From an uncultured Acidimicrobiia bacterium (lineage in GTDB: Bacteria; Acidobacteriota; Terriglobia; Versatilivoradales; Versatilivoraceae), in the NCBI GenBank assembly GCA_963791795.1, contig CAWBTP010000015.1:42822-106821 (forward strand): DNA of 64,000 bases. The letters are read 5' to 3'. The notes under the pieces are model-generated. The model had not been told where the DNA came from and ran no database searches. It worked only from the letters and a program-made list of their open reading frames with translations. Of this stretch, positions 1 to 64,000 are shown piece after piece. The first letter of the stretch is position 1. The number at the start of each line of letters is the position of its first letter. The position numbers and the translations under genes are program-made.

Positions 1-164
1 CGACGAGTGAGTCCTACCGGTGCTTCCGCGGCTTGTTTCATGGTGTCCTCCCAGTCGTTGCGCCATCATAAAGCCCGAGTTCGACAGTGCGACCTGATCA
101 TTGTTCCCCAATGCTGCAGAATCCACTACCGAGATGAGAACTGTTTATTCTGTCCGCCAAAGAC

Positions 165-1157
165 CTACTGAATCGCTATCGTCGCTTCTGGCCCTGCAAT
201 CCACGCCGTGGTCAATTGAAGGGTGGCCGGTCCCGCGGTCGTCCCCTCGGGGACCCGAAAGTCCACTCGATACCTGTCGGTGGTGCCGGGCCGTCCGATA
301 CTGAGAAGGATCTCTGCCGGTCTTCCATTAACCGTCACCTCCAGCGGCGAATTAACCTGTGGCAGTGGATCCGCCGGGAATGGCTTGCCGGGATCGACGC
401 CCGGGCGCGTGGGACCAAGGCCGGTTGCAACCAAAATCAGCCCTTCCCCGGCGCGCGCCGGCTGGGCTGCAGTTACTGGTGAAAAGTCTGAGTGAAAGAT
501 AGCCGGAACGCTGGAAGTGGTCAAAATCTCCGGCCGAGCCAGAGGGATCACATGCAATACGGCCCGAGTTTTACCGCCTCCGTGTCTGCGCCGGTTGGCG
601 GGATCCTCAGTCATCGACGCGAAACGGATAGCAACGGCCGGCCCTCCGCCAAAATACCCGCGCGCTCCGAAAAAAGCCCCGGTGCCACCGACGATTGTGC
701 CATTGTGCACCACGACGTCGAGAGGCGCGCCGGGAGGAGGAGGGCCGCCTGCCAGACCGGTGGCCATGATGGTCCCGATCGGCGTACCATCGCTCGTCAG
801 GATCTCAAACGTGGAGAGTCGCAGATTATTCCGCACGGTGTCGGCTATCGCCTGGCCGGCGGCGGGAGACGGCCTGAGAAGAACCCCCCGCTGGTTTTCA
901 AGAAATGTGCCCTTGGCAGGCTGGCCATTGACGGCCACGATGTCCGCCAGGACCACGGCGTTTCCAAAGTTCCTTGGCGGGTTCGCAGTCGTGATGCCCT
1001 GATTCGTCGCAAACAGCGAGAGATCCGACGTATCCTCAAAGTACTGCACAAAGTTTTCCAGGTCGATTCTTAGGATTGTCGGTGCGACCGCTTGCCCTTG
1101 TGCCACGTTGGCAGTTGTCGCAAGAAAAAGAACTGCCGATGCGAGGATGGTTTTCAC
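165..1157 (-). CDS. secreted hypothetical protein with C-terminal TIGR03437-like (Solibacter-type) domain
   Basis: ORF 165..1250(-) trimmed to the in-frame GTG at 1157, 7 nt downstream of AAAGGAG (rc of ctcctt 1165-1170). Gives N-terminal signal peptide VKTILASAVLFLATTANVAQG. C-terminal ..LVATGLGPTRPGVDPG..VNGRPAEILLSIGRPGTTDRYRVDFRVPEGTTAGPATL resembles the conserved C-terminal module of Acidobacteria secreted proteins. Confidence 0.6.
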   Translation of the reverse strand: MKTILASAVLFLATTANVAQGQAVAPTILRIDLENFVQYFEDTSDLSLFATNQGITTANPPRNFGNAVVLADIVAVNGQPAKGTFLENQRGVLLRPSPAAGQAIADTVRNNLRLSTFEILTSDGTPIGTIMATGLAGGPPPPGAPLDVVVHNGTIVGGTGAFFGARGYFGGGPAVAIRFASMTEDPANRRRHGGGKTRAVLHVIPLARPEILTTSSVPAIFHSDFSPVTAAQPARAGEGLILVATGLGPTRPGVDPGKPFPADPLPQVNSPLEVTVNGRPAEILLSIGRPGTTDRYRVDFRVPEGTTAGPATLQLTTAWIAGPEATIAIQ

Positions 1158-1740
1158 GAGCGTTCTCCTTTCGCTTCGATTCGATTGATTGGGGGTTAGG
1201 AATGATCGGGGGTTAGGGAGCGAGAAGTGTACAACAAAAATGGCGCTCATGGTACTTGTTGGGCGCCCTCCAAGGCGGCCGGCATCCGGCTTGCCCCCGA
1301 TGATTGTCGTATGGCCGCGAACGCTCAGCAGCGGCCGGACGCCAGCAGGCGCGTGTAGGTGTTATCCTCGCGGGGCGAGCTAGCCGGAAGCCCGAGTGAG
1401 CTTGTCCCTCAAGATAGCCTCTGGAAATGGGTGGCCGCACAAGCTGAGGTCCAGGGAGGTTTCGTGGGTTGCTCCCTAAAACCCCCCTGAAGTCCCCCCT
1501 TGTGCAAGGGGGGACGCTGCTTTTCACCGAACGTGGCGCCGCAACGCGACGTGAAAAACTTTGATGAACATCCCGAGTGAGGAAGTGAGACGGAGGAAGT
1601 GAGGGTGGTCGAGGGGCGAGCGGAAGTGAGGAAGGAAGCGGGGAGGAAGTGATGCCCTTATGAATCAAATATGAAAGTATGGAGGGTAGATGAAATTTGA
1701 TATTTAAGACGGACCCAGTTCCCAGAGCAGGAGGTCCACC

Positions 1741-2508
1741 GTGCGTTTAGCGAACAAGGTCTCGATCATCACCGGCGCAGGCGCGGGGATGGGCTACGCT
1801 GCAGCCCATCTTTTCGCGCGCGAGGGCTCGAAGGTCGCGATCGTCGATGTCGATGAAGCGACCGGCCGGGCCGCTGCCGAGTCAGTTCGCGCGGAAGGAG
1901 GCGACGCCGAGTTCTTCCTCTGCGATGTAGGCAACCCCGCCAGCGTCGAAGCAATGACGAGCGCTGTGGTTGGCCGCTTCGGCAAGCTCGACGTGCTGTA
2001 CAACAACGCTGGGAGCAGCCACGGCGTCTTCGGTCAGATCCACACCCTCGATATCGACGGTTTCGACCGGGTCATGCGCACCAACATCAGGGGAACGTTT
2101 CTCTGCAGCAAGTTCGGGATCCCGCATCTCCTTGCGAACGGGGGCGGCTCTGTGATCAATGTCGCTTCGGCTGTCGGCCTGGTCGGCTGGGCAGGAGGCG
2201 CCGCGCTGTGTACGGCGAAGGGCGGCATCGTACTCATGACGAAGGCGGCGGCACTCGATTACGCACAGCAAAACATCAGGGTCAACTGCCTGTGCCCCGG
2301 ATCGACCCGGACGGAGCAGACTGAATCGCGCCTCAAGGATGCTCCTGATCCCGACGCCGTGATCGCGCCGCTGATCGCGAACCACGCAATAAGGCGGCTG
2401 GCTCGACCGGAGGAGATCGCTGCGGCCGCGCTCTTCCTCGCGTCGGACGAGTCGTCGTTCGTCACGGGCGTGGCGTTCCCGGTCGACGGCGGCTGGACCG
2501 CGATGTAG
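1741..2508 (+). CDS. SDR family oxidoreductase (short-chain dehydrogenase/reductase), atypical active site
   Basis: GTG start with AGGAGG 7 nt upstream. TGAGAGMG dinucleotide-binding motif, NNAG, catalytic Ser143 and Lys160 present. Canonical Tyr position (156) is Leu (CTG 2206-2208). Confidence 0.85.
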   Translation: MRLANKVSIITGAGAGMGYAAAHLFAREGSKVAIVDVDEATGRAAAESVRAEGGDAEFFLCDVGNPASVEAMTSAVVGRFGKLDVLYNNAGSSHGVFGQIHTLDIDGFDRVMRTNIRGTFLCSKFGIPHLLANGGGSVINVASAVGLVGWAGGAALCTAKGGIVLMTKAAALDYAQQNIRVNCLCPGSTRTEQTESRLKDAPDPDAVIAPLIANHAIRRLARPEEIAAAALFLASDESSFVTGVAFPVDGGWTAM

Positions 2509-2792
2509 GGAGGGGCCGTGAAGTGCGGGTCAGCCTTTAAAGCCAAATATGAAACAGGAAACTAGGTGAGATTCAAAATATTTAGGGGGGTGACCCCAAC
2601 TGACGGAGACCCCAGCTGACGCAGCTCACCCACCAACCCGGCACGCCTCCCAGGCTCGCGCGACACTAGCGATCAAGAAATCGATGTCGCTCGGTTTGCA
2701 GAGATATTGATGAGTGACACGTTGGGACCTTGTGTGCGCACGGCCACAGCCCCGGCTTCGCCCTCATCTACCGCCCCTAACTGCCTTCTAAG

Positions 2793-3365
2793 TTATTCCA
2801 CGCGGATCGTTGCACGCATCCAAGGATGTATGCAGCACTGGAACTTGTGGAGGCCGGGAGCGAGACTCGTCAGCGTGACCGTCGCGCCAGGTGCCAAGGG
2901 GATCGCACCCTGGGTACACTGCGGTGCCGGGGAAAGTCCGATGTTGAGGTCATTAATGAAGCCACCGCCGAAATCCGTGACCTCCGTAAAAGTGTGGCCC
3001 CGGCCGCCCCTGTTCCTCACATGAACGGTCTTCCCTGACTTGACAGTGACGTGGGAAGGTTCGTTCCGCCAGGAGGGGTGGCCAATAAGAAACGCATTCG
3101 GGGGAATCGTCAGTGGAGAACGCAGCAGCGCGCCAAACTCAGCGAAGGAGACGTCCCCTTGGTGCGGTTTCAGTCCGCAGCCGCCAGTGGGGTTCCAAGC
3201 AGGGTCACCAGGCAGACAGTCGTCCATAACCGCAATGTTGTTATCGTTACCGTTCACGTTCGCCGCGGCGATGAAATCTCCAATCACCCAAAAACAAACC
3301 AGCGACAAGGCGATTGCCGCGAGAGAGCCCAGAGCTATAGGTTTCAATCTTTCCAGGATGATCAT
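2793..3365 (-). CDS. membrane-anchored cupredoxin (type-1 blue copper) domain protein
   Basis: ORF 2793..3491 trimmed to ATG 3365 with AAAGGAGAG upstream. N-terminal TM helix LKPIALGSLAAIALSLVCFWVI. C-terminal G-H-x-F-x-C-C-I-H-P-W-M motif (HKFQCCIHPWMRATIRV) plus upstream His (GRGHTF) typical of plastocyanin/azurin-like copper sites. Confidence 0.6.
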   Translation of the reverse strand: MIILERLKPIALGSLAAIALSLVCFWVIGDFIAAANVNGNDNNIAVMDDCLPGDPAWNPTGGCGLKPHQGDVSFAEFGALLRSPLTIPPNAFLIGHPSWRNEPSHVTVKSGKTVHVRNRGGRGHTFTEVTDFGGGFINDLNIGLSPAPQCTQGAIPLAPGATVTLTSLAPGLHKFQCCIHPWMRATIRVE

Positions 3366-3650
3366 CGATTTCTCTCCTTTTGTTTTGAGATGCAATATCA
3401 ACACTGTGAAATAGGGATTCACGCGAACCCCCTTGCCTGCTCCCCGATTCTGGAGTCTTAGTCGGACGCCCTTGTCCGAATCAATCTGCAAAGACTGCTC
3501 CGGCCTGACAGGCGAGGTCGGTTTTCCGTTTCCCCTTTTTGTGCTGGCTGAGAAATGGTGTAGACCCAGTTCTTCGAATGAGCTTATAGAGCTTCAAAGA
3601 GAAACGCAATCTACCAAGTGAGCGGCTGCTCCATGCGCTTCCGGCCGCAC

Positions 3651-3797
3651 CTCCTTCAAGCGGGATGCGCCTAAGCAATGCAATGAATTCGTCCCCCCGC
3701 GGAGGCGATCAAACCATGGATCTACCTTAAGCCAGATCAGTGGAGAGTAGGGGTTTAGGTAGGCTTGCTCGAGCCAGCGGAGGGCATTTTCTTTCAC
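3651..3797 (-). pseudogene. frameshifted 3'-terminal remnant of a TPR-containing protein gene
   Basis: Frame 1 reads ..WLEQAYLNPYSPLIWLKVDPWFDRLRG, then frame 2 reads DEFIALLRRIPLEGG. Together this matches the conserved C-terminal tail (..WLekAye..l.ylkvDPrFD.LRsDPRFqaLLRRmnLpe) of Acidobacteria TPR proteins. No upstream body of the gene is present. Confidence 0.3.
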
Positions 3798-4114
3798 AGG
3801 TTGGGGTCCTTGCTTAGACTCGGGCCGCCCCGATGTTCGGATGAGATCAGATAAGTACTGCTATCGCTATCGCGGCGAGGTATTTCGGCAGCCGGTCTAG
3901 AACGTGCCAGGCGCGCTCCGTGCGGCGACTCGGGGCGGCGGTTGATCGGCAAGGTCGCCGTCCGGAGGACGCCTCCTACGATCTCTCGGCTAACATTCCC
4001 AATTCAAGTCGTGCCAACCTGTGACAATCCAGTAATAAGTGGCTGGCATTGGTTCACCTCGTTTGGCGGGCAATCGTAGGCATCACGATTCTCAGATGAT
4101 ACTCCAAACCGCTT

Positions 4115-5047
4115 TCAACCGGCGGCCTTCCCAAACCCGTACAACCGGTGCGCGGTGCGCCCCAGGATCCACTCCTTGTCCTCCGCCGTAAAGAACGGAA
4201 TCATCTCCTTCATGATTTGATACTCGAAGAAATTTGCCCATACCATCCGCCGTGGGCCGAAGGAGTCATACATGCGGCGGAGAAACGGCCACACATCGCG
4301 GTAAGGCATCTCCTTCGTCTTCGATGGATTGTGCAGCGATGTGCGCACATACACGTTCGGCAACTTCGCCAGATCGAGCAGCGGCCCGAATCCTGCCGAA
4401 TCGGGCGCCGTTATGTCGATCATGGCGATATGATCGATAACCACATTCACCCCGGGAAACCGGGCCGCCATGTCTCCCACTTGCTTCACTTGATGAGGCG
4501 CCAGGAAAATATTGAACGTCGCCCCAAGCTGCTCGGCCTTCTTCCACAGCGGATAGCAAGCCGGATCGTTCAGCCAAACCACGTCGCGATTGTAGATCGG
4601 GCTCAGCCGCAACCCAATCAGACCATCTTCCTTGATCAATCGCTCCAACCTCGACGGATTCTCCCGGTCGTCGGGAGCATGGAGGCGATGTCCCACCAGC
4701 AGGCCGATCGCGGCAAATCGTCCCGGATACTGCTTCACGCAGTAGCTTGCGTACGAGTTGTCGCGCCCGTAATAACAGACATGCGAAATCACGACGTGAT
4801 CTACCTTGTAGGTCTTCATCTCCGCTAGCAGAAACTCGGCTGAATACTCGTGATTGGGCAGATTGGTGGGGCACACCGCCATCTCTGGCGTCATCGGGTA
4901 CTTCGAGTTCAGCACCCAAGCGTGCTCAGCGCCGTTCACCACCGGCGCTTTCGTCTGCTGCGCCCATGGAACCACTGCACCGAGGCCGGCAAGCAGCAAC
5001 TGCCGACGGTTTAGCGAAAGAGAACTGTTCATGAGACCTGTGTCCAT
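4115..5047 (-). CDS. amidohydrolase-2 family metal-dependent hydrolase (TIM barrel) with Tat/Sec-type signal
   Basis: Track ORF 4115..5104 starts on TTG. Better in-frame ATGs at 5047 (MDTGLM..) or 5032 (MNSSLSLNRRQLLLAGLGAVV, twin-arginine-like). Body matches PF04909-type amidohydrolases (..HxH-like core, C-terminal ..ILGRTAHRLYGF). Confidence 0.8.
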   Translation of the reverse strand: MDTGLMNSSLSLNRRQLLLAGLGAVVPWAQQTKAPVVNGAEHAWVLNSKYPMTPEMAVCPTNLPNHEYSAEFLLAEMKTYKVDHVVISHVCYYGRDNSYASYCVKQYPGRFAAIGLLVGHRLHAPDDRENPSRLERLIKEDGLIGLRLSPIYNRDVVWLNDPACYPLWKKAEQLGATFNIFLAPHQVKQVGDMAARFPGVNVVIDHIAMIDITAPDSAGFGPLLDLAKLPNVYVRTSLHNPSKTKEMPYRDVWPFLRRMYDSFGPRRMVWANFFEYQIMKEMIPFFTAEDKEWILGRTAHRLYGFGKAAG

Positions 5048-5097
5048 GAGAAAGCCACGGTGAGAGTCAACGCTTACAGGACGATTAGTAGGCAACG

Positions 5098-5475
5098 TCA
5101 CCAACGCTCATCGCCAAAAGCGTCCTTGAGCAGGTCTACGCACTCCTGCCCGGCAATGCCTTCAATGGTGACGATGTCGAATCGATAGTTTATATCATGG
5201 AGGCGATGGCGGCTTCTATACTCGCGAGCGACTCGGCAGATTTGGCGTTGCTTGTTGCGATGCACCGCCTCTTCCGGTCTGCCGCGAGCGTGATCTGTCC
5301 GGGACTTCACTTCGACAAACGCGAGCGTCTCGCCATCCCAACCGATGAGATCCACTTCGCCAAAGCGCTTTCGATAGTTACGCGCAACGATCTTGTATCC
5401 TTGCTGGCGGAGATAGCGATAAGCGATAAGCTCTCCCGACAGAGCCTCTCTCCTGTTTGAAGAACCTTCGCGGAT
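5098..5475 (-). CDS. YraN family endonuclease (UPF0102); start codon uncertain
   Basis: GEVDLIGWDGETLAFVEVKSR..RFDIVTIEG core. The N-terminal helix (REALSGELIAYRYLRQQGYKIVARN) lies in-frame upstream of the track's GTG (5355), but no ATG/GTG/TTG occurs before the in-frame stop at 5503-5505. Only candidate is ATC (5475) 6 nt after AAGGAAAG. Confidence 0.55.
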   Translation of the reverse strand: MREGSSNRREALSGELIAYRYLRQQGYKIVARNYRKRFGEVDLIGWDGETLAFVEVKSRTDHARGRPEEAVHRNKQRQICRVAREYRSRHRLHDINYRFDIVTIEGIAGQECVDLLKDAFGDERW

Positions 5476-5616
5476 CCGCTTTCCTTGCCGATTGGCGGTT
5501 CTTCAGAGCAGCCCTGAGATGTGAGAAAAACGTGTTCAGCACTACCCAAGACATTGGAGTTCAACCGGGCTGCAAACAACTCAACCTTGTGCCGCGCAGC
5601 CTCCTATACGAAGGAG

Positions 5617-6963
5617 CTACGCGATTTGTTTTCCGCCAATCTCGAATAGAACTTCTTCAAGAATCTCCAGCGCAGCATCAGCCTGAGCGCGGCTAACAAT
5701 CAGCGGGGGCATCAGGCGCAATGTATTCTCGCCACAACCCAGAATGAGCAATCCTCTTTCGAAGCACCGCTGAACTGCCAGGTCGCGCCAAGCCCCGGCT
5801 TTTTCTTTCGTCGCCTGGTTCTTGACCAGTTCGACTCCAATCATCAGGCCACGCCCTCGCACATCGCCGATCAGCGTGCATCGAGTCATCAACTCTCGAA
5901 GAGATCCCAATAGATGCTCGCCGATCACAGCAGCGTTCTGCATCAACTCTTCTTCGATCAGCCGAATCGTTTCCAGCGCGGCAGCGCAACTGATCGGATT
6001 GCCGCCAAACGTGGATGCATGTGAGCCTGGCGGCCAGCTCATGAGGTCGGCCCGCGCCACAATTGCTCCCAAAGGCAAACCGGAAGCGATCCCTTTCGCA
6101 AGGGCGATGATGTCAGGCTCGATGCCAAAATGCTCAACGGCGAACATTTTTCCAGTCCGCCCCATGCCAGACTGTACCTCATCAGCAATCAGAAGGATGC
6201 CGTACTTCCTGGACAGCCGTTTCAACTCTTCAAAGAACTCTGCGGGAGGCACGATGTATCCGCCTTCTCCCTGGATGGGCTCGAAAACGATGGCCGCAAC
6301 CTCATCGGGGCTGAGGATGGTCTTGAATAGTTGATCCTCAATCATCCGAAGGCAGGAAGGATGGCAGCCGCCATCAGCAGGCCTGTCGGGACAGTGGTAA
6401 CAGTATGGATAAGGAACGTGCGTCACGCCTTCCAAGAGTGGCCCGAATCCTCTGCGCTGCACAGGTTTGCTGGCAGTCAGTGAAAGAGCGCCAAGAGTTC
6501 GGCCATGGAACGCTCCGTAGAACGCAATGAACTTCTTCCTGCCAGTGGCGTAGCGTGCCAGCTTCAACGCCGCTTCAATGGCTTCTGTGCCCGAGTTTCC
6601 AAAGTAGACCTTCTTATCCCCAGATCCTGGAACTATCTCGGCCAACTTCTGCGCGAGCGCTGCGAGTTGAGGGTAGTAGAAGTCTGTGCCAGAAAGATGG
6701 ATCAACTGGGCGGCCTGCTCTTGGATGACTTTCACGATCCGAGGATGGCAATGGCCGGTGGCGCAGACAGCGATGCCGGCGGCAAAATCCAGGAAGGTGT
6801 TCCCGTCCACATCGGTGACCACCATGCCTTCGGCCCTATCGGCCACCAGTGGGTAAGGACGACTATAGGAAGGTGAAACGTACTTTCGGTCTTGAGCGAG
6901 GATTACCTGGGCTCTTGGACCTGGGAGCGGAGAGGTGACGTTGATCCAGGGGTTCTTGGCCAT
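5617..6963 (-). CDS. class III PLP-dependent aminotransferase (4-aminobutyrate/ornithine aminotransferase family)
   Basis: 448 aa. DEVQSGMGRTGKMFA motif and PLP-lysine motif ALAKGIASGLP. Typical GabT/ArgD-family N-terminus and length. Confidence 0.9.
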   Translation of the reverse strand: MAKNPWINVTSPLPGPRAQVILAQDRKYVSPSYSRPYPLVADRAEGMVVTDVDGNTFLDFAAGIAVCATGHCHPRIVKVIQEQAAQLIHLSGTDFYYPQLAALAQKLAEIVPGSGDKKVYFGNSGTEAIEAALKLARYATGRKKFIAFYGAFHGRTLGALSLTASKPVQRRGFGPLLEGVTHVPYPYCYHCPDRPADGGCHPSCLRMIEDQLFKTILSPDEVAAIVFEPIQGEGGYIVPPAEFFEELKRLSRKYGILLIADEVQSGMGRTGKMFAVEHFGIEPDIIALAKGIASGLPLGAIVARADLMSWPPGSHASTFGGNPISCAAALETIRLIEEELMQNAAVIGEHLLGSLRELMTRCTLIGDVRGRGLMIGVELVKNQATKEKAGAWRDLAVQRCFERGLLILGCGENTLRLMPPLIVSRAQADAALEILEEVLFEIGGKQIA

Positions 6964-7045
6964 GGTGGTTCAGACCTGAGGAGGAAAGCTGCTTACGGCA
7001 GAGATAGGGAATCCCAGAGATGACTGACTTCAACCGACCAAGATT

Positions 7046-7088
7046 CCCCCTCACCCCCAGCCCCTCTCCCGCGTTGGGGCGAGGGGAG
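7046..7088. repeat. REP-like element (CCCCCTCACCCCC AGCCCCTCTCCC ..GGGGCGAGGGG family)
   Basis: Intergenic between the aminotransferase and cysS. Shares the CCCTCACCCCC / CCCCTCTCCC-loop-GGGGAGAGGGG motif with elements at 49513, 55378, 55871-56150 and 57324. Confidence 0.5.
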
Positions 7089-7149
7089 TTGATGATTGCG
7101 ATTGTGGCTGTATCAGATAGGTTCGCAGAAGTGGCCCGTTGCTCGCTGG

Positions 7150-8541
7150 CTACCGCTTTTTCCAGCGGATACCTTCCTTCGTGTCCTCGATGACATAACC
7201 CAGTTCATGAATCTGGTCGCGGATCTGGTCGGCCAGCGCGAAGTTGCGAGAGTTTCTGGCCTGGGTGCGCTGCTCGATGAGGCTCCGGATCTTGTCGTCG
7301 ATCTCCGCGTCGTCCGATTGCCACAGTTCCAGCACCTGATTGAACCGTTCCAATGCGCGCAGTGCCGTCTGTCGGTCGTCTTCGAGGAACCGGCCTTCCG
7401 AAAGCTCCGTGTTCAAATCACGCACCCAATCAAACACAGCCGCCAGCGCCTGAGCCGTATTCAGATCATCATCCATGGCGCGCTCGAAATCCCGGAGGGC
7501 TGCTGCCGTCGTGTCCTGAATTTTCTGGCTGCTGCCCGGCTTCAATTTCTCGGTGGTCAACCGCAACTTGAAGTCCTGCAGACGGGCGAGTGATTTTCCA
7601 GCCTGGTGCAGAAGATCGAAGGTGAAGTTCAGCTGGCGTCGATAAGGCACGCTCTGAAGCGCATACCGTACAGCCAGGGGATCGATGCACTTCTCTTCCA
7701 GATCCCGAAGCGTATAGAAATTGCCCTTCGACTTCGACATCTTCTCGCCTTCGACGATGAGATGCTCGCCATGCATCCAGTAACGAACAAAGGGTTTCTC
7801 GGTAGCGGCTTCGCTCTGTGCAATCTCATTCTCGTGGTGCGGAAAGACCAGGTCCACAGCCCCGCAGTGTAGATCGAAGGATTCACCGAGATACTTCATG
7901 CTCATGGCCGAACACTCCACGTGCCATCCCGGTCGACCTGGACCCAAAGTGGTCTCCCAATGTGGCTCTCCGTTCTTGGTGGCTTTCCAAAGAACAAAGT
8001 CTCGGGCGTCCTGCTTGCCATACTCATCAACATCCACACGAGCGCCCGCCATGATGCCTTCGGCGTCGAGCTTCGACAATTTGCCGTAGTCTTTGAATTG
8101 GGAAATCCTGAAATAGATCGATCCTTCTTTCTCGTAGGTGAACCCCTTTGAGTTCAACGTCTGGATGAGAGTGACCATTTCCGAAATGTGATCGGTGGCG
8201 TGGGCAACGACGTCAGGACGCACGATGTGCAATCTGCCGCAGTCCTCAAAGAAGGCTGCGGTGAACCGGTCGGTGTACTCCCGCAGTTGGATTGGGTTCG
8301 CGGCTCCCGAGTTTCGAATGGTTTTGTCGTCCACGTCGGTAATATTCATGACGTGGGAAACCTGATAGCCCTTGAATCTCAGATACCGCTTCAACACATC
8401 TTGAAAGATGAAGGTGCGAAAGTTCCCGATATGGGCGTAGTCGTAAACCGTCGGTCCGCAGGTGTACATACGAACCTGATTTTCGTCGAGCGGATGGAAC
8501 TCTTCCAGCTTCCCGGAAAGGGTATTTGAGATCTTGAGCAC
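7150..8541 (-). CDS. cysS: cysteine--tRNA ligase
   Basis: HIGN and KMSKS class-I synthetase motifs, CGPTVYD N-terminus. Start taken as GTG 8541 (VLKISNTLSG matches the canonical MLKIFNTL start) with GAGAAAGGA upstream; the track ATG at 8562 has no RBS. Confidence 0.95.
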   Translation of the reverse strand: MLKISNTLSGKLEEFHPLDENQVRMYTCGPTVYDYAHIGNFRTFIFQDVLKRYLRFKGYQVSHVMNITDVDDKTIRNSGAANPIQLREYTDRFTAAFFEDCGRLHIVRPDVVAHATDHISEMVTLIQTLNSKGFTYEKEGSIYFRISQFKDYGKLSKLDAEGIMAGARVDVDEYGKQDARDFVLWKATKNGEPHWETTLGPGRPGWHVECSAMSMKYLGESFDLHCGAVDLVFPHHENEIAQSEAATEKPFVRYWMHGEHLIVEGEKMSKSKGNFYTLRDLEEKCIDPLAVRYALQSVPYRRQLNFTFDLLHQAGKSLARLQDFKLRLTTEKLKPGSSQKIQDTTAAALRDFERAMDDDLNTAQALAAVFDWVRDLNTELSEGRFLEDDRQTALRALERFNQVLELWQSDDAEIDDKIRSLIEQRTQARNSRNFALADQIRDQIHELGYVIEDTKEGIRWKKR

Positions 8542-8763
8542 GTGCCTGGAATCCTTTCTCACAAACGCTTCCGAGAATAGACTCCGGTGCCTGAAAAGTC
8601 AATACGGGCGCGCCATTCCCGTGTTTGTTTACACGGATTTTTGATCATGCTAGACTTCCGCGTTCTTTCAGGAAGCCGGAATAAATCCGCAAGAGAAATT
8701 CAAGACGCAAGCCGGTCGTTGCTGTGAAATTGACCTAATCTCTCACCTCGGGAACTAACCTCC

Positions 8764-11700
8764 TTGTTAAAACTCAAGAGAATCCAGATCCAAGGTTTCA
8801 AATCGTTCGCCGACAAAATGGAAATGGTCTTTGAAGGTTCGGGGATCACCGGCATTGTTGGTCCGAATGGCTGCGGGAAAAGCAATGTCTCTGACGCCAT
8901 CGCCTGGGTGTTGGGCGAGCAGAGCGCCAAGTCTCTGCGCGGCGGCCGGATGGAGGACGTCATTTTCAACGGAACCCGAGCCCGGCTGCCCTTGGGCCTG
9001 GCTGAGGTAACTCTGACGCTGATAGATCCCGAAGTGTTGAAGGAAGCCAACGACCCGTTTGTTCCGGAATTGCGAGCCATGGAGTCCGGCAATGGGAGCG
9101 ACGCGCTCGAGTCTTTCGAAAGCGACGAACCGGCAGGCGAGGAAGCGATTGGAGAACCGGCTGAAGATGCCGAAGAAGCTGCTCTCAGCGCACCAGTCGC
9201 CGTCGCAACAAAGCGGAAGCGCCGGCCCAAGTTCCATCCGAAACCGGGCGAACTCGTCGTGTCGCGGCGCCTTTTCCGCTCCGGAGAAAGTGAATATCTT
9301 CTGAACGGACGACAAGTGCGCTTGCGTGATATTCACGATATTTTTTTGGGAACCGGCCTGGGACCCGACTCTTACGCCATCATTGAACAGGGTCGTGTCG
9401 GCCTGATTCTCAGCTCCAAGCCATCAGACCGTCGCTCGATCATTGAGGAAGCGGCCGGCATCACCAAATTCAAGTCCAAGCGAAAACTGGCAGAGTCCAA
9501 ACTGGAACAGGCGCGGCAGAATCTGCTGCGCGTCAATGACATCACCGAAGAAGTTTCCAAGCAGTTAGGTTCGCTAAAACGGCAGGCCGCAAAAGCCAAG
9601 CGCTACCGGGAGTTGCGCGAGCGCATGCGCGAGCTCTCCAGAAATCTCTTCAACGCGCGCGCTGTGTCCCTGGATCGCCTGCTAACTCAGAGCGGCGAGC
9701 AATTACTGGAAGTCACAACGCGTTTCCGTCAACAGCACCTGCGTATTGAGGAAGAGGAGGTGCGCTTTCGGGAAACCAATGTTTCCATTTTCAATCTCGA
9801 GAGCCAGCTGAAGGAAATGCGCGAGCAACTCTCCCAACTCATTCTCGAAACGGACCGGGGCCAGCAGCGCACTCACTATCAGAAAGAGCAACTCAAGGAA
9901 CTCGAAGCCCGCTCGATAGAAAATAGTCGCGAGATTGAACAGTTGCTCCAGCAGGAGTCTCAACTGGAGGCTGATGCGGCTCTGAAGCGGCAGTCCTTGG
10001 CGGCAGCGGTTGAACAATTCGAGCGCATTCAGCAGGAATTTCTGGCGCAGAACTCGAACTACCAGGCCATTCAGGCAGAGGTCGAGGGGTTGGAACGATC
10101 CAACGACCAGCATCGTTCCGAGCTGCTCGAGTGTGTAAGTCTGGAATCGGCCCAGAAGAATCAACTCCAACAGATGGATGATCTCGATGTTCGTCTCGAG
10201 AATCAATTGAAGCGCTTGCACCAGGAGCGCGATGAAACCGCGGCATTGCGGATACGTCTGGCAGAAGAGCAGGAGGCCTCTGCCCAGCAACAGAGAGGCG
10301 AATCCAAACAGCTGGCAGAGCACCAGCAGCAGATTTCAGATCTTGCAAGGGCACTGGCGGATTTGAAATCCCAGGCAGCCGCCAACCTGGACCTGCTGAC
10401 CGAGAGCAAGGACCAGTTCAGCTCGGCAACCCACCGGGTGAAGTCCCTGGAGGAACTGGCGGCACACCACGCCTATTCCACGGAGGCAGTCCGCCTGTTG
10501 CTCTCGGCTTCGCGTGAGGCAACGTCCGGCCAGTTTCAAACGCCTGGCATTCTCGCGGACTGGGTAGAAGTCGAGGGTCCCTATGAAACCATGGTGGAGG
10601 AATTTCTCAGGCAAGAGCTGGAGTTCCTGCTGGTTGAGGAGAACGCCGCTGTGCAATCGGGCATTTCCCTGCTGCGGGACCGAAGCGCCGGACGCTCCAC
10701 CTTTCTCCTATATGGCGGCAACGCATCCGTCAACGATGATCGCTCTCAGGTCTCCCGAGCCGAAGCCTTGCGAGAGGATCCTTCCTTGGTCCCGCTGAAG
10801 CAGGTGATTCGTATCTCGAAGAATTACGCCGCAGCGGTCGAGGAAGCTCTCCCCCATCTTTCTGCGACGTTTGTCACGTCCAGTTTTGACCGTGCCGTTC
10901 AACTGGGAAGGCAGTTCCCTGCCCTGGTGTTTCTCTCGCCCGACGGTGATGTGGTACGGGGGCGCCTCGTTTCGGGAGGGGGGAAACCAGCTGTTGGGCA
11001 CCTGACACTTAAACGCGAGATTCGTGATCTGCAACGCAAAGCTGCCTCGCTTGAGCGCAGCATCGCCGAGCAGCAAGAGAAACAGGAAGTTCTGCAGCAA
11101 GCCATCAATGGACGTGAGGAGTCGCTGCTCGAGGTTCGCCAAACCGCCCAGGAGCTAGAGAAGAACCTCTTCGCAACCGATCTCCGGCTGAAGCAGATTC
11201 TGAACGAACTAGACCGTTCAGGGCAGCGGCAGAATCTGGCGGCTTTGGAACTCCAGCGGACCGAAAGCGAAAAAGCCCAGGCGTTGTTGCGCCGGACACA
11301 ATGCACCGAGACCATAGCCACTGCGCAGCAGCGCAAGGTGGAGATCGAGGTTCTGCTCGCCTCGCAATCCGAGAATCTGAAAAAACTCAAGGAAAGATCG
11401 CTTCAGGAAGCTCACGGCCTCAGCGAACTGCGGTCGGAACTGGCCACCTTTCGGGAGCGCACACTCGCTGCCGAAACGGAACTGGCGCGGCTCGACGCCA
11501 GCCTGAGGGAGAGCCAGCAGCGCCGTGAACGGCTGGAAGGGCAAAAGTCGGCTTGGGCGACCCAGTGTAGTGAGATTCAGGCCTCCATCCGGCAGTTGGA
11601 GGAGACCTTGTTTCAGCAGGCAGTCCAGAGGGCTTCCCTGGAAGCCGAGCTTCGTTCGCGCGAGAACGATCTCACCGAGTTACGCTCCAGGCAGACGGCC

Positions 11701-12534
11701 GCTGACCAGGATCTGCAAGCCATGCGGACCCAACTCGAAGAGGTTCAGAGCGAGAAGACCCAGCTTGAAATCGATCGGGCCCGGCTAAGTTCAGACCTCG
11801 GGCACCTTGAAGAGACTTGCGTTAAGGAACTCGGCGTCGGCCTCGCGGAGATCCGTCCCGAGACACCCCCGGCGTTGGAAGAGGCTGAGTTTACCCAGCT
11901 TAACCAAGAGTACACGGATCTGAAGGACAAGATCGAATCCATGGGGCCGGTCAACATGATGGCTTTGGAGGAGTATCAGGAATGCGAACAGCGTTTCCAG
12001 TTCCTGACGACTCAGCGGCAAGACCTGCTCGATTCGATTGAAGACACAAGCGCCGCCATTAAGGAAATCGACCAGGTTTCTCGCGAGCAGTTCCGCGAGG
12101 CGTTCACGGCAATCAACTCCAATTTCCAGGAGAGTTTCAGGAACCTGTTTGGCGGCGGGCACGGAGAAATGAAGCTGCTCGACGAACAGGACGAACTGGA
12201 GAGTGGCATTGAAATCATCGCTCAGCCACCCGGGAAACGACTGCAGAATGTGTTGCTTCTTTCAGGCGGAGAGAAGGCTCTGACAGCCATCGCCCTGCTG
12301 CTGGCGATTTTCAAGTTTCAGCCCAGTCCTTTTTGTGTGCTGGACGAAGTGGATGCGCCACTCGACGAGATCAACACGGGCCGGTATGCCGAGATGATCA
12401 AGTCCATGAGTACCGGAACCCAGTTTCTGCTCATCACGCACAGCAAACGAACCATGGAGGCTGCCGACACTTTGTACGGTGTGACCATGCAGGAAGCGGG
12501 CATTTCCAAGATCGTTTCAGTGCAGTTCCAATAA
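8764..12534 (+). CDS. smc: chromosome segregation protein SMC
   Basis: 1256 aa. N-terminal (M)LKLKRIQIQGFKSF..GPNGCGKSN Walker A, long coiled coils, hinge, C-terminal LSGGEKALTAIALLLAIFKF..LDEVDAPLDE signature/Walker B. TTG start. Acidic ~80-aa insertion in the head domain. Confidence 0.95.
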   Translation: MLKLKRIQIQGFKSFADKMEMVFEGSGITGIVGPNGCGKSNVSDAIAWVLGEQSAKSLRGGRMEDVIFNGTRARLPLGLAEVTLTLIDPEVLKEANDPFVPELRAMESGNGSDALESFESDEPAGEEAIGEPAEDAEEAALSAPVAVATKRKRRPKFHPKPGELVVSRRLFRSGESEYLLNGRQVRLRDIHDIFLGTGLGPDSYAIIEQGRVGLILSSKPSDRRSIIEEAAGITKFKSKRKLAESKLEQARQNLLRVNDITEEVSKQLGSLKRQAAKAKRYRELRERMRELSRNLFNARAVSLDRLLTQSGEQLLEVTTRFRQQHLRIEEEEVRFRETNVSIFNLESQLKEMREQLSQLILETDRGQQRTHYQKEQLKELEARSIENSREIEQLLQQESQLEADAALKRQSLAAAVEQFERIQQEFLAQNSNYQAIQAEVEGLERSNDQHRSELLECVSLESAQKNQLQQMDDLDVRLENQLKRLHQERDETAALRIRLAEEQEASAQQQRGESKQLAEHQQQISDLARALADLKSQAAANLDLLTESKDQFSSATHRVKSLEELAAHHAYSTEAVRLLLSASREATSGQFQTPGILADWVEVEGPYETMVEEFLRQELEFLLVEENAAVQSGISLLRDRSAGRSTFLLYGGNASVNDDRSQVSRAEALREDPSLVPLKQVIRISKNYAAAVEEALPHLSATFVTSSFDRAVQLGRQFPALVFLSPDGDVVRGRLVSGGGKPAVGHLTLKREIRDLQRKAASLERSIAEQQEKQEVLQQAINGREESLLEVRQTAQELEKNLFATDLRLKQILNELDRSGQRQNLAALELQRTESEKAQALLRRTQCTETIATAQQRKVEIEVLLASQSENLKKLKERSLQEAHGLSELRSELATFRERTLAAETELARLDASLRESQQRRERLEGQKSAWATQCSEIQASIRQLEETLFQQAVQRASLEAELRSRENDLTELRSRQTAADQDLQAMRTQLEEVQSEKTQLEIDRARLSSDLGHLEETCVKELGVGLAEIRPETPPALEEAEFTQLNQEYTDLKDKIESMGPVNMMALEEYQECEQRFQFLTTQRQDLLDSIEDTSAAIKEIDQVSREQFREAFTAINSNFQESFRNLFGGGHGEMKLLDEQDELESGIEIIAQPPGKRLQNVLLLSGGEKALTAIALLLAIFKFQPSPFCVLDEVDAPLDEINTGRYAEMIKSMSTGTQFLLITHSKRTMEAADTLYGVTMQEAGISKIVSVQFQ

Positions 12535-12658
12535 GCGGTTGATGAAGCTGCCCGGCAAATGCGCTGGGAATGCGGGCTCTTGGGGGCGGCTGGAAACCCG
12601 CTTGGGTTGATGATCTTCAGGCAACTGCTCACAGTCTCGGGATCTCTTTTCAACCTTC

Positions 12659-12686
12659 TTGACATGTGGGACTTTTGGACTACAAT
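12659..12686 (+). promoter_or_regulatory. putative sigma70-type promoter upstream of purC
   Basis: TTGACA (12659-12664), 16-nt spacer, TACAAT (12681-12686), about 120 nt upstream of the purC ATG. Confidence 0.4.
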
Positions 12687-12807
12687 GGCGGCTCGCTTCA
12701 GAGAGCAGGCTGCTCCAAATTGCTTCCCCGCGCTCGAAGAAATGAAGCTTGCTTCTTTCACTCTCTGCACTTTTTCCTGAACGTTCAACCTTGCCACAAA
12801 TCGACTC

Positions 12808-13704
12808 ATGAGCACCTCATCAGTTCAATTGCAAGCAGCCTTGCCGCGACTCAAGCTGTTCGGACGCGGCAAGGTCCGGGACATTTATGCAGTCGGGGAT
12901 CAACTCCTGATCGTTGCCACGGACCGCATTTCGGCTTTCGACTTCATTCTCGGCAGTGGCATCCCGCTAAAAGGCAAGGTGCTGACACAGATTTCCCTGT
13001 TCTGGTTTGAGATGATGAAAGACATCATCCCCAATCATTTGATCTCGGCATCAACGTCTGAGTATCCCGCTGAGTTGAGCGAGTATGCCCCCCTGCTTGA
13101 AGGCCGCTCCATGCTGGTAAGAAAGGCCCAGCCCTTTCCGGTGGAGTGCGTCGCGCGAGGCTATCTGGCCGGTTCAGGATGGAAAGAATACCGGCAGCAA
13201 ACCTCGGTGTGTGGCATCGCTCTGCCGAAGGGCCTGGTGGAGTCTTCTCAATTGCCGGAGCCAATCTTCACGCCGGCCACCAAGGCAAGCAGCGGGCACG
13301 ACGTGAATATCTCGTTCGAGCAAATGAGCCATCTCGTGGGCAGCGACATTGCTCAACGGCTGCGGGAGACCACGCTTAGCATCTATCGCAAAGCATCTGC
13401 TTATGCCGCGTCGCGGGGAATTATCATTGCCGACACCAAGCTGGAGTTTGGAGTGTATGAAGGTGAGATCATCCTTATCGATGAAGTACTCACGCCCGAC
13501 TCTTCGAGGTTCTGGCCGGCCGACGGATATGCGGAGGGTAGGCCTCAGGATTCATTCGACAAGCAGTTTGTTCGAGACTACCTGGAAGCAAGCGGTTGGA
13601 ACAAACAACCACCAGCGCCAGCATTGCCAGACCGCGTGGTGATCGGGACAAGCGCAAAGTACGTTGAGGCCTACGAGCGGCTAACTGGAATGAAGATGAC
13701 GTAG
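12808..13704 (+). CDS. purC: phosphoribosylaminoimidazole-succinocarboxamide synthase (SAICAR synthetase)
   Basis: Typical PurC N-terminus (..[29 protein letters not shown]) and length (298 aa). Confidence 0.95.
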
Positions 13705-13716
13705 GGCTTGTGGTCG

Positions 13717-14265
13717 ATGTCTTTCATTTCTGAGCTCAACGTTTTGGATTGGATCGTCGTGGTGATCGTCGTTTCATCGGTCATCACCAGCATCCTGAAA
13801 GGGTTTGCGCGAGAGGCAATCAGCTTGGCCGCTGTGATCCTTGGCTTGCTTTTGGCGTCATGGTTTTACCCGCAAGCGGGGAGCCTCTTTTCAGCCTATG
13901 TGAAGACCGAGGCAATTGCCTCCCTCTTGGGGTTTGCGCTGGTTTTTCTAGGGGTCTTACTGGCAGGCGCGGTCGTCTCGTTTGTCGTAACCAAGTTTCT
14001 CCGGGTCGTTGACCTGCAGTGGTTCGATCGGCTCTTGGGGGCAGCCTTCGGTTTCACCAGAGGCTGGCTGGTGGGCTCTGTCATTTTCCTGGGGTTGACC
14101 GCTTTTCCAGTCCGGATTGAGACTGTCCAGCAAGCGATGTTGGGACCTTATTTGCTGTTGAGTGCCCGGGTTCTCGCGGCGGTGACGCCATCCCCCTTGA
14201 AAAAGCAGTTTCTTGAAGGATACGACCAAGTTCGTGCTCTCTGGGAAAAAGCAGCTAAGAGTTAG
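13717..14265 (+). CDS. cvpA: CvpA family membrane protein (colicin V production protein)
   Basis: Starts 13 nt after the purC stop. Four TM helices, LDWIVVVIVVSSVITSILKGFAREAISL N-terminus typical of CvpA. The track's TTG at 13708 is an alternative start. Confidence 0.75.
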   Translation: MSFISELNVLDWIVVVIVVSSVITSILKGFAREAISLAAVILGLLLASWFYPQAGSLFSAYVKTEAIASLLGFALVFLGVLLAGAVVSFVVTKFLRVVDLQWFDRLLGAAFGFTRGWLVGSVIFLGLTAFPVRIETVQQAMLGPYLLLSARVLAAVTPSPLKKQFLEGYDQVRALWEKAAKS

Positions 14266-14317
14266 TGAGCTGGGCATTTGATATTCAATCAGGTGCCCTC
14301 ATTTGTAGGAGTCTGTT

Positions 14318-14533
14318 GTGAAAGAGCAATTGGAAGCACTCGTTTCTGAAATGATCGACCGGGGTTTGCGGTACGACGAAGCCCTTGGTGAGTTCGAACG
14401 TAAGTTCATCATGACGTCTTTGGAAAAGAACAAAGGGAACCAAACCAAAGCGGCGAAAGCCATGGGGATTCATCGAAATACCCTCAATAAGAGGCTCTCT
14501 TCCTACAACCACCACTCCCGCAAAAAGCACTAA
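14318..14533 (+). CDS. Fis-family helix-turn-helix DNA-binding protein
   Basis: 71 aa, GTG start 8 nt after AGGAG. C-terminal GNQTKAAKAMGIHRNTLNKRL is a Fis-type HTH. Confidence 0.55.
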   Translation: MKEQLEALVSEMIDRGLRYDEALGEFERKFIMTSLEKNKGNQTKAAKAMGIHRNTLNKRLSSYNHHSRKKH

Positions 14534-14729
14534 ATCAGCCAAGCGCCTTTAGGGTTTTCAAAGAAGTACCCGACGAGCACCGAAAGGTCGCACCTTCCAA
14601 GATCCCTTCCCTAGGACTCCGTAAGTAACTGGAATACCACATTTTACGATAGGACCCCACATTCAACCACTCCGAACGACAGAGCCAATTGGCCATTAGG
14701 GCTTCCTCAGAGAAGGCGGAAAAACCTTC

Positions 14730-14758
14730 TTGACACGTGTAGGGGCTTTCTCTAGTAT
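14730..14758 (+). promoter_or_regulatory. sigma70-type promoter of groES-groEL
   Basis: TTGACA (14730-14735), 17-nt spacer, TAGTAT (14753-14758), immediately upstream of and overlapping CIRCE. Confidence 0.6.
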
Positions 14759-14784
14759 TGGCACTCGTCATCAGAGAGTGCTAA
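14758..14784 (+). promoter_or_regulatory. CIRCE operator (HrcA binding site)
   Basis: TTGGCACTC-N9-GAGTGCTAA, one mismatch to the TTAGCACTC-N9-GAGTGCTAA consensus, 60 nt upstream of groES. Confidence 0.8.
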
Positions 14785-14844
14785 CAACCCCCGGGCTCGA
14801 GTATCGCACTGTTTGAAACCCACAAACCGAAAGGAGATCGCACG

Positions 14845-15159
14845 ATGAAAGTCAGACCTCTTCACGATCGGATCCTGCTTAAGCGGATCGAAGAGAAGGA
14901 GAGCATCAAAGGCGGAATCATCATTCCCGACACCGCCAAGGAGAAGCCGCAGGAAGGTGTGGTTGTCGCTGTCGGCAACGGCAAGATCCTGGATAATGGC
15001 ACCAAGATTACGCTCGAGGTCAAAGAAGGCGACCACGTTCTCTTTGGTAAGTATTCCGGAACGGACATCAAGGTCGAAGGGGAAGAGTATCTCATCATTC
15101 GCGAAGACGAAGTTTTGGGCATCCTGGCTGAGTCTGCCAAATCCAAGGCCTCGAAGTAA
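14845..15159 (+). CDS. groES: co-chaperonin GroES
   Basis: [50 protein letters not shown]. Confidence 0.95.
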
Positions 15160-16851
<1,692 letters not shown>

Positions 16852-16880
16852 GCCGCTAGCTGTCACATCAATCCTCGAAA

Positions 16881-16918
16881 GGGCCGCTGGATCGATGATC
16901 CAGCGGCCCTTTTTTGTT
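16881..16918 (+). terminator. rho-independent terminator of groESL
   Basis: GGGCCGCTGGATC-GAT-GATCCAGCGGCCC perfect 13-bp stem followed by TTTTTTGTT. Confidence 0.75.
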
Positions 16919-17018
16919 GCCGGGCTCAGTGGAATACCTCCCTTGCCACAGGCCCACTGCGCGGCCCTCATTGCAACAATTCCTTTCCGATTCAGCGCCA
17001 TCGTGTTAAAGAAATCGC

Positions 17019-19013
17019 ATGATTCTCGAGAGCGCACGGGTTGCTTCCCTCATCTCAATCCTCTACCTCACAGGTCCCTTTGGTTACGCCCAGCAGGGAT
17101 GGTGGATGCGCGAGCCGATTCGGCTCGTGCAGACGAATCTGCGCGAGACCGACACCGCCCTTGATCCGGCGGGTCTCGCGGCACAGGTAGCCGAATTCAA
17201 GGCTAATGTCCTGCTGTTTGGAATGGGCGGGATCGTCGCCCACTATCCGACCGACGTACCGTTCCACTACCGCAGTCCTCATCTCCCTGCAGGACGGGAT
17301 ACGTTTGGCGAGATGCTTCGTCAAGCGCAGACGCGAGGCATTCGGGTGATTGGCCGGTTTGACTTTAGCAAGACGCGCAAGGAGGTTTTCGATGCGCACC
17401 CGGAGTGGTTTTTCCGCCAGGCTGGCGGCGACCCGGTAGCCTATAACAGCCTCTACTCGACTTGCATCAACGGTGGCTACTACCGTAGTCAAGCCATGAT
17501 TATTTTGGCCGAGGCGTTGGAACGCTATGCCGTCGCCGGTCTCTTCTTTAACATGTTCGGTAATCCCTCCACCGACTACAGTGGCCGCAACGTTGGCTTG
17601 TGCCACTGCGACAACTGCCAGCGCCTGTTCCGACAGCGTTTTGGACACGACCTGCCCTTGCAGCCCGACGCCAACTACGAGCAATTCATATTCACCAGCT
17701 CGCGCGAAGTGGCAGCAGACTTTGCCCGTTTGATCCGCACCAAACGTCCGGAGGCCGGTTTCTTTACCTACATTCAGGAACATACCGACGGCATCATGTC
17801 GGAATCCAACACTGCGGTGCGCCGTCCGCTGCCTCTCTGGCCCTACTCCGCCAGCGACAATGTGAATCGCGCTCGCAACTCCGAAACCGAGAAGATGGCG
17901 GTGAACCTTTGCATGTCGTTTGTCGATTTCCCCTGGCGCTTCGCCACGGTGCCGGGTGCCGAGGTAGCGCTGCGCCTCTGGCAGAACGTTGCTCATGGCG
18001 GAGCGGCAGCGATGGCAATGGTGGGAACGATGGACCAGCAGGACCAGCAGGCGCTGGACGCGGCAAGGCCGGTATATGCGTGGCTGGCGAAGAATCAGGA
18101 ATACTACTCTGGCCAGCGTAGTGCCGCTCGTGTGCTGTTGCTGGGAAGGCCACCGAACGCGGGACGAGGCTATGGACAGAACAGCTATCGGGGCTTGTTT
18201 CGTCTCCTGTCGGAGCAACACATTCCGTTTGCGGTCGCCGACAACCTGGAATGGGTGGAGGACCCGAAGCGCAAGTTTGACCTGGTGATTGCCACCAACT
18301 GGGCGCCTGCCGAGCTCGACCATCACATCAAACGCGGAGGCAATGTTCTGGTGGCCAGCGTCCAGCCGCCTTCATTCGAAGTTGGAAAGTTGGTCCGCCG
18401 CTGGAGCAATGTCGAGGGCTATTTTCGGATTCAATCCCCTGAGCTCTTTCCGTCTCTAAGCAGAACCAAGTTGCTTTTTCTAAGTGGTGACTACCTCGAG
18501 TACGAAGCGCGTGAAAAACCCGAGCTGACCCTGATTCCACCCTCCATCTTTGGCCCACCTGAGAAAGTTCACATCGATCAGGTTGAAACCAACAAACCGG
18601 GGCTCTGGATCGAAAGTCGTGGCAAGAGCCGTCTGGCAGTGGTTCCCTGGGACATTGGCGGCCTCTATTATCTTCACAGTTCCCCAGGGCATGCCGGTTT
18701 GCTGACCGATGTCATAGACCGCCTGTTGCCTGAAGGCCGCATCTTGAAAACCAATGCTCATCCTCTTGTCGAGATCACCTTGATGAATCAAGGGGCTCGG
18801 ACTCTCGTTCATTTCGTCAACCTTGCCGGTCATTCGCAAACCGGTTACTTCCCACCCATCCCGATGCAAAGCATCCAAGTCGATATCGCCGGCAACTTTC
18901 GCCAGGCCCGCACCCTTAAGACGCCTGGAAGGTTGCAGCTCACCCCATCTAAGAATCGCACGCGGTTCACCCTTCCCGCGCTGACAGACTATGAAGTTGT
19001 GGTTTTGGAATAG
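17019..19013 (+). CDS. secreted glycoside-hydrolase-like protein (GH42-related TIM barrel with CxCxxC metal site)
   Basis: 664 aa with N-terminal signal peptide. TIM-barrel-like N-terminal region. LCHCDNCQRLFRQRFG resembles the zinc-binding Cys cluster of GH42 beta-galactosidases. Middle region resembles a GH42 trimerisation/glutamine-amidotransferase-like domain. Family assignment tentative. Confidence 0.4.
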   Translation: MILESARVASLISILYLTGPFGYAQQGWWMREPIRLVQTNLRETDTALDPAGLAAQVAEFKANVLLFGMGGIVAHYPTDVPFHYRSPHLPAGRDTFGEMLRQAQTRGIRVIGRFDFSKTRKEVFDAHPEWFFRQAGGDPVAYNSLYSTCINGGYYRSQAMIILAEALERYAVAGLFFNMFGNPSTDYSGRNVGLCHCDNCQRLFRQRFGHDLPLQPDANYEQFIFTSSREVAADFARLIRTKRPEAGFFTYIQEHTDGIMSESNTAVRRPLPLWPYSASDNVNRARNSETEKMAVNLCMSFVDFPWRFATVPGAEVALRLWQNVAHGGAAAMAMVGTMDQQDQQALDAARPVYAWLAKNQEYYSGQRSAARVLLLGRPPNAGRGYGQNSYRGLFRLLSEQHIPFAVADNLEWVEDPKRKFDLVIATNWAPAELDHHIKRGGNVLVASVQPPSFEVGKLVRRWSNVEGYFRIQSPELFPSLSRTKLLFLSGDYLEYEAREKPELTLIPPSIFGPPEKVHIDQVETNKPGLWIESRGKSRLAVVPWDIGGLYYLHSSPGHAGLLTDVIDRLLPEGRILKTNAHPLVEITLMNQGARTLVHFVNLAGHSQTGYFPPIPMQSIQVDIAGNFRQARTLKTPGRLQLTPSKNRTRFTLPALTDYEVVVLE

Positions 19014-19054
19014 GATTCGAGCCACAAACACTATTTCTGAGTCTTGGCACAGCT

Positions 19055-19231
19055 CTATGGTGGAAAGGGAAGCGTCACCCAACCCAAGGCAAACGCCACG
19101 CCTAGAAAGGTGAGAAAAACGGTGGCTGCATACTGCAGCCTCTCCTTCGGGGATTCCTTCGTGGTGAGAGAAAAAACGATTGAAACACAAAATGCAAAAA
19201 TTGTGAGAGCCGTGAAATGGGACAGTTCCAT
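19055..19231 (-). CDS. small membrane protein (58 aa)
   Basis: MELSHFTALTIFAFCVSIVFSL..LTFLGVAFALGWVTLPFPP, two TM helices. ATG 19231 lies 5 nt after the stop of the upstream membrane-protein gene. Weak RBS. Confidence 0.3.
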   Translation of the reverse strand: MELSHFTALTIFAFCVSIVFSLTTKESPKERLQYAATVFLTFLGVAFALGWVTLPFPP

Positions 19232-19236
19232 TGCGT

Positions 19237-19614
19237 CTATTTCTTTCGGCCCACCGAGATATCGAACGCATTCAGCACGACAAGGAGGTTGAGCAAACCC
19301 GCCACTGCGAGAAAGGTGTTGCCGTACTCGAACGACTGGCTCTGCGGACTGCCGGCGCCATATCCCCAATTGAGCGCCATCAGGTAAGGCAACCCGTTAC
19401 TGGCGTCGGCGAAGAAGTACAGCAGGGCAATCAACTCGCTGGCGTCCATACCGTGAAGCTTTCCATCCACCGCCAGCCCCAAGCAAAACAAGCTGAGAAT
19501 GGAACCAGCGAGCAGCAGGGATCGAATCCATTTTCCCAGAATCAAATGCCCCAGGCCCGGGAAAATCAGCGCGCCCACCACAACCACTCCCGTTTTTAAC
19601 TGCTTAAGATTCAT
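19237..19614 (-). CDS. hypothetical membrane protein (TM2-like GxxH motif)
   Basis: 125 aa, three predicted TM segments (VVVVGALIFPGLGHLILG..LLLAGSILSLFCLGLAV..). Confidence 0.45.
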   Translation of the reverse strand: MNLKQLKTGVVVVGALIFPGLGHLILGKWIRSLLLAGSILSLFCLGLAVDGKLHGMDASELIALLYFFADASNGLPYLMALNWGYGAGSPQSQSFEYGNTFLAVAGLLNLLVVLNAFDISVGRKK

Positions 19615-19677
19615 CGAAGATCTGATCCATTCCGTTTCAGCGGCTGCCAGGCCCCCAGGGTTGGTGACACGGCCTGC

Positions 19678-19965
19678 CTAAGAGCCAAACTCACCGAGAA
19701 ACTGCAAGAACCTCTCTTGGGAACAACCTTCCACCTGAATCACTTTTCGCCTCGAAGAAAGACCGGAACGGATTTCCACGCACGATTTCGGAATCGACAA
19801 CCGCCGGGCCAGAAACTCAACGAGGGCCTCGTTCGCCTTGCCGTCGACTGGCGGAGCGGCGAGCCGAACCTTCAGAAACTCCCCTTCCCGGCCTCCAGCA
19901 CAAGTCTTCGACGCGTGGGGCTGCACTTTCACCGCGAATGAAATCGTATGAATCGTCGATGCCAT
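19678..19965 (-). CDS. DUF167 (YggU) family protein
   Basis: ..VKVQPHASK..LKVRLAAPPVDGKANEALVEFLARRLSIPKSCVEIRSGLSSRRK matches the UPF0235/YggU consensus. Lies downstream of yggS, as in enterobacteria. Confidence 0.8.
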   Translation of the reverse strand: MASTIHTISFAVKVQPHASKTCAGGREGEFLKVRLAAPPVDGKANEALVEFLARRLSIPKSCVEIRSGLSSRRKVIQVEGCSQERFLQFLGEFGS

Positions 19966-20125
19966 CTGCCAAAGGCGCCTCCGGCCCGAGCCAGCCGTTA
20001 CCGCAGTGTCGAACTACGAATGACTTTCAGCATGCATTCGAACTTCGTCATTCGACCTTCAGCCTCAGACCAGTTGCTGCAAGAACTCGCGCGAAGCGAA
20101 AACTTTTCGGGTGCGCAATCTGCAC

Positions 20126-20839
20126 TTAGGCATAATGCCTGGGCCCAAAAATAGCCATTCCGATCCGAACGAGCGTTGCACCTTCCTCAATGGCCACGTG
20201 AAAGTCGTGACTCATTCCCATCGAAAGCTCTTTCATGGAAACCCCGGTCAGCCGCTGGCTTTGAATGCGCTGCGCCAACTCTCGCAGCCGCACAAAGTAA
20301 GGCCGAGAGTCTTCGGGGGCTTCGGAATAGGGTGGAATCGCCATCAACCCTCGAACATCCAGATGGGTAAAGGCAGAAAGCTGGCTTGTAAACTCAACAG
20401 CCTCTTCCTCAACAATCCCCGACTTGCTGACCTCCATTCCAACATTTACCTGAATCAGAACCGGTAATCGCTTGTTGAGCCGTTCGCATGCTCGATCGAG
20501 CTTTGCAGCCAGCTCAAGATCGTCGAGCGATTCAATCCAATCGAAAACTTCGGCCGCCCGGTTGGCTTTGTTTTTCTGCAGCGACCCGATAAGGTGCCAT
20601 TCGGCGGAATCGCCCAATAGAGGCTGCTTCGAAGTCGCCTCCTGCACCTTGTTCTCGCCAAGAACGGTCGCTCCAGCCGCTATCGCTTGTCGGATGGCTT
20701 CGACGCCAACCATCTTGGACACTGCCACCAACCTTACAGAATCTCTCGACCGCCCTGCCTTTTGCGCGGCTCGCTCAATACTGTCAAGAACATGTCGCAG
20801 GTTGGTTTGGACGTCGATAGAATCAATCGGGGATCCCAT
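20126..20839 (-). CDS. yggS: YggS family pyridoxal-phosphate homeostasis protein (PLPBP)
   Basis: ..VRLVAVSKMVGVEAIRQAIAAGATVLGENKVQE.. alanine-racemase-N-terminal-fold single-domain protein, 237 aa. Confidence 0.9.
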   Translation of the reverse strand: MGSPIDSIDVQTNLRHVLDSIERAAQKAGRSRDSVRLVAVSKMVGVEAIRQAIAAGATVLGENKVQEATSKQPLLGDSAEWHLIGSLQKNKANRAAEVFDWIESLDDLELAAKLDRACERLNKRLPVLIQVNVGMEVSKSGIVEEEAVEFTSQLSAFTHLDVRGLMAIPPYSEAPEDSRPYFVRLRELAQRIQSQRLTGVSMKELSMGMSHDFHVAIEEGATLVRIGMAIFGPRHYA

Positions 20840-21119
20840 TCACCATCGGCTTTCACGTACCTTGAATACACTAGGTCGCGTTTCGTAAAGTGCGCGAAAT
20901 CTTACATCACGTCAAGGTGCTTTTTCAAAACCGCCCGTGCACTGAACAATGTTCCTGTTCGGCACATCTGTTCAGGATTTTTCCATCCCAACAGGACGAC
21001 CGACCAAAGCGAACCGATTCGAGAAAGATTGCACAGGATCCGCGAGTTCGGACCAGTCTGCGTTGTCTTTGTGGCAGGCTAGCCGATTGCCACCCTGCAG
21101 GCGTTTGGTGTGTTCCGGC

Positions 21120-22430
21120 TTAGAGGCTCATTCCTTGCTTTGGCCGAACCCCGGCTACGAGCGCTGCTGAAACCGCGAAGCATGAGGAAAGAAAAAACAC
21201 CACGTCACGATGGGAGTAGCCGTTCGTGAGCAAATAGCCAACGATGGACGGTCCAAGGAAGGATCCCACGCTGTTCACCATATTAATAAGGCCGATTGAT
21301 GCCGCCGCAGCCGATTCACTCAGGATCAAGCTCGGGATCACCCAGAAGGAGACCCCCCACGAAAACGCGGCCGCACCTGTGACGCAAAGCAGAGCCAGCA
21401 CCCATGGAAACGGAAGGCCGGGAACAGCGCTGAGTGCAAAAAACACTGCGGCCAGTATGAGCGGAATGATCGTATGAATCCTCCGCTTGCCGGTGCGGTC
21501 GGAAGATCGAGCGGCCATCGGGATTGTCAGCATGGCGAGCCCAAATGGCAAAGCCGAACAAATCGTCGACACAGTAACCGAGAGCCCAGAGACATTGCGA
21601 ATTGTTGTTGGCAGCCACAGCAGGAAGGCAAACATTGAAAGGTTGGCGAAGGCACAGGCAAAGGCCAGGAGCAAGACGTTTCGCTGTTTCAATCCCTGAG
21701 TCACTGTCAAGTGCCCAACACGGCGGAGCGCCTGCTTCTCGTCCTCCAGGCGCGACCCAATCCATTCCTGCTCATCAGGTTCAAGCCACCTGGCCTGGCG
21801 GGGATGATCCGTCAGGAAGAAGACAATGATCACTCCAAAAACTACTGCAGGCAGACCTTCAAGAATGAACATCCACCGCCATCCGGCCAGTCCAAACCAG
21901 TCGGCCTGTAGAATTAGTGCCGAAATGGGGGCACCAATGACGAGCGAAGCAGGAGCAGCCATGGTGAATCCAGCCATCGCCTTGGCCCGGTCTTCCTTGG
22001 CAAACCAGTGGGAGAGATACACTACAACTCCCGGGAAAAAGCCGCCCTCCGCAATTCCCAGTAAACAGCGCGTGACGTAAAACTGGTTGGCTGTGTGGAC
22101 AAAGCCAACCAGGACAGTACACATTCCCCAGGTGATCATGATGCGCGCCAGCCAGATTTTCGCGCTCCATCTCTCGACGATTAACGCTCCGGGGATTTCC
22201 AAGACGATGTATCCCACGAAAAAAATCCCGGCTCCCAGCCCGAAGACCGCCTCTGAAAAACCCAGGTCGGCCGACATCGGCAGCTTTGCAAATGCAACGT
22301 TGGCGCGATCAAGATAGGCAATGATGTAGAGGACAAAAAGGAAAGGAACGATTCGGCGAAATGTCTTCCGGCGAACCCGGTCGGCAAGCTCAACGTTCGT
22401 CGCAGGGGATGAAACCGCTTGGTTTCGCAT
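21120..22430 (-). CDS. MFS transporter (anion:cation symporter-like)
   Basis: 12-TM MFS with YLDRANVAFA motif in TM1-2 loop. Start moved to ATG 22430 (MRNQ..); the first 31 codons of the track ORF look non-coding. Confidence 0.85.
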   Translation of the reverse strand: MRNQAVSSPATNVELADRVRRKTFRRIVPFLFVLYIIAYLDRANVAFAKLPMSADLGFSEAVFGLGAGIFFVGYIVLEIPGALIVERWSAKIWLARIMITWGMCTVLVGFVHTANQFYVTRCLLGIAEGGFFPGVVVYLSHWFAKEDRAKAMAGFTMAAPASLVIGAPISALILQADWFGLAGWRWMFILEGLPAVVFGVIIVFFLTDHPRQARWLEPDEQEWIGSRLEDEKQALRRVGHLTVTQGLKQRNVLLLAFACAFANLSMFAFLLWLPTTIRNVSGLSVTVSTICSALPFGLAMLTIPMAARSSDRTGKRRIHTIIPLILAAVFFALSAVPGLPFPWVLALLCVTGAAAFSWGVSFWVIPSLILSESAAAASIGLINMVNSVGSFLGPSIVGYLLTNGYSHRDVVFFLSSCFAVSAALVAGVRPKQGMSL

Positions 22431-22767
22431 GAAGAGAAGTCCTGACGCGACGCAAGGTCCGGAAGCTGACGCCACCGACAAGAGGAGTCGCAACAAATGG
22501 CGCTGTTGTATCAAGTCGTTCAATCTGGCCGTATGAGATCAAATTATCGAAGGCTTCGCCATTTTCTTTCAGGACTGCCCATGTCCAACAGGCGTCCGTT
22601 CGGGGTGGACTTCGTGCAGCGACCGCAAGCAGCGCGGGCGTCGATGTTGAGGCGTGATAAACTTTCACCTCTTACGATTCCAGGCATGCGCGAACGCTTG
22701 GCCGATGTCAGACGCATTGCTGGCATCGTCTAGCCGGATTCAAGCCACTTGTCGAAAAGGGGACTCT

Positions 22768-23853
22768 ATGAAACTGGGTCTGTTCATGATGCCAGTGCAC
22801 CCCCCGGAAAAACCACGAACCCAATGTTTCGAAGAAGACATCGAGTTGATTGTCCGGGCAGAAGACCTGGGGTTCACTGAAGCCTGGATCGGCCAGCATC
22901 ACACTGTGGCATGGGAACCGATTCCCTCGAATGATGTTTTCATCGCCAACGTCTTCCCCAGAACTCGAACCATTCGTTTGGGTCCGGGCGTGACAATCAT
23001 TCCACAGCATCACCCGGCAAATGTTGCAGTACGCCTCGCCCTCCTTGATCACCTCTCACACGGGCGATTGAACTGCGCCTTTGGCCAAGGGGGTGTCCCA
23101 ACAGATCACGAACTATTCGGATTGCCGGACGCTCAAACTCAGGGGCTCATGACTTTGGAAGGAATCGATATGGTCCTCAAACTGTGGCAGGCTGAAGCCC
23201 CGTTTGAATTCAAGGGACAATTCTGGAACTTGAAGGTCACCAATGCGAATGCAGAATTGGGAATAGGACAGATGCTCAAGCCGTATCAGCAACCCCATCC
23301 TCCAATCGCGATGAGTGTGATTAAGAGCAATTCGATGGCGGCACGCCTCGCAGGACAGCGAGGATACCTTCCTATAAGTTCCAGCCTGGTACCCGTCCCT
23401 ACAGTGACCGAACATTGGAAAACGTATGCCTCAGCTGCACAAGAGGCGGGGCGAACCACCCCGCCTCGTTCCAACTGGCGCGTGTCGCGGAGCATTTACG
23501 TCGGCGAGTCCAACGCAGAAGCCCGCAAGCATGCAGTGTCAGGAACCTTTGGCAGATCATTCGAGTACATCCGCACCATCATAAAATCGCTGAACATGCT
23601 GAATATCCTGAAGCACAACTCTCAGGTGGCGGATGAGGAGGTGACTTTGGACTACTTGCTGAAGCACCTGTGTATCATTGGCGATCCCGACAGTTGTATC
23701 CGTCAGTTACTCGAAGTGTGGGAACAGACAGGGGGGTTCGGGACTTTGCTGATGACGACGCATGATTGGGATGACAAGGACAAGTGGGTGCGGTCGATGG
23801 AACTCCTAGCCAGAGAGGTACTCCCAGCTTTGCCGGCAACTTATGATTCCTAA
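22768..23853 (+). CDS. LLM-class flavin-dependent oxidoreductase (luciferase-like monooxygenase)
   Basis: MKLGLFMMPVHPP..EDLGFTEAWIGQHH N-terminus typical of LLM family. ATG 22768 has AAAGGGGA 8 nt upstream; the upstream part of the track ORF was rejected. Confidence 0.8.
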   Translation: MKLGLFMMPVHPPEKPRTQCFEEDIELIVRAEDLGFTEAWIGQHHTVAWEPIPSNDVFIANVFPRTRTIRLGPGVTIIPQHHPANVAVRLALLDHLSHGRLNCAFGQGGVPTDHELFGLPDAQTQGLMTLEGIDMVLKLWQAEAPFEFKGQFWNLKVTNANAELGIGQMLKPYQQPHPPIAMSVIKSNSMAARLAGQRGYLPISSSLVPVPTVTEHWKTYASAAQEAGRTTPPRSNWRVSRSIYVGESNAEARKHAVSGTFGRSFEYIRTIIKSLNMLNILKHNSQVADEEVTLDYLLKHLCIIGDPDSCIRQLLEVWEQTGGFGTLLMTTHDWDDKDKWVRSMELLAREVLPALPATYDS

Positions 23854-24086
23854 GAATAAGGACAACCATGCACGACGCCAACTCCCCTCCTCAGTCGAGA
23901 GGGGATGCAATGGCCACGGGCCATTGCGGAGTGGTCCATCCGAGTCGCGGATCCAACCACCCCGCGCTGGCTTCCACCAGCGCTGCCTCTCCTTGTCCTA
24001 GGAGGGGAGTCATCTCTGGATGGCCTTCAGTTACATCGCTCCGTCGAGGACCGGGATCTCGATCCAACCGCATGATTCTGGCTTCC

Positions 24087-24875
24087 TCACCGACTCGTCC
24101 TCGCGCGTATGTACTCTTCCATGCGCGCCAGCACCTCGGAGGCACCTCTCAGCATGAACGAATAGTCGCCGCCCATCTGAATCCACTGCACTCCTTTTTT
24201 CACCCATTTTCCGGCAATCTCCGGATCATCTCCACCGCCCATGCCAACGAGTACGTCGGTTTTGCGAGCTTTCCGGACGACCTCTTCAACAACTCGCTCG
24301 ATTTCAGGATGGTCCCACTGGCCGGTGTAGCCCATGGAAGCTGAGAGATCGGCTCGTCCAATCGCGATGCCGGATAAGCCTGGCACGGCGAGAATTCCGT
24401 CCAGATTCTCCACGGCATCTCGATGTTCGATTTGAACCATAACCAGGATCTCTTCATTCGCTTTCCGGAAAAAATCGACGTCTAACGACCTCCCGTAGTT
24501 TGAAGCCCGACGGGGGCCAATTCCGCGAATTCCTTGAGGTGGATACCGACACGCTTGAACGGCCAGGGTAGCCTCTTGCACCGATCGAACCATGGGAATG
24601 ATGATGCCAGCTGCCCCGATGTCCAACACGGGCTTGATCAGGATGGGGTCATTGGCACGAACCCTCACCAGGGGCACCGTTCGGCTGCCTTTGGTCGCGA
24701 TGATGTGAGCCTGGACGGCCTCCAACGAAAGAGCATTGTGCTCCATGTCGATCCAGACAAAGTCGAGCAGGTCACAGAGGGCTTCGGTCGCGGTTGCATC
24801 GGTGAACGTGATCCCTGTTCCAATGCAGACGCCACCTTTTCTGATCTTCTCAACAAACCTTTTTGAGCTTTCCAT
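24087..24875 (-). CDS. HpcH/HpaI family 2-keto-3-deoxy-acid aldolase
   Basis: ..DFVWIDMEHNALSLEA..GIIIPMVRS..YPPQGIRG.. HpcH/HpaI aldolase signatures. AGGAG sits 6 nt before the second ATG (24875), so MESSKRF.. is taken as the start. Confidence 0.85.
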   Translation of the reverse strand: MESSKRFVEKIRKGGVCIGTGITFTDATATEALCDLLDFVWIDMEHNALSLEAVQAHIIATKGSRTVPLVRVRANDPILIKPVLDIGAAGIIIPMVRSVQEATLAVQACRYPPQGIRGIGPRRASNYGRSLDVDFFRKANEEILVMVQIEHRDAVENLDGILAVPGLSGIAIGRADLSASMGYTGQWDHPEIERVVEEVVRKARKTDVLVGMGGGDDPEIAGKWVKKGVQWIQMGGDYSFMLRGASEVLARMEEYIRARTSR

Positions 24876-24927
24876 GGACATCTCCTATGGATTCTGAACC
24901 TTCACTCCACAACCAAGCCGCGGCGCC

Positions 24928-25995
24928 TTAGTTTGATCCCGAACCTTTCGACCAGGCAACCCCCAGGGTCGCAGCACATTCACAGACCTGGTCCCAAGTT
25001 CGTGGATCTATGGGAATCCCCAAAGCGCTGCGTTCCTGAAGGACGCGAAAATCCAATTCCCCCGGAAGAGTGATCTCATGATGATTCCCGTCCGGTGGAC
25101 AAGATTTCACATAGTCCCTCAGCTCATGGGCCAGCGTCGCAAATGCGGCTGACGGCAAGAAAGCCTCCACGTTGACAACGATGAGGCAGAGACCGTTGCC
25201 CGGCAGCGGTTGAACCGAACTTGTTCCTGCGATCAATCCGCCCAACGTTTCCACCAGCAGGCCGAGCGCAAAGCCCCGGTAGCCCAGTTCACCGCCGAAT
25301 GGCAGAATGGCTCCTCGCGGTGGGCCGTAGAAATCGGCGGCATCGATGCTCGGATTCCCCGCTGCATCGACGATCCATCCCGCCGGCAATGGCTTCTTCT
25401 GATTCAGATAGAGTCTGAGTTTTCCCTCTGGAGTCTGTGCCGTTGAGAAATCGCCCAGAATGGGCGGCTCTGCTCCGCAGGGTACTGCGAAAGACATGGG
25501 ATTGGTGGAGAGACGCCCTTCCCGCCCTCCCCAGGGGGCAACGAAGTGGCCATCTCCCGGCGGAGAGTTGCAAAACCCGAGGGCAATGAATCCCTGCTCC
25601 GCGGCCGCCTGAGTGTAAGCTCCCAGACGACCCGCGTGACCGCAGCGTTTTGTTACCACGATGGAAATGTTGTGACTCCGCGCTTTCTCCATCGCACACT
25701 GAAGCGCGCGGTAGCCTCCAACTTGGCCGAAGTTCCAGCCGCAGTCGACGATAGCCGTCGTGTCTGTTTGATGGTGCAGAGTGACGGGAGCGCCAGGAAC
25801 AACTCTGCCATTTCTAGCGTCCGCAACGTATTGGCAGACGCGAATGACTCCGTGCGAGTCGTACCCCATCAGGTTTGCCTGAACCAAATGCCCGGAGACC
25901 AAACCCGCTTCTTCAGCTGGCGATCCGGTGGCGACAAAGACCTGCCTTGTGAATTCTTTCAATTGGCTTGCGTCAACGCGTAGCGCTTCAGACAT
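24928..25995 (-). CDS. Ldh_2 family (malate/L-lactate/ureidoglycolate/sulfolactate dehydrogenase-type) oxidoreductase
   Basis: 355 aa. ..MGYDSHGVIR..HAGRLG.. motifs of the PF02615 family. Lies 52 nt upstream of the aldolase on the same strand. Confidence 0.85.
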   Translation of the reverse strand: MSEALRVDASQLKEFTRQVFVATGSPAEEAGLVSGHLVQANLMGYDSHGVIRVCQYVADARNGRVVPGAPVTLHHQTDTTAIVDCGWNFGQVGGYRALQCAMEKARSHNISIVVTKRCGHAGRLGAYTQAAAEQGFIALGFCNSPPGDGHFVAPWGGREGRLSTNPMSFAVPCGAEPPILGDFSTAQTPEGKLRLYLNQKKPLPAGWIVDAAGNPSIDAADFYGPPRGAILPFGGELGYRGFALGLLVETLGGLIAGTSSVQPLPGNGLCLIVVNVEAFLPSAAFATLAHELRDYVKSCPPDGNHHEITLPGELDFRVLQERSALGIPIDPRTWDQVCECAATLGVAWSKGSGSN

Positions 25996-26217
25996 AGCTC
26001 AAGAACTCCAGCCGGTAAAGGTGCGAAAGAATTCCCCCTTAGTCAAAGGGGGCGGCGGCGCAGCCGCCCCGGGGGTTGTCTTCCAAATTAGGAAAGCCTG
26101 AGCGCATCGCATCTGTGATGCAGCCACAATCTTCCCGGAGTTCTGGCTTCCCAAACAACTCCGCGCCTACAGATCTGTCCCGCCCTCTTCGAGGGGTTTC
26201 GCAACAGCAGGCTCCGA

Positions 26218-27513
26218 TCAGTCGACGAGCTTTCTGGCCTGGCCAAAGCAGAGGTAGGCCAGAAACCCTACTGTACATACCGACGCCGCCAACCAGAAAG
26301 CGGCGGGCCAGCCCGACACTTTCACGACATATCCGGTGACAACCGGCACCAGAATTCCTGAGAAATTGGCGACGCAATTCTGGAAGCCGACGACTGTACC
26401 TGCGTAACGGGGCGTCATGTCCAGCGACCCGCTGGCGATCACAGGATAAGCACCGCTCGCCAGTCCGGCAGCGAGGCAGAGGAGGAAGACGATCATCACG
26501 GGATGCGTTGCCAGCGGAATCAGCAACAACGCTACCGCAGCCATGATAAAGGGAATGAGAGACAGCTTGCGAACCCGGGTGCGATCATGACGCTGCGAGT
26601 ACTTGTCGTTCATTGTTGCAAAAACATTTCCGCCGACGACGATTGAAAGAAAAGGTAGAGAGGAGCCCACGGCCATGTTCGACAGTGAAAAGTGACGTTC
26701 TGCCAGAAGGTAGGTCGGGAGCCAGGATAAGAGGAGGTAGGTAATCCAATTGAACGAGAAATGAAGAGTCGTAACAGCATACACTGCCGGCAGAGCCAGA
26801 ATCTTTTTCCAAGGAACGCGCGCAACTTTTTGGAGCTCGGGGCGCCCGTCCACGATGTGCGCCAGTTCCGCCTCGGAGACACCTTTAGAGGCTGCAGGAT
26901 TGTCTGTGACTCCAATGATCCAGAAGGGAAGCCAGAGTGCTCCCAGGCAGGCAAATGAGAAAAATACGGCTTGCCATCCCCAAAAGTTCAGAACGGCAGA
27001 GGCCAGAGGAAATGCCAGGATCGCCCCGGCGCTTCCTCCACTCCAGCCGAAAACCGTCGCACGCGAGTATTCATGGCGCGGAAACCAACGCACCAGAATG
27101 CTGTTGATGCAGGGAATGACGCCGCTCTGGCCCAGGCCCACCAGAATTCGCACAATCGCCATTCCGATCAGAGAACCGGGCAAAGGGGTGAGGGCAGTGA
27201 AGAGAGACCACCAGGCAACAGAAAAGCCAAGCACCCACTTCGGGCTGTACCGGTCTGCTAAAGCGCCAACCGGCACCATCAGCAATGCATAACCGATGTA
27301 GAAGCCGGAGAGCACCCAGCCCATCTGAACTGTATCCCAACTCCTCTCTTTCATGAGGATTGGAGCAGCCACCGCGATATTGATACGATCGGCCAGACCG
27401 ACCACCATCGCTAGAAAAGAGAGCAGCGCCAAATCGATCCGCTTCGGCCAGGGCAGCCGCCGGACGAAAGGAATGCTGAGGGCCTTTTCTTGCTGCGCAT
27501 GAAGAAGGGGCAT
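26218..27513 (-). CDS. MFS transporter
   Basis: 431 aa, 12 TM, ..LADRINIAVAAPIL.. MFS motif. First gene of the minus-strand MFS–Ldh_2–aldolase operon. Confidence 0.85.
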   Translation of the reverse strand: MPLLHAQQEKALSIPFVRRLPWPKRIDLALLSFLAMVVGLADRINIAVAAPILMKERSWDTVQMGWVLSGFYIGYALLMVPVGALADRYSPKWVLGFSVAWWSLFTALTPLPGSLIGMAIVRILVGLGQSGVIPCINSILVRWFPRHEYSRATVFGWSGGSAGAILAFPLASAVLNFWGWQAVFFSFACLGALWLPFWIIGVTDNPAASKGVSEAELAHIVDGRPELQKVARVPWKKILALPAVYAVTTLHFSFNWITYLLLSWLPTYLLAERHFSLSNMAVGSSLPFLSIVVGGNVFATMNDKYSQRHDRTRVRKLSLIPFIMAAVALLLIPLATHPVMIVFLLCLAAGLASGAYPVIASGSLDMTPRYAGTVVGFQNCVANFSGILVPVVTGYVVKVSGWPAAFWLAASVCTVGFLAYLCFGQARKLVD

Positions 27514-27862
27514 ATTGGGGAACCATCAGCCGGCAACCCGGGAAATCGCGAGAGTGGAAGTCTGGAGAATCGCAACTGACCACGGGCACGGCCGTGGTTA
27601 CCGCCTGACCGGGACACTCCGTCGAACCTGAAGAAGTCCACGAACGCTAGTTCAGCGGAACTCCCTTGTCAAGCTCAACGTCTCCAGGACAACCTCCGAG
27701 AAAATTCTTGACAGACCTCGAGTGCAAACTCAATCTCTCAATTTCTTGAGGGATTTTGACCTGAGAGTATCTGACACAGGAGTGCCTGGCTTCTGTCGCT
27801 ATTCGACCGCTGGACTCGGCGTTTGCAACCTCTGAACAGTGTGGAAACCTTGGGGGATTGAA

Positions 27863-28864
27863 ATGAAGAAGCTGACACCCGCTCTACTGATCCTAACGAC
27901 ACTCGGAATCTGGCTGAGCTCGCCGTACGGGGCGGTTCAAGCGGGGCAGATTCCGAGAGCGCGCCTCGCGACGAAAGACATTGAAGAGATGATGACAACT
28001 CTCTCGAATTGGGGTCGGTGGGGAAAAGACGATCAGCTAGGAACGCTCAACCTCATCACCAAAGAGAAGAGAAAACGGGCCGCAGCGCTTGTGAAGGATG
28101 GAGAATCCATTTCCCTCGCCAGGGAACTGGCAGAAAGCCAGCCGGGCGGGGGTAAACCCTTTGAACACAAAATGACCTCAACCGGCCTCACGGCGGGCGC
28201 GATCAGTGCCGCAGATGTCTATTCCTTCAACTATCACGGCTACCTGCTGACCCACCTCGACGCGCTTTGCCATCTGTTTCACAGAGACCGGCTGTATAAC
28301 AACTTCTCTCAGGACCAGGTCACGGACAAGGGAGCGGGAAAGCTCTCTGTCACAAACATGAAGCATGGATTGTTTACTCGCGGTGTGCTGATAGACATAC
28401 CACGGCTGCTGAATGTGAAGTATCTCGAAGGGGGCCACGCCATCTATCCGGAGGATTTGGAAGCCTGGGAGAAGAAAGCTCGTGTCAAAGTCGAAAGTGG
28501 TGACGCCATCTTGATCCGAACAGGAAGCTGGGCCCGACGGCTTATTGAAACCGAAGAGGTCATTCAGCAGAAATTTGCAGGGCTGCATGCATCTTGCCTG
28601 CCTTGGCTGAAGAAGCGTGACGTGGCGGTTGTTGGCAGTGACTTGGCAACCGACGTCTTTCCTTCGGGAATCGAAGGCTTTGTTCTTCCCGTCCACTGGG
28701 TAGTGATTAACGCGATGGGAACGCCTATCCTGGATAATTGCGATTTTGAAGAGCTCAGCGAGGCGGCCACTAAGCGGAAGCGTTGGTCGTTCTTGCTGAC
28801 GGCTGCACCCCTCCCGGTTCGGGGAGGAACTGGATCTCCGCTCAATCCCATTGCGACGTTCTGA
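27863..28864 (+). CDS. secreted cyclase-family protein (kynurenine formamidase-like)
   Basis: ATG 27863 after GGGGGA. Signal peptide MKKLTPALLILTTLGIWLSSPYGAVQA. WGRWGKDDQLGTLNLIT.. and HxxxH-type motifs of PF04199. Confidence 0.75.
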   Translation: MKKLTPALLILTTLGIWLSSPYGAVQAGQIPRARLATKDIEEMMTTLSNWGRWGKDDQLGTLNLITKEKRKRAAALVKDGESISLARELAESQPGGGKPFEHKMTSTGLTAGAISAADVYSFNYHGYLLTHLDALCHLFHRDRLYNNFSQDQVTDKGAGKLSVTNMKHGLFTRGVLIDIPRLLNVKYLEGGHAIYPEDLEAWEKKARVKVESGDAILIRTGSWARRLIETEEVIQQKFAGLHASCLPWLKKRDVAVVGSDLATDVFPSGIEGFVLPVHWVVINAMGTPILDNCDFEELSEAATKRKRWSFLLTAAPLPVRGGTGSPLNPIATF

Positions 28865-28973
28865 AACACCGACACCGCAATACGCATGGCGGCGAGTCCC
28901 GCCGTTGTCGCGGAGAATCCCGTGACGTGTGCATCGGTGAAACGAAGTGGTTCCTGACCGACCTCTGACGAGA

Positions 28974-29798
28974 ATGATTGTTCACCTGATCGATGGCACC
29001 TACGAGCTGTTTCGTCACTTTTATGGGATCCGCCGGGCCAAGGGAGCCGATCCTCCTTATGGCGCGGTGGGAGGTGTGCTGGGTACAGTTGCTGAGATGA
29101 TCGAGGGCGGTGCGACGCACATTGGGGTCGCGACGGATCACGTTATCGAGTCGTTTCGCAACGACCTGTGGCCAGAGTACAAGACCAGCGACGGCATCGA
29201 ACCTGTGCTGCACGCACAGTTCGCTCCTCTCGAGGAGGCGCTTGCCGCGATGGGCGTGGCTGTTTGGCCGATGGTGGAACTGGAGGCCGATGACGCGCTC
29301 GCTTCCGCAGCTCACCTCGCAGCGCGGGACGTGGGTGTTCAGAAGGTATGCATCTGGACTCCAGATAAAGACCTCGCGCAATGTGTCGTTGACCAGCGCG
29401 TGGTGCAGATGGATCGCAGGAGCGGGCAGATTCGCGATGCCGCGGGTGTTTTGACCAAGTTCGGCGTGACGCCGGCACACATCCCTGACTATCTTGCCCT
29501 GGTGGGTGATGCCGCAGACGGCTATCCTGGAATTGCGGGCTACGGACCCAAGACAGCCGCCAGGCTGATAAACCGTTACGGACCGCTTGAGCAATTCCCT
29601 CCGGAGATTCTCAAAGACAACCTCGAACGGGCACTCCTCTTCAAGAGGCTCGCAACACTGCGAATCGACGCACCTCTTTTTGGCGACGCGGACGAATTGC
29701 GCTGGCAGCGAGCCACCGCGTCCTTTGAGTCTATGGCTGAGAAAATAGGGAGCCCACGTCTGGCAAAGCGCGTGCGCGATCTGGAGAAGCGATTGTAG
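28974..29798 (+). CDS. 5'-3' exonuclease (FEN-like PIN domain + H3TH)
   Basis: MIVHLIDGTYELFRHFY.. PIN-like N-terminus with acidic cluster. GYPGIAGYGPKTAARLI helix-3-turn-helix motif. The long antisense ORF 28842..29918 is rejected. Confidence 0.75.
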   Translation: MIVHLIDGTYELFRHFYGIRRAKGADPPYGAVGGVLGTVAEMIEGGATHIGVATDHVIESFRNDLWPEYKTSDGIEPVLHAQFAPLEEALAAMGVAVWPMVELEADDALASAAHLAARDVGVQKVCIWTPDKDLAQCVVDQRVVQMDRRSGQIRDAAGVLTKFGVTPAHIPDYLALVGDAADGYPGIAGYGPKTAARLINRYGPLEQFPPEILKDNLERALLFKRLATLRIDAPLFGDADELRWQRATASFESMAEKIGSPRLAKRVRDLEKRL

Positions 29799-30104
29799 GT
29801 GAGGACCGTACTTCGCTTGACGGTGCGGCGTGTCGACAACGATTCGTGACTGCTCAGATTCCGCTAGTGAGTACCTGCCCAGCGCAAGCTCTCCACAAAA
29901 CGTCATCACCGCTCTCACATTTGCTCATTTCACCGCCGTTATGGTCGCTCGCGCGGACGCGACAATGCGTGGCGCACAACGATCTCCTGGCCAGATAGCC
30001 GCCCCCGGTCAGTTTTGAACAGCACATGTTTTGGGTTCGGCTTATTGATAGAGGGACAGGCAGTTGCTTGCCTGCACGTTTCTATCAAGGAAAAGGAGTT
30101 ATCT

Positions 30105-30776
30105 ATGGCTGGTAAGAACACAGCAGTATTCGGAATCTATACGACCCGGCGTGGCGTGGAGAATGCTGTTGACTCGCTGAAGGCTGATGGATTCCGGAAC
30201 GCAGACATCTCAGTTCTGTTACCGGAGAATGAAGGCACAAAGGACTTCGCACACGAGAAGCAAACCAAGGCGCCTGAAGGGGCTGTGGCTGGAGCTGGCA
30301 CCGGCGCGGTGCTTGGTGGAACGCTGGGCTGGTTGACTGGGATCGGAGCATTGGCCATCCCGGGTCTGGGACCCTTTATTGCAGCCGGGCCTATTATGGC
30401 CGCCCTCGCGGGTGCAGGAGTGGGTGGCGCTCTCGGAGGAGTGACTGGCGCTTTGGTTGGAATGGGCATTCCCGAGTATGAGGCTAAGAGATACGAAGGC
30501 CGCATTAAAGACGGCGGCATTCTGCTCTCTGTCCACTGCGATGATTCGTCCTGGGTGAAGCGGGCCAAAAAGATCCTGGAACGGACCGGCGCAAACGACA
30601 TTTCGTCGGCAGGTGAAGCCAGTGCTGATTTTGCCAAGAGCGACAGGCCTGCTCCGCGGAGAGCTCAGCGTGCGGCGTCCAGCGTCACCAACTACAGCGG
30701 GGTTGAACGTCGGCAATTCGACCCGGACTATCGATACAATGGTGTTGAAAGACGTCATGAGGCACCGTATGTGTAA
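30105..30776 (+). CDS. general stress protein, Gsp17M/YflT-like domain with central glycine-zipper membrane segment
   Basis: ATG 30105 6 nt after AAAGGAG. N-terminal ..AVFGIYTTRRGVENAVDSLKADGFRNADISVL (YflT/DUF1269-like). Middle GTGAVLGGTLGWLTGIGALAIPGLGPFIAAGPIMAALAGAGVGGALGG glycine zipper. C-terminal second half-domain. Confidence 0.6.
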   Translation: MAGKNTAVFGIYTTRRGVENAVDSLKADGFRNADISVLLPENEGTKDFAHEKQTKAPEGAVAGAGTGAVLGGTLGWLTGIGALAIPGLGPFIAAGPIMAALAGAGVGGALGGVTGALVGMGIPEYEAKRYEGRIKDGGILLSVHCDDSSWVKRAKKILERTGANDISSAGEASADFAKSDRPAPRRAQRAASSVTNYSGVERRQFDPDYRYNGVERRHEAPYV

Positions 30777-30965
30777 GTGAATCCCGGAAACGAGAAAACT
30801 CCCCAGGACACTGGGGAGTTTTTCACTTTCAAGACAGAGACACATTAACTCACGTCTCTCTATCATGCTTTCCTGTCACACTGAGATTGTTGACCACCTT
30901 ACGAACTCCGCTCACGGCTTGCGCGATTTTTTCCGCAAGTAGTTTTTCGGTTCGAGCGGAAACCA
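30643..30965. repeat. copy 1 of ~320-bp direct repeat (Gsp 3' end + bidirectional terminator + orphan 3' fragment of BON gene)
   Basis: About 85% identical to 39375-39695. Contains the intact 3' end of the Gsp-like gene, the ACTCCCCA-GGACAC-TGGGGAGT terminator, and on the minus strand an out-of-context remnant encoding ..VVSARTEKLLAEKIAQAVSGVRKVVNNLSVTGKHDRET* (homolog of the BON protein C-terminus). Confidence 0.7.
30794..30824. terminator. bidirectional rho-independent terminator
   Basis: GAAAA-ACTCCCCA-GGACAC-TGGGGAGT-TTTTT: 8-bp GC-rich stem flanked by A-run and T-run. Confidence 0.6.
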
Positions 30966-30967
30966 CC

Positions 30968-32677
30968 TTACTTTGAGTTCTTGCCAGAGGGCACACTTCC
31001 AAGATTAGCCAGCATCTCCCGAATCATTCTCGAATCCGGATTGAACTCTAGAGCCCGGAGGAGATGCTCTCTCGCCAGAAAGGCATTTCCAGTGCGGAGC
31101 CGAGCCAACGCCAGATAGACGCTGGCTGTCTCCAGCCCAGGATTTCGCTTCAACGCATCCTGCCACAGCGAGATCGCTTCTTGAAACTGCTGCTGCTGAG
31201 CCAACAAGGCGCCCAGATTGAGAAGCGCAACAATTTCTGACGGGTCAACTGCGAGAGTTCTCCTATAGAGTTGCGTCGCCTTGTTCCGGTCTTGCTTCCC
31301 ATCATGGTGAAATGCGAGTTGAAGCAGGGCTGGTGCGTCACTTGAAAGCTGATTCTCGACGCCCTTTAGCAATTCGAAACTCCTCTCGGCAAACGCCCGA
31401 TGCTTCTGCACAGTAGCGACTTCCGCATAAGCAAGGCCCAGATCTCTTGAAGTGGCGGCAGAAAAGCCGAAAGGTTGCAGAGTCGTTCCTGACACCTTGA
31501 CGCTTCCTTTTGTCTGGGGGCGAAGCCGTCGAGGTATGGAATGATCAGTGAACACCGTATGCCCGACGTCTACGGTCGGACTCTTGGGCATGTGGCAGGC
31601 CAAGCAATTGTCAGCCGCCTGCGCGCGCGTTTCACGGCTGGCCTTGCAGCCCTCGTTTTCGTGGCAGGCCAGACATTTCCGGCGGTAGTGCTCAACTCGC
31701 GCCGAAGCAGCAATCGTCTTGTGGACGCTGTGGCAGCTTCCACACCAAAGTCGGGTTTCACTCGCCTGCTGACACCGGCTCTGCGAAAGCTTCTCAACAT
31801 GACTGGTCACGGTGAGGTTGTCCGTTTGTTTGTCTGACCAGACAAACGAAAGCACATGTTCCGAGAGAAGGTCTCCCGACCTGAAAGCCAATTTGTCACT
31901 TCCAGCTTTGCGGATGCGGGCTTCGCCGCTCAAATGGCAGTTGGAGCAAACACTGTCGCGACGAGATGGCTCGAGTTTGACCGGGTTGACGATATCAGGC
32001 AGCCCCATGGGATCCTGATTCTGCTTGCGGGACACATGACCCGCCCCCGATCCGTGACAGCGTTCACAACTGACACCTTCCTCAAGAAATGGCGGTTCCG
32101 TGAAGCCATTTTGTGTACCCGCGATTGGCTTCAGCCGGCTGGCGTGGCACTCCAGGCAGCGGACTTCGATGGGACGAGACAAGTGGGCGTGGTCGTACTC
32201 TTGAAAGCCTGGAGAGATATCCCACTTCCGTGTTTGAGCGTAATAAGAGACCGGCGCTTGAAAGAGGTGGCCCTCCACTACGGAGATGTAGCTGCGGCCA
32301 GCAGCGCCCGAACCAATGAAGTAGTCCAGACGGCGCTTGCCGCGCAGGTCGTCCTGCTGCCTCCGCTGGTTGCTCCGCAGGAACTCGAAAACTGTTTGAT
32401 TCTTCTCCTTGGAAATTCGATAGGTCACGCCTGACTTCGGGTGAGCAAAGGTGGCTTGACCTAGGCTCTCCTGGAAGCCCAAACCGTCCATTCGCCCGCT
32501 ACTGAGTGCCATCGGTGTCTGCGCGTAGCTCTTGGCGATTTCCGCATGGCAGCTCGTACAAACGGTGCTGCCTATGTAGCCATCGCGAGGCTGGTCTCTT
32601 GATTGCGGATGGAGAGTTGCTGTGAGTACCGACGCAGAAAGTGAAAAGCTGAAACAGCAGAAACGAAAGAAACGCAT
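30968..32677 (-). CDS. secreted multiheme c-type cytochrome (7 CxxCH) fused to C-terminal TPR domain
   Basis: Signal peptide. CTSCH, CLECH, CERCH, CSNCH, CGSCH, CLACH, CLACH heme-binding motifs. C-terminal ~170 aa form TPR repeats (..ATQLYRRTLAVDP..ALLNLGALLAQQQQFQEAISLWQDALKRNP..). Confidence 0.85.
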   Translation of the reverse strand: MRFFRFCCFSFSLSASVLTATLHPQSRDQPRDGYIGSTVCTSCHAEIAKSYAQTPMALSSGRMDGLGFQESLGQATFAHPKSGVTYRISKEKNQTVFEFLRSNQRRQQDDLRGKRRLDYFIGSGAAGRSYISVVEGHLFQAPVSYYAQTRKWDISPGFQEYDHAHLSRPIEVRCLECHASRLKPIAGTQNGFTEPPFLEEGVSCERCHGSGAGHVSRKQNQDPMGLPDIVNPVKLEPSRRDSVCSNCHLSGEARIRKAGSDKLAFRSGDLLSEHVLSFVWSDKQTDNLTVTSHVEKLSQSRCQQASETRLWCGSCHSVHKTIAASARVEHYRRKCLACHENEGCKASRETRAQAADNCLACHMPKSPTVDVGHTVFTDHSIPRRLRPQTKGSVKVSGTTLQPFGFSAATSRDLGLAYAEVATVQKHRAFAERSFELLKGVENQLSSDAPALLQLAFHHDGKQDRNKATQLYRRTLAVDPSEIVALLNLGALLAQQQQFQEAISLWQDALKRNPGLETASVYLALARLRTGNAFLAREHLLRALEFNPDSRMIREMLANLGSVPSGKNSK

Positions 32678-32930
32678 GTATGATCGGCAGGCGTTTGATT
32701 CGAGGAATCAAACCTCAACGCTGTGCTGGCCGCTCCCGTGGTGCGACTTTCGAGTTGCCTCAAGCCCGGACTAGAAAGTCCAGCGTCTACAGGCTAGAAG
32801 CCTGCACCACAAGACTGACTCTCGTCGCTTCAGGTTGTGGTGCGGGCGTCTCGCCTGCACGAAGAGTGTAGGAACCACAGGGAGCGGCCATCCGCTCCCG
32901 CTACAGAGTCGCTGTGGCTCAATCTTATCC

Positions 32931-35900
32931 TTAGAAGGTGTATCTCAAACCGATCTGACCAATGCGTGGGCCGGAAACAAGGCTCACCTGGCCGAAACGA
33001 GGATCCAACACACCGGTGACGATCCCGGAAACGATGTGGCGGTTGAAGACGTTGAGCAACTCGCCCGTGATGGTGATTTCGTGTCCTTCCCGTATTTTCA
33101 GGACCTTTCGAATCCCAAGATCCTCAGACACACTCCAGGGATCGCGGATGTCGGAAGTAAACCCGGCGTTCCCCAGGGTAAAAGCACGATGATCGGAAAA
33201 CACTCCAGATTGCACATAGCGGTGATCCGAGTAGTTGCCTTGCGCGATGGCGGCGAAATTCAACTTATCACGATCAAATCCAGCCAGCAGGGAACCGCCA
33301 TCCGGATTGGAGAGATCGGGACGACCAGCCCGTCCATTCCAGCCCGGGATACCACTACCCGTAAAGCGTAAAGGTGTGCCGCTGGCATAGTTCCCGATGA
33401 AATTCAGATTCCATCCGCCCACGATCGCGTCCAAAACGCCGTTCATATTGCTGAAGAACGTTCTACCGCGACCAATCGGGATGTCGTAGATGATCGCCAT
33501 CTTGATAGTGTGGGTCTGATCGTTGTCTGCAATGCCCTTTTCCAAGTTGAGATTGTAGTAGTCGACCGGGCGGTTGGCGTTATCACCTCTTAGCGTGGAC
33601 TCCATGTTTTGAATCGTCTTCGACAGGTTGTAGTTAGCATAGATATTGAGCCCCCTCGAAGACCGTTTGTTCAGGATGAGCTGCATCGAGTGGTAGGTGG
33701 AGTGTCCGATAGGCGCGTTGTAAGTCGTCAGCCCAATACCATTCCTGGCCAGATGCGGAAACGGCACTAGCGCCTGCCAGAGTTGGCCGCCGGCGAAGGC
33801 TGGATAGGGCAATCGCGACAGCCCGAATCGCTGCGCATCGGCGTCCGTATTGAGAATTGAAACCAGGTTGGTCCCGAGGCTCAGATGCTTGGCATCGAGC
33901 TGGTTTTTTTGCGCGATGTCATTCACCGCCCAGAGTCCGGAAGATTTGTTTCCAACGTATCCGACATCGATGGTCATCGTCGACGTGACTTCGCGCTGGA
34001 TGTTCAAATTCCACTGCTGCGTAAAGGGCACCTTGCCAGCGCCCGGATCCCAATGGGTTACGCCACCCGCTCTCCATGAAGTGGGATCCAACGCCGGTGC
34101 AATGTAGTTACCCGGAAATCCACTGTCCCAATTGAACACAGAAGTATAGTTCAGCGGATTATTCACGTTGTTCGTGCCTGCGAATCCGCGGTTGAACGGA
34201 GTTCCCGAGAATCCGTTGAAGACCACCGGGCTGTAGAAGATGCCGTAGGCCGAACGGATCGAAGTTTTTCCGTCAGGCGAGTAGGCAAAGCCAAACCGCG
34301 GGCTAAAGTTCTTCTTGTCACTTGCAACGAACGTGCGGCTACCGGTTCGCCCAGCCCCTTCCCCGGCAAAAACCACAGCGCCTTTCATGCCCGTCAGAGG
34401 GTCTATCAGGTCGAGATTGAAATCCGATGTCCGATCAGCCACTTCCACTGGAGGTGGTTGAAATTCGTAGCGGAGTCCGATGTTCAATGTAAGCTTCGGC
34501 GACACCTTGAAGTCATCCTGAACAAAGCCGCTGTAATAGTACGTCCTTCCACCAGACACCAGCGGCGCTCCCACGCTGGCGTTGTTGACGCCGCCGAGCA
34601 AGAACGAAGCAAAAGAATGGCCGACAAAATTCACGCCCGGAATTCCGGTCTGCTCCGACGTGAAATTGAAGGTTCCGGCAAGATTTCCACGCGGCCGGTT
34701 GTTCTGCTGGTTCCCGCGAAAGTCGACACCGAATTTCAAGTTGTGCTTGCCTTTCGTCCAACTCACAGTGTCACCAATCGCCCAGGAGTTGTAAGCTTGA
34801 AAGTCATCCTGAGGATCGCCAATGGCATCGAAGGCGACTCCAGCGGGTCCAGCGCCCCAGTTAATTCTGGGACACGGTCCATCCTGCAAGATACCAGTGA
34901 TACCCAACAAAGCTCCGCAACCATCCTCCACATGAGCCGAACGGTTCGGATTTCCCATGCGATTGTAGGAAATGATGAAGTGATTCAGAACGGTCGGTGA
35001 AACCGTGAAGTCGTGTGCGATTCTCGCGAGCCAGGAATTGACAGTCTGCCTCCGGGCTGCCGATAGCGGCCCTCCTTCCTCTTCTCTCGGGTCCCACGGC
35101 CCGCCGGCATCCAACAGCAATCGGGGACGGATGTTGCGAGCCAGGCTGCCGCTGATCCTCTGACGTTGGGAAATGTTATGGTCGATCTTGAAGGACCATT
35201 GATTCTGATCGAAGAACGGAGTCTGCGTAATCGGGAACAGATTGTTGGCCACCAGGGCACTGCTGACCGGAGCATAGTATTGCTTGCCTATGGCGCCGAT
35301 TCTCTTCGAAACCTGGCTGATGCGATCGGCAGGAATGATGTTTCCCGGAAATGGATCTGCCACGAATTGGCCGTTCACCTGGCGCAGAGTCCGTGGATCA
35401 TAGATGGCCCCGCGAAAGATGGGACGGCCCAGGGCATCGACACCGTTTTGTGTGGTGGTCAGCAGCCGACTGAGGTTTCCATCGTACATCTCCACCTGTG
35501 GAACGCTGCGGTTCGGTGCGCCAAAAGCGAGCTCCCGTTGCCGGTATCGCTCGAGGGCAAAGAAGAAAAACGACTTGTCTTTGCCGTTGTAGATCTTCGG
35601 TATGTAGATGGGAGCGCCGAAGCTGCCGCCAAAATTCTGTTTACGCTCCTGAGCGCGCGGTCGGCCTGTGGCGTTGTTGGCGAAACTGTTTGCATTGAAG
35701 GCTTCATTACGCAACTGTCCGAACAAACTGCCGTGAGGCGCGTTCTGGCCGGAACGCATCACAAAGTTAAAAACGCCGCCACCGGTTCTTCCATACTCTG
35801 CGGAGAGACCGCTGGTCTGGATCTTGAACTCTTCGAGAGCTTCCATCGAAACGCTGCTCTCTCCGAAATGCCCCGACAGGTATGTTGTCACCGACGCTCC

Positions 35901-36464
35901 ATCCAGCAATACTTCCTTTGAGAACGCCGGGGATCCATTGATGCGCGACGTCCAGGTGTTGCCCTCCACTCCGGGAGTCAACCGGTAAGCAAAGTTTTCC
36001 GGCTGTCGCCCTCCACCAAAGGAGAGCGGCAAGTCAAAAATGTAGTCGCGCACAACGGTAGTCCCTACTTCAGGCGTCTCAGTCTGCAGCAGGGCTGCCT
36101 CAGCCACGACGCTAATCACTTCCTTCTCTGAGCCCACCTCAAGCTGGGCATCCAGGCGGAGAACCTGCGAAATCTGAAGTGTAATATTCTCGCGTTGCTG
36201 AACCTTGAAACCGGGAGCTTCAAATTTGATTGAGTAGGTTCCGATAGGAAGATTGGGCACGTTGTACTGGCCAACGTCGTTTGTCTGGGTTGGATAGACA
36301 GCATTCGTTCCGGTCATAGTGATCACGACGCTGGCGTTTGGAATCGCTGCGCCACTCGCATCCAACACGGTTCCGGTGAGGGTGCCGCGATCCAGTTGGG
36401 CGTAACCTGGGCTAGCGACCAACAACACGATAAGTACAAGTCCACGAAGACCCTTGTTGCTCAT
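32931..36464 (-). CDS. TonB-dependent receptor with N-terminal carboxypeptidase-regulatory-like domain
   Basis: 1177 aa, AAGGAGG RBS, signal peptide. N-terminal ..GTLTGTVLDASGAAIPNASVVIT.. CarboxypepD_reg domain, plug and 22-strand barrel. C-terminal ..GLRYTF with terminal Phe. Confidence 0.9.
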   Translation of the reverse strand: MSNKGLRGLVLIVLLVASPGYAQLDRGTLTGTVLDASGAAIPNASVVITMTGTNAVYPTQTNDVGQYNVPNLPIGTYSIKFEAPGFKVQQRENITLQISQVLRLDAQLEVGSEKEVISVVAEAALLQTETPEVGTTVVRDYIFDLPLSFGGGRQPENFAYRLTPGVEGNTWTSRINGSPAFSKEVLLDGASVTTYLSGHFGESSVSMEALEEFKIQTSGLSAEYGRTGGGVFNFVMRSGQNAPHGSLFGQLRNEAFNANSFANNATGRPRAQERKQNFGGSFGAPIYIPKIYNGKDKSFFFFALERYRQRELAFGAPNRSVPQVEMYDGNLSRLLTTTQNGVDALGRPIFRGAIYDPRTLRQVNGQFVADPFPGNIIPADRISQVSKRIGAIGKQYYAPVSSALVANNLFPITQTPFFDQNQWSFKIDHNISQRQRISGSLARNIRPRLLLDAGGPWDPREEEGGPLSAARRQTVNSWLARIAHDFTVSPTVLNHFIISYNRMGNPNRSAHVEDGCGALLGITGILQDGPCPRINWGAGPAGVAFDAIGDPQDDFQAYNSWAIGDTVSWTKGKHNLKFGVDFRGNQQNNRPRGNLAGTFNFTSEQTGIPGVNFVGHSFASFLLGGVNNASVGAPLVSGGRTYYYSGFVQDDFKVSPKLTLNIGLRYEFQPPPVEVADRTSDFNLDLIDPLTGMKGAVVFAGEGAGRTGSRTFVASDKKNFSPRFGFAYSPDGKTSIRSAYGIFYSPVVFNGFSGTPFNRGFAGTNNVNNPLNYTSVFNWDSGFPGNYIAPALDPTSWRAGGVTHWDPGAGKVPFTQQWNLNIQREVTSTMTIDVGYVGNKSSGLWAVNDIAQKNQLDAKHLSLGTNLVSILNTDADAQRFGLSRLPYPAFAGGQLWQALVPFPHLARNGIGLTTYNAPIGHSTYHSMQLILNKRSSRGLNIYANYNLSKTIQNMESTLRGDNANRPVDYYNLNLEKGIADNDQTHTIKMAIIYDIPIGRGRTFFSNMNGVLDAIVGGWNLNFIGNYASGTPLRFTGSGIPGWNGRAGRPDLSNPDGGSLLAGFDRDKLNFAAIAQGNYSDHRYVQSGVFSDHRAFTLGNAGFTSDIRDPWSVSEDLGIRKVLKIREGHEITITGELLNVFNRHIVSGIVTGVLDPRFGQVSLVSGPRIGQIGLRYTF

Positions 36465-36851
36465 GGCAAACTCCTCCTTGGTCTAAACGGAGCAATAGAG
36501 AGTGTGAAAAACCCACGCAAAGAGAACCGGCACGAGAGTGGGAGGGCGAGTTCCAGTCGTCTGGCCGGCGCGAACGGATCTGCGATCTAATGATTGCCTA
36601 AGTAACTTTAGGCTATCAGCTAAGGACCAGCCGGGCAAGAGCAAATCAGCACCAGAGACGGGACCTTGTAGGACACTATCACGATGGTCGCCGATGTGAG
36701 AGCCAACCGGTCCAGTAACATCGTAATGAACCAAGCTTGGAATTCTAGTTTCACGTTCGGTCTAGTGCGAGTGGTGTTGTGTTACCCTCATTAGAACGTG
36801 TCTGAAAATCGCTGAGCCAGAGCGCGCAGGGATGCATTTGGTGTCTTGGTT

Positions 36852-36918
36852 CGTCATTCCCGCGAAAGCGGGAATCCAGCCTGGATTCCGGCTCGCGCTG
36901 CGCTTGGCCGGAATGACG
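36852..36918 (+). promoter_or_regulatory. nested palindrome / possible structured leader element upstream of the ASPIC gene
   Basis: Outer 9-bp inverted repeat CGTCATTCC..GGAATGACG enclosing ATTCCCGC-GAAA-GCGGGAAT, GGAATCCA-GCC-TGGATTCC and CCGGC..GCCGG hairpins that overlap one another (mutually exclusive folds). Lies 68-134 nt upstream of the ATG at 36986. Confidence 0.35.
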
Positions 36919-36985
36919 CAAGTTGTCTACCGAACCTCAGCCTGCAACTCCCAGGCCAGGTTTTCAAACACCCTTAGCGAACTCC

Positions 36986-39349
36986 ATGCGTCGAATTTCC
37001 TGGATCGTCATTTTCTCCTGGCTGGCTACCACTCTGGTTGCCCAGTCTGAGCTGGACAGAATTCGAGAGCTCATTCGCGTCGGCGAGGTTCAGCAGGCCC
37101 GCCAGCGGCTGGAACCTCTGCTCTTGAAAGCAGGCGGGAATCAGGCTGAGCTCCACTACCTGATGGGCGTGATCGCACTCCAGCTCGAAGACTACGCAAA
37201 AGCTGTTTCCCACCTTAGAATCGCGACCCAAGCTGATCCAAACAGCGCAGCAATCCTGAAGCTTCTTGTCAAAGCCCAGTTGCTGTCAGGGCAAAGACTC
37301 GAAGTCGAAGCCTCGTTGCAGAAAGCAGCTCGTCTGTCACCTGATGATGCTGAGGTCTGGTCCCTATTGGGCAGGCTCTATCAGGAATCGAGCCGTTTCA
37401 AGGAGGCTGTTCAGCCATTGGAGCGGGCCGTCGAGCTCAATCCATCGGACGTCTCAGGTTGGGCATCGCTGGCCTTCACCTGGTTTGGATTGGGCGATGC
37501 GCAAAAGGCCGTGGGTTTGTTCGAGCGGGCGGTTGCCGAGAACGAACGGAGTCCGAAGCCAATGGCAGCGCCGCACGCTTCGTTTGCCACAGTGCTGCTA
37601 CGGCTCGGACGGGTGAATGAGGCAGATAAACAGATTCGCAAGGCTTCGACGATCAATCCCCGCGATCGCACGTTACTGGAAGCCCAACGAGCGCTGCAGG
37701 TACGTTCCCGGCTGGATCTCGTGCCCTCGACGAAATCTGAGGTCTTGCCCTCACCTCGATTCCAAGACGTCGCGACGCGAGCGGGATTGGACATCCGGCT
37801 GGAACACTCGCCGACGGCGGCCAAACATCAGATCGAAACTATGCCTGGAGGAGTGGCTGTGCTGGACTTCGACCAGGACGGATTCATGGACATCTACTTC
37901 ACGAACGGCGCCGAAAGTCCCTCACTGCGCAAGAACAGCCCGCGCTACAACAACCGCCTATACAGGAACAATGGGAATCTGACATTCAGCGACGTCACGG
38001 CACGAGCAGGCGTGGCGAGTGCAGGATACACGATGGCCGCCGCTGCGTCTGATTTTGACAACGATGGCTATCCGGACCTCTTTGTTGCCGGAGTAGATCG
38101 AAACTTTCTCTATCACAACAATCGAGATGGAAGCTTTACGGATATAGCGAAATCATCAAACCTTGTCCGACCTCATCCACAGTTCGGCAAGATGTGGGGG
38201 ATTCATGGCGCCTGGTTCGACTATGACCGGGACGGCTGGCTCGACTTGCTGGTGGTGAACTATTGCCGATGGAACCCTGAAACGGAGCCCTTCTGTGGCG
38301 ACACACGCCCCGGCCATCGCACCTATTGTCATCCTGGAAAGTACGGCCCTCTTCCAAACCAGCTCTTTCGCAATAAGGGTGATGGAACGTTTGTAGATGT
38401 ATCCATCTCTTCAGGCATAGGCAAGCACCTGGGAAAGGGCATGGGCGCTGCAGTCGCGGATGTAGACAACGACGGCTGGCCTGATCTCTTTGTCGCTAAC
38501 GATTCGGAACCCAACTTTCTTTTTCGTAACCTGGGTAATGGCGGGTTCGAGGAAATTGCCGCCGCCAGGGGTGTGGCGTTCAACCAGTTTGGAACACCCG
38601 TCTCCTCAATGGGCGTCGACTTTCGCGATTTCGACAATGATGGTCGCCCCGATCTCTTTGTCACCACTCTCTCCAACGAAGGGTTTCTCCTTTTCCGCAA
38701 TCGGGAAGGTTTGTTTGATGATATTGCCGACCCAGCTCGGGTGGGCTTGGCAAGTCTGCCCTTCAGCGGATGGAGCAACGTGATTGCGGATTTCAACAAC
38801 GATGGGTGGAAGGACTTGTTTTCAGCCAATGGACATGTTCTTGACAATATCGAGCTCACTCAGAGTCGGACTTATCGTCAGGCGAATTCTCTCTTCCTGA
38901 ATGCAGGTGACGGCGTCTTCCGGGATGTCTCGTCTGAGGTTGGTCTCGAGCGGAAGGCCGCGCATCGCGGAGCGGCCCTGGCAGACTTCAACAACGACGG
39001 GAAAATGGACCTTGTCGTAACAGCGCTCGGAGAGACTCCGAGCCTGCTCCAGAACCAAGGGGTTGATGCCAGTCATTGGCTACTGGTGGTACTGCATGGA
39101 GGCAAGTCGAATCGGGAAGGATTAGGCGCCGTGGTAAAGGCCGAGACTGAGGATGGGCGGCTGCTGTGGAACCACGCAACAAGCTCTGTGGGGTATGCTT
39201 CTTCCAGCGATCCACGCATTCATTTCGGTTTGGGAAAGAGCAAAGCTGTCAGGCGTCTTGAAATCCAATGGCCGAGCGGAATTCATCAGGTGCTACAGAG
39301 AGTGAGTGCGGATCAGATTATCGCGATAACAGAGCCGACACCGAAGTAA
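36986..39349 (+). CDS. secreted CRTAC1-like protein: TPR + FG-GAP/VCBS repeats + ASPIC/UnbV domain
   Basis: ATG 36986 (MRRISWIVIFSWLATTLVAQS signal peptide). N-terminal TPR region, repeated DxDxDGxxD FG-GAP motifs (DFDQDGFMDIYF, DFDNDGYPDLFV, DVDNDGWPDLFV, DFNNDGWKDLF..). C-terminal ..LGAVVKAETEDGRLLWNHATSSVGYASSSDPRIHFGLG.. ASPIC/UnbV. Confidence 0.85.
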   Translation: MRRISWIVIFSWLATTLVAQSELDRIRELIRVGEVQQARQRLEPLLLKAGGNQAELHYLMGVIALQLEDYAKAVSHLRIATQADPNSAAILKLLVKAQLLSGQRLEVEASLQKAARLSPDDAEVWSLLGRLYQESSRFKEAVQPLERAVELNPSDVSGWASLAFTWFGLGDAQKAVGLFERAVAENERSPKPMAAPHASFATVLLRLGRVNEADKQIRKASTINPRDRTLLEAQRALQVRSRLDLVPSTKSEVLPSPRFQDVATRAGLDIRLEHSPTAAKHQIETMPGGVAVLDFDQDGFMDIYFTNGAESPSLRKNSPRYNNRLYRNNGNLTFSDVTARAGVASAGYTMAAAASDFDNDGYPDLFVAGVDRNFLYHNNRDGSFTDIAKSSNLVRPHPQFGKMWGIHGAWFDYDRDGWLDLLVVNYCRWNPETEPFCGDTRPGHRTYCHPGKYGPLPNQLFRNKGDGTFVDVSISSGIGKHLGKGMGAAVADVDNDGWPDLFVANDSEPNFLFRNLGNGGFEEIAAARGVAFNQFGTPVSSMGVDFRDFDNDGRPDLFVTTLSNEGFLLFRNREGLFDDIADPARVGLASLPFSGWSNVIADFNNDGWKDLFSANGHVLDNIELTQSRTYRQANSLFLNAGDGVFRDVSSEVGLERKAAHRGAALADFNNDGKMDLVVTALGETPSLLQNQGVDASHWLLVVLHGGKSNREGLGAVVKAETEDGRLLWNHATSSVGYASSSDPRIHFGLGKSKAVRRLEIQWPSGIHQVLQRVSADQIIAITEPTPK

Positions 39350-39374
39350 CGGCCCCGAATGCAGTCCAAGCAGC

Positions 39375-39471
39375 GACAGGCCGGCTGCGCGGAGGGTTCA
39401 GCGTGCGGCGTCCAGCGTCACCAGATACAGTGGGGTCGAACGTCGGCAACCCATCGATACAACGGTGTTGA
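39375..39471 (+). pseudogene. frame-disrupted remnant of Gsp17M-like gene 3' end
   Basis: Aligns with 30643-30776 (..RRAQRAASSVTNYSGVERRQFDPDYRYNGVERRHEAPYV*) but carries a ~10-nt deletion. One frame reads ..RRPASPDTVGSNVGN.., the other ..RYNGVDRRAEAPCV*. It begins 26 nt after the ASPIC gene stop. Confidence 0.45.
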
Positions 39472-39513
39472 TAGACGTGCTGAGGCACCGTGTGTGTAAG
39501 TGAACTCCGGGAG

Positions 39514-39548
39514 CGAAAAAAACTCCCCAGGACACTGGGGAGTTTTTA
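39514..39548. terminator. bidirectional rho-independent terminator (second copy)
   Basis: GAAAAAA-ACTCCCCA-GGACAC-TGGGGAGT-TTTT, identical stem-loop to 30794-30824. Confidence 0.6.
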
Positions 39549-39572
39549 GTGTCAAGATAGAGAGGCACTGAC

Positions 39573-40430
39573 TCATGCCTGTCTATCGTTTTCTCCTATC
39601 ACATTGAGATTGTTAACGACCTTTCGAACGCCATTCACGGTTTGCGCGATCTTTTCGGCCAGAAGTTTTTCGGCCCGAGATGAAACGGAGCCCGCCAGGG
39701 TGACAGTCCCATCGAGTGAATGGATTTGAAGCGTGTTGAGAGAAAATGCCTTTGTAGAATAAAGCTCAAACTCGACTTTCTTGGCGAGTTTGTCTTCCGG
39801 TGCCGCGTTTGTGGAGGTCGTTGTAACACCGAGATTATTGACCACGCCAACCACGCCTTGAACTCCCCAGGCAATTTGTTGCGCCAGGATCTTCTGGCTT
39901 TCCGTCTCAACTGTTCCGTTAAGATTCACCTTCCGTTCCTTGACGACTAGCGTAATCGGGCTGTCCTTCAACTCCGGGTTCTTACGAAGAGCTTCCTCAG
40001 TAATCATTTTGATCTCCAAGTCGGCTACGCGGTCAGTGAGGCGACTTGCTTCGGGATTCGGGCGCGTTCCTGGATCGACAATCAAGTTGTTCTGGAGTTC
40101 CTTGACGCCCGAGGTGTCCTTCGCAATCACTCCGGCCATTGCTTTGACTTCTTCCGAAGGTACTTGGCCGGCAAGGCTGACAACTCCTTGCTTGGTGTTT
40201 ACTTCGATGTCGAACGGCGAGACATGCTTTGACAGCATCAGGGCTGTCTTCACCTTGGTTGAGGTCGCCGCGTCTTCAGAGGTTTCCTTAATCGAGGACC
40301 AGGCAGCTTTAACCGATCCCTTGTTCCCCTGCACGTAGTACCAGACTCCCCCAACAATGAGGAAGACCACGACTACAGCCAGAATTGTCCCGAGGACGCT
40401 TTGGCCTTTTTGATCAGCGGATACGCTCAT
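39573..40430 (-). CDS. OsmY-like protein with N-terminal TM anchor and three BON domains
   Basis: 285 aa. TM helix VLGTILAVVVVFLIVGGVWYYV, then three BON repeats (..KTALMLS..V.IEVNTKQGVVSLAGQV.., ..ITLVVKERKVNLNGTV.., ..LQIHSLDGTVTLAGSV..). Confidence 0.85.
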   Translation of the reverse strand: MSVSADQKGQSVLGTILAVVVVFLIVGGVWYYVQGNKGSVKAAWSSIKETSEDAATSTKVKTALMLSKHVSPFDIEVNTKQGVVSLAGQVPSEEVKAMAGVIAKDTSGVKELQNNLIVDPGTRPNPEASRLTDRVADLEIKMITEEALRKNPELKDSPITLVVKERKVNLNGTVETESQKILAQQIAWGVQGVVGVVNNLGVTTTSTNAAPEDKLAKKVEFELYSTKAFSLNTLQIHSLDGTVTLAGSVSSRAEKLLAEKIAQTVNGVRKVVNNLNVIGENDRQA

Positions 40431-40610
40431 GATTTTCTCTCCAAATATTAAGGATTTGCATTGAACTTAGCAGAGAGACGGCACCAGCGCTGGTCAAAAT
40501 TGCTCTCACCCCCCGACTGACCAGACGGGTTCAATTATGCACAGCGCTACCTCGGCTATTCCGCAAAAGTAGAAATGTCGTGCTGGGAATCTTAAATGAG
40601 CGAGGTGCTT

Positions 40611-41786
40611 ATGAAGATCCATCATCGAGTGCTTTTTTTATGTGCAATCCTATTGACCCTACCCGGCTTGTCCCCGGAAGCTCTGGGGCAAGGTCGCAAC
40701 CGGCAGTTGACCGGAACTTGGAATCTCGATGCGTCCCGCAGCGATGACGTTCAAGGCGCAATCGATCGAGCCAACATTAATCGCAATACGAACACGGACC
40801 GCATTCGGCAGAGATTGGAAAATCGGCTTCAGCCACCCGACCGGCTGTCGATTGAGCAATCCGACCGACGCGTTACGCTCGCATCCTCCACAGCGCCGCA
40901 AGTGAGCTTTGATGCCGATGGCAGAGCTCGCTCGGAAACGAACGCGAATGGACGCACCATACAAACGACGGCTAGCTTGAGTGGTTCGGTGTTAACCATT
41001 CGCACTCAAGGCGATCGTGCCAACGATTTTCAGGTCACGTTTCGACCGGTAGACAACGGTCGTAGTCTTCAAGTGACCCGTAGGATCTACAATGATCGAT
41101 TGACTCAACCACTCGAGACGCTCAGTTTCTACAATCGCGTTTCGGATGTGGCAGAATTCGGTGGTTACTCGAACACGTATCCAAATACAACCACGGCAAC
41201 CCGTAGTGACAGCCGACGCCGCAGCAACGTCTCCAACATCCCTGCCGACACCATACTGACTGCGTCGCTAAATCAGTCTCTCCACACCAAAGACGCCAAG
41301 GACGGAGATCGCTTTACGCTAACGGTGGTATCGCCTGCGGAATACAGCGGCGCTGTCATTGAAGGCTACCTGACTCGTGTCGAACGCTCGGGAAGGGTTA
41401 CTGGCAGTCCAGAAATCGGGTTTGAGTTCGATACCATCCGCCTGCGCAATAGTGGCACCTACGACTTCTCGGGCTACATTGAGCAAGTGCGTACACCGAC
41501 TGGCAACAAGGTGAAGGTAGATAACGAAGGCAGCGTCAAGGAAAAGAGCGGGCAAACGGAGCGCACTGTGGTGCGGAGTGGCATCGGCGCGGCCATTGGC
41601 GCCATCATTGGCGGCATTACCGGCGGTGGTGAAGGCGCTGCCATCGGTGCGGCTGTAGGTGCCGGAGCAGGCGCTGGCTCGGTCATTGTTCAGGGACGCG
41701 ATGATCTCCAACTCGACAATGGTACGGAGTTCACCATCCACACCAGCAACACTACTCGCATCAGCTCCAGCAGTTTCACCCGATAG
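40611..41786 (+). CDS. secreted hypothetical protein with C-terminal glycine-zipper segment
   Basis: Second ATG (40611) has GAGGTG 6 nt upstream. Signal peptide [27 protein letters not shown]-terminal [33 protein letters not shown] glycine zipper. No recognisable enzymatic motifs. Confidence 0.5.
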
Positions 41787-41909
41787 TGTTTGAGTTACTG
41801 TAGCGCAGACCCGCAGAGTTTGTGGGTCTGCGCTCTTCCTCCCAGGACCTTGCCGTGGGAACCTCGCGATGCCACTCGCAACCAGCCCCAGGAGTCCCCG
41901 GAACCGCAG

Positions 41910-42689
41910 CTAATCTTGTTCCAGTGGCAAACGGAACTCTGCAATCAATGGAAGGTGATCTGAAGCGACGAGTGCCGTTCGGCTGCGATGCAACTTCAGC
42001 GATGCCAAATGAAGCGATGCGTCAAAAAAGACGTGGTCCAGATGCACCATTGGCAGAAGGCCGGGGTAAGTCCTGCGTCGTCTCAAATGGGCCAGGAGGT
42101 CGGCGCTTACGAGATGGCTGGCAAGCAGTCGTGATACTGGACCCTGCGTCCAGTCGTTGAAGTCGCCCAGCATTACCCTGGCATGCCTCAGATCGGGGCT
42201 GTTCAGAATCTGCGTTGAGACCAGTTTGTGAGCCTGACGTTGACGCTCGGAGTGCGTTGTCCCCAGGTGAACGTTGAAGATGTGAAGATATTGACGTTCG
42301 CTAACCTCGACATCGACCTGAAAGCAAGCCCTCGGCTCCAGAAGTTCACAGGAAAGATCATAAGACTTGGTCGTGGTGATCGGAAAACGACTGAGTACCG
42401 CATTCCCATATGGCCTTCCCCTCAGTTGCCGCGTCTGACCGAACCGGCACTCATACCCCAGTTTTTCGGCCAGGTAACATGCCTGGCCCGGTTGTTCAGC
42501 CGATGCAGCATGGTTCACGACTTCCTGCAACGCGATAATGTCCGCATCGACTTCCTCCAGGACCCGAGCAATCCGGGAAGGCAGGACTCGTTGATCCCAA
42601 CCTCGACAGCGATGAATGTTGTAGGTAGCCACCCTTAGACGCGCAGCCGTGCCGTTCACTGTTGACGCTCCAAAACCCAACCCAGACAT
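41910..42689 (-). CDS. endonuclease/exonuclease/phosphatase (EEP) family protein (YbhP-like)
   Basis: ..LRVATYNIHRCRG..DADIIALQEV..GDFNDW..SDHLPLIAEF EEP motifs. Start taken at ATG 42689 (track GTG at 42725). Overlaps the 3' end of cls by about 34 nt. Confidence 0.75.
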   Translation of the reverse strand: MSGLGFGASTVNGTAARLRVATYNIHRCRGWDQRVLPSRIARVLEEVDADIIALQEVVNHAASAEQPGQACYLAEKLGYECRFGQTRQLRGRPYGNAVLSRFPITTTKSYDLSCELLEPRACFQVDVEVSERQYLHIFNVHLGTTHSERQRQAHKLVSTQILNSPDLRHARVMLGDFNDWTQGPVSRLLASHLVSADLLAHLRRRRTYPGLLPMVHLDHVFFDASLHLASLKLHRSRTALVASDHLPLIAEFRLPLEQD

Positions 42690-43954
42690 TCGTGCGCCCT
42701 TTCTATAACAGAGCGACCCTTCCACTCGGAGTACTCGATCAAACGGCTGTGTTTGAGGTCTCTTTCAAAATCTTCGGTCAATCGTCCGGCCAGCTTCTCA
42801 TTGCAACACACGAGGTTCAACTCGTCGTTAAGCCCAAAAGAACGGTGATCAAAGTTCGTTGACCCAACAACGCTCCACAGATTGTCGACGATCAATGTTT
42901 TTGCATGCATCATGGCCGGCTGATACTCAAAGATCTGAGCTCCTCCCTCGAGCAGCGCGCCGTAGAGTCGCCGGCTCGATCGCCGCGTCAGCAACTGATC
43001 ACTGCGTTTGCCAGGTGTCAGGATTCTTATTCGTACACCCCGCTCACGCATGGCGCGCAGCATTTCCGCACGGGCGCTGCGGTCGGGAAGAAAGTAGGGG
43101 GTGGTCAAACAGATGCTTTCCTGAGCTGAAGCCAGCAGAGTCTGAAAGAGGATGCGCGCCCGGGTCGAGCGTCCCAGTGAAGGAGAGCTGCTGACAACCA
43201 TCTCAACCGGAGCGTCTCTCTTTGTAGCCGTTGATTTGCGTTCATGGGAAGAAGACGGGAAGTACTCCTCACCCCATAGAATTTCGCCAGAGCTCTCAAG
43301 CCAGTTCTCAGCGAACGTGGCCTGCAGGCCGGCCACCGCCTTGCCTTCGAGGCGGACCATCGTGTCGCGCCAGCGCGGGCTTCCAGATGTATTGTTGAAC
43401 CATTGATCGGCAAACCCTGCTCCACCCAAAAAACCAATGCGCCCATCGATCACAAGGAGCACCCGATGGGTGCGATTGTTAAAGCGGGCCAGAGTTTCCC
43501 AGCCAAACGAGTGGTATCGCTTTACCCGACCTCCAGCGTCTACCAACTCTTGAAAAAAGCTGCTGGAAGTTCCCGCACTACCAACCGCGTCGATCACCAG
43601 ATTGACTTTCACGCCCAATCGGGCTCGGTCCGCGAGGGCCGCAACAAACCGGCGAGTCAGCTCGCCTTCTTGAAAGATATAGGCCTCAAGATTGACGCTT
43701 TTTTGGGCTTCTTGAATGGCATCCAGTTCGCCAGAGTAAAAGGTATTCCCGTTGGTAAGAACTTCAACACCTTCAGAGCGGTATGAGCGAACCCCCAGCA
43801 AAGCTTCCAGCATACTGAGGAACTCGCGAGAAGCCGGAGACGGAGGCTTCCAAAGCTTGTAAGGTAGGCTAGGTTCGAAAAAGAACAGGAAGAGGAGAAA
43901 ACTCTGCACCAGGATCGCCATGACTGCAACGACTGTAAAAAACGTTGAGTCCAT
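42656..43954 (-). CDS. cls: cardiolipin synthase (phospholipase D family, two HKD motifs; ClsB-like)
   Basis: N-terminal TM helices. HRVLLVIDGRIGFLGG (first HxK-like motif, K replaced by V) and HAKTLIVDNLWSVVGSTNFDHRS (second HKD). Followed by an EEP gene, as in the clsB–ybhP pair. Confidence 0.85.
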   Translation of the reverse strand: MDSTFFTVVAVMAILVQSFLLFLFFFEPSLPYKLWKPPSPASREFLSMLEALLGVRSYRSEGVEVLTNGNTFYSGELDAIQEAQKSVNLEAYIFQEGELTRRFVAALADRARLGVKVNLVIDAVGSAGTSSSFFQELVDAGGRVKRYHSFGWETLARFNNRTHRVLLVIDGRIGFLGGAGFADQWFNNTSGSPRWRDTMVRLEGKAVAGLQATFAENWLESSGEILWGEEYFPSSSHERKSTATKRDAPVEMVVSSSPSLGRSTRARILFQTLLASAQESICLTTPYFLPDRSARAEMLRAMRERGVRIRILTPGKRSDQLLTRRSSRRLYGALLEGGAQIFEYQPAMMHAKTLIVDNLWSVVGSTNFDHRSFGLNDELNLVCCNEKLAGRLTEDFERDLKHSRLIEYSEWKGRSVIERAHECLGWVLERQQ

Positions 43955-44234
43955 TCACCCCTCCACGGCTCTCATCTCTGATGACTGCAAGTGAGCTGCC
44001 AGCCGGGCCGCAATGACGGAGCCCACATTCCAGAAGCCCAAACAACGTTCGGTTTCTCCTCAGCCGATAAATAGTTCCTGAGGAAGCAAAGATTACCGTC
44101 GAACGCTATTGTCGAAAGATTAGGCCTTTGATCGAGGGTCAATTTTGAACGGTCCCTTTCTCAGTTCTGGCCAATCATCTCCACAAGCCTTGGCCGAACC
44201 GTTCTTCCTTTGACCTGGCGTATATGGAGGTTTT

Positions 44235-44666
44235 GTGACCGCTGAGAGAATTCCACACAGACTGAATCGAGTGTTGATCGTAAGTACTGACAACGACCTG
44301 AATCTGCTCCTGCGATTCCTGCTCGAGACAGACGGATTTCAAGTCACTTCAAAAACACCAGACACTGCCATGCAAGCAGTGCTCATGCATCCACCGGCAG
44401 CGATTTTTTTCGATCTTAGCTTTCAAGACGGAAAGTGTTTGAGTTTCCTGCAGTTTATTCAAGACACCTTCCCGAAGATTTCGATTCTTACAGTGGTCCG
44501 GCCGGAGCAACGTGCCTGGGCGGACAAGTCTTTAGAGACGGCAGTGCAAGGTTGGCTCTCAACACCAGTGGACTATCGAGGAGTTAAGAACCTTCTTGCC
44601 GGGGCAGGCTCTCGCAGGCAAAAGCCGACCTATCGCAGAAGCCCGGCTTCGATTGCTGCAAATTAA
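44235..44666 (+). CDS. single-domain receiver (CheY-like REC) protein, atypical
   Basis: GTG start after TGGAGG. RVLIVSTDND..AAIFFDLSFQDG (Asp60 phospho-acceptor), ILTVV (Thr86). The conserved Lys of the K-P motif is replaced (LSTP), and the N-terminal acidic pair is TD/ND. Confidence 0.5.
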   Translation: MTAERIPHRLNRVLIVSTDNDLNLLLRFLLETDGFQVTSKTPDTAMQAVLMHPPAAIFFDLSFQDGKCLSFLQFIQDTFPKISILTVVRPEQRAWADKSLETAVQGWLSTPVDYRGVKNLLAGAGSRRQKPTYRRSPASIAAN

Positions 44667-44736
44667 TCGTTGTGCTGGATCGGAAAGACGCCGGGGGGCG
44701 ATATACGCCCCCCGAAAAACATCGAGCGACAGAACT

Positions 44737-45159
44737 TCAGTATTTCTTTTCCTCTTTCTTAGGTTCCGTGTGAGCTTTCTCACTTTTGCCTGGCATAGTG
44801 ATCTCTGAGACTTTGATGGTCTTCCCGTCAGCGTCCAAATCACCCGTAAGTTTCACCGTGTGTCCGGCATGTTGCTGCAGTCCAGCAAAGTCTTGATTAG
44901 AGATCTCGAACACCTTACCCTGGCTCGCCAATATGTACTTCCCTCCAGCCTTGACACATGCCAAGGTGCATTCTCGCTCTTTATCAGCCGGGCTAGCTGT
45001 CTTTGAAAGTTCGCCCTTCTGCTCGTGCTCTTTAACCATTTTGTGAGTCGCCCCACACATGCTGTCGCCGATTTTGCCCGTCCAGGTTTTCGTCGCAGCC
45101 GCCGCAGAATACGGCAGCAGAGCCAACAGCAAAGTGGGCAGATAAGCTCTTGTTCTCAT
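44737..45159 (-). CDS. secreted hypothetical protein (140 aa, Lys/Glu-rich C-terminus)
   Basis: ATG 45159 8 nt after AAAGGAG. Signal peptide MRTRAYLPTLLLALLPYSAAAA. Four Cys. C-terminal EPKKEEKKY. Confidence 0.4.
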   Translation of the reverse strand: MRTRAYLPTLLLALLPYSAAAATKTWTGKIGDSMCGATHKMVKEHEQKGELSKTASPADKERECTLACVKAGGKYILASQGKVFEISNQDFAGLQQHAGHTVKLTGDLDADGKTIKVSEITMPGKSEKAHTEPKKEEKKY

Positions 45160-45370
45160 CGGTTCTTCTCCTTTCACAATTGGACGTCACTTGGCCGACT
45201 GTAGGCTCGCGCAGTCCTGGTCGCTGTTCACAATTGACCAGGCGTGCAACGTACAGGGTCAAGTTCTGTTCTGGCAAAGTCGTTGAAGGCTGGGGGTGGG
45301 GGCGCGGCGCAGGCCGCGGGCCGAAGCTGAGCGTCCGCTCCTCGCTAGAGGGGCGGACGCCGTTAGCGCC

Positions 45371-45811
45371 TCAGGCTTCTACGGTAGGACGAGAGATCTC
45401 TTTGACGACTTGCGCAGTCTTTTCGGGCTGGCCAAATCGCGTCGCAATGTCACCCTGCGCGATGATGCCTACAAGCTTATTGTGCGAGTCAACGATCGGT
45501 ACACGGCGAACCTGGTTGGTCGCCATGGTATCCAGAGCGCGTTGCAACTCATCGTCCGATGAGCATGAGATCGGCGTTTTGGTCATCACTTCGCGCACAG
45601 TAATCTGCCCCGCATCGCGATGTTCGGCGACAATCCTCAGCGCAATATCCCGGTCTGTAAGAATACCGATCAACTTGCGGTTGCGAGAATCGTCCACAAT
45701 CGGAATCGAGCCGACATCCTCAGCCAGCATCAACTGGGCCGCTCGCTCTACGGATTCACCCGACATACAACAGATAGGGTTCTGCGTCATAAAATCACTG
45801 CATCGTTCCAT
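45371..45811 (-). CDS. CBS-pair domain protein
   Basis: ATG 45811 8 nt after AAGGAGG. Two CBS motifs (..VGSIPIVDDSRNRKLIGILTDRDIALRIV.. and ..VRRVPIVDSHNKLVGIIAQGDIA..). The upstream 57 codons of the track ORF were rejected. Confidence 0.8.
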   Translation of the reverse strand: MERCSDFMTQNPICCMSGESVERAAQLMLAEDVGSIPIVDDSRNRKLIGILTDRDIALRIVAEHRDAGQITVREVMTKTPISCSSDDELQRALDTMATNQVRRVPIVDSHNKLVGIIAQGDIATRFGQPEKTAQVVKEISRPTVEA

Positions 45812-45884
45812 TGGATCACCCTCCTTACGGTTGAAATAAGAACTTCGCGTTAACTCCACGGACAGCTTGACGATCGACAGCGAT

Positions 45885-47000
45885 TCAATCCCGGCTTGGG
45901 GCTTCCGCATGATACAGAGGAGGCTTCTTGATGGCGGGCCGAGTAATCTCCTGATTGGGCGCAGGCCTTGCAACTTCTGCAAAATCGCTCAGCGTCACCG
46001 GACTCTGGTTCTCTGCCGAACGATAGAGTCCGTTGATCACACGGACGTCTGCCATGCCTTCGGCTCCGGACGGTTCCGGTTCTTTGTCGTTCAAAATGCA
46101 ATCTGAGAAATAGATCAACTCAGGAGCAAACTGATCTCTCTTGGCAAAAGTGCGCCGCTCCTCGTTGCCTTTGATGGTCAGCGTATGCTTCATCGCACTC
46201 GAGTATTCGTAGGCGTTATGGACTACCAGATCTCCTCGTGTGCCGATGATCTGGTAGGTCGACACATCGGAGGCGCCAAAACTGCAAACAAACGTCGCGA
46301 GCCGGTCTTTAGGAAAAACAAGGTTGGCACTAACCATCTCTTCTACTTCGCTGAAGCGGACGTCGTCACTGCTGGCTCGATTCGCAAAGACCCTCAGTGG
46401 CTCGTCTTGAAACAAGTAACGCGCGGCATTGATGCAATAGATGCCAATGTCATAAAGCGTTCCGCCGCCCAACGACCGCTGCAAGCGACTGTTGCCTTCT
46501 TTGACTTGCATCGTGAATACGGAGCTGAAAATGCGGAGATCACCCAGTTTCCCAGACTGTGCCAGCTTGATGGCCCTGAGGTTGGACTTCTCAAAGTGCA
46601 ACCGGTAGGCAATCATCAATTTCACCCGATTGTCCCGGCAGGCATGGATCATGGACTGGCACTCCGCGACCGTCAGCGCCATCGGCTTTTCACAAAGGAC
46701 ATGAATTCCGGCCTGAGCAGCCCGGATGGTGTATTCCTGATGCATATGATTCGGCAGAGCAATATACACGGCATCCACAGCTCCGCTCGAAAGGCATCGA
46801 TCGTAGTCGCCGTAGTCATACGTGTGTTCAACGTCGTATTTTTTGGCGAGTCTACCCAGCTTTGCAGGATCGTCTGAAATCAACGCTACAAGTTCGCAGT
46901 TCTTCGCTGCATTCTTAAATGCTGGGAGGACGGCTGCTTGGGCGATGTAGCCTTGGCCGGCTACGGCATAGCGAATTCTTTTTCTTCCGTTCTTAGCCAT
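45885..47000 (-). CDS. Gfo/Idh/MocA family NAD(P)-dependent oxidoreductase
   Basis: ATG 47000 (MAKNGRKRIRYAVAGQGYIAQAAVLPAF.. Rossmann N-terminus) with GGAGAG upstream. EKP motif (..CEKPMAL..). Confidence 0.85.
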   Translation of the reverse strand: MAKNGRKRIRYAVAGQGYIAQAAVLPAFKNAAKNCELVALISDDPAKLGRLAKKYDVEHTYDYGDYDRCLSSGAVDAVYIALPNHMHQEYTIRAAQAGIHVLCEKPMALTVAECQSMIHACRDNRVKLMIAYRLHFEKSNLRAIKLAQSGKLGDLRIFSSVFTMQVKEGNSRLQRSLGGGTLYDIGIYCINAARYLFQDEPLRVFANRASSDDVRFSEVEEMVSANLVFPKDRLATFVCSFGASDVSTYQIIGTRGDLVVHNAYEYSSAMKHTLTIKGNEERRTFAKRDQFAPELIYFSDCILNDKEPEPSGAEGMADVRVINGLYRSAENQSPVTLSDFAEVARPAPNQEITRPAIKKPPLYHAEAPSRD

Positions 47001-47153
47001 GAGTACCTTTGTCTCTCCAAATTTCAATCTGTAGGTGGGTGGAAGGGGCTTCCAGGTTGGAGTCAGCAATTCCGGCTCCGCTGATACTGGCAACCTCCCG
47101 TTTCGCTGCTCAAAGACGAAAGGTTGAGGGGTGGATCAACCCTTCCTCATGCG

Positions 47154-47289
47154 GGTGGTTGCCAGTAGTCAGTAACCGGCCAGCGGACCTTTGCTTGGGC
47201 CCATTTTCTAAGGGCTGAAATCAACACAAAGGATGATTTCGCGGACATGTAACCGTGCCCGGTTACTGACTATCGTCAACCACCGCTCC
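47154..47289. repeat. MITE-like element 1 (~136 bp, ~27-bp imperfect terminal inverted repeats)
   Basis: Left arm GGTGGTTGCCAGTAGTCAGTAACCGGCCAGCGG. Right arm (rc) GGAGCGGTGGTTGACGATAGTCAGTAACCGGGCACGG. Shares the CCAGTAGTCAG core with element 2. Confidence 0.45.
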
Positions 47290-47476
47290 AAGGTAGGTCA
47301 CCCAGCGCGAGCCAGCGGTTCAAATTGAGACACTAACAGCGAGATTTTTTCCACGCGGTGGGTGACAACCGCTGGAGGCAAATGCTGAATCTTGGGAGTT
47401 AGAAAGGTGGGACTGGCAACTGCTCCGGTTTTCCTGCGCACATCCCCTCGCTTCGTCAGCGACGGGGCGGCTTGCG

Positions 47477-47615
47477 GTCCAGTTGCCAGTGGTCAGTAGT
47501 CAGCACCGCTTCATTTTCGGAGTTCCTTGCTGTGTTTGGCAGCCGGACTCGAACCGTGGGCTAGAGTCCTTAACTCCTGGATGTTGCCTGTGCTGACTAC
47601 TGGCCAACAGCAACG
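47477..47615. repeat. MITE-like element 2 (~139 bp, inverted-repeat termini with CCAGTAGTCAGCAC core)
   Basis: Left arm GTCCAGTTGCCAGTGGTCAGTAGTCAGCACCGC. Right arm GTGCTGACTACTGGCCAACAGCAACG (rc matches). Partial arms also at 47356-47378 and 47407-47429. Confidence 0.45.
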
Positions 47616-47973
47616 ACGATCGTGATGCTACGAGGGTAAGTTTGGCAGCGCCGTTCAAAATTGAACAAGGCCATTCTTTTCAGGAGAACTAAGTGTCGCA
47701 ACCCGGGTACGGGGTTTTTGTCGCGTTCGGATGAAACCCTGGCGGCGTAGGTCATCCAGCCAGACGCCCACGATGCCGCCGCAGTTGAGATAGAAAATCA
47801 TTTCCTTGCGGGTTAGATCCCGCCAGGGAGACTCGCGCGGTCCTGGTGGAACCTCTCGAGTTTGAACACACCCGTTGGGTCCATGGCGGAACTCCACCGT
47901 GGTGTCCGATCTATTTCCGGGAATTTTGAGCATGAGAGAAGCGGCGAACTCAGTGACAATTGTGACCTGGCTG

Positions 47974-48228
47974 CTATGCTTCGTTGCCAGCGAAATGCCG
48001 TGAGGTGCGAACCCAGCCGGTGCCTAGACATATCTCGCAATGATCCAGGGTTGAGCAGAAACTATTCGTAGTCCCGCGACTGGATCCCCGACAGCGTGGG
48101 CACAGGATAGGGGGTCTCAACACCAATATCCAACCTCGGCCCTCGCAGGCAGCACACGCTAACTTCCCGCCTCGATCTCCGTCACCGTTGCAGCCGTGGC
48201 AAGTCTCTTTTGAATAATCGGAAGCCAC
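47974..48228 (-). CDS. small zinc-finger protein with four CxxCxGxG repeats (DnaJ-central-domain-like), paralog A
   Basis: 84 aa: CHGCNGDG, CAACEGRG, CPRCRGSS, CEICLGTGWV. About 45% identical to the 77-aa protein at 56915-57148. Confidence 0.5.
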   Translation of the reverse strand: MASDYSKETCHGCNGDGDRGGKLACAACEGRGWILVLRPPILCPRCRGSSRGTTNSFCSTLDHCEICLGTGWVRTSRHFAGNEA

Positions 48229-48538
48229 CTTTCACACCCCGTCCTGGCAAGATCCGACCTGAGAGAAGCAGGCTGTCACTAATTCCAACGAGAGGCAATG
48301 AGGTAATCCCTGACCATGGTGTCAGGAGCCGCCTTAACCGGATCCGGCGTCGAAGGTTCCCATTCTATTGGCGCAGGTTCGGATTGGGCACAGTCAGGGC
48401 TGGGCCGGACTATTTCAGGTTGCAGAGATGTACCGAGTTGTGACGGTGGATCTCAAAGGCGCGTGGGAATGACGCGCCTTTCGAAGACGACTGTGAAATT
48501 GGACCTCACAGATCCGCTCAAACGAGAGAGTCGCACGT

Positions 48539-48685
48539 TCAGACTGCTCGGCGACCACTAATGAGGTTTACAAGAAATACTACGAGTGCGATCACTAGCA
48601 ATGCGTGGATGACGTTCCCTCCAATTTGCATCGAGAAACCGAGCACCCACAGCAACAGCAGTATGCCGATGATTGTGTATAGCAT
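48539..48685 (-). CDS. lmo0937-family small membrane protein (48 aa), missed by the ORF track
   Basis: GAAAAGGAGAAGAAAACGC-ATG. Encodes MLYTIIGILLLLWVLGFSMQIGGNVIHALLVIALVVFLVNLISGRRAV, the characteristic two-helix small protein. A hairpin GGCGCGT-GGGAATG-ACGCGCC lies downstream at 48458-48478. Confidence 0.55.
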   Translation of the reverse strand: MLYTIIGILLLLWVLGFSMQIGGNVIHALLVIALVVFLVNLISGRRAV

Positions 48686-49053
48686 GCGTTTTCTTCTCCT
48701 TTTCTTCTGCGTTCACGGATCACGGGTGAGCCTGACGCACGATCCGTTTGCAAAGCGCTCCTTCCGCCAAGATGCACTTGCAGCTCCACGAGTCGTCGCC
48801 ACTTCACGCTTGGGAATCTCACTCAGATTGATCGTCACAGGGATTCAGACGTGCCGCTGTTCCAAATTGCACGCAGGGCGCCAACGGCGCCGAACGAGCG
48901 ACAGAGGTCGATTCGGCGCGAGAGCAATATTGAACAGCCCATGGACGAAGCAGGCTCAATGATGGGTGCTTGACTTCGGTTGAGATTACAGCAGGCGGGC
49001 CTGTGCTCTCGTCCAATGAATGCTCGCTCACTCTGAAAGGATGGTGCGATACC

Positions 49054-49461
49054 ATGATGCGAATACTTCACTTGTCAACCCTGTTCCTGGTCTCATTGGC
49101 TCTGGTGAATTGCGACATGCAGACAGGCCGGGTCGAGAAGAAGCCGGAAGCGACTGCCGATGCCGACAACACAGCCCGCAACGAACGCGACCGCAACGCC
49201 GCGACACAGCTCCCCACCGATCAAGCTGAGAACGACGCCGACCGGGAAGTTTCAGCCAACGTTCGCAAGGCCATAGTGGGTGACGACTCACTGTCGCTCA
49301 ACGCTCAGAACGTCAAGATTGTCACCTCAAACGGAAACGTCACGCTGCGGGGTCCCGTAAAAACAGAACGGGAGAAGGAAGCCATAGAAGCTAAAGCAAA
49401 GCAAGTGGCGGGAGTCCACCGCGTAACAAACCTGCTCGAAGTGGAAGCGAAGCCTTATTGA
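49054..49461 (+). CDS. BON-domain lipoprotein
   Basis: MMRILHLSTLFLVSLALVNC lipobox. C-terminal ..NVRKAIVGDDSLSLNAQNVKIVTSNGNVTLRGPVKTEREKEAIEAKAKQVAGVHRVTNLLEV BON domain. The upstream part of the track ORF was rejected. Confidence 0.7.
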   Translation: MMRILHLSTLFLVSLALVNCDMQTGRVEKKPEATADADNTARNERDRNAATQLPTDQAENDADREVSANVRKAIVGDDSLSLNAQNVKIVTSNGNVTLRGPVKTEREKEAIEAKAKQVAGVHRVTNLLEVEAKPY

Positions 49462-49512
49462 TGTTTGCAAATTGTAGTGATAGTTGTTGTGTTTTTCTTC
49501 GATTGAGGCTAG

Positions 49513-49574
49513 CCCTCACCCCCGATCCCCTCTCCCATTGGGGAGAGGGGCGGCGCCGAAGGCGGGGTGAGGGG
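49513..49574. repeat. REP-like nested palindrome
   Basis: CCCTCACCCCC-GAT-CCCCTCTCCC-ATTG-GGGAGAGGGG-CGGCGCCGAAGGC-GGGGTGAGGGG, in the convergent gap between the BON lipoprotein and the peroxidase gene. Followed by a second palindrome (AGGGACGCG 49621-49629 / CGCGTCCCT 49669-49677). Confidence 0.5.
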
Positions 49575-49751
49575 TCTTGTCACTATACTCGGCAATCATT
49601 GATAATTCAGGGGTCCCGGTAGGGACGCGGTGCTCCGCATCCGTTTCAGCGTCGCGGACGCGCTGCAGCGCGTCCCTAACAAACTCCGCGCTAGCATTTC
49701 CACTGTTCTTCAAGAGCCGCTGGCGACAGCGGCTCCGTTAACCCGCTCCCT

Positions 49752-51150
49752 TTACAACACCCTCAGAAATGCCAATAGATCAGCCTTCTCAGAAGAGGAG
49801 AGCCGGGTCTCGAGAATCAGGTTGAAGAATTCGACGGTATCGTCAAGAGTCAGCAAGCGTCCATCGTGCAGGTAGGGAGGCGATTCCTTGATCCCTCGAA
49901 GTGGAAAGGTTTTTATAGGTCCATCTGCATTGGCCATACGACCGTTGACGAGCCGCGGCTTGTAGAATCGCTCGGCGCGCAAATTGTGCATCAGGTTATC
50001 CGTATAGTACGGGGCGGGGTGGCAGGTCCCACATTTTGCCTTGCCAAAGAATAATGCCTCTCCGCGCTGCTCCTCCGGCGTGGCTTTCCTGGGGCTCAGC
50101 CTGCCATCGATACCCAGTTTGGGAGCCGGCGGAAAATCCATCAATTCTTGAAACTCGGCCATGAAATGCACCTGGCTCCCACGGTCGAGAGGATTCACAC
50201 CCTTCTTGGTCGCGATCACCGGATCTCCGTCGAAATAGGCAGCGCGCTGCTCGAATTCCGTAAAATCCTCAACACTCTTCAATGCCCGTTGCGACCCAAA
50301 AAGGCGTTGGATATTGACGCCCCGCAAGGATGGCGTATCAATGCGATGGCGAAACTCCTGCGGACGGACGTCGCCGGCCAGATGGGTAGCCGCATTGGTG
50401 TGTCCATTGGCATGACAGTCAAAGCAGACCACTCCCCGGCTAGGCTTCTCGGAGCGTCGATCCTGGGTCTGGTTGAACTGCTGCTGTGGGAAAGCCGTGA
50501 CAAGAAGCCGCAAACCTTCAAGCTGCTTCGGATTCAGAATGCCATTGAACAACTCAAAGAAGTTGTCCAGCGTCACCAGCTTCCCTTTGGACACGTCTCC
50601 AAGATCCGGACGCGTCGTAAGAAAAATTGGCGGAGGGAATTCCGGAAGGAAATGATCAGGAAGATCAAAATCCAGATCGAAACGAGTCAGGTCCCGCTCT
50701 TCCTGTTTCTTGATCTCATCAATGTGAAACTTCGGAAAAAGCATTCCCCCTTCGGGATGGTTGGGATGTGGCAGACCAAGGAAACCGCTGGGAAACAGAT
50801 TCTTCTCGCGGATCTCCTCCGGAGTCGCCTGGCTCAACGAATCCCATGTCGTCCCGGCAGTCAGCTTGGCTCGAACGCCTTTTTGGATGGGTTTTCCTCG
50901 AAACATGGTCACTTGTGATTCAGCCTGGTTGCTAAGAATGTATCGCTCTTCAAGCAAAGCCAGATGCCGCTTGGCTAACTCGGGCTTGGCCCGTTTCATC
51001 TCGGCCATGACGGTGGCGAAATCCTTTTCGATGGCTACAGGCGCGTAGCTCGACTTCTTTGGAACTGGTCTCCTGGCTGAGCACCATGCCAGCAGTGAGA
51101 CCCAACACCAAACCCATTCCCCATTGGACTCGCTTGCTATTCCGTTTCAT
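49752..51150 (-). CDS. di-heme cytochrome c peroxidase (CCP/MauG family), apparent frameshift between signal peptide and mature domain
   Basis: CFDCH and CGTCH heme motifs, C-terminal ..PPYLHDGRLLTLDDTVEFF CCP signature. The only start/signal peptide (MKRNSKRVQWGMGLVLGLTAGMVLSQ, ATG 51150 overlapping the upstream gene's TGA as ATGA) is in the +1 frame. The frames are reconciled by removing one A from the AAA run at 51058-51060 (..QETSSKKSSYAPVAIEKDF..). Confidence 0.65.
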
Positions 51151-51896
51151 ATCGACCTCTGCTTGATCTCGTCGCTGGGTCCACCAATTTCCATCATCTG
51201 TTTGAAGCGCCACAAATCGTCTCGAAGCTGCTGCGCCGGATCCTCTCCGAGAAGCTTTGCGATCTCCAGGCCGAAGCGGCCGAATGGCGGCTCGAAGCTC
51301 ATGGTCAGCTTTACCTCCGTCCTTCCATCGGGGAGCCTTCGAAAATGAACCGAGCCTGCGTTGTTGATGTCCGCCCCTTCCAGCGAGCGCCAGGCGATAA
51401 GCTCGTTCTCGATTTCGTTGTGGATTTCCGCATCCCATTCCACGGTCTTGCCAGCGGGTGCTCTCACGACCCAGTGCGACCGGCCATCATTCAGAATCCT
51501 CACTGATTCGAGATTTCTCATGAAACTGGGCAAGTTTTCGAGGTTGCGCCAGAAGCGATACAAATCTTCAGGCGAACGGTCGATAGCGAGCGCGTGCTCA
51601 ACTTTGACTCCTTCGCCATGGTGAACACTCGTGACGCCGTTCTCACGTTCTTCTGCCGTATTCACGTTCAATGCCTTATAGAGCTGACACTCACCGGTAA
51701 CGGCCCGATGCAATAGACCTCCGCCGGCGGCCATCAGTAACACACGATTCCAGGAATGCTGGGTGGCTCCATAGGCCAGCAAGGCTCCACCTCCCACTGC
51801 CGAAACCCATCGCTCCGGTGTTGAGACGTTGACGTTCGACGACCGCGCTTGACTACGGCCACGGATTTCCTGAGCAAATGCACCTTCAATAGCCAT
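51147..51896 (-). CDS. SRPBCC (START/Bet v1-like polyketide-cyclase fold) protein with N-terminal DUF2892-like membrane segment
   Basis: N-terminal ..WVSAVGGGALLAYGATQHSWNRVLLMAAGGGLLHRAVTGECQLYKAL (DUF2892-like) followed by an SRPBCC-type domain. Stop TGA overlaps the peroxidase ATG. Confidence 0.7.
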   Translation of the reverse strand: MAIEGAFAQEIRGRSQARSSNVNVSTPERWVSAVGGGALLAYGATQHSWNRVLLMAAGGGLLHRAVTGECQLYKALNVNTAEERENGVTSVHHGEGVKVEHALAIDRSPEDLYRFWRNLENLPSFMRNLESVRILNDGRSHWVVRAPAGKTVEWDAEIHNEIENELIAWRSLEGADINNAGSVHFRRLPDGRTEVKLTMSFEPPFGRFGLEIAKLLGEDPAQQLRDDLWRFKQMMEIGGPSDEIKQRSI

Positions 51897-52140
51897 TTTC
51901 TGACTCCCTTCACGATTGAGAAATTAAGACGGGTTAACGTCTGGAATTGAAGATATGCCCGAGGTGGCGCGGATTCGGTCCCATATTGATCGAAAGTCTA
52001 TGAAAGTGACTCATTTTCACCGCTCTTACTCTCGTCGCCGAAAACGCGGGCAATTCTGAACAGACTCCTCTTGGTTCCCAAAGCTACTCTGGGTTGATAT
52101 GCCACGTCTGAAGGCGAGGCATGGAAGGGAGGAAACGGAT

Positions 52141-52935
52141 ATGCCATCCATTACCGGCATCTTTTCAAGATTTGAAGACGCCAGGCAGGCCGCCGCGAAT
52201 ATCACCAGAACTGTTGGGATCCGGATTGAGCAAATGAATCTGCTGACACCTGGTGCCAGCGACGCCGAACTCGCAGCCGTTCCGCGAACGGATGCAGAGC
52301 AGCCTGGCGTCGGGAAGGCTTTCGGGGGTCTGCTGGGGGGCGCTCTGGCAGCAGCCGGGGGCATGCATTTGGGGGCAGCCGCCGCCAGTTTGATGGTTCC
52401 GGGCGTCGGCCCGGTGCTTGCACTTGGAACAGCAGCCGCGGTTCTAGCCGGGGCCGGAGGTGCCGCGGGTGGGGCGGCCTTGGGTGACTACCTGGACGAG
52501 TCTGCTACCCATGGCCTTCCGACGGACGAAATCTATCTTTATAAGGATGCCCTCAGAAAAGGTCGCAGTGTATTAATCGTCCCAGTCGACAGCGAAGAGC
52601 AGGGAGACCAAATTGGAGCAATCCTTTCGGCAGCGAGAGCCGAAAGCCTGGATGCGGCGCGTGAAAGCTGGTGGATTGGTCTACGGGACGCCGAGGAAGC
52701 GGAATACACAGGAGAAGAGGATTTTGCATCGCTGGAGAGCAACTATCGACAGGGATTCGAAGCTGCCCAACACGGGCAGCTGTCGGGAAAGCGATTTGAA
52801 GATGCCCTTCCGTTTCTCTCCAAACGCTATTCGACTGATCTTTGCAAGCAACCCAGTTTTCGCTTGGGATACGAGCGTGGACAGAAATACGCCGAACAAT
52901 GGCAGGAACGGTTCCCACCCATCGAGGCTCTCTGA
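52141..52935 (+). CDS. Gsp17M/YflT-like glycine-zipper stress protein, paralog 2
   Basis: ATG 52141 after GGGAGG. ..ITGIFSRFEDARQAAANI..IRIEQMNLL N-terminal half-domain, long Gly/Ala zipper, then ..EIYLYKDALRKGRSVLIVPVDSEEQGDQIGAILSAARAESL second half-domain. Same architecture as 30105-30776. Confidence 0.55.
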   Translation: MPSITGIFSRFEDARQAAANITRTVGIRIEQMNLLTPGASDAELAAVPRTDAEQPGVGKAFGGLLGGALAAAGGMHLGAAAASLMVPGVGPVLALGTAAAVLAGAGGAAGGAALGDYLDESATHGLPTDEIYLYKDALRKGRSVLIVPVDSEEQGDQIGAILSAARAESLDAARESWWIGLRDAEEAEYTGEEDFASLESNYRQGFEAAQHGQLSGKRFEDALPFLSKRYSTDLCKQPSFRLGYERGQKYAEQWQERFPPIEAL

Positions 52936-52948
52936 CGGGAGATCGTTC

Positions 52949-53380
52949 ATGCCAGGAAGATGCACCACTCAAAAAACGTTCACGTTCCGGAGGAATGGAG
53001 TGACTGACAGAAGAGCCGAACTTCTAAAATCGGATATCGACCTGGGCTTCACCTTTGTAGCGGTGGCTCTGACTTCCTCCTCTGCCGGCAATACGGACCG
53101 GGCCAGACAAGCTGCTAAAGACGCACAGAAGAAACTGCACGCTGCCCGGAAACAATTGGTCCATGTCGAACGCGAGCAACGGCGCGTCGCCACGGACAGG
53201 CTGAAAAAACTCGAACAAGTTCTGACCACGATTGAGAGCCAGGATCCTGGCGTCTTTTCCGGCGGGCCATCCTCTGCAAAATCCGTTCGGCAAGAGGATC
53301 TAGACGCCATGATTCCCGGCTCACGAGGACGCAAGAACGAGCATACTGTGTCGCCATCAGGCGATGGCGACGACTCTTGA
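52949..53380 (+). CDS. hypothetical protein
   Basis: ATG 52949 6 nt after GGGAGA, 13 nt past the previous stop. 143 aa, charged/helical, no recognised motifs. The portion of the track ORF overlapping the upstream gene was rejected. Confidence 0.3.
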   Translation: MPGRCTTQKTFTFRRNGVTDRRAELLKSDIDLGFTFVAVALTSSSAGNTDRARQAAKDAQKKLHAARKQLVHVEREQRRVATDRLKKLEQVLTTIESQDPGVFSGGPSSAKSVRQEDLDAMIPGSRGRKNEHTVSPSGDGDDS

Positions 53381-53428
53381 AGGCCACTTTTTATTTGGAA
53401 GTTGAGCAGTAGTAGTAAGGAGCAGCTC

Positions 53429-55183
53429 ATGAAGACTGCAGATCTGGTTTTCGACCGTTTGAAGGATTGGGGCGTTTCCATGGTGTTTGGAATGCCTGGG
53501 GACGGCATTAACGGTTTTATTGAGGCTCTGCGCGAGCGGCAAGAACATATTCGGTTCATTCAAGTGCGGCACGAAGAGGCCGCTGCGTTGATGGCTTGCG
53601 GGTATGCCAAGTACACAGGACAGCTGGGCGTTTGTCTCGCCACCTCGGGGCCAGGGGCCATTCATCTGCTGAATGGCCTCTACGATGCGAAGCTCGACGG
53701 CGCTCCGGTTCTGGCTCTGACTGGCCAGACATATCACGATCTGGTCGGCACTCATTATCAGCAGGAAGTGGATCTGCTGTCGTTGTTCAAGGATGTCTCC
53801 GTCTACAACCAACAACTGCTGAGTTCGGGCCAAGCTCAGGCTTTGGTGGATGCCGGTTGCCGCGCCGCACTGGCGTGCCGGGGCGTGGCTCATCTTTGTT
53901 GTCCGGTTGATTTACAAGAGCAGTCGCTCTCCCAAGATGAGCCTTCTGCAAAGAAGGTAGTAAACCATACCTCTTCGGCATGGACTCCTCCCATCGTCGT
54001 TCCTCAGGCTCGCGACCTTGAGGCTGCAGCTTCGCTTCTGAATTCTGGAAAGAAAACGGTAATCCTGGCGGGGCAAGGAGCACTGCAAGCCGGAGATGAA
54101 GTAGAGCGGTGTGCTGACCTGCTGGCAGCTCCGATCGTGAAACCCCTCCTAGGTAAAGCTGTGGTTCCGGACGATTCCCCTTACACCACCGGCGGCATCG
54201 GCCTTCTAGGAACTTTGCCCTCAGAGCTTGCGATGGAAGAGTGCGACAGTTTGCTGATGGTCGGCACCAGTTTCCCATACTTGGAATACTATCCGCGTTC
54301 CGATCAAGCCCACGCTGTTCAGATCGATTCCGATCCAACTCGCATCGGGCTGCGCTTCCCTGTCGACATCGGCTTGACTGGCGACGCCAAAGCCACTCTG
54401 AGAACTCTGCTGCCGAAACTCCAGCGCCGCACCGACCGGTCGTTCTTGGAGAAAGCCCAATCCCGCATGAAGGACTGGGACGAATTGATGCAAGCCCGGG
54501 AAACCCGTGACGATGTGCCCCTCAAACCACAGGTGGTCGCTCATCATCTGAATGAACTTCTTGCGAAAGACGCCATTATCAGCACCGACGCCGGAACCGT
54601 GACGACCTGGGTCGCACGCCATATCAAGATCCAGCGCGGACAGCAATTTTCCTGCTCGGGCACCCTCGCGACCATGGGCGCAGGACTGCCTTACGCGATC
54701 GCTGCCAGCCTCGCATTCCCCGCGCGGCAGTGTGTCGCCTTCGTGGGTGACGGCGGCTTCAGCATGCTCATGGCCGACTTTGCTACCGCAGTCAAATACG
54801 GGTTGCCAATCACGGTCGTCGTCATCAAGAACAACACACTGGGAATGATCAAGTGGGAGCAAATGGTATTTCTTGGGAATCCGGAATACGGTGTGGAGTT
54901 GCATCCAATCGACTTTGTTCAATTCGCCCAGGCGTGTGGTGGTGTGGGCTTTCGTTGTGAAACACCGGATCAGGTAAGGCCTGCGCTCCAAAACGCCCTC
55001 AACTCAAGAGTGCCTTCCATCGTAGAGGCTGTCGTCGATCCTTTTGAACCCCCCATGCCGGCACGGGTTTCTCCCAAGCAGGCATTGCATATGGCCGAGT
55101 CTTTGGCCAAAGGTCAGCCAAACCGCGGGCGCATTGCGTTGACCCTGTTCCGCAACAAGGTGAGCGACTTTAAAGGAAAGTGA
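53429..55183 (+). CDS. thiamine-diphosphate-dependent pyruvate oxidase/pyruvate:quinone oxidoreductase family enzyme (PoxB-like)
   Basis: ATG 53429 6 nt after AAGGAG. ..GVSMVFGMPGDGINGFIEAL..ACGYAKYTGQLGVCLATSGPGAIHLLNGLYDAK.. Pyr domain, central FAD-type domain and C-terminal TPP motif GDGGFSM..N. Confidence 0.85.
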   Translation: MKTADLVFDRLKDWGVSMVFGMPGDGINGFIEALRERQEHIRFIQVRHEEAAALMACGYAKYTGQLGVCLATSGPGAIHLLNGLYDAKLDGAPVLALTGQTYHDLVGTHYQQEVDLLSLFKDVSVYNQQLLSSGQAQALVDAGCRAALACRGVAHLCCPVDLQEQSLSQDEPSAKKVVNHTSSAWTPPIVVPQARDLEAAASLLNSGKKTVILAGQGALQAGDEVERCADLLAAPIVKPLLGKAVVPDDSPYTTGGIGLLGTLPSELAMEECDSLLMVGTSFPYLEYYPRSDQAHAVQIDSDPTRIGLRFPVDIGLTGDAKATLRTLLPKLQRRTDRSFLEKAQSRMKDWDELMQARETRDDVPLKPQVVAHHLNELLAKDAIISTDAGTVTTWVARHIKIQRGQQFSCSGTLATMGAGLPYAIAASLAFPARQCVAFVGDGGFSMLMADFATAVKYGLPITVVVIKNNTLGMIKWEQMVFLGNPEYGVELHPIDFVQFAQACGGVGFRCETPDQVRPALQNALNSRVPSIVEAVVDPFEPPMPARVSPKQALHMAESLAKGQPNRGRIALTLFRNKVSDFKGK

Positions 55184-55377
55184 TCGGCAGAGCGAGTGTC
55201 ACCTGGTCCGAAGCCACTTTCACCTTCCCTCCCCAGAGTCAGTTTGGAGAAGCGTCACGATGGTTCGTAGGGCTCGGTACTTAGGAAATTTGGAGTGCCG
55301 CGATGTCAGGCCCCGACGGTATGCACCATGCTTGGCAGGCCGGAAGCTCTGATGCAGTCACCAATCGGGCGCATCGG

Positions 55378-55464
55378 CTCCCCTCTCCCCCAGCGCGGGA
55401 GAGGGGCTGGGGGGTGAGGGGGCGTCCTCACCCGAGCTCACCGACGAGGGGGCGTCCTCACCCT
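55378..55464. repeat. REP-like element cluster
   Basis: CCCCTCTCCC-CCAGCGC-GGGAGAGGGG-CTG-GGGGGTGAGGGGG-CGTCCTCACCC..GAGGGGGCGTCCTCACCC. Confidence 0.45.
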
Positions 55465-55553
55465 TTAGCGTTACCGACGAAGCTCCTTCAACCGAATTTG
55501 CTCCAGCTCGGCGACGTACTCTTGAATCCTTCTCACAAACTCCATCGGTGCCT

Positions 55554-55868
55554 TCAGCACATCCCATTCGGGAATCGCAGTACTCGATACCCTCTTCTTT
55601 CCAATTCCCGATCGCGTTGCCGATCCCTCTTGGCCCGAGATTCGTAACCATGTCCGGCATCATCGAGTTCAACAATCAGTTTCAAGGACAAGCAACAGAA
55701 ATCCACGATCGCATTGCCCACGGGCAGTTGGCGGCGAAACTTATAGCTAAGCAACTGACGATTGCGGAGAAGCCTCCAGGCGAGCTTCTCCGTAAGGGTA
55801 TCGGAGTGACGGAGTTCTCGAGCACGAGAGGTTAGCGAGGAGCTATCGGTTTTGTCTGAGCGTGGCAT
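55554..55868 (-). CDS. DUF559 (Vsr-like endonuclease fold) domain protein
   Basis: ATG 55868. ..ARELRHSDTLTEKLAWRLLRNRQLLSYKFRRQLPVGNAIVDFCCLSLKLIVELDDAGHGYESRAKRDRQRDRELERRGYRVLRF matches the DUF559 consensus. The track ORF's N-terminal extension is read-through of the REP-containing tandem repeat. Confidence 0.7.
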   Translation of the reverse strand: MPRSDKTDSSSLTSRARELRHSDTLTEKLAWRLLRNRQLLSYKFRRQLPVGNAIVDFCCLSLKLIVELDDAGHGYESRAKRDRQRDRELERRGYRVLRFPNGMC

Positions 55869-55870
55869 CC

Positions 55871-56150
55871 CGGTGTCCCCCTCACCCCCAACCCCTCTCC
55901 CGCGCTGGGGAGAGGGGAGCCGAGGCTTCGAAAGAATGCAGTTTGGTTCGGCAGAGATCAAGTTATCGAAAGTCGATGCGTCTTTCCCTCGGTGTCCCCC
56001 AACCCCTCTCCCACGCTGGGGAGAGGGGAGCCGAAGATTGAAAAGAATGCAGTCCGGTTCGGCAGCGAGATCAAGCTAGTGAAAGTCGATGCGTCTTGCC
56101 TCGGTGTTTTCCCAACCCCCGTGCTGGGGGAGAGGGGAACAAGTTCACTG
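55871..56150. repeat. 2.5-copy tandem repeat of a ~112-119-bp unit, each unit carrying a REP-like palindrome
   Basis: Unit: CGGTGTCCCCC(TCACCCCCA)ACCCCTCTCCC(G/A)CGCTGGGGAGAGGGGAGCCGA(G/A).. ..GAATGCAGT..GGTTCGGCAG.GAGATCAAG.TA..GAAAGTCGATGCGTCTT.CCT. Units start at 55871 and 55990; a truncated unit starts at 56100-56150. About 85% identity between units. Confidence 0.6.
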
Positions 56151-56299
56151 TATTTTGTGCGCTGATTGAGCAAATCGGAACAGTCTCGATGCTGGGACGC
56201 ACGCATTATCGCGGCGCCGGTAACAAGGTGAACAGCTACTCAAGTTGTCATGACGGCGTCAACAATCAACCCAACCCCAAAAGAATGGAGAGAAATCGC

Positions 56300-56866
56300 A
56301 TGCAACTCGCAAGCCTGCAAGAGCTATTCACGAATGAGCTCAAAGACCTCTACGATGCTGAGAAACAGATTCTGAAAGAGCTGCCGAAGATGGTGGATGC
56401 CGCATCTTCTCCGAAGCTGCAAAAAGGCTTTCAGCAACATCTGGAACAAACCAGGAAACACGTGGAGCGCCTGGACCAGATTTTTCAAGACCGCCGGGTG
56501 ACTGGAAGCCGCAAGAAATGCAAAGGGATTGAAGGCATTCTGGAGGAAGGAGGCGAACTATTGAAACGAGACATTGATCCTGACGTGCTGGACGCAGGGC
56601 TGATCGCAGCGGCACAAAAAGTGGAACACTACGAAATCGCCAGCTATGGCTCGGTGCGAACCTACGCCGAGCTGTTGGGAGACGAACGGGCAGCTTCGTT
56701 GCTCGGTCAGACTCTGCAGGAAGAGAAGGCCACCGACGCGAAGCTTTCGGAACTGGCTCGCAACGAGGTCAATCTGGAGGCAGCCCACGCCGGCGCAGGG
56801 GACGATGGCATAACGGATGCGCGGAGGTCCACGTCACGGCGTTCCGCACGAACGGCGAAAAAGTGA
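56300..56866 (+). CDS. DUF892 (YciE/YciF-like ferritin-fold) protein
   Basis: ATG 56300 after GGAGAG. MQLASLQELFTNELKDLYDAEKQILKELPKM..QQHLEQTRKHVERLDQIF..HYEIASYG matches the DUF892 consensus. The upstream part of the track ORF is repeat DNA. Confidence 0.8.
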   Translation: MQLASLQELFTNELKDLYDAEKQILKELPKMVDAASSPKLQKGFQQHLEQTRKHVERLDQIFQDRRVTGSRKKCKGIEGILEEGGELLKRDIDPDVLDAGLIAAAQKVEHYEIASYGSVRTYAELLGDERAASLLGQTLQEEKATDAKLSELARNEVNLEAAHAGAGDDGITDARRSTSRRSARTAKK

Positions 56867-56914
56867 TCCTGAGGGGCCCGGCAGTCACAGCGTGACCGTG
56901 GGTGCAGGGCCCCT

Positions 56915-57148
56915 CTAGCTCGCCACGCGTCGCGTGCCCACCCAGCCTGTGCCCAGACAAGTCTCGCAATCCTGCGCGCTGTTGCTCGGTTGGACTGAAG
57001 GGACTCGTCCGCTCCCCTTGCAACGCGGGCAGGCTCCAGTAGGCAACAGTACCATTACCGTGCCAGTCCCGTCGCAACTAGAGCAGAGCGCCTGGCCCAC
57101 CGTTCCCTTACCCGCACACAGCCGACACAATTGCTTTACGCTTTGCAT
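56915..57148 (-). CDS. small zinc-finger protein with four CxxCxGxG repeats, paralog B
   Basis: 77 aa: CRLCAGKG, CSSCDGTG, CPRCKGSG, CETCLGTGWV. Homologous to 47974-48228. Confidence 0.5.
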   Translation of the reverse strand: MQSVKQLCRLCAGKGTVGQALCSSCDGTGTVMVLLPTGACPRCKGSGRVPSVQPSNSAQDCETCLGTGWVGTRRVAS

Positions 57149-57323
57149 GGCTTCCCCAAAGAGTTTCGCTCAGCATTCAGAGTCGCAACCATGCCACTTG
57201 CGCAGGGATGTGGGCAATCAGGGAAAGCCCCGGTCCTCTCTAAGGGTATCTGCTCAGTTGAAAGAGGTCTGTGTCTGCCGTTCTAAAAAGGGCGACCTTG
57301 CATGATCGTCTCCGTTGCGGCTA

Positions 57324-57375
57324 CCCCCTCACCGCCAGCCCCTCTCCCAATGGGAGAGGGTGGCCGAAGGTGAAG
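57324..57375. repeat. REP-like element
   Basis: CCCCCTCACC-GCCAG-CCCCTCTCCC-AAT-GGGAGAGGG-TGGCCGAAGGTGAAG. Confidence 0.45.
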
Positions 57376-57445
57376 TCTTGAGAAGACTTCACGCGGTCGA
57401 GGAGTCCTGGTGAGGGTGCGATGGAATTAAGGACGTTGTGTATAG

Positions 57446-57566
57446 AAGGTTGCTGAAAAACTCGGGAAACGTTGTAGCGGCGGTTCTGTGAACCGCCGAA
57501 ATTCAATGACTTGCAGGACGCCAACGCTCGCAGAGCGTCCGCTACATCGAGTTTTTCAGCAACCTT
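57446..57566. repeat. 121-nt hairpin element with perfect 19-bp inverted-repeat termini, abutting the response-regulator stop codon
   Basis: AAGGTTGCTGAAAAACTCG (57446-57464) / CGAGTTTTTCAGCAACCTT (57548-57566). Internal hairpins CGGCGGTTC-TGT-GAACCGCCG (57478-57498) and GGACGC..GCGTCC (57516-57540). Confidence 0.45.
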
Positions 57567-58217
57567 TTACTCTTCCGGTTTGACGAGGCCGGCACGGATG
57601 GCGTAACGGACCAGACCTGCCACGTCGTGAATGTTGAGCCGCTTCATGAGTTGGGCTCGATGCGACTCGACGGTTTTGACGCTGAGTTTGAGGAGATAGG
57701 CAATCTCTTTCGTATTCTTCCCTCGGGCAACCTGCTGCAGGACTTCCTCCTGCCGTTCTGTCAGGGCATAAGGCGAGCTTTGTGAGTGCACGCGACGCAT
57801 GTAATCATCGACCACCTTTTTCGACACGGCCGGGCTCATATAAATGTTGCCTTCGGTGACGGCACGGAGAGCAAGCTCCAATTCCGAGATATCGGCATCC
57901 TTCAAAACGTATCCGCGCGCGCCAGAGCGGAGGGCCCTCGACACATACTCCTCATTGGCATGCATTGAGAGCATAACTACTTGCACCTTCGGGTGCTCCT
58001 TCAGGACTCGCTCCAGCACCTCAAGACCATTCAAGCCCGGTAGTGCGATGTCCATAAAGACTACATGGGGTTTCTTCAGGCGAATCATGCTCAGCCCCGA
58101 GCGGCCATCGGCAGCTTCTCCGACAACGTGGACTCCACTGATCCCGTCCAGGAGGGCTCGAAACCCGGCCCTCACAAGCCCATGATCTTCAACCAACAGA
58201 ACGCGTACTTGTTTCAT
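57567..58217 (-). CDS. NarL/LuxR-family two-component response regulator
   Basis: REC domain (VLLVEDH..VVFMDIALPGLNG..) plus C-terminal LuxR HTH (..ALTERQEEVLQQVARGKNTKEIAYLLKLSVKTVESHRAQLMKRL). Confidence 0.9.
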   Translation of the reverse strand: MKQVRVLLVEDHGLVRAGFRALLDGISGVHVVGEAADGRSGLSMIRLKKPHVVFMDIALPGLNGLEVLERVLKEHPKVQVVMLSMHANEEYVSRALRSGARGYVLKDADISELELALRAVTEGNIYMSPAVSKKVVDDYMRRVHSQSSPYALTERQEEVLQQVARGKNTKEIAYLLKLSVKTVESHRAQLMKRLNIHDVAGLVRYAIRAGLVKPEE

Positions 58218-58332
58218 CGTACTCAACCCTGTTGAAGGGACTCAGACAGGTTGCAGATTCCTTGAAGCTCCTGGCGAAATCGGCCGGGCACTTCTGTCGA
58301 TGTGAGTGCTCTGCCCTCTCGACTTGTTCTTC

Positions 58333-59742
58333 TCATCTTCTTGCCTCCGCTTGCCGCTCTTTAGGAAGCAGTGGAATGGTGGCAAGAACATTTGTCCCAG
58401 AATCCGCCAAGGAAGAGATCTCCAGGGTGCCCCCGCACAGCCGGACGCGCTCGTGCATACCCAGCAACCCGAGCGAACCGCCCCCGACGGCACGGCTCTG
58501 GGCTGCGCTAACATCAAAACCCACGCCGTCATCTCGAATCTCCAACCGCGATTCCGTCTTGCTGTGCCGGAATTTGATCCAGACATTCTTCGCTTTGGCA
58601 TGGCGTACCACGTTGGTGAGTGCCTCTTGCGCCACGCGGAAGAATGTGGTTTCAACCTCCGAAGGAAAGCGCTTCTCGGTTCGCGGGGCCTTCAAATGCG
58701 GAATCACAAACTCTCGAATCCGTCCGTCCAGGTACCATCGCAAAGCCGACACTAAGCCGAGATCGTCCAACAGCGGAGGCCTCAAATCAAAGGACCACTG
58801 CCGCACCTGGCCCAACGCCCCGTCCAGCATTTTGATGGCTTCCATCAAACGCGTACCCGCTTTGGTCGTATCACGGTCGCGTTGCACTCGTTGCAAATGG
58901 AGACGGATACCTGTCAGGACCTGACCGAGCTGATCGTGAAGATCGAGGGCCAGCTGGTGGCGTTCCACTTCCTGAATCTTGAGCAGCCGGCGCGACAGTC
59001 CTTCCATCTGCCGACTCTGCCGCGAGGCTTGCTCTTCGGCATGCTGGCGCTCCTGCATTTGCACTTGCAAGGCCTGATTGGATTTCTTCAGTGCCGCCGA
59101 TCGTTCCTCAAGTTGAGCAAGGACTAGCGTACGCTCCTGCATTCTATTCTCGAGCTCTCTCTGGGCGTGTTCAATGGCCCGCTGAGCTTCCTTCCAATCT
59201 GAGACATCGCTGACTCCGACCTGGCACAGCCGTTGTCCGTCTCCGTCTTCCAAAGCAATCCCAGTGAGCCTGGCATCGAGACCTTCCCCGTTTCCTCTCC
59301 AAAGCTTCACCTCGCAGGTGTGTACTTTTGGCTCCTCCTGGATCTTCCTGCAAAAATTCAGAAACTTACTCTGATCTTCTTGCTTCACAAAGCGCCTGAG
59401 CGCGCGCTGAAGGATTCCCCGCCGGTTCATCCCGAGCAGAGCGGCACCGGTCAGGTTCGCTTCGAGAATCATCCCCTCAGCATTCAAGGTGAAGTAACCG
59501 ATTGGGGCGAAATCGTAGAGATCAGCGTATTTGCGACGGGCTTCTTCCGTTTCACTCTGGCTGCGTCGCAATTCCTCGTTCTGGGTCTGAAGCTCGATCT
59601 GGTGCATCTCCAGATCCTGGATCAGCATTTCCAGAGTCTTGGAATTCCCAGCGCCATTTTTCGCAGTGCCTCGAACCGAAGAATCCGCAAGGCGACGGGC
59701 TGGAGCTGCACTTCGTTTATCCTTGATGGGTCGCATGTTCAC
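58333..59742 (-). CDS. PAS-domain sensor histidine kinase (HisKA_3/NarX-type, HATPase_c)
   Basis: N-terminal coiled coil, PAS (..FAPIGYFTLNAEGMILEANLTGAALLG..), HisKA_3 H-box (ERHQLALDLHDQLGQ) and ATPase motifs (..RDDGVGFD..GLLGMHERV). Confidence 0.9.
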   Translation of the reverse strand: MNMRPIKDKRSAAPARRLADSSVRGTAKNGAGNSKTLEMLIQDLEMHQIELQTQNEELRRSQSETEEARRKYADLYDFAPIGYFTLNAEGMILEANLTGAALLGMNRRGILQRALRRFVKQEDQSKFLNFCRKIQEEPKVHTCEVKLWRGNGEGLDARLTGIALEDGDGQRLCQVGVSDVSDWKEAQRAIEHAQRELENRMQERTLVLAQLEERSAALKKSNQALQVQMQERQHAEEQASRQSRQMEGLSRRLLKIQEVERHQLALDLHDQLGQVLTGIRLHLQRVQRDRDTTKAGTRLMEAIKMLDGALGQVRQWSFDLRPPLLDDLGLVSALRWYLDGRIREFVIPHLKAPRTEKRFPSEVETTFFRVAQEALTNVVRHAKAKNVWIKFRHSKTESRLEIRDDGVGFDVSAAQSRAVGGGSLGLLGMHERVRLCGGTLEISSLADSGTNVLATIPLLPKERQAEARR

Positions 59743-59758
59743 TTACCGATTCTTCTCC

Positions 59759-62700
59759 TCACGTCGATCGTCCTTTTCTGCTACTGCCTTTCTGCAGCCT
59801 CCCTTCTGAGACATCGTCAATCGCCAGCAGGAGAGTGTCGGTCCCGATACCCAGATGGAAGATGCGACGGGCATTGACGAGCATCCTTCGTCGACCGATT
59901 TCGGGAAAATCGTGTGTCACTTCAAAGTTTTCGATGCGCGAATTATTGCGAAGGATTTTGTTCAAGAGCTCTCGCAATTCTGGGATGTTCCACTGACCGT
60001 TGCCCAACTCGAAAAAGACACTCTGTTCGGTGTCCTTCTGACTAACGCCAAACGTCTCATAGAAAGCACGACTGCCCTGCAGGACTTTCATGTGGGCATC
60101 CAGCACGATCAACGGCTGCTGTACCGTTTCCAGAACCCCCTGCGCAAAATCGCGGGCGGTCTCTAGCAGATGCTCAGATCCAATGTCGGTAAAAGTCATG
60201 ACGACACCGTCAATGTGGTTGTCCACCGTCCGGTAAGGCATCATGCGCATCAGGTACGACCGGAGGTCTGGAGTCTTGACGACGACTTCCTTCGGAATGA
60301 AAGTCTCCAGCACCGCCTGGGCATCGTGGACAAGATCTTCCCGCTGAAGATTCGAGACGATATGGCTGAGCGGCCGCCCCACGTCAGAAGGAATGAGGTT
60401 CACGATCTTGGTTGCATCGGGAGTGAATCGCTTGATCCGCAGCTGCATATCCAGGAACACTGTGGCGATATGCGTGCTATCAAGCAAGTTTTTCATGTCG
60501 TTATTGAGCTGCGACAGTTCCTCAACCTTTCCCTGCAGTTCGGAATTCACAGTGACCAGCTCTTCATTCAAGGATTGCAGCTCTTCTTTCGAAGTTTCCA
60601 GTTCTTCGTTCGTGCTCTGCAGTTCCTCATTGGTCGATTGCAGTTCTTCATTCATCGACTTCAGCTCTTCATTGGAGGTTTCCATTTCCTCCACAGTCGT
60701 CTGAAGGGATTCCTGCGAAAATCTAAGCTCCTGTTCCAGTTCGGCGATGCGCTTCAAACTGGCTTTGCCGGGGCGAGCCACCTTGCGCTCCTTGGCGACC
60801 TTCTCCCCCGTCAACTCATGAAAAGCTACCAGCGTCAGAGCCCCTAGCTGATCGTCGCGCTCGCGCAAGGGACGAACGGTGAGATTGACCAGCTGATAGC
60901 CTCCATTGGTCTTTATTTGAAGGCCTTCCACCGCGACGGCTTTCTTTTGCTGGCTGGAACGGCGCACCGCGGAGTTCAACTCCAAACGCAACCCTTCGCG
61001 CGCCATTTCATAAACATTCAAACTGGCGCTTCCCGAGGCGAGTTCCAGGAACTTCCCAGTGCGGCCGTGCGTGTAGAGAATATCGCCCTTATGGTTGACG
61101 ATGACGCAGGGCGGAGCATACTTATCCAGCAGTGCTCTTTCAGCCACCTCGGTAACGCTGATGTGACGGGCCCCCCGGACGTCGACGTCTGTGCGCGCCC
61201 CGGCGTCCCCTGCCAACGGCTTGGCTGAATCAAACTCCCATGTCCTTTCGCTGATGCCGGTATCCTTGCGCCGGAACAGCTTCCATTTCTTATCCACCAT
61301 CGCGAACAAGTCGCCATGACGGCCAATGGTTTCGGAAGGTCCCAGCAAGAGCAGTCCTCCCGAGTTCAAAATGTAATGAAAGAGAGGCACCAGACGCTTT
61401 TGAAGATCGCCGTCCAGATAAATCAGCAGGTTTCGGCAGCAAATCAGATCGAGCCTCGTAAAGGGCGGGTCTTTGATCACGTTCTGGATCGCGAACAAGG
61501 CCATTTCACGAATTTCCTTTTTTACGCGAACCAAGTTGCCTTCCCTGACAAAGAATCGCTTGAGCCGCTCTGGTGACAACCCCGCCATGAGATGCGCCGG
61601 ATAGCGCCCGTTGCGGGCCATGTCGATGGCCTCGGCATCGATGTCAGTGCCGAAGATCTGAACTCTGGGATTGACTTGCGCCTCATCCATTGCTTCGCGC
61701 AGGACGATGGCGAGGGAGTAAACCTCTTCACCGGTGGAACAGCCCGGCACCCAGAGCCGGACCGCGGAGTCAGTTGATTTGTTGGGAAGGATGTCGGCAA
61801 CTAATCTGCTCCGCAACAATTCAAAAGCGTCGGGATCGCGAAAAAAGCTCGTCACGCCAATGAGGAGCTCTTTGAAGAGCATTTCCACTTCCTGGGGGTT
61901 TTGCCGCAGGTAACGCGTGTACTGAGCCACGTCCCGGATCTGATGAATACTCATGCGCCTCTCAATGCGGCGGCCAATTGTATTTTTCTTGTAAGCCGAA
62001 AAATCGTGACCCGTTTGTGAGCGGAGCAGCAGAAAGATGGGACTGAGTGCGTTGCCGGTCCGCTCTACCCAACTCGTAGTTCCCCCTGTGACCTTGCGGG
62101 TGCAATGAGCCGCATAGGCCAGCAATTGAGCAGGCATTTTGGTCGGCGGCAGGATGAAATCCGCTACACCGGCCTCAATGGCGCTCTTCGGCATGCCGCG
62201 AAACTTGGCGGAGTCCGGATCCTGAACCATAACCAGCCCATACTCGGACTTGATCGCTCTCAGTCCCAAAGTCCCATCCGAACCGTTTCCCGAGAGCACA
62301 ATGCCTATCGCCTTTTCCCGCTGGTCGGCTCCCAGCGAGCGCAAGAACAAATCGATGGGCAGACGCCACGCCTGCCGGGTTGATGGGTCGGACAGACACA
62401 AAGCACCCTGGAGGATCTCGAGGTCTTTGTTAGGCGGCACGACATGAATCCGATTGGGCAGGACCTTCATTCCGTGCCGCACCTGAACAACCGGCATCTT
62501 GGTAAAGCGCTGCAATAGCTCGGGCAACATGCTGGTGTGGCCTGGATCCAAGTGAGGCACTAAAACGAATCCGACATTGCCGTCCGGGGGCATGCTTGAA
62601 AAGAACTGTTCGAACGCTTCAAGACCGCCAGCGGACGCGCCAATTCCAGCAATGCAGAAAGATGCGGACCTGGCTTTGGGAAGTGAGTCCTTCTGGACCG

Positions 62701-62764
62701 GCTTCGGAAGTGCGGGAGCCTCCTTGGAAGAGCGCGGCTTCTTCTTTGGCATTCTCTTTCTCAT
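59759..62764 (-). CDS. CheB methylesterase–CheR methyltransferase fusion protein with coiled-coil and PAS/PAC sensor domains
   Basis: 1001 aa. CheB catalytic domain (..IGASAGGLEAFEQFF.. ..HLDPGHTSMLP..), CheR SAM-MTase (..RLWVPGCSTGEEVYSLAIVL..), heptad coiled coil (NEELKSMNEELQSTNEELQSTNEELETSKEELQSLNEEL), then PAS repeats. Lies 17 nt upstream of the kinase gene. Confidence 0.9.
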   Translation of the reverse strand: MRKRMPKKKPRSSKEAPALPKPVQKDSLPKARSASFCIAGIGASAGGLEAFEQFFSSMPPDGNVGFVLVPHLDPGHTSMLPELLQRFTKMPVVQVRHGMKVLPNRIHVVPPNKDLEILQGALCLSDPSTRQAWRLPIDLFLRSLGADQREKAIGIVLSGNGSDGTLGLRAIKSEYGLVMVQDPDSAKFRGMPKSAIEAGVADFILPPTKMPAQLLAYAAHCTRKVTGGTTSWVERTGNALSPIFLLLRSQTGHDFSAYKKNTIGRRIERRMSIHQIRDVAQYTRYLRQNPQEVEMLFKELLIGVTSFFRDPDAFELLRSRLVADILPNKSTDSAVRLWVPGCSTGEEVYSLAIVLREAMDEAQVNPRVQIFGTDIDAEAIDMARNGRYPAHLMAGLSPERLKRFFVREGNLVRVKKEIREMALFAIQNVIKDPPFTRLDLICCRNLLIYLDGDLQKRLVPLFHYILNSGGLLLLGPSETIGRHGDLFAMVDKKWKLFRRKDTGISERTWEFDSAKPLAGDAGARTDVDVRGARHISVTEVAERALLDKYAPPCVIVNHKGDILYTHGRTGKFLELASGSASLNVYEMAREGLRLELNSAVRRSSQQKKAVAVEGLQIKTNGGYQLVNLTVRPLRERDDQLGALTLVAFHELTGEKVAKERKVARPGKASLKRIAELEQELRFSQESLQTTVEEMETSNEELKSMNEELQSTNEELQSTNEELETSKEELQSLNEELVTVNSELQGKVEELSQLNNDMKNLLDSTHIATVFLDMQLRIKRFTPDATKIVNLIPSDVGRPLSHIVSNLQREDLVHDAQAVLETFIPKEVVVKTPDLRSYLMRMMPYRTVDNHIDGVVMTFTDIGSEHLLETARDFAQGVLETVQQPLIVLDAHMKVLQGSRAFYETFGVSQKDTEQSVFFELGNGQWNIPELRELLNKILRNNSRIENFEVTHDFPEIGRRRMLVNARRIFHLGIGTDTLLLAIDDVSEGRLQKGSSRKGRST

Positions 62765-63163
62765 CCAGGTAGCAGAAGTAGATTCTAGCTAGCGTGGGCA
62801 ACGTCACGTCCAGGGTGGAGTCTGGAGACGGTCTCTTGGATGTCTAATCTCCCACTCGAGCCGTGGAGTTGACCTGTGTTTTGTGGTTCAAGATATCACG
62901 ATTCCTCCATCGCAAGGACAAAACCAACTGCGCTGGACCGAAGATGCATGGAACTCCCAAAGTGCAAGAAGCTCGTGCCTTGAAGGGTCCGAAAGGTCCG
63001 CTCTCACACGCGCTGCTTTGTCAAGTGGGCGTTGCTGCGCTTGAGCTGCTTGCCGCATCAAAGTACTGCTTCGTCCCTCGATTCAGAGAGCAATATTGAA
63101 CAGATTTCACAGTTTTCGAAAGCCAGGATAGCGTTGGGTGAATTTCATCCAGAGGGTAATCTT

Positions 63164-63721
63164 ATGTCCATGCAGCTCGTGTCCTTAAAGCAACTCTACA
63201 TCGACGAACTAAGCGAACTCTACGACTGTGAAAGCGAACTTCTGAAGACATTGCCGCGACTCATTAAGCGAGCGTCCAACTTGGGTTTGAAGAAGGGATT
63301 TACCCAACATCTGGAAGAAACGAAGACGCATCTGGAGCGCCTCGACCAGCTATTTGATGATATGGGGGGACGGCCTAGAACCCGGAAGTGCAAGGGAATG
63401 CGTGCCATCCTGGAGGAAGGGGACGAGATCCTCAAGAGTGACGCACCGTCTGGAGAGCTTCTGGATGCTGCCATTATTGGAGCCGCTCAACGAATCGAGC
63501 ATTATGAAATCGCCAGTTACGGTTGCGTTCGAACGTACGCAGAACTAATGGGCGACAACGATGGGGCAGAGCTCCTGCAAGTGACTCTGGATGAGGAGAA
63601 GATGACCGACAACACCTTGACTGAGCTGGCAAAACAAATCAATGTGAAGGCGATTGAAGCTGAAGGAACAAAGGTCGTTCATCTGGACCCAGCCAGAAAA
63701 AGAAGAGTAGGCAGGGCCTGA
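63164..63721 (+). CDS. DUF892 (YciE/YciF-like ferritin-fold) protein, paralog 2
   Basis: ATG 63164 after GAGGGT. MSMQLVSLKQLYIDELSELYDCESELLKTLPRL..HYEIASYG, about 50% identical to 56300-56866. Confidence 0.8.
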   Translation: MSMQLVSLKQLYIDELSELYDCESELLKTLPRLIKRASNLGLKKGFTQHLEETKTHLERLDQLFDDMGGRPRTRKCKGMRAILEEGDEILKSDAPSGELLDAAIIGAAQRIEHYEIASYGCVRTYAELMGDNDGAELLQVTLDEEKMTDNTLTELAKQINVKAIEAEGTKVVHLDPARKRRVGRA

Positions 63722-63765
63722 AGATAGGGCATCCTGGTTCTGGCTGATGACTCGAGCAGGAAACT

Positions 63766-64000
63766 ATGGCCCTTCGAAATCGTTTCAAATGGCTGGCGCT
63801 GGGTGTGCTGCTTCTGGTTGCTTGCACTGTCTTTTACCGTCTCCACTTCCACAAACCGCTGCGTCAGGTCACGTACAGCCAGTTCCTCGCCGAGACTCGC
63901 TCAGGGCGCTTAGCCGAGGTGCACATTGGCGAAACTGACCTTGTCGGGTTGGTGCGCCCTGACAAGGACAGTGCTGCGGTGCCTGAGGTGATTGCCCGCC
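63766..64000 (+). CDS. membrane protein, probable N-terminus of ATP-dependent zinc metalloprotease FtsH (partial, runs off window)
   Basis: MALRNRFKWLALGVLLLVACTVFYRLHF..VTYSQFLAETRSGRLAEVHIGETDLVGL resembles the FtsH N-terminal TM helix plus periplasmic domain. Open to the window end. Confidence 0.4.
   Translation, partial: MALRNRFKWLALGVLLLVACTVFYRLHFHKPLRQVTYSQFLAETRSGRLAEVHIGETDLVGLVRPDKDSAAVPEVIAR

Follow-up and report, generated by a model that had tools for sequence, protein, structure and literature searches.

When integrase-dependent islands or prophages insert at the 3' end of a gene, they bring along a replacement for that end, as exemplified by e14 in icd of E. coli. In e14 and in islands inserted in tRNA genes, the direct repeats derive from the duplicated 3' end of a gene, the host gene remains intact, a decaying fragment lies at the far end, and relatives retain empty sites; all these properties are shared by the locus described here. 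Replication template switching (FoSTeS/MMBIR) and the capture of a fragment at a break are other routes by which DNA can be inserted, known chiefly from eukaryotes and from experiments with bacteria. The locus lies within a stretch of 64,000 nucleotides of acidobacterial DNA (hereinafter, the window), in which 8,407 bp containing three complete genes (the cargo) are located between two direct copies of a junction of convergent genes.

Anatomy of the duplicated junction

The features of the locus, with window positions and the evidence in parentheses, are the following:

30105..30776, plus strand: intact YflT/ActD-like gene ("Gsp17M-like" in the earlier note), 223 aa from the ATG at 30105 (Pfam)
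30639..30964: repeat copy 1, comprising the functional YflT-like 3' end, terminator, and orphan BON 3' fragment (alignment)
30795..30823, both strands: predicted terminator copy 1, AAAACTCCCCAGGACACTGGGGAGTTTTT (fold)
30850..30963, minus strand: orphan BON 3' fragment, 37 codons and a stop, without start codon (translation)
30964..30967: junction J1, the left end of the cargo, 3-4 nt past the cytochrome stop
30968..32677, minus strand: seven-heme c-type cytochrome with C-terminal TPR repeats and a signal peptide, 569 aa (Pfam, NCBIfam)
32931..36464, minus strand: TonB-receptor-like outer-membrane barrel, CarboxypepD_reg plus OMP_b-brl_4, 1177 aa (Pfam, 1e-176)
36465..36985: intergenic region separating the divergent receptor and ASPIC genes, with presumed promoters
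36986..39349, plus strand: TPR/FG-GAP/UnbV_ASPIC (CRTAC1-like) protein, 787 aa from the ATG at 36986 (Pfam)
39350..39371: junction J2, a 22-nt spacer from the ASPIC stop codon to repeat copy 2
39372..39499, plus strand: YflT-like 3' fragment, frame broken by a 10-nt deletion (alignment, translation)
39372..39686: repeat copy 2, comprising the decayed YflT-like 3' fragment, terminator, and functional BON 3' end (alignment)
39516..39547, both strands: predicted terminator copy 2 (fold)
39573..40430, minus strand: intact OsmY-like BON gene, three BON domains, 285 aa (Pfam)

Alignment and repeat finding delimit two direct repeats of ~325 bp each (30639-30964 and 39372-39686), with starts 8723-8733 nt apart and 84% identity without gaps (81% over 326 nt, E=1e-85, in blastn). 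The longest identical tracts between the two copies in the window are 29 and 26 nt, and a blastn search with repeat copy 1 as the query detected no third copy within the 64-kb window. The homology reaches far past the hairpin, spanning 138 nt of the YflT/ActD-like 3' end, ~75 nt between the two genes, and 114 nt at the BON 3' end. The earlier note, made from the sequence alone, had described direct repeats of ~320 bp at ~85% identity, and the alignment upholds these (81-84%), together with the anatomy and the gene order; the repeat boundaries given there shift by 1-9 nt, and its concern that the similarity might amount to the terminator hairpin alone is dispelled by the extension into both gene ends. 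Translation agrees with its account of the BON piece in copy 1 as an out-of-frame orphan, and alignment and translation with that of the YflT (there, Gsp) piece in copy 2 as frame-broken by a deletion of ~10 nt.

The YflT/ActD-like gene matches the Pfam families ActD (1.4e-08) and YflT (2.2e-07), and its product is called as 219-223 aa in relatives; the mechanical open reading frame begins at TTG 30015. The BON gene matches Pfam BON in three stretches (1e-42) and has 1328 homologues. The orphan BON fragment encodes the peptide VSARTEKLLAEKIAQAVSGVRKVVNNLSVTGKHDRET* in a frame different from that of the cytochrome gene, the stop codon of which (30968-30970) lies 4 nt away. The 10-nt deletion in the YflT-like fragment is confined to the window lineage, being absent from the related loci L002, L010, and L011.

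Each repeat copy contains a predicted bidirectional terminator, the core of which, ACTCCCCAGGACACTGGGGAGT, along with its A and T runs, is shared unchanged by the two copies and has no further occurrence in the window. The fold of both copies on both strands has a stem of 11-13 bp (centroid -19 to -22 kcal/mol), and there is a U-tract on both strands, with fold z-scores of -3.3 and -4.8 for copy 1 and -3.0 and -4.0 for copy 2; a G+C-rich hairpin with U-tracts on both strands between convergent genes corresponds to an intrinsic bidirectional terminator. A simple consensus terminator scanner did not list it. Copy 1 sits 3' of the YflT-like gene on the plus strand and of the receptor-cytochrome unit on the minus strand, and copy 2 is 3' of the ASPIC gene (plus) and of the BON gene (minus). 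Across seven copies, the terminator has 1 variable site in ~31 nt, compared with ~21/46 in the remaining intergenic stretch. Selection probably retained both terminators, since each now closes two transcription units.

The domain assignments of the earlier note for the cargo hold in Pfam, and its seven-heme cytochrome indeed contains seven CXXCH motifs, with 1270 homologues at E<=1e-20. The receptor barrel matches OMP_b-brl_4 with 590 bits and TonB_dep_Rec_b-barrel with 30.7 bits (cut-off 27), and its Pfam Plug match scores 17.1 bits against a cut-off of 23.9; sequence search yielded no relative with a solved structure. In the ASPIC protein, FG-GAP_3 (2.4e-58) is followed by UnbV_ASPIC (7.3e-19), the Pfam arrangement of the CRTAC1/ASPIC-UnbV proteins, and the protein matches cartilage acidic protein 1 (PDB 9etn) at 4e-24; the mechanical open reading frame of its gene begins at TTG 36923. 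The receptor/ASPIC intergenic region contains a local GAAA-tetraloop hairpin at 36855-36876. The "structured leader" previously ascribed to the ASPIC gene is not sustained, with no match in Rfam and a fold z-score of -1.5.

Empty and filled sites in related lineages

The junction is empty in three related lineages, L092 (BON protein 89% identical in amino acids), L003/L004/L005 (87%), and L006 (82%), in which the BON and convergent YflT/ActD-like genes are 75-87 nt apart. Aligned to the two arms of the window, L092 shows an overlap of 322 bp (L092 1914-2235) that coincides exactly with the duplicated segment. Left of the cargo, the match of the repeat copies to the empty sites extends as far as 30964, and right of the cargo it starts at 39372. 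The search of relatives for an empty site, which the earlier note had proposed, thus recovered one, supporting its claim that the cargo was inserted into a once contiguous convergent junction. At J1, homology to L007 ends 3 nt after the cytochrome stop codon, the microhomology is 0-1 nt, and the cytochrome C-terminus is complete in comparison with four relatives. J2 ends in CCAAG(C), and in the target CCAAG also immediately precedes the duplicated segment, consistent with a possible microhomology of up to 5 nt.

With the filled-site clade defined as BON proteins clustering at an identity of at least 90%, the insertion is present in every assembly read from the clade of the window: the entire structure in the window, L002, and L010, and the BON-side end in L011 and in a short-read Logan contig, both of which stop inside the cargo. 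Judging from their lengths, two further BON-carrying contigs probably include the cytochrome gene as well. Together, the filled and empty sites bracket the age of the insertion. The contig of the window is metagenome-derived, and repeats of such size can mislead assemblers, but a chimera falsely joining two loci via the shared repeat is extremely improbable. The same order, joints, and both repeats are found in independent long-read assemblies from other samples (L002 and L010 complete, L011 on the BON side), which refutes an assembly artefact; moreover, in the short-read contig 224 nt separate the ASPIC gene from the BON gene, and the copies in the window, being 16% diverged, would not collapse.

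The cargo genes were also found elsewhere, as the earlier note had proposed to check, in relatives that carry them without the repeats: the receptor and cytochrome genes in other contexts in L007, L009, and L012, all three genes in another context in L008, and the cytochrome/ASPIC pair in L093-95. The receptor gene is 96-100% identical to the L008 copy at the DNA level, with the flanking genes reaching only 64-85%, and in one short-read assembly it stands alone on a 4-kb contig. No donor locus for the cargo was found in this lineage. The "coherent module" of the earlier note stands in part: the cytochrome and ASPIC genes recur as divergent partners in several relatives, whereas only close relatives have the three genes in exactly this order, and in one relative an unrelated ATPase gene fills the receptor's slot.

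The majority sequences of copy 1 and copy 2 differ at 13 of ~335 sites, the nearest empty lineage being 14-18% away, and clade-specific states, such as that of the terminator loop, are common to both copies, unlike all three empty lineages. At the radiation of the clade, the copies would have differed by no more than about 4%, although later exchange blurs this estimate of their initial difference. All but one (column 76) of the majority differences that can be polarised have the derived state in the non-functional half. Substitutions specific to the window amount to 5/254 in the functional halves and 17/244 in the fragments (Fisher p=0.008), and derived and window-specific substitutions gather in the orphan BON fragment. 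The two orphan gene ends appear to be pseudogene remnants in decay, and the copies would occasionally have undergone gene conversion. Columns 321/324/325 read TGC in copy 1 of the window, and GAT both in copy 2 of the window and in copy 1 of L002. Site patterns of this kind, common to copies 1 and 2 across genomes, show that the copies apparently exchanged sequence later on; gene conversion and inter-strain recombination, or metagenome consensus effects, account for the swapped variants equally well. Several of the comparison loci come from assembled long-read metagenomes, contain frameshifts, and may mix strains. Recombination between the repeats could, in principle, excise the cargo, although the identical tracts in the window reach only 29 and 26 nt.

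Origin of the insertion

Pfam scans of the three cargo ORFs and both neighbours identified no recombinase, and there is no transposase among the Pfam matches in the cargo, where only the three cargo genes have matches, in agreement with the earlier note, which had seen neither integrase nor transposase. There is no space for a recombinase gene because stop codons lie within 4 and 22 nt of the two ends of the cargo. The best end-to-end match for terminal inverted repeats is 6 nt, equalled or exceeded in 79% of shuffles, and the cargo has no match in the plasmid collection, in itself weak negative evidence. A comparison of cargo and flanks, also proposed in the earlier note, revealed native and not odd composition (tetranucleotide distance of 0.0082 vs a window mean of 0.0086, flat GC, and similar GC3). 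An integrase-mediated island or prophage was rejected, with no recombinase or foreign composition, though direct repeats and an empty site are present, as was a transposon or insertion sequence, given the lack of a transposase and terminal inverted repeats and the 325-bp length of the duplication.

The reading we favour, with a probability of roughly 0.6, is a one-off illegitimate insertion of native DNA with a 325-bp target duplication, not a mobile element, in the common ancestor of a single species-level Acidobacteriota clade. Illegitimate recombination, either non-homologous or microhomology-mediated, would have placed an 8.4-kb piece of the native chromosome, consisting of exactly three complete genes and the internal promoter region, in the terminator region that separates the convergent YflT/ActD-like and BON genes. 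The insertion would have copied 325 bp of the target, so that both host genes are whole and a bidirectional terminator stands on each side of the cargo. A single event would be the most economical route, either through two replication template switches, from the junction to the donor locus and then back to a point 325 bp upstream, or through break repair, with a fragment captured at a break whose ends, staggered by 325 nt, were then filled in. The cargo may be a relocated or a duplicated segment, or one acquired from a close relative. It is unusual for a target duplication in bacteria to reach hundreds of base pairs, which counts against this reading.

The observed order of intact gene, repeat, cargo, repeat, and intact gene is also the exact topology expected from one homologous crossover at the chromosomal junction with a circle carrying the three genes and a 325-bp copy of that junction. 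This Campbell-type integration, the preferred mechanism of the earlier note, is further compatible with the existence of empty sites, and repeated excision and re-integration with differing crossover points could produce the variants swapped between the copies. However, replication, transfer, and recombinase genes are all absent from the cargo, with no room for one, the cargo has no plasmid match, and its composition is native; the circle must already have held both novel joints, so that their origin is merely shifted to an earlier host. Furthermore, because the copies were probably at most about 4% apart early on, the homology would not stem from a diverged foreign element. We consider such a crossover quite unlikely and find the alternative offered in the earlier note, a junction duplication linked to insertion, closer to the evidence. 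A two-step version seems unlikely: either the cargo entered at the joint of an earlier 325-bp tandem duplication of the junction, or a deletion created the second joint after a large tandem duplication that extended from the junction as far as a nearby cargo locus. It yields the same order of ends as a single insertion, tandem duplications are common in bacteria, and both the near-identical receptor copy in another context (L008) and the lone 4-kb receptor contig, compatible with the module being present twice in one genome, speak in its favour. Nevertheless, it requires two independent events with coinciding breakpoints and the cargo exactly at the duplication joint, and the intermediate, a duplicated junction without cargo, is absent in the three empty lineages; against a large duplication over short distances, the 64-kb window contains no second cargo copy on the BON side and no cargo-sized repeat.

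Comparison with described systems

As in the porin-cytochrome complexes of the MtrA/MtrB and DmsE type, the gene for a periplasmic multiheme cytochrome in the cargo adjoins that for a large outer-membrane barrel. Unlike in these complexes, the cargo cytochrome bears a TPR domain, and unlike MtrB, the barrel is of the TonB-receptor-like OMP_b-brl_4 type. The heme region of the cytochrome gives only weak matches, well under the family cut-offs, to the decaheme models DmsE (43.1 bits vs a cut-off of 192) and GSU2203 (51.5 vs 325), and with seven CXXCH motifs, not ten, the assignment to the MtrA/DmsE-type decahemes was rejected.

As for the insertion itself, the locus differs from e14 and tRNA-gene islands in the lack of an integrase or any other mobile-element gene, in its native composition, and in its ends at stop codons; its 325-bp repeat covers two gene ends plus a terminator and is native to the lineage, not element-borne. 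In transposon target-site duplication, the target is likewise copied on both flanks, but over 2-15 bp as opposed to 325 bp. Campbell-type integration of a suicide plasmid results in the same order, but here there is no evidence of a circle or replicon. We know of no fixed natural bacterial case of a 325-bp duplication that doubled a bidirectional terminator. With FoSTeS/MMBIR or break capture, the locus shares a native insert, a duplicated target, microhomology of zero to few nucleotides, and the lack of a gene for a dedicated enzyme.

The repeat pair and the genes that it encloses

Pairwise alignment and an independent repeat search both recovered two copies in direct orientation, 84% identical when gaps are left out (81% over 326 nt by blastn, E=1e-85), which bears out the ~320-bp direct repeats described in the earlier note; no third copy was detected in the window by blastn. 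The copies enclose 8,407 bp with three complete genes, hereafter the cargo:

30639-30964, direct repeat, copy 1
30968-32677, minus strand, seven-CXXCH cytochrome with C-terminal TPR repeats
32931-36464, minus strand, CarboxypepD_reg/OMP_b-brl_4 TonB-receptor-like barrel
36986-39349, plus strand, TPR/FG-GAP/UnbV_ASPIC protein related to cartilage acidic protein 1
39372-39686, direct repeat, copy 2

The similarity between the copies is not limited to the terminator hairpin but runs over three segments: the 3'-terminal 138 nt of a YflT/ActD-like gene (Pfam ActD, 1.4e-08; YflT, 2.2e-07), ~75 nt of intergenic DNA containing AAAACTCCCCAGGACACTGGGGAGTTTTT, and the 3'-terminal 114 nt of a gene whose product has three BON domains (Pfam). 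YflT being the family of general stress protein 17M, the name Gsp17M-like first given to the former gene is apt. The window contains exactly two instances of the hairpin core, and direct folding revealed a stable structure with a U-tract on both strands (z -3.0 to -4.8), though the consensus terminator scanner did not list it. An Rfam search of 29500-41000 at a permissive threshold returned only a chance miRNA-like match (E=0.55). Alignment and translation likewise upheld the two proposed gene remnants: the BON part of copy 1 is an orphan of 37 codons plus a stop, in a frame different from that of the cytochrome gene ending 4 nt away, and the YflT-like part of copy 2 carries a 10-nt deletion that breaks the frame.

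As had been noted, the cargo contains no recombinase or transposase domain. It also has no terminal inverted repeats, and a distant blastn search against a plasmid collection gave no match. The suggested comparison of cargo and flanks revealed no difference in composition, with flat GC and GC3 and a typical tetranucleotide signature. A tRNA-targeting island was rejected, the tRNA scan having found no tRNA gene in the window. The structured leader attributed to the ASPIC gene did not hold up, its 5' region folding with z=-1.5 and having no Rfam match. Within that region (36855-36920) lies a hairpin with a perfect 8-bp stem and a GAAA loop (CATTCCCGCGAAAGCGGGAATC), which adjoins a second palindrome (CATTCCGGC...GCCGGAATG); this hairpin is unique in the window and matched nothing in Rfam, and taken overall the region shows no unusual stability.

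Empty and filled sites and the origin of the insertion

The BON protein has many homologues, and we read the state of the site in contigs encoding a graded series of them; a scan of the reference-genome collection with the same protein yielded only a Roseiflexaceae match, 27% identical, and no close genome. An empty site, which the earlier note had proposed to look for, is present in related lineages represented by contigs L092 (89% BON identity), L003, L004 and L005 (87%), and L006 (82%), where the BON gene is followed directly by the convergent YflT/ActD-like gene at a distance of 75-87 nt. In L092, the alignment of the BON arm ends at 2235 and that of the YflT arm starts at 1914, and the resulting overlap of 322 bp is precisely the segment duplicated in the window. 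By contrast, every contig read from the BON cluster at ≥90% identity is filled: both repeats are present in L002 and L010, L011 has the insertion as far as its contig end, and in a short-read Logan contig the ASPIC gene lies 224 nt from the BON gene. Judging from these sequences, the event took place after the split from the L092-like lineage (82-86% DNA identity) and before the radiation of the clade of the window (95-97%). An assembly artefact is ruled out by the agreement of independent assemblies made from several samples; the clade occurs in the samples behind assemblies ERZ25039565 and ERZ25039469 and run ERR11593889. An exact-pattern search of JGI metagenomes for the terminator of the clade gave 0 matches, and no near-identical empty site was found that way. 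Overall, the structure is genuine, with an origin that relatives bracket well.

Two further observations concern the surroundings. Homology to L003 and L006 stops ~100 nt upstream of the YflT-like gene (window ~30005), beyond which lie a 5'-3' exonuclease gene in the window, small ORFs and a BNR protein in L003, and ferritin in L006; the YflT/BON pair therefore borders a second, independent synteny break. Far from the locus, 87 bp at 1474-1560 are 93% identical to L006 14659-14744, a relative otherwise 72-83% identical, and the tRNA scan found no tRNA in this stretch.

In multiple alignments, the copies track the empty-site sequence to a sharp point, past which cargo sequence begins. At the left joint, the cargo ends 3-4 nt past the stop codon of the cytochrome gene, whose C-terminus (...GKNSK*) is complete against four relatives; L007, a contig with a cytochrome gene 88% identical in another context, loses homology to the window exactly at this joint, where donor-type and target sequence have at most 1 nt in common. 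The right joint lies 22 nt beyond the ASPIC stop codon, the cargo ending in CCAAG(C); CCAAG also stands in the target immediately ahead of the duplicated segment, so that up to 5 nt of candidate microhomology is possible there. In four relatives' contigs with cargo-type genes, the homology seen by blastn and tblastx does not continue past the cytochrome stop codon (L007, 2908-; L008, 11045-; L009, 5543-; L012, 3095-). Their cytochrome genes are 79-88% identical in DNA and, within these short contigs, the downstream regions have no extended similarity by blastn or tblastx; L009 and L012 have a 17-nt motif in common there. Given the short contigs and this motif, an interpretation of five different downstream contexts as repeated mobility carries less weight.

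The locus represents an insertion with an unusually long target duplication rather than a mobile element, and the simplest reading, in which the step itself is inferred, is a single illegitimate insertion of native DNA that duplicated 325 bp of the target. Such an insertion could have arisen through two replication template switches, with copying running through the junction, jumping to the donor and returning 325 bp upstream, or through a break with long staggered ends, at which a fragment would have been captured before the ends were filled in. Campbell-type integration of a circle, the mechanism put forward in the earlier note, would yield a topology identical to that observed, but the circle must already hold both non-homologous joints, which are thus left unexplained, and the supporting gene content is lacking; we consider this route improbable. 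Somewhat less improbable, albeit still unlikely, are two-step routes, namely, a small tandem duplication followed by insertion at its joint, or a large duplication followed by deletion, the intermediate of which is seen in no relative.

Divergence of the copies after duplication

Both copies carry clade-specific states that are absent from all three empty lineages, for instance in the terminator loop, and the majority sequences of copy 1 and copy 2 differ at 13 of ~335 positions, which implies that the duplicated DNA is native and that the copies were near-identical at the start. With the empty sites as reference, the derived state of the polarisable differences falls, in all cases but one (column 76), on the side that is no longer functional: in copy 2, the YflT-like remnant or the spacer after it, and in copy 1, the BON remnant. 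Window-specific substitutions are biased in the same way and occupy 5 of 254 functional vs 17 of 244 fragment positions (Fisher p=0.008), and the 10-nt deletion is confined to the window lineage. Over seven copies, the loop holds the only variable site of the terminator core, whereas nearly half of the other intergenic columns vary. Both terminators thus appear to be under selection, which makes sense because each now has two transcription units converging on it.

The two copies of one genome are 83.7% (window), 90.8% (L002) or 95.3% (L010) identical. In a comparison of the window with L002, L010 and L011, certain variants are common to both copies of one genome (alignment columns 113/116), and others change places between the copies from one genome to another (columns 321-325). 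These patterns suggest that the copies underwent gene conversion with each other and that strains recombined, with consensus effects of metagenome assembly as an alternative; repeat divergence was rejected as a clock on account of the cross-genome patterns. The longest identical tracts between the copies of the window measure 29 and 26 nt, so that loss of the cargo by homologous recombination, as previously envisaged, is possible but should be rare in the window.

Recurrence and exchange of the cargo genes

The cytochrome-TPR family comprises 1270 proteins at E≤1e-20, chiefly from Acidobacteriota MAGs. The proposed search for the cargo elsewhere found the receptor and cytochrome genes in the same order in L007, L009 and L012, and in L008 (ERZ25039547 contig_74917) together with the ASPIC gene, again divergent; each of these four modules lies in another context and lacks the repeats. 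In three NCBI MAG contigs (L093-95), the cytochrome and ASPIC genes (73% and 80% aa identity) likewise stand as a divergent pair, with an AAA_14/DUF4143 ATPase gene in the position of the window receptor (L093 6803-12403). Of 54 loci of distant homologues with sufficient flanking sequence, 19 encode a receptor-like protein (14) or an ASPIC-like one (8) no more than 1.5 kb away, and the gene order varies. The coherent module originally proposed stands only in part: the pairing of the cytochrome with these partners is recurrent, but the exact three-gene, operon-like unit is local to this group. The heme region weakly matches DmsE/GSU2203-type decaheme models, far below the cut-offs, and no solved relative of the receptor was found by sequence. 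It is a reasonable guess that the cargo might act in redox chemistry of the envelope coupled to uptake; our literature search found no paper describing a cytochrome/receptor/ASPIC module. Downstream of the module in L008 (11300-17500) are small ORFs, a ParG-like gene and a phage-integrase fragment, suggesting that a mobile-element remnant adjoins that copy.

The receptor gene (window 33000-36300 vs L008 5600-9090) is 96-100% identical in DNA between the two different genomic contexts, whereas the neighbouring genes of the same modules are 69-85% (cytochrome) and 64-79% (ASPIC) identical. Conversely, the window cytochrome is closest to that of L007 (88%), the receptor of which is only 90% identical. 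The cargo is therefore a mosaic, and these mismatches indicate that the receptor gene alone was recently exchanged, or homogenised by gene conversion, between two modules. The Logan short-read assembly of ERR11593889 contains a 4003-bp contig encoding the exact receptor protein and no other gene, with 370 nt upstream and 100 nt downstream, which might fit a repeat in more than one context or two copies in one genome.

More speculatively, the cytochrome-TPR/CRTAC1-like pair could be central to a hitherto undescribed envelope system of Acidobacteriota in which the middle position is exchangeable, being filled by the receptor-like barrel in the window and L008 and by the ATPase in L093-95, the cassettes being relocated and re-assorted by a specific mechanism. 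This would fit the 96-100% identity of the receptor between modules whose other genes differ by 15-35%, as well as the cargo ends at stop codons and the 325-bp target duplication, and would make the YflT/BON insertion one visible product of a process rather than an accident; nevertheless, we regard it as very unlikely.

Cargo function and receptor exchange are the parts most worth pursuing. In Acidobacteriota, multiheme cytochrome-TPR proteins are widely paired with CRTAC1-like proteins and with TonB-receptor-like barrels, an uncharacterised association that may merit study. The locus also cautions that long direct repeats around a gene block are not proof of an integrative element. It provides a clean natural example of a multi-gene block gained without mobile-element machinery, and relatives with and without the insertion bracket the event in time. 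As a side effect of the gain, the long target duplication kept both host genes intact and supplied each cargo transcription unit with a ready-made terminator, which selection then appears to have preserved.
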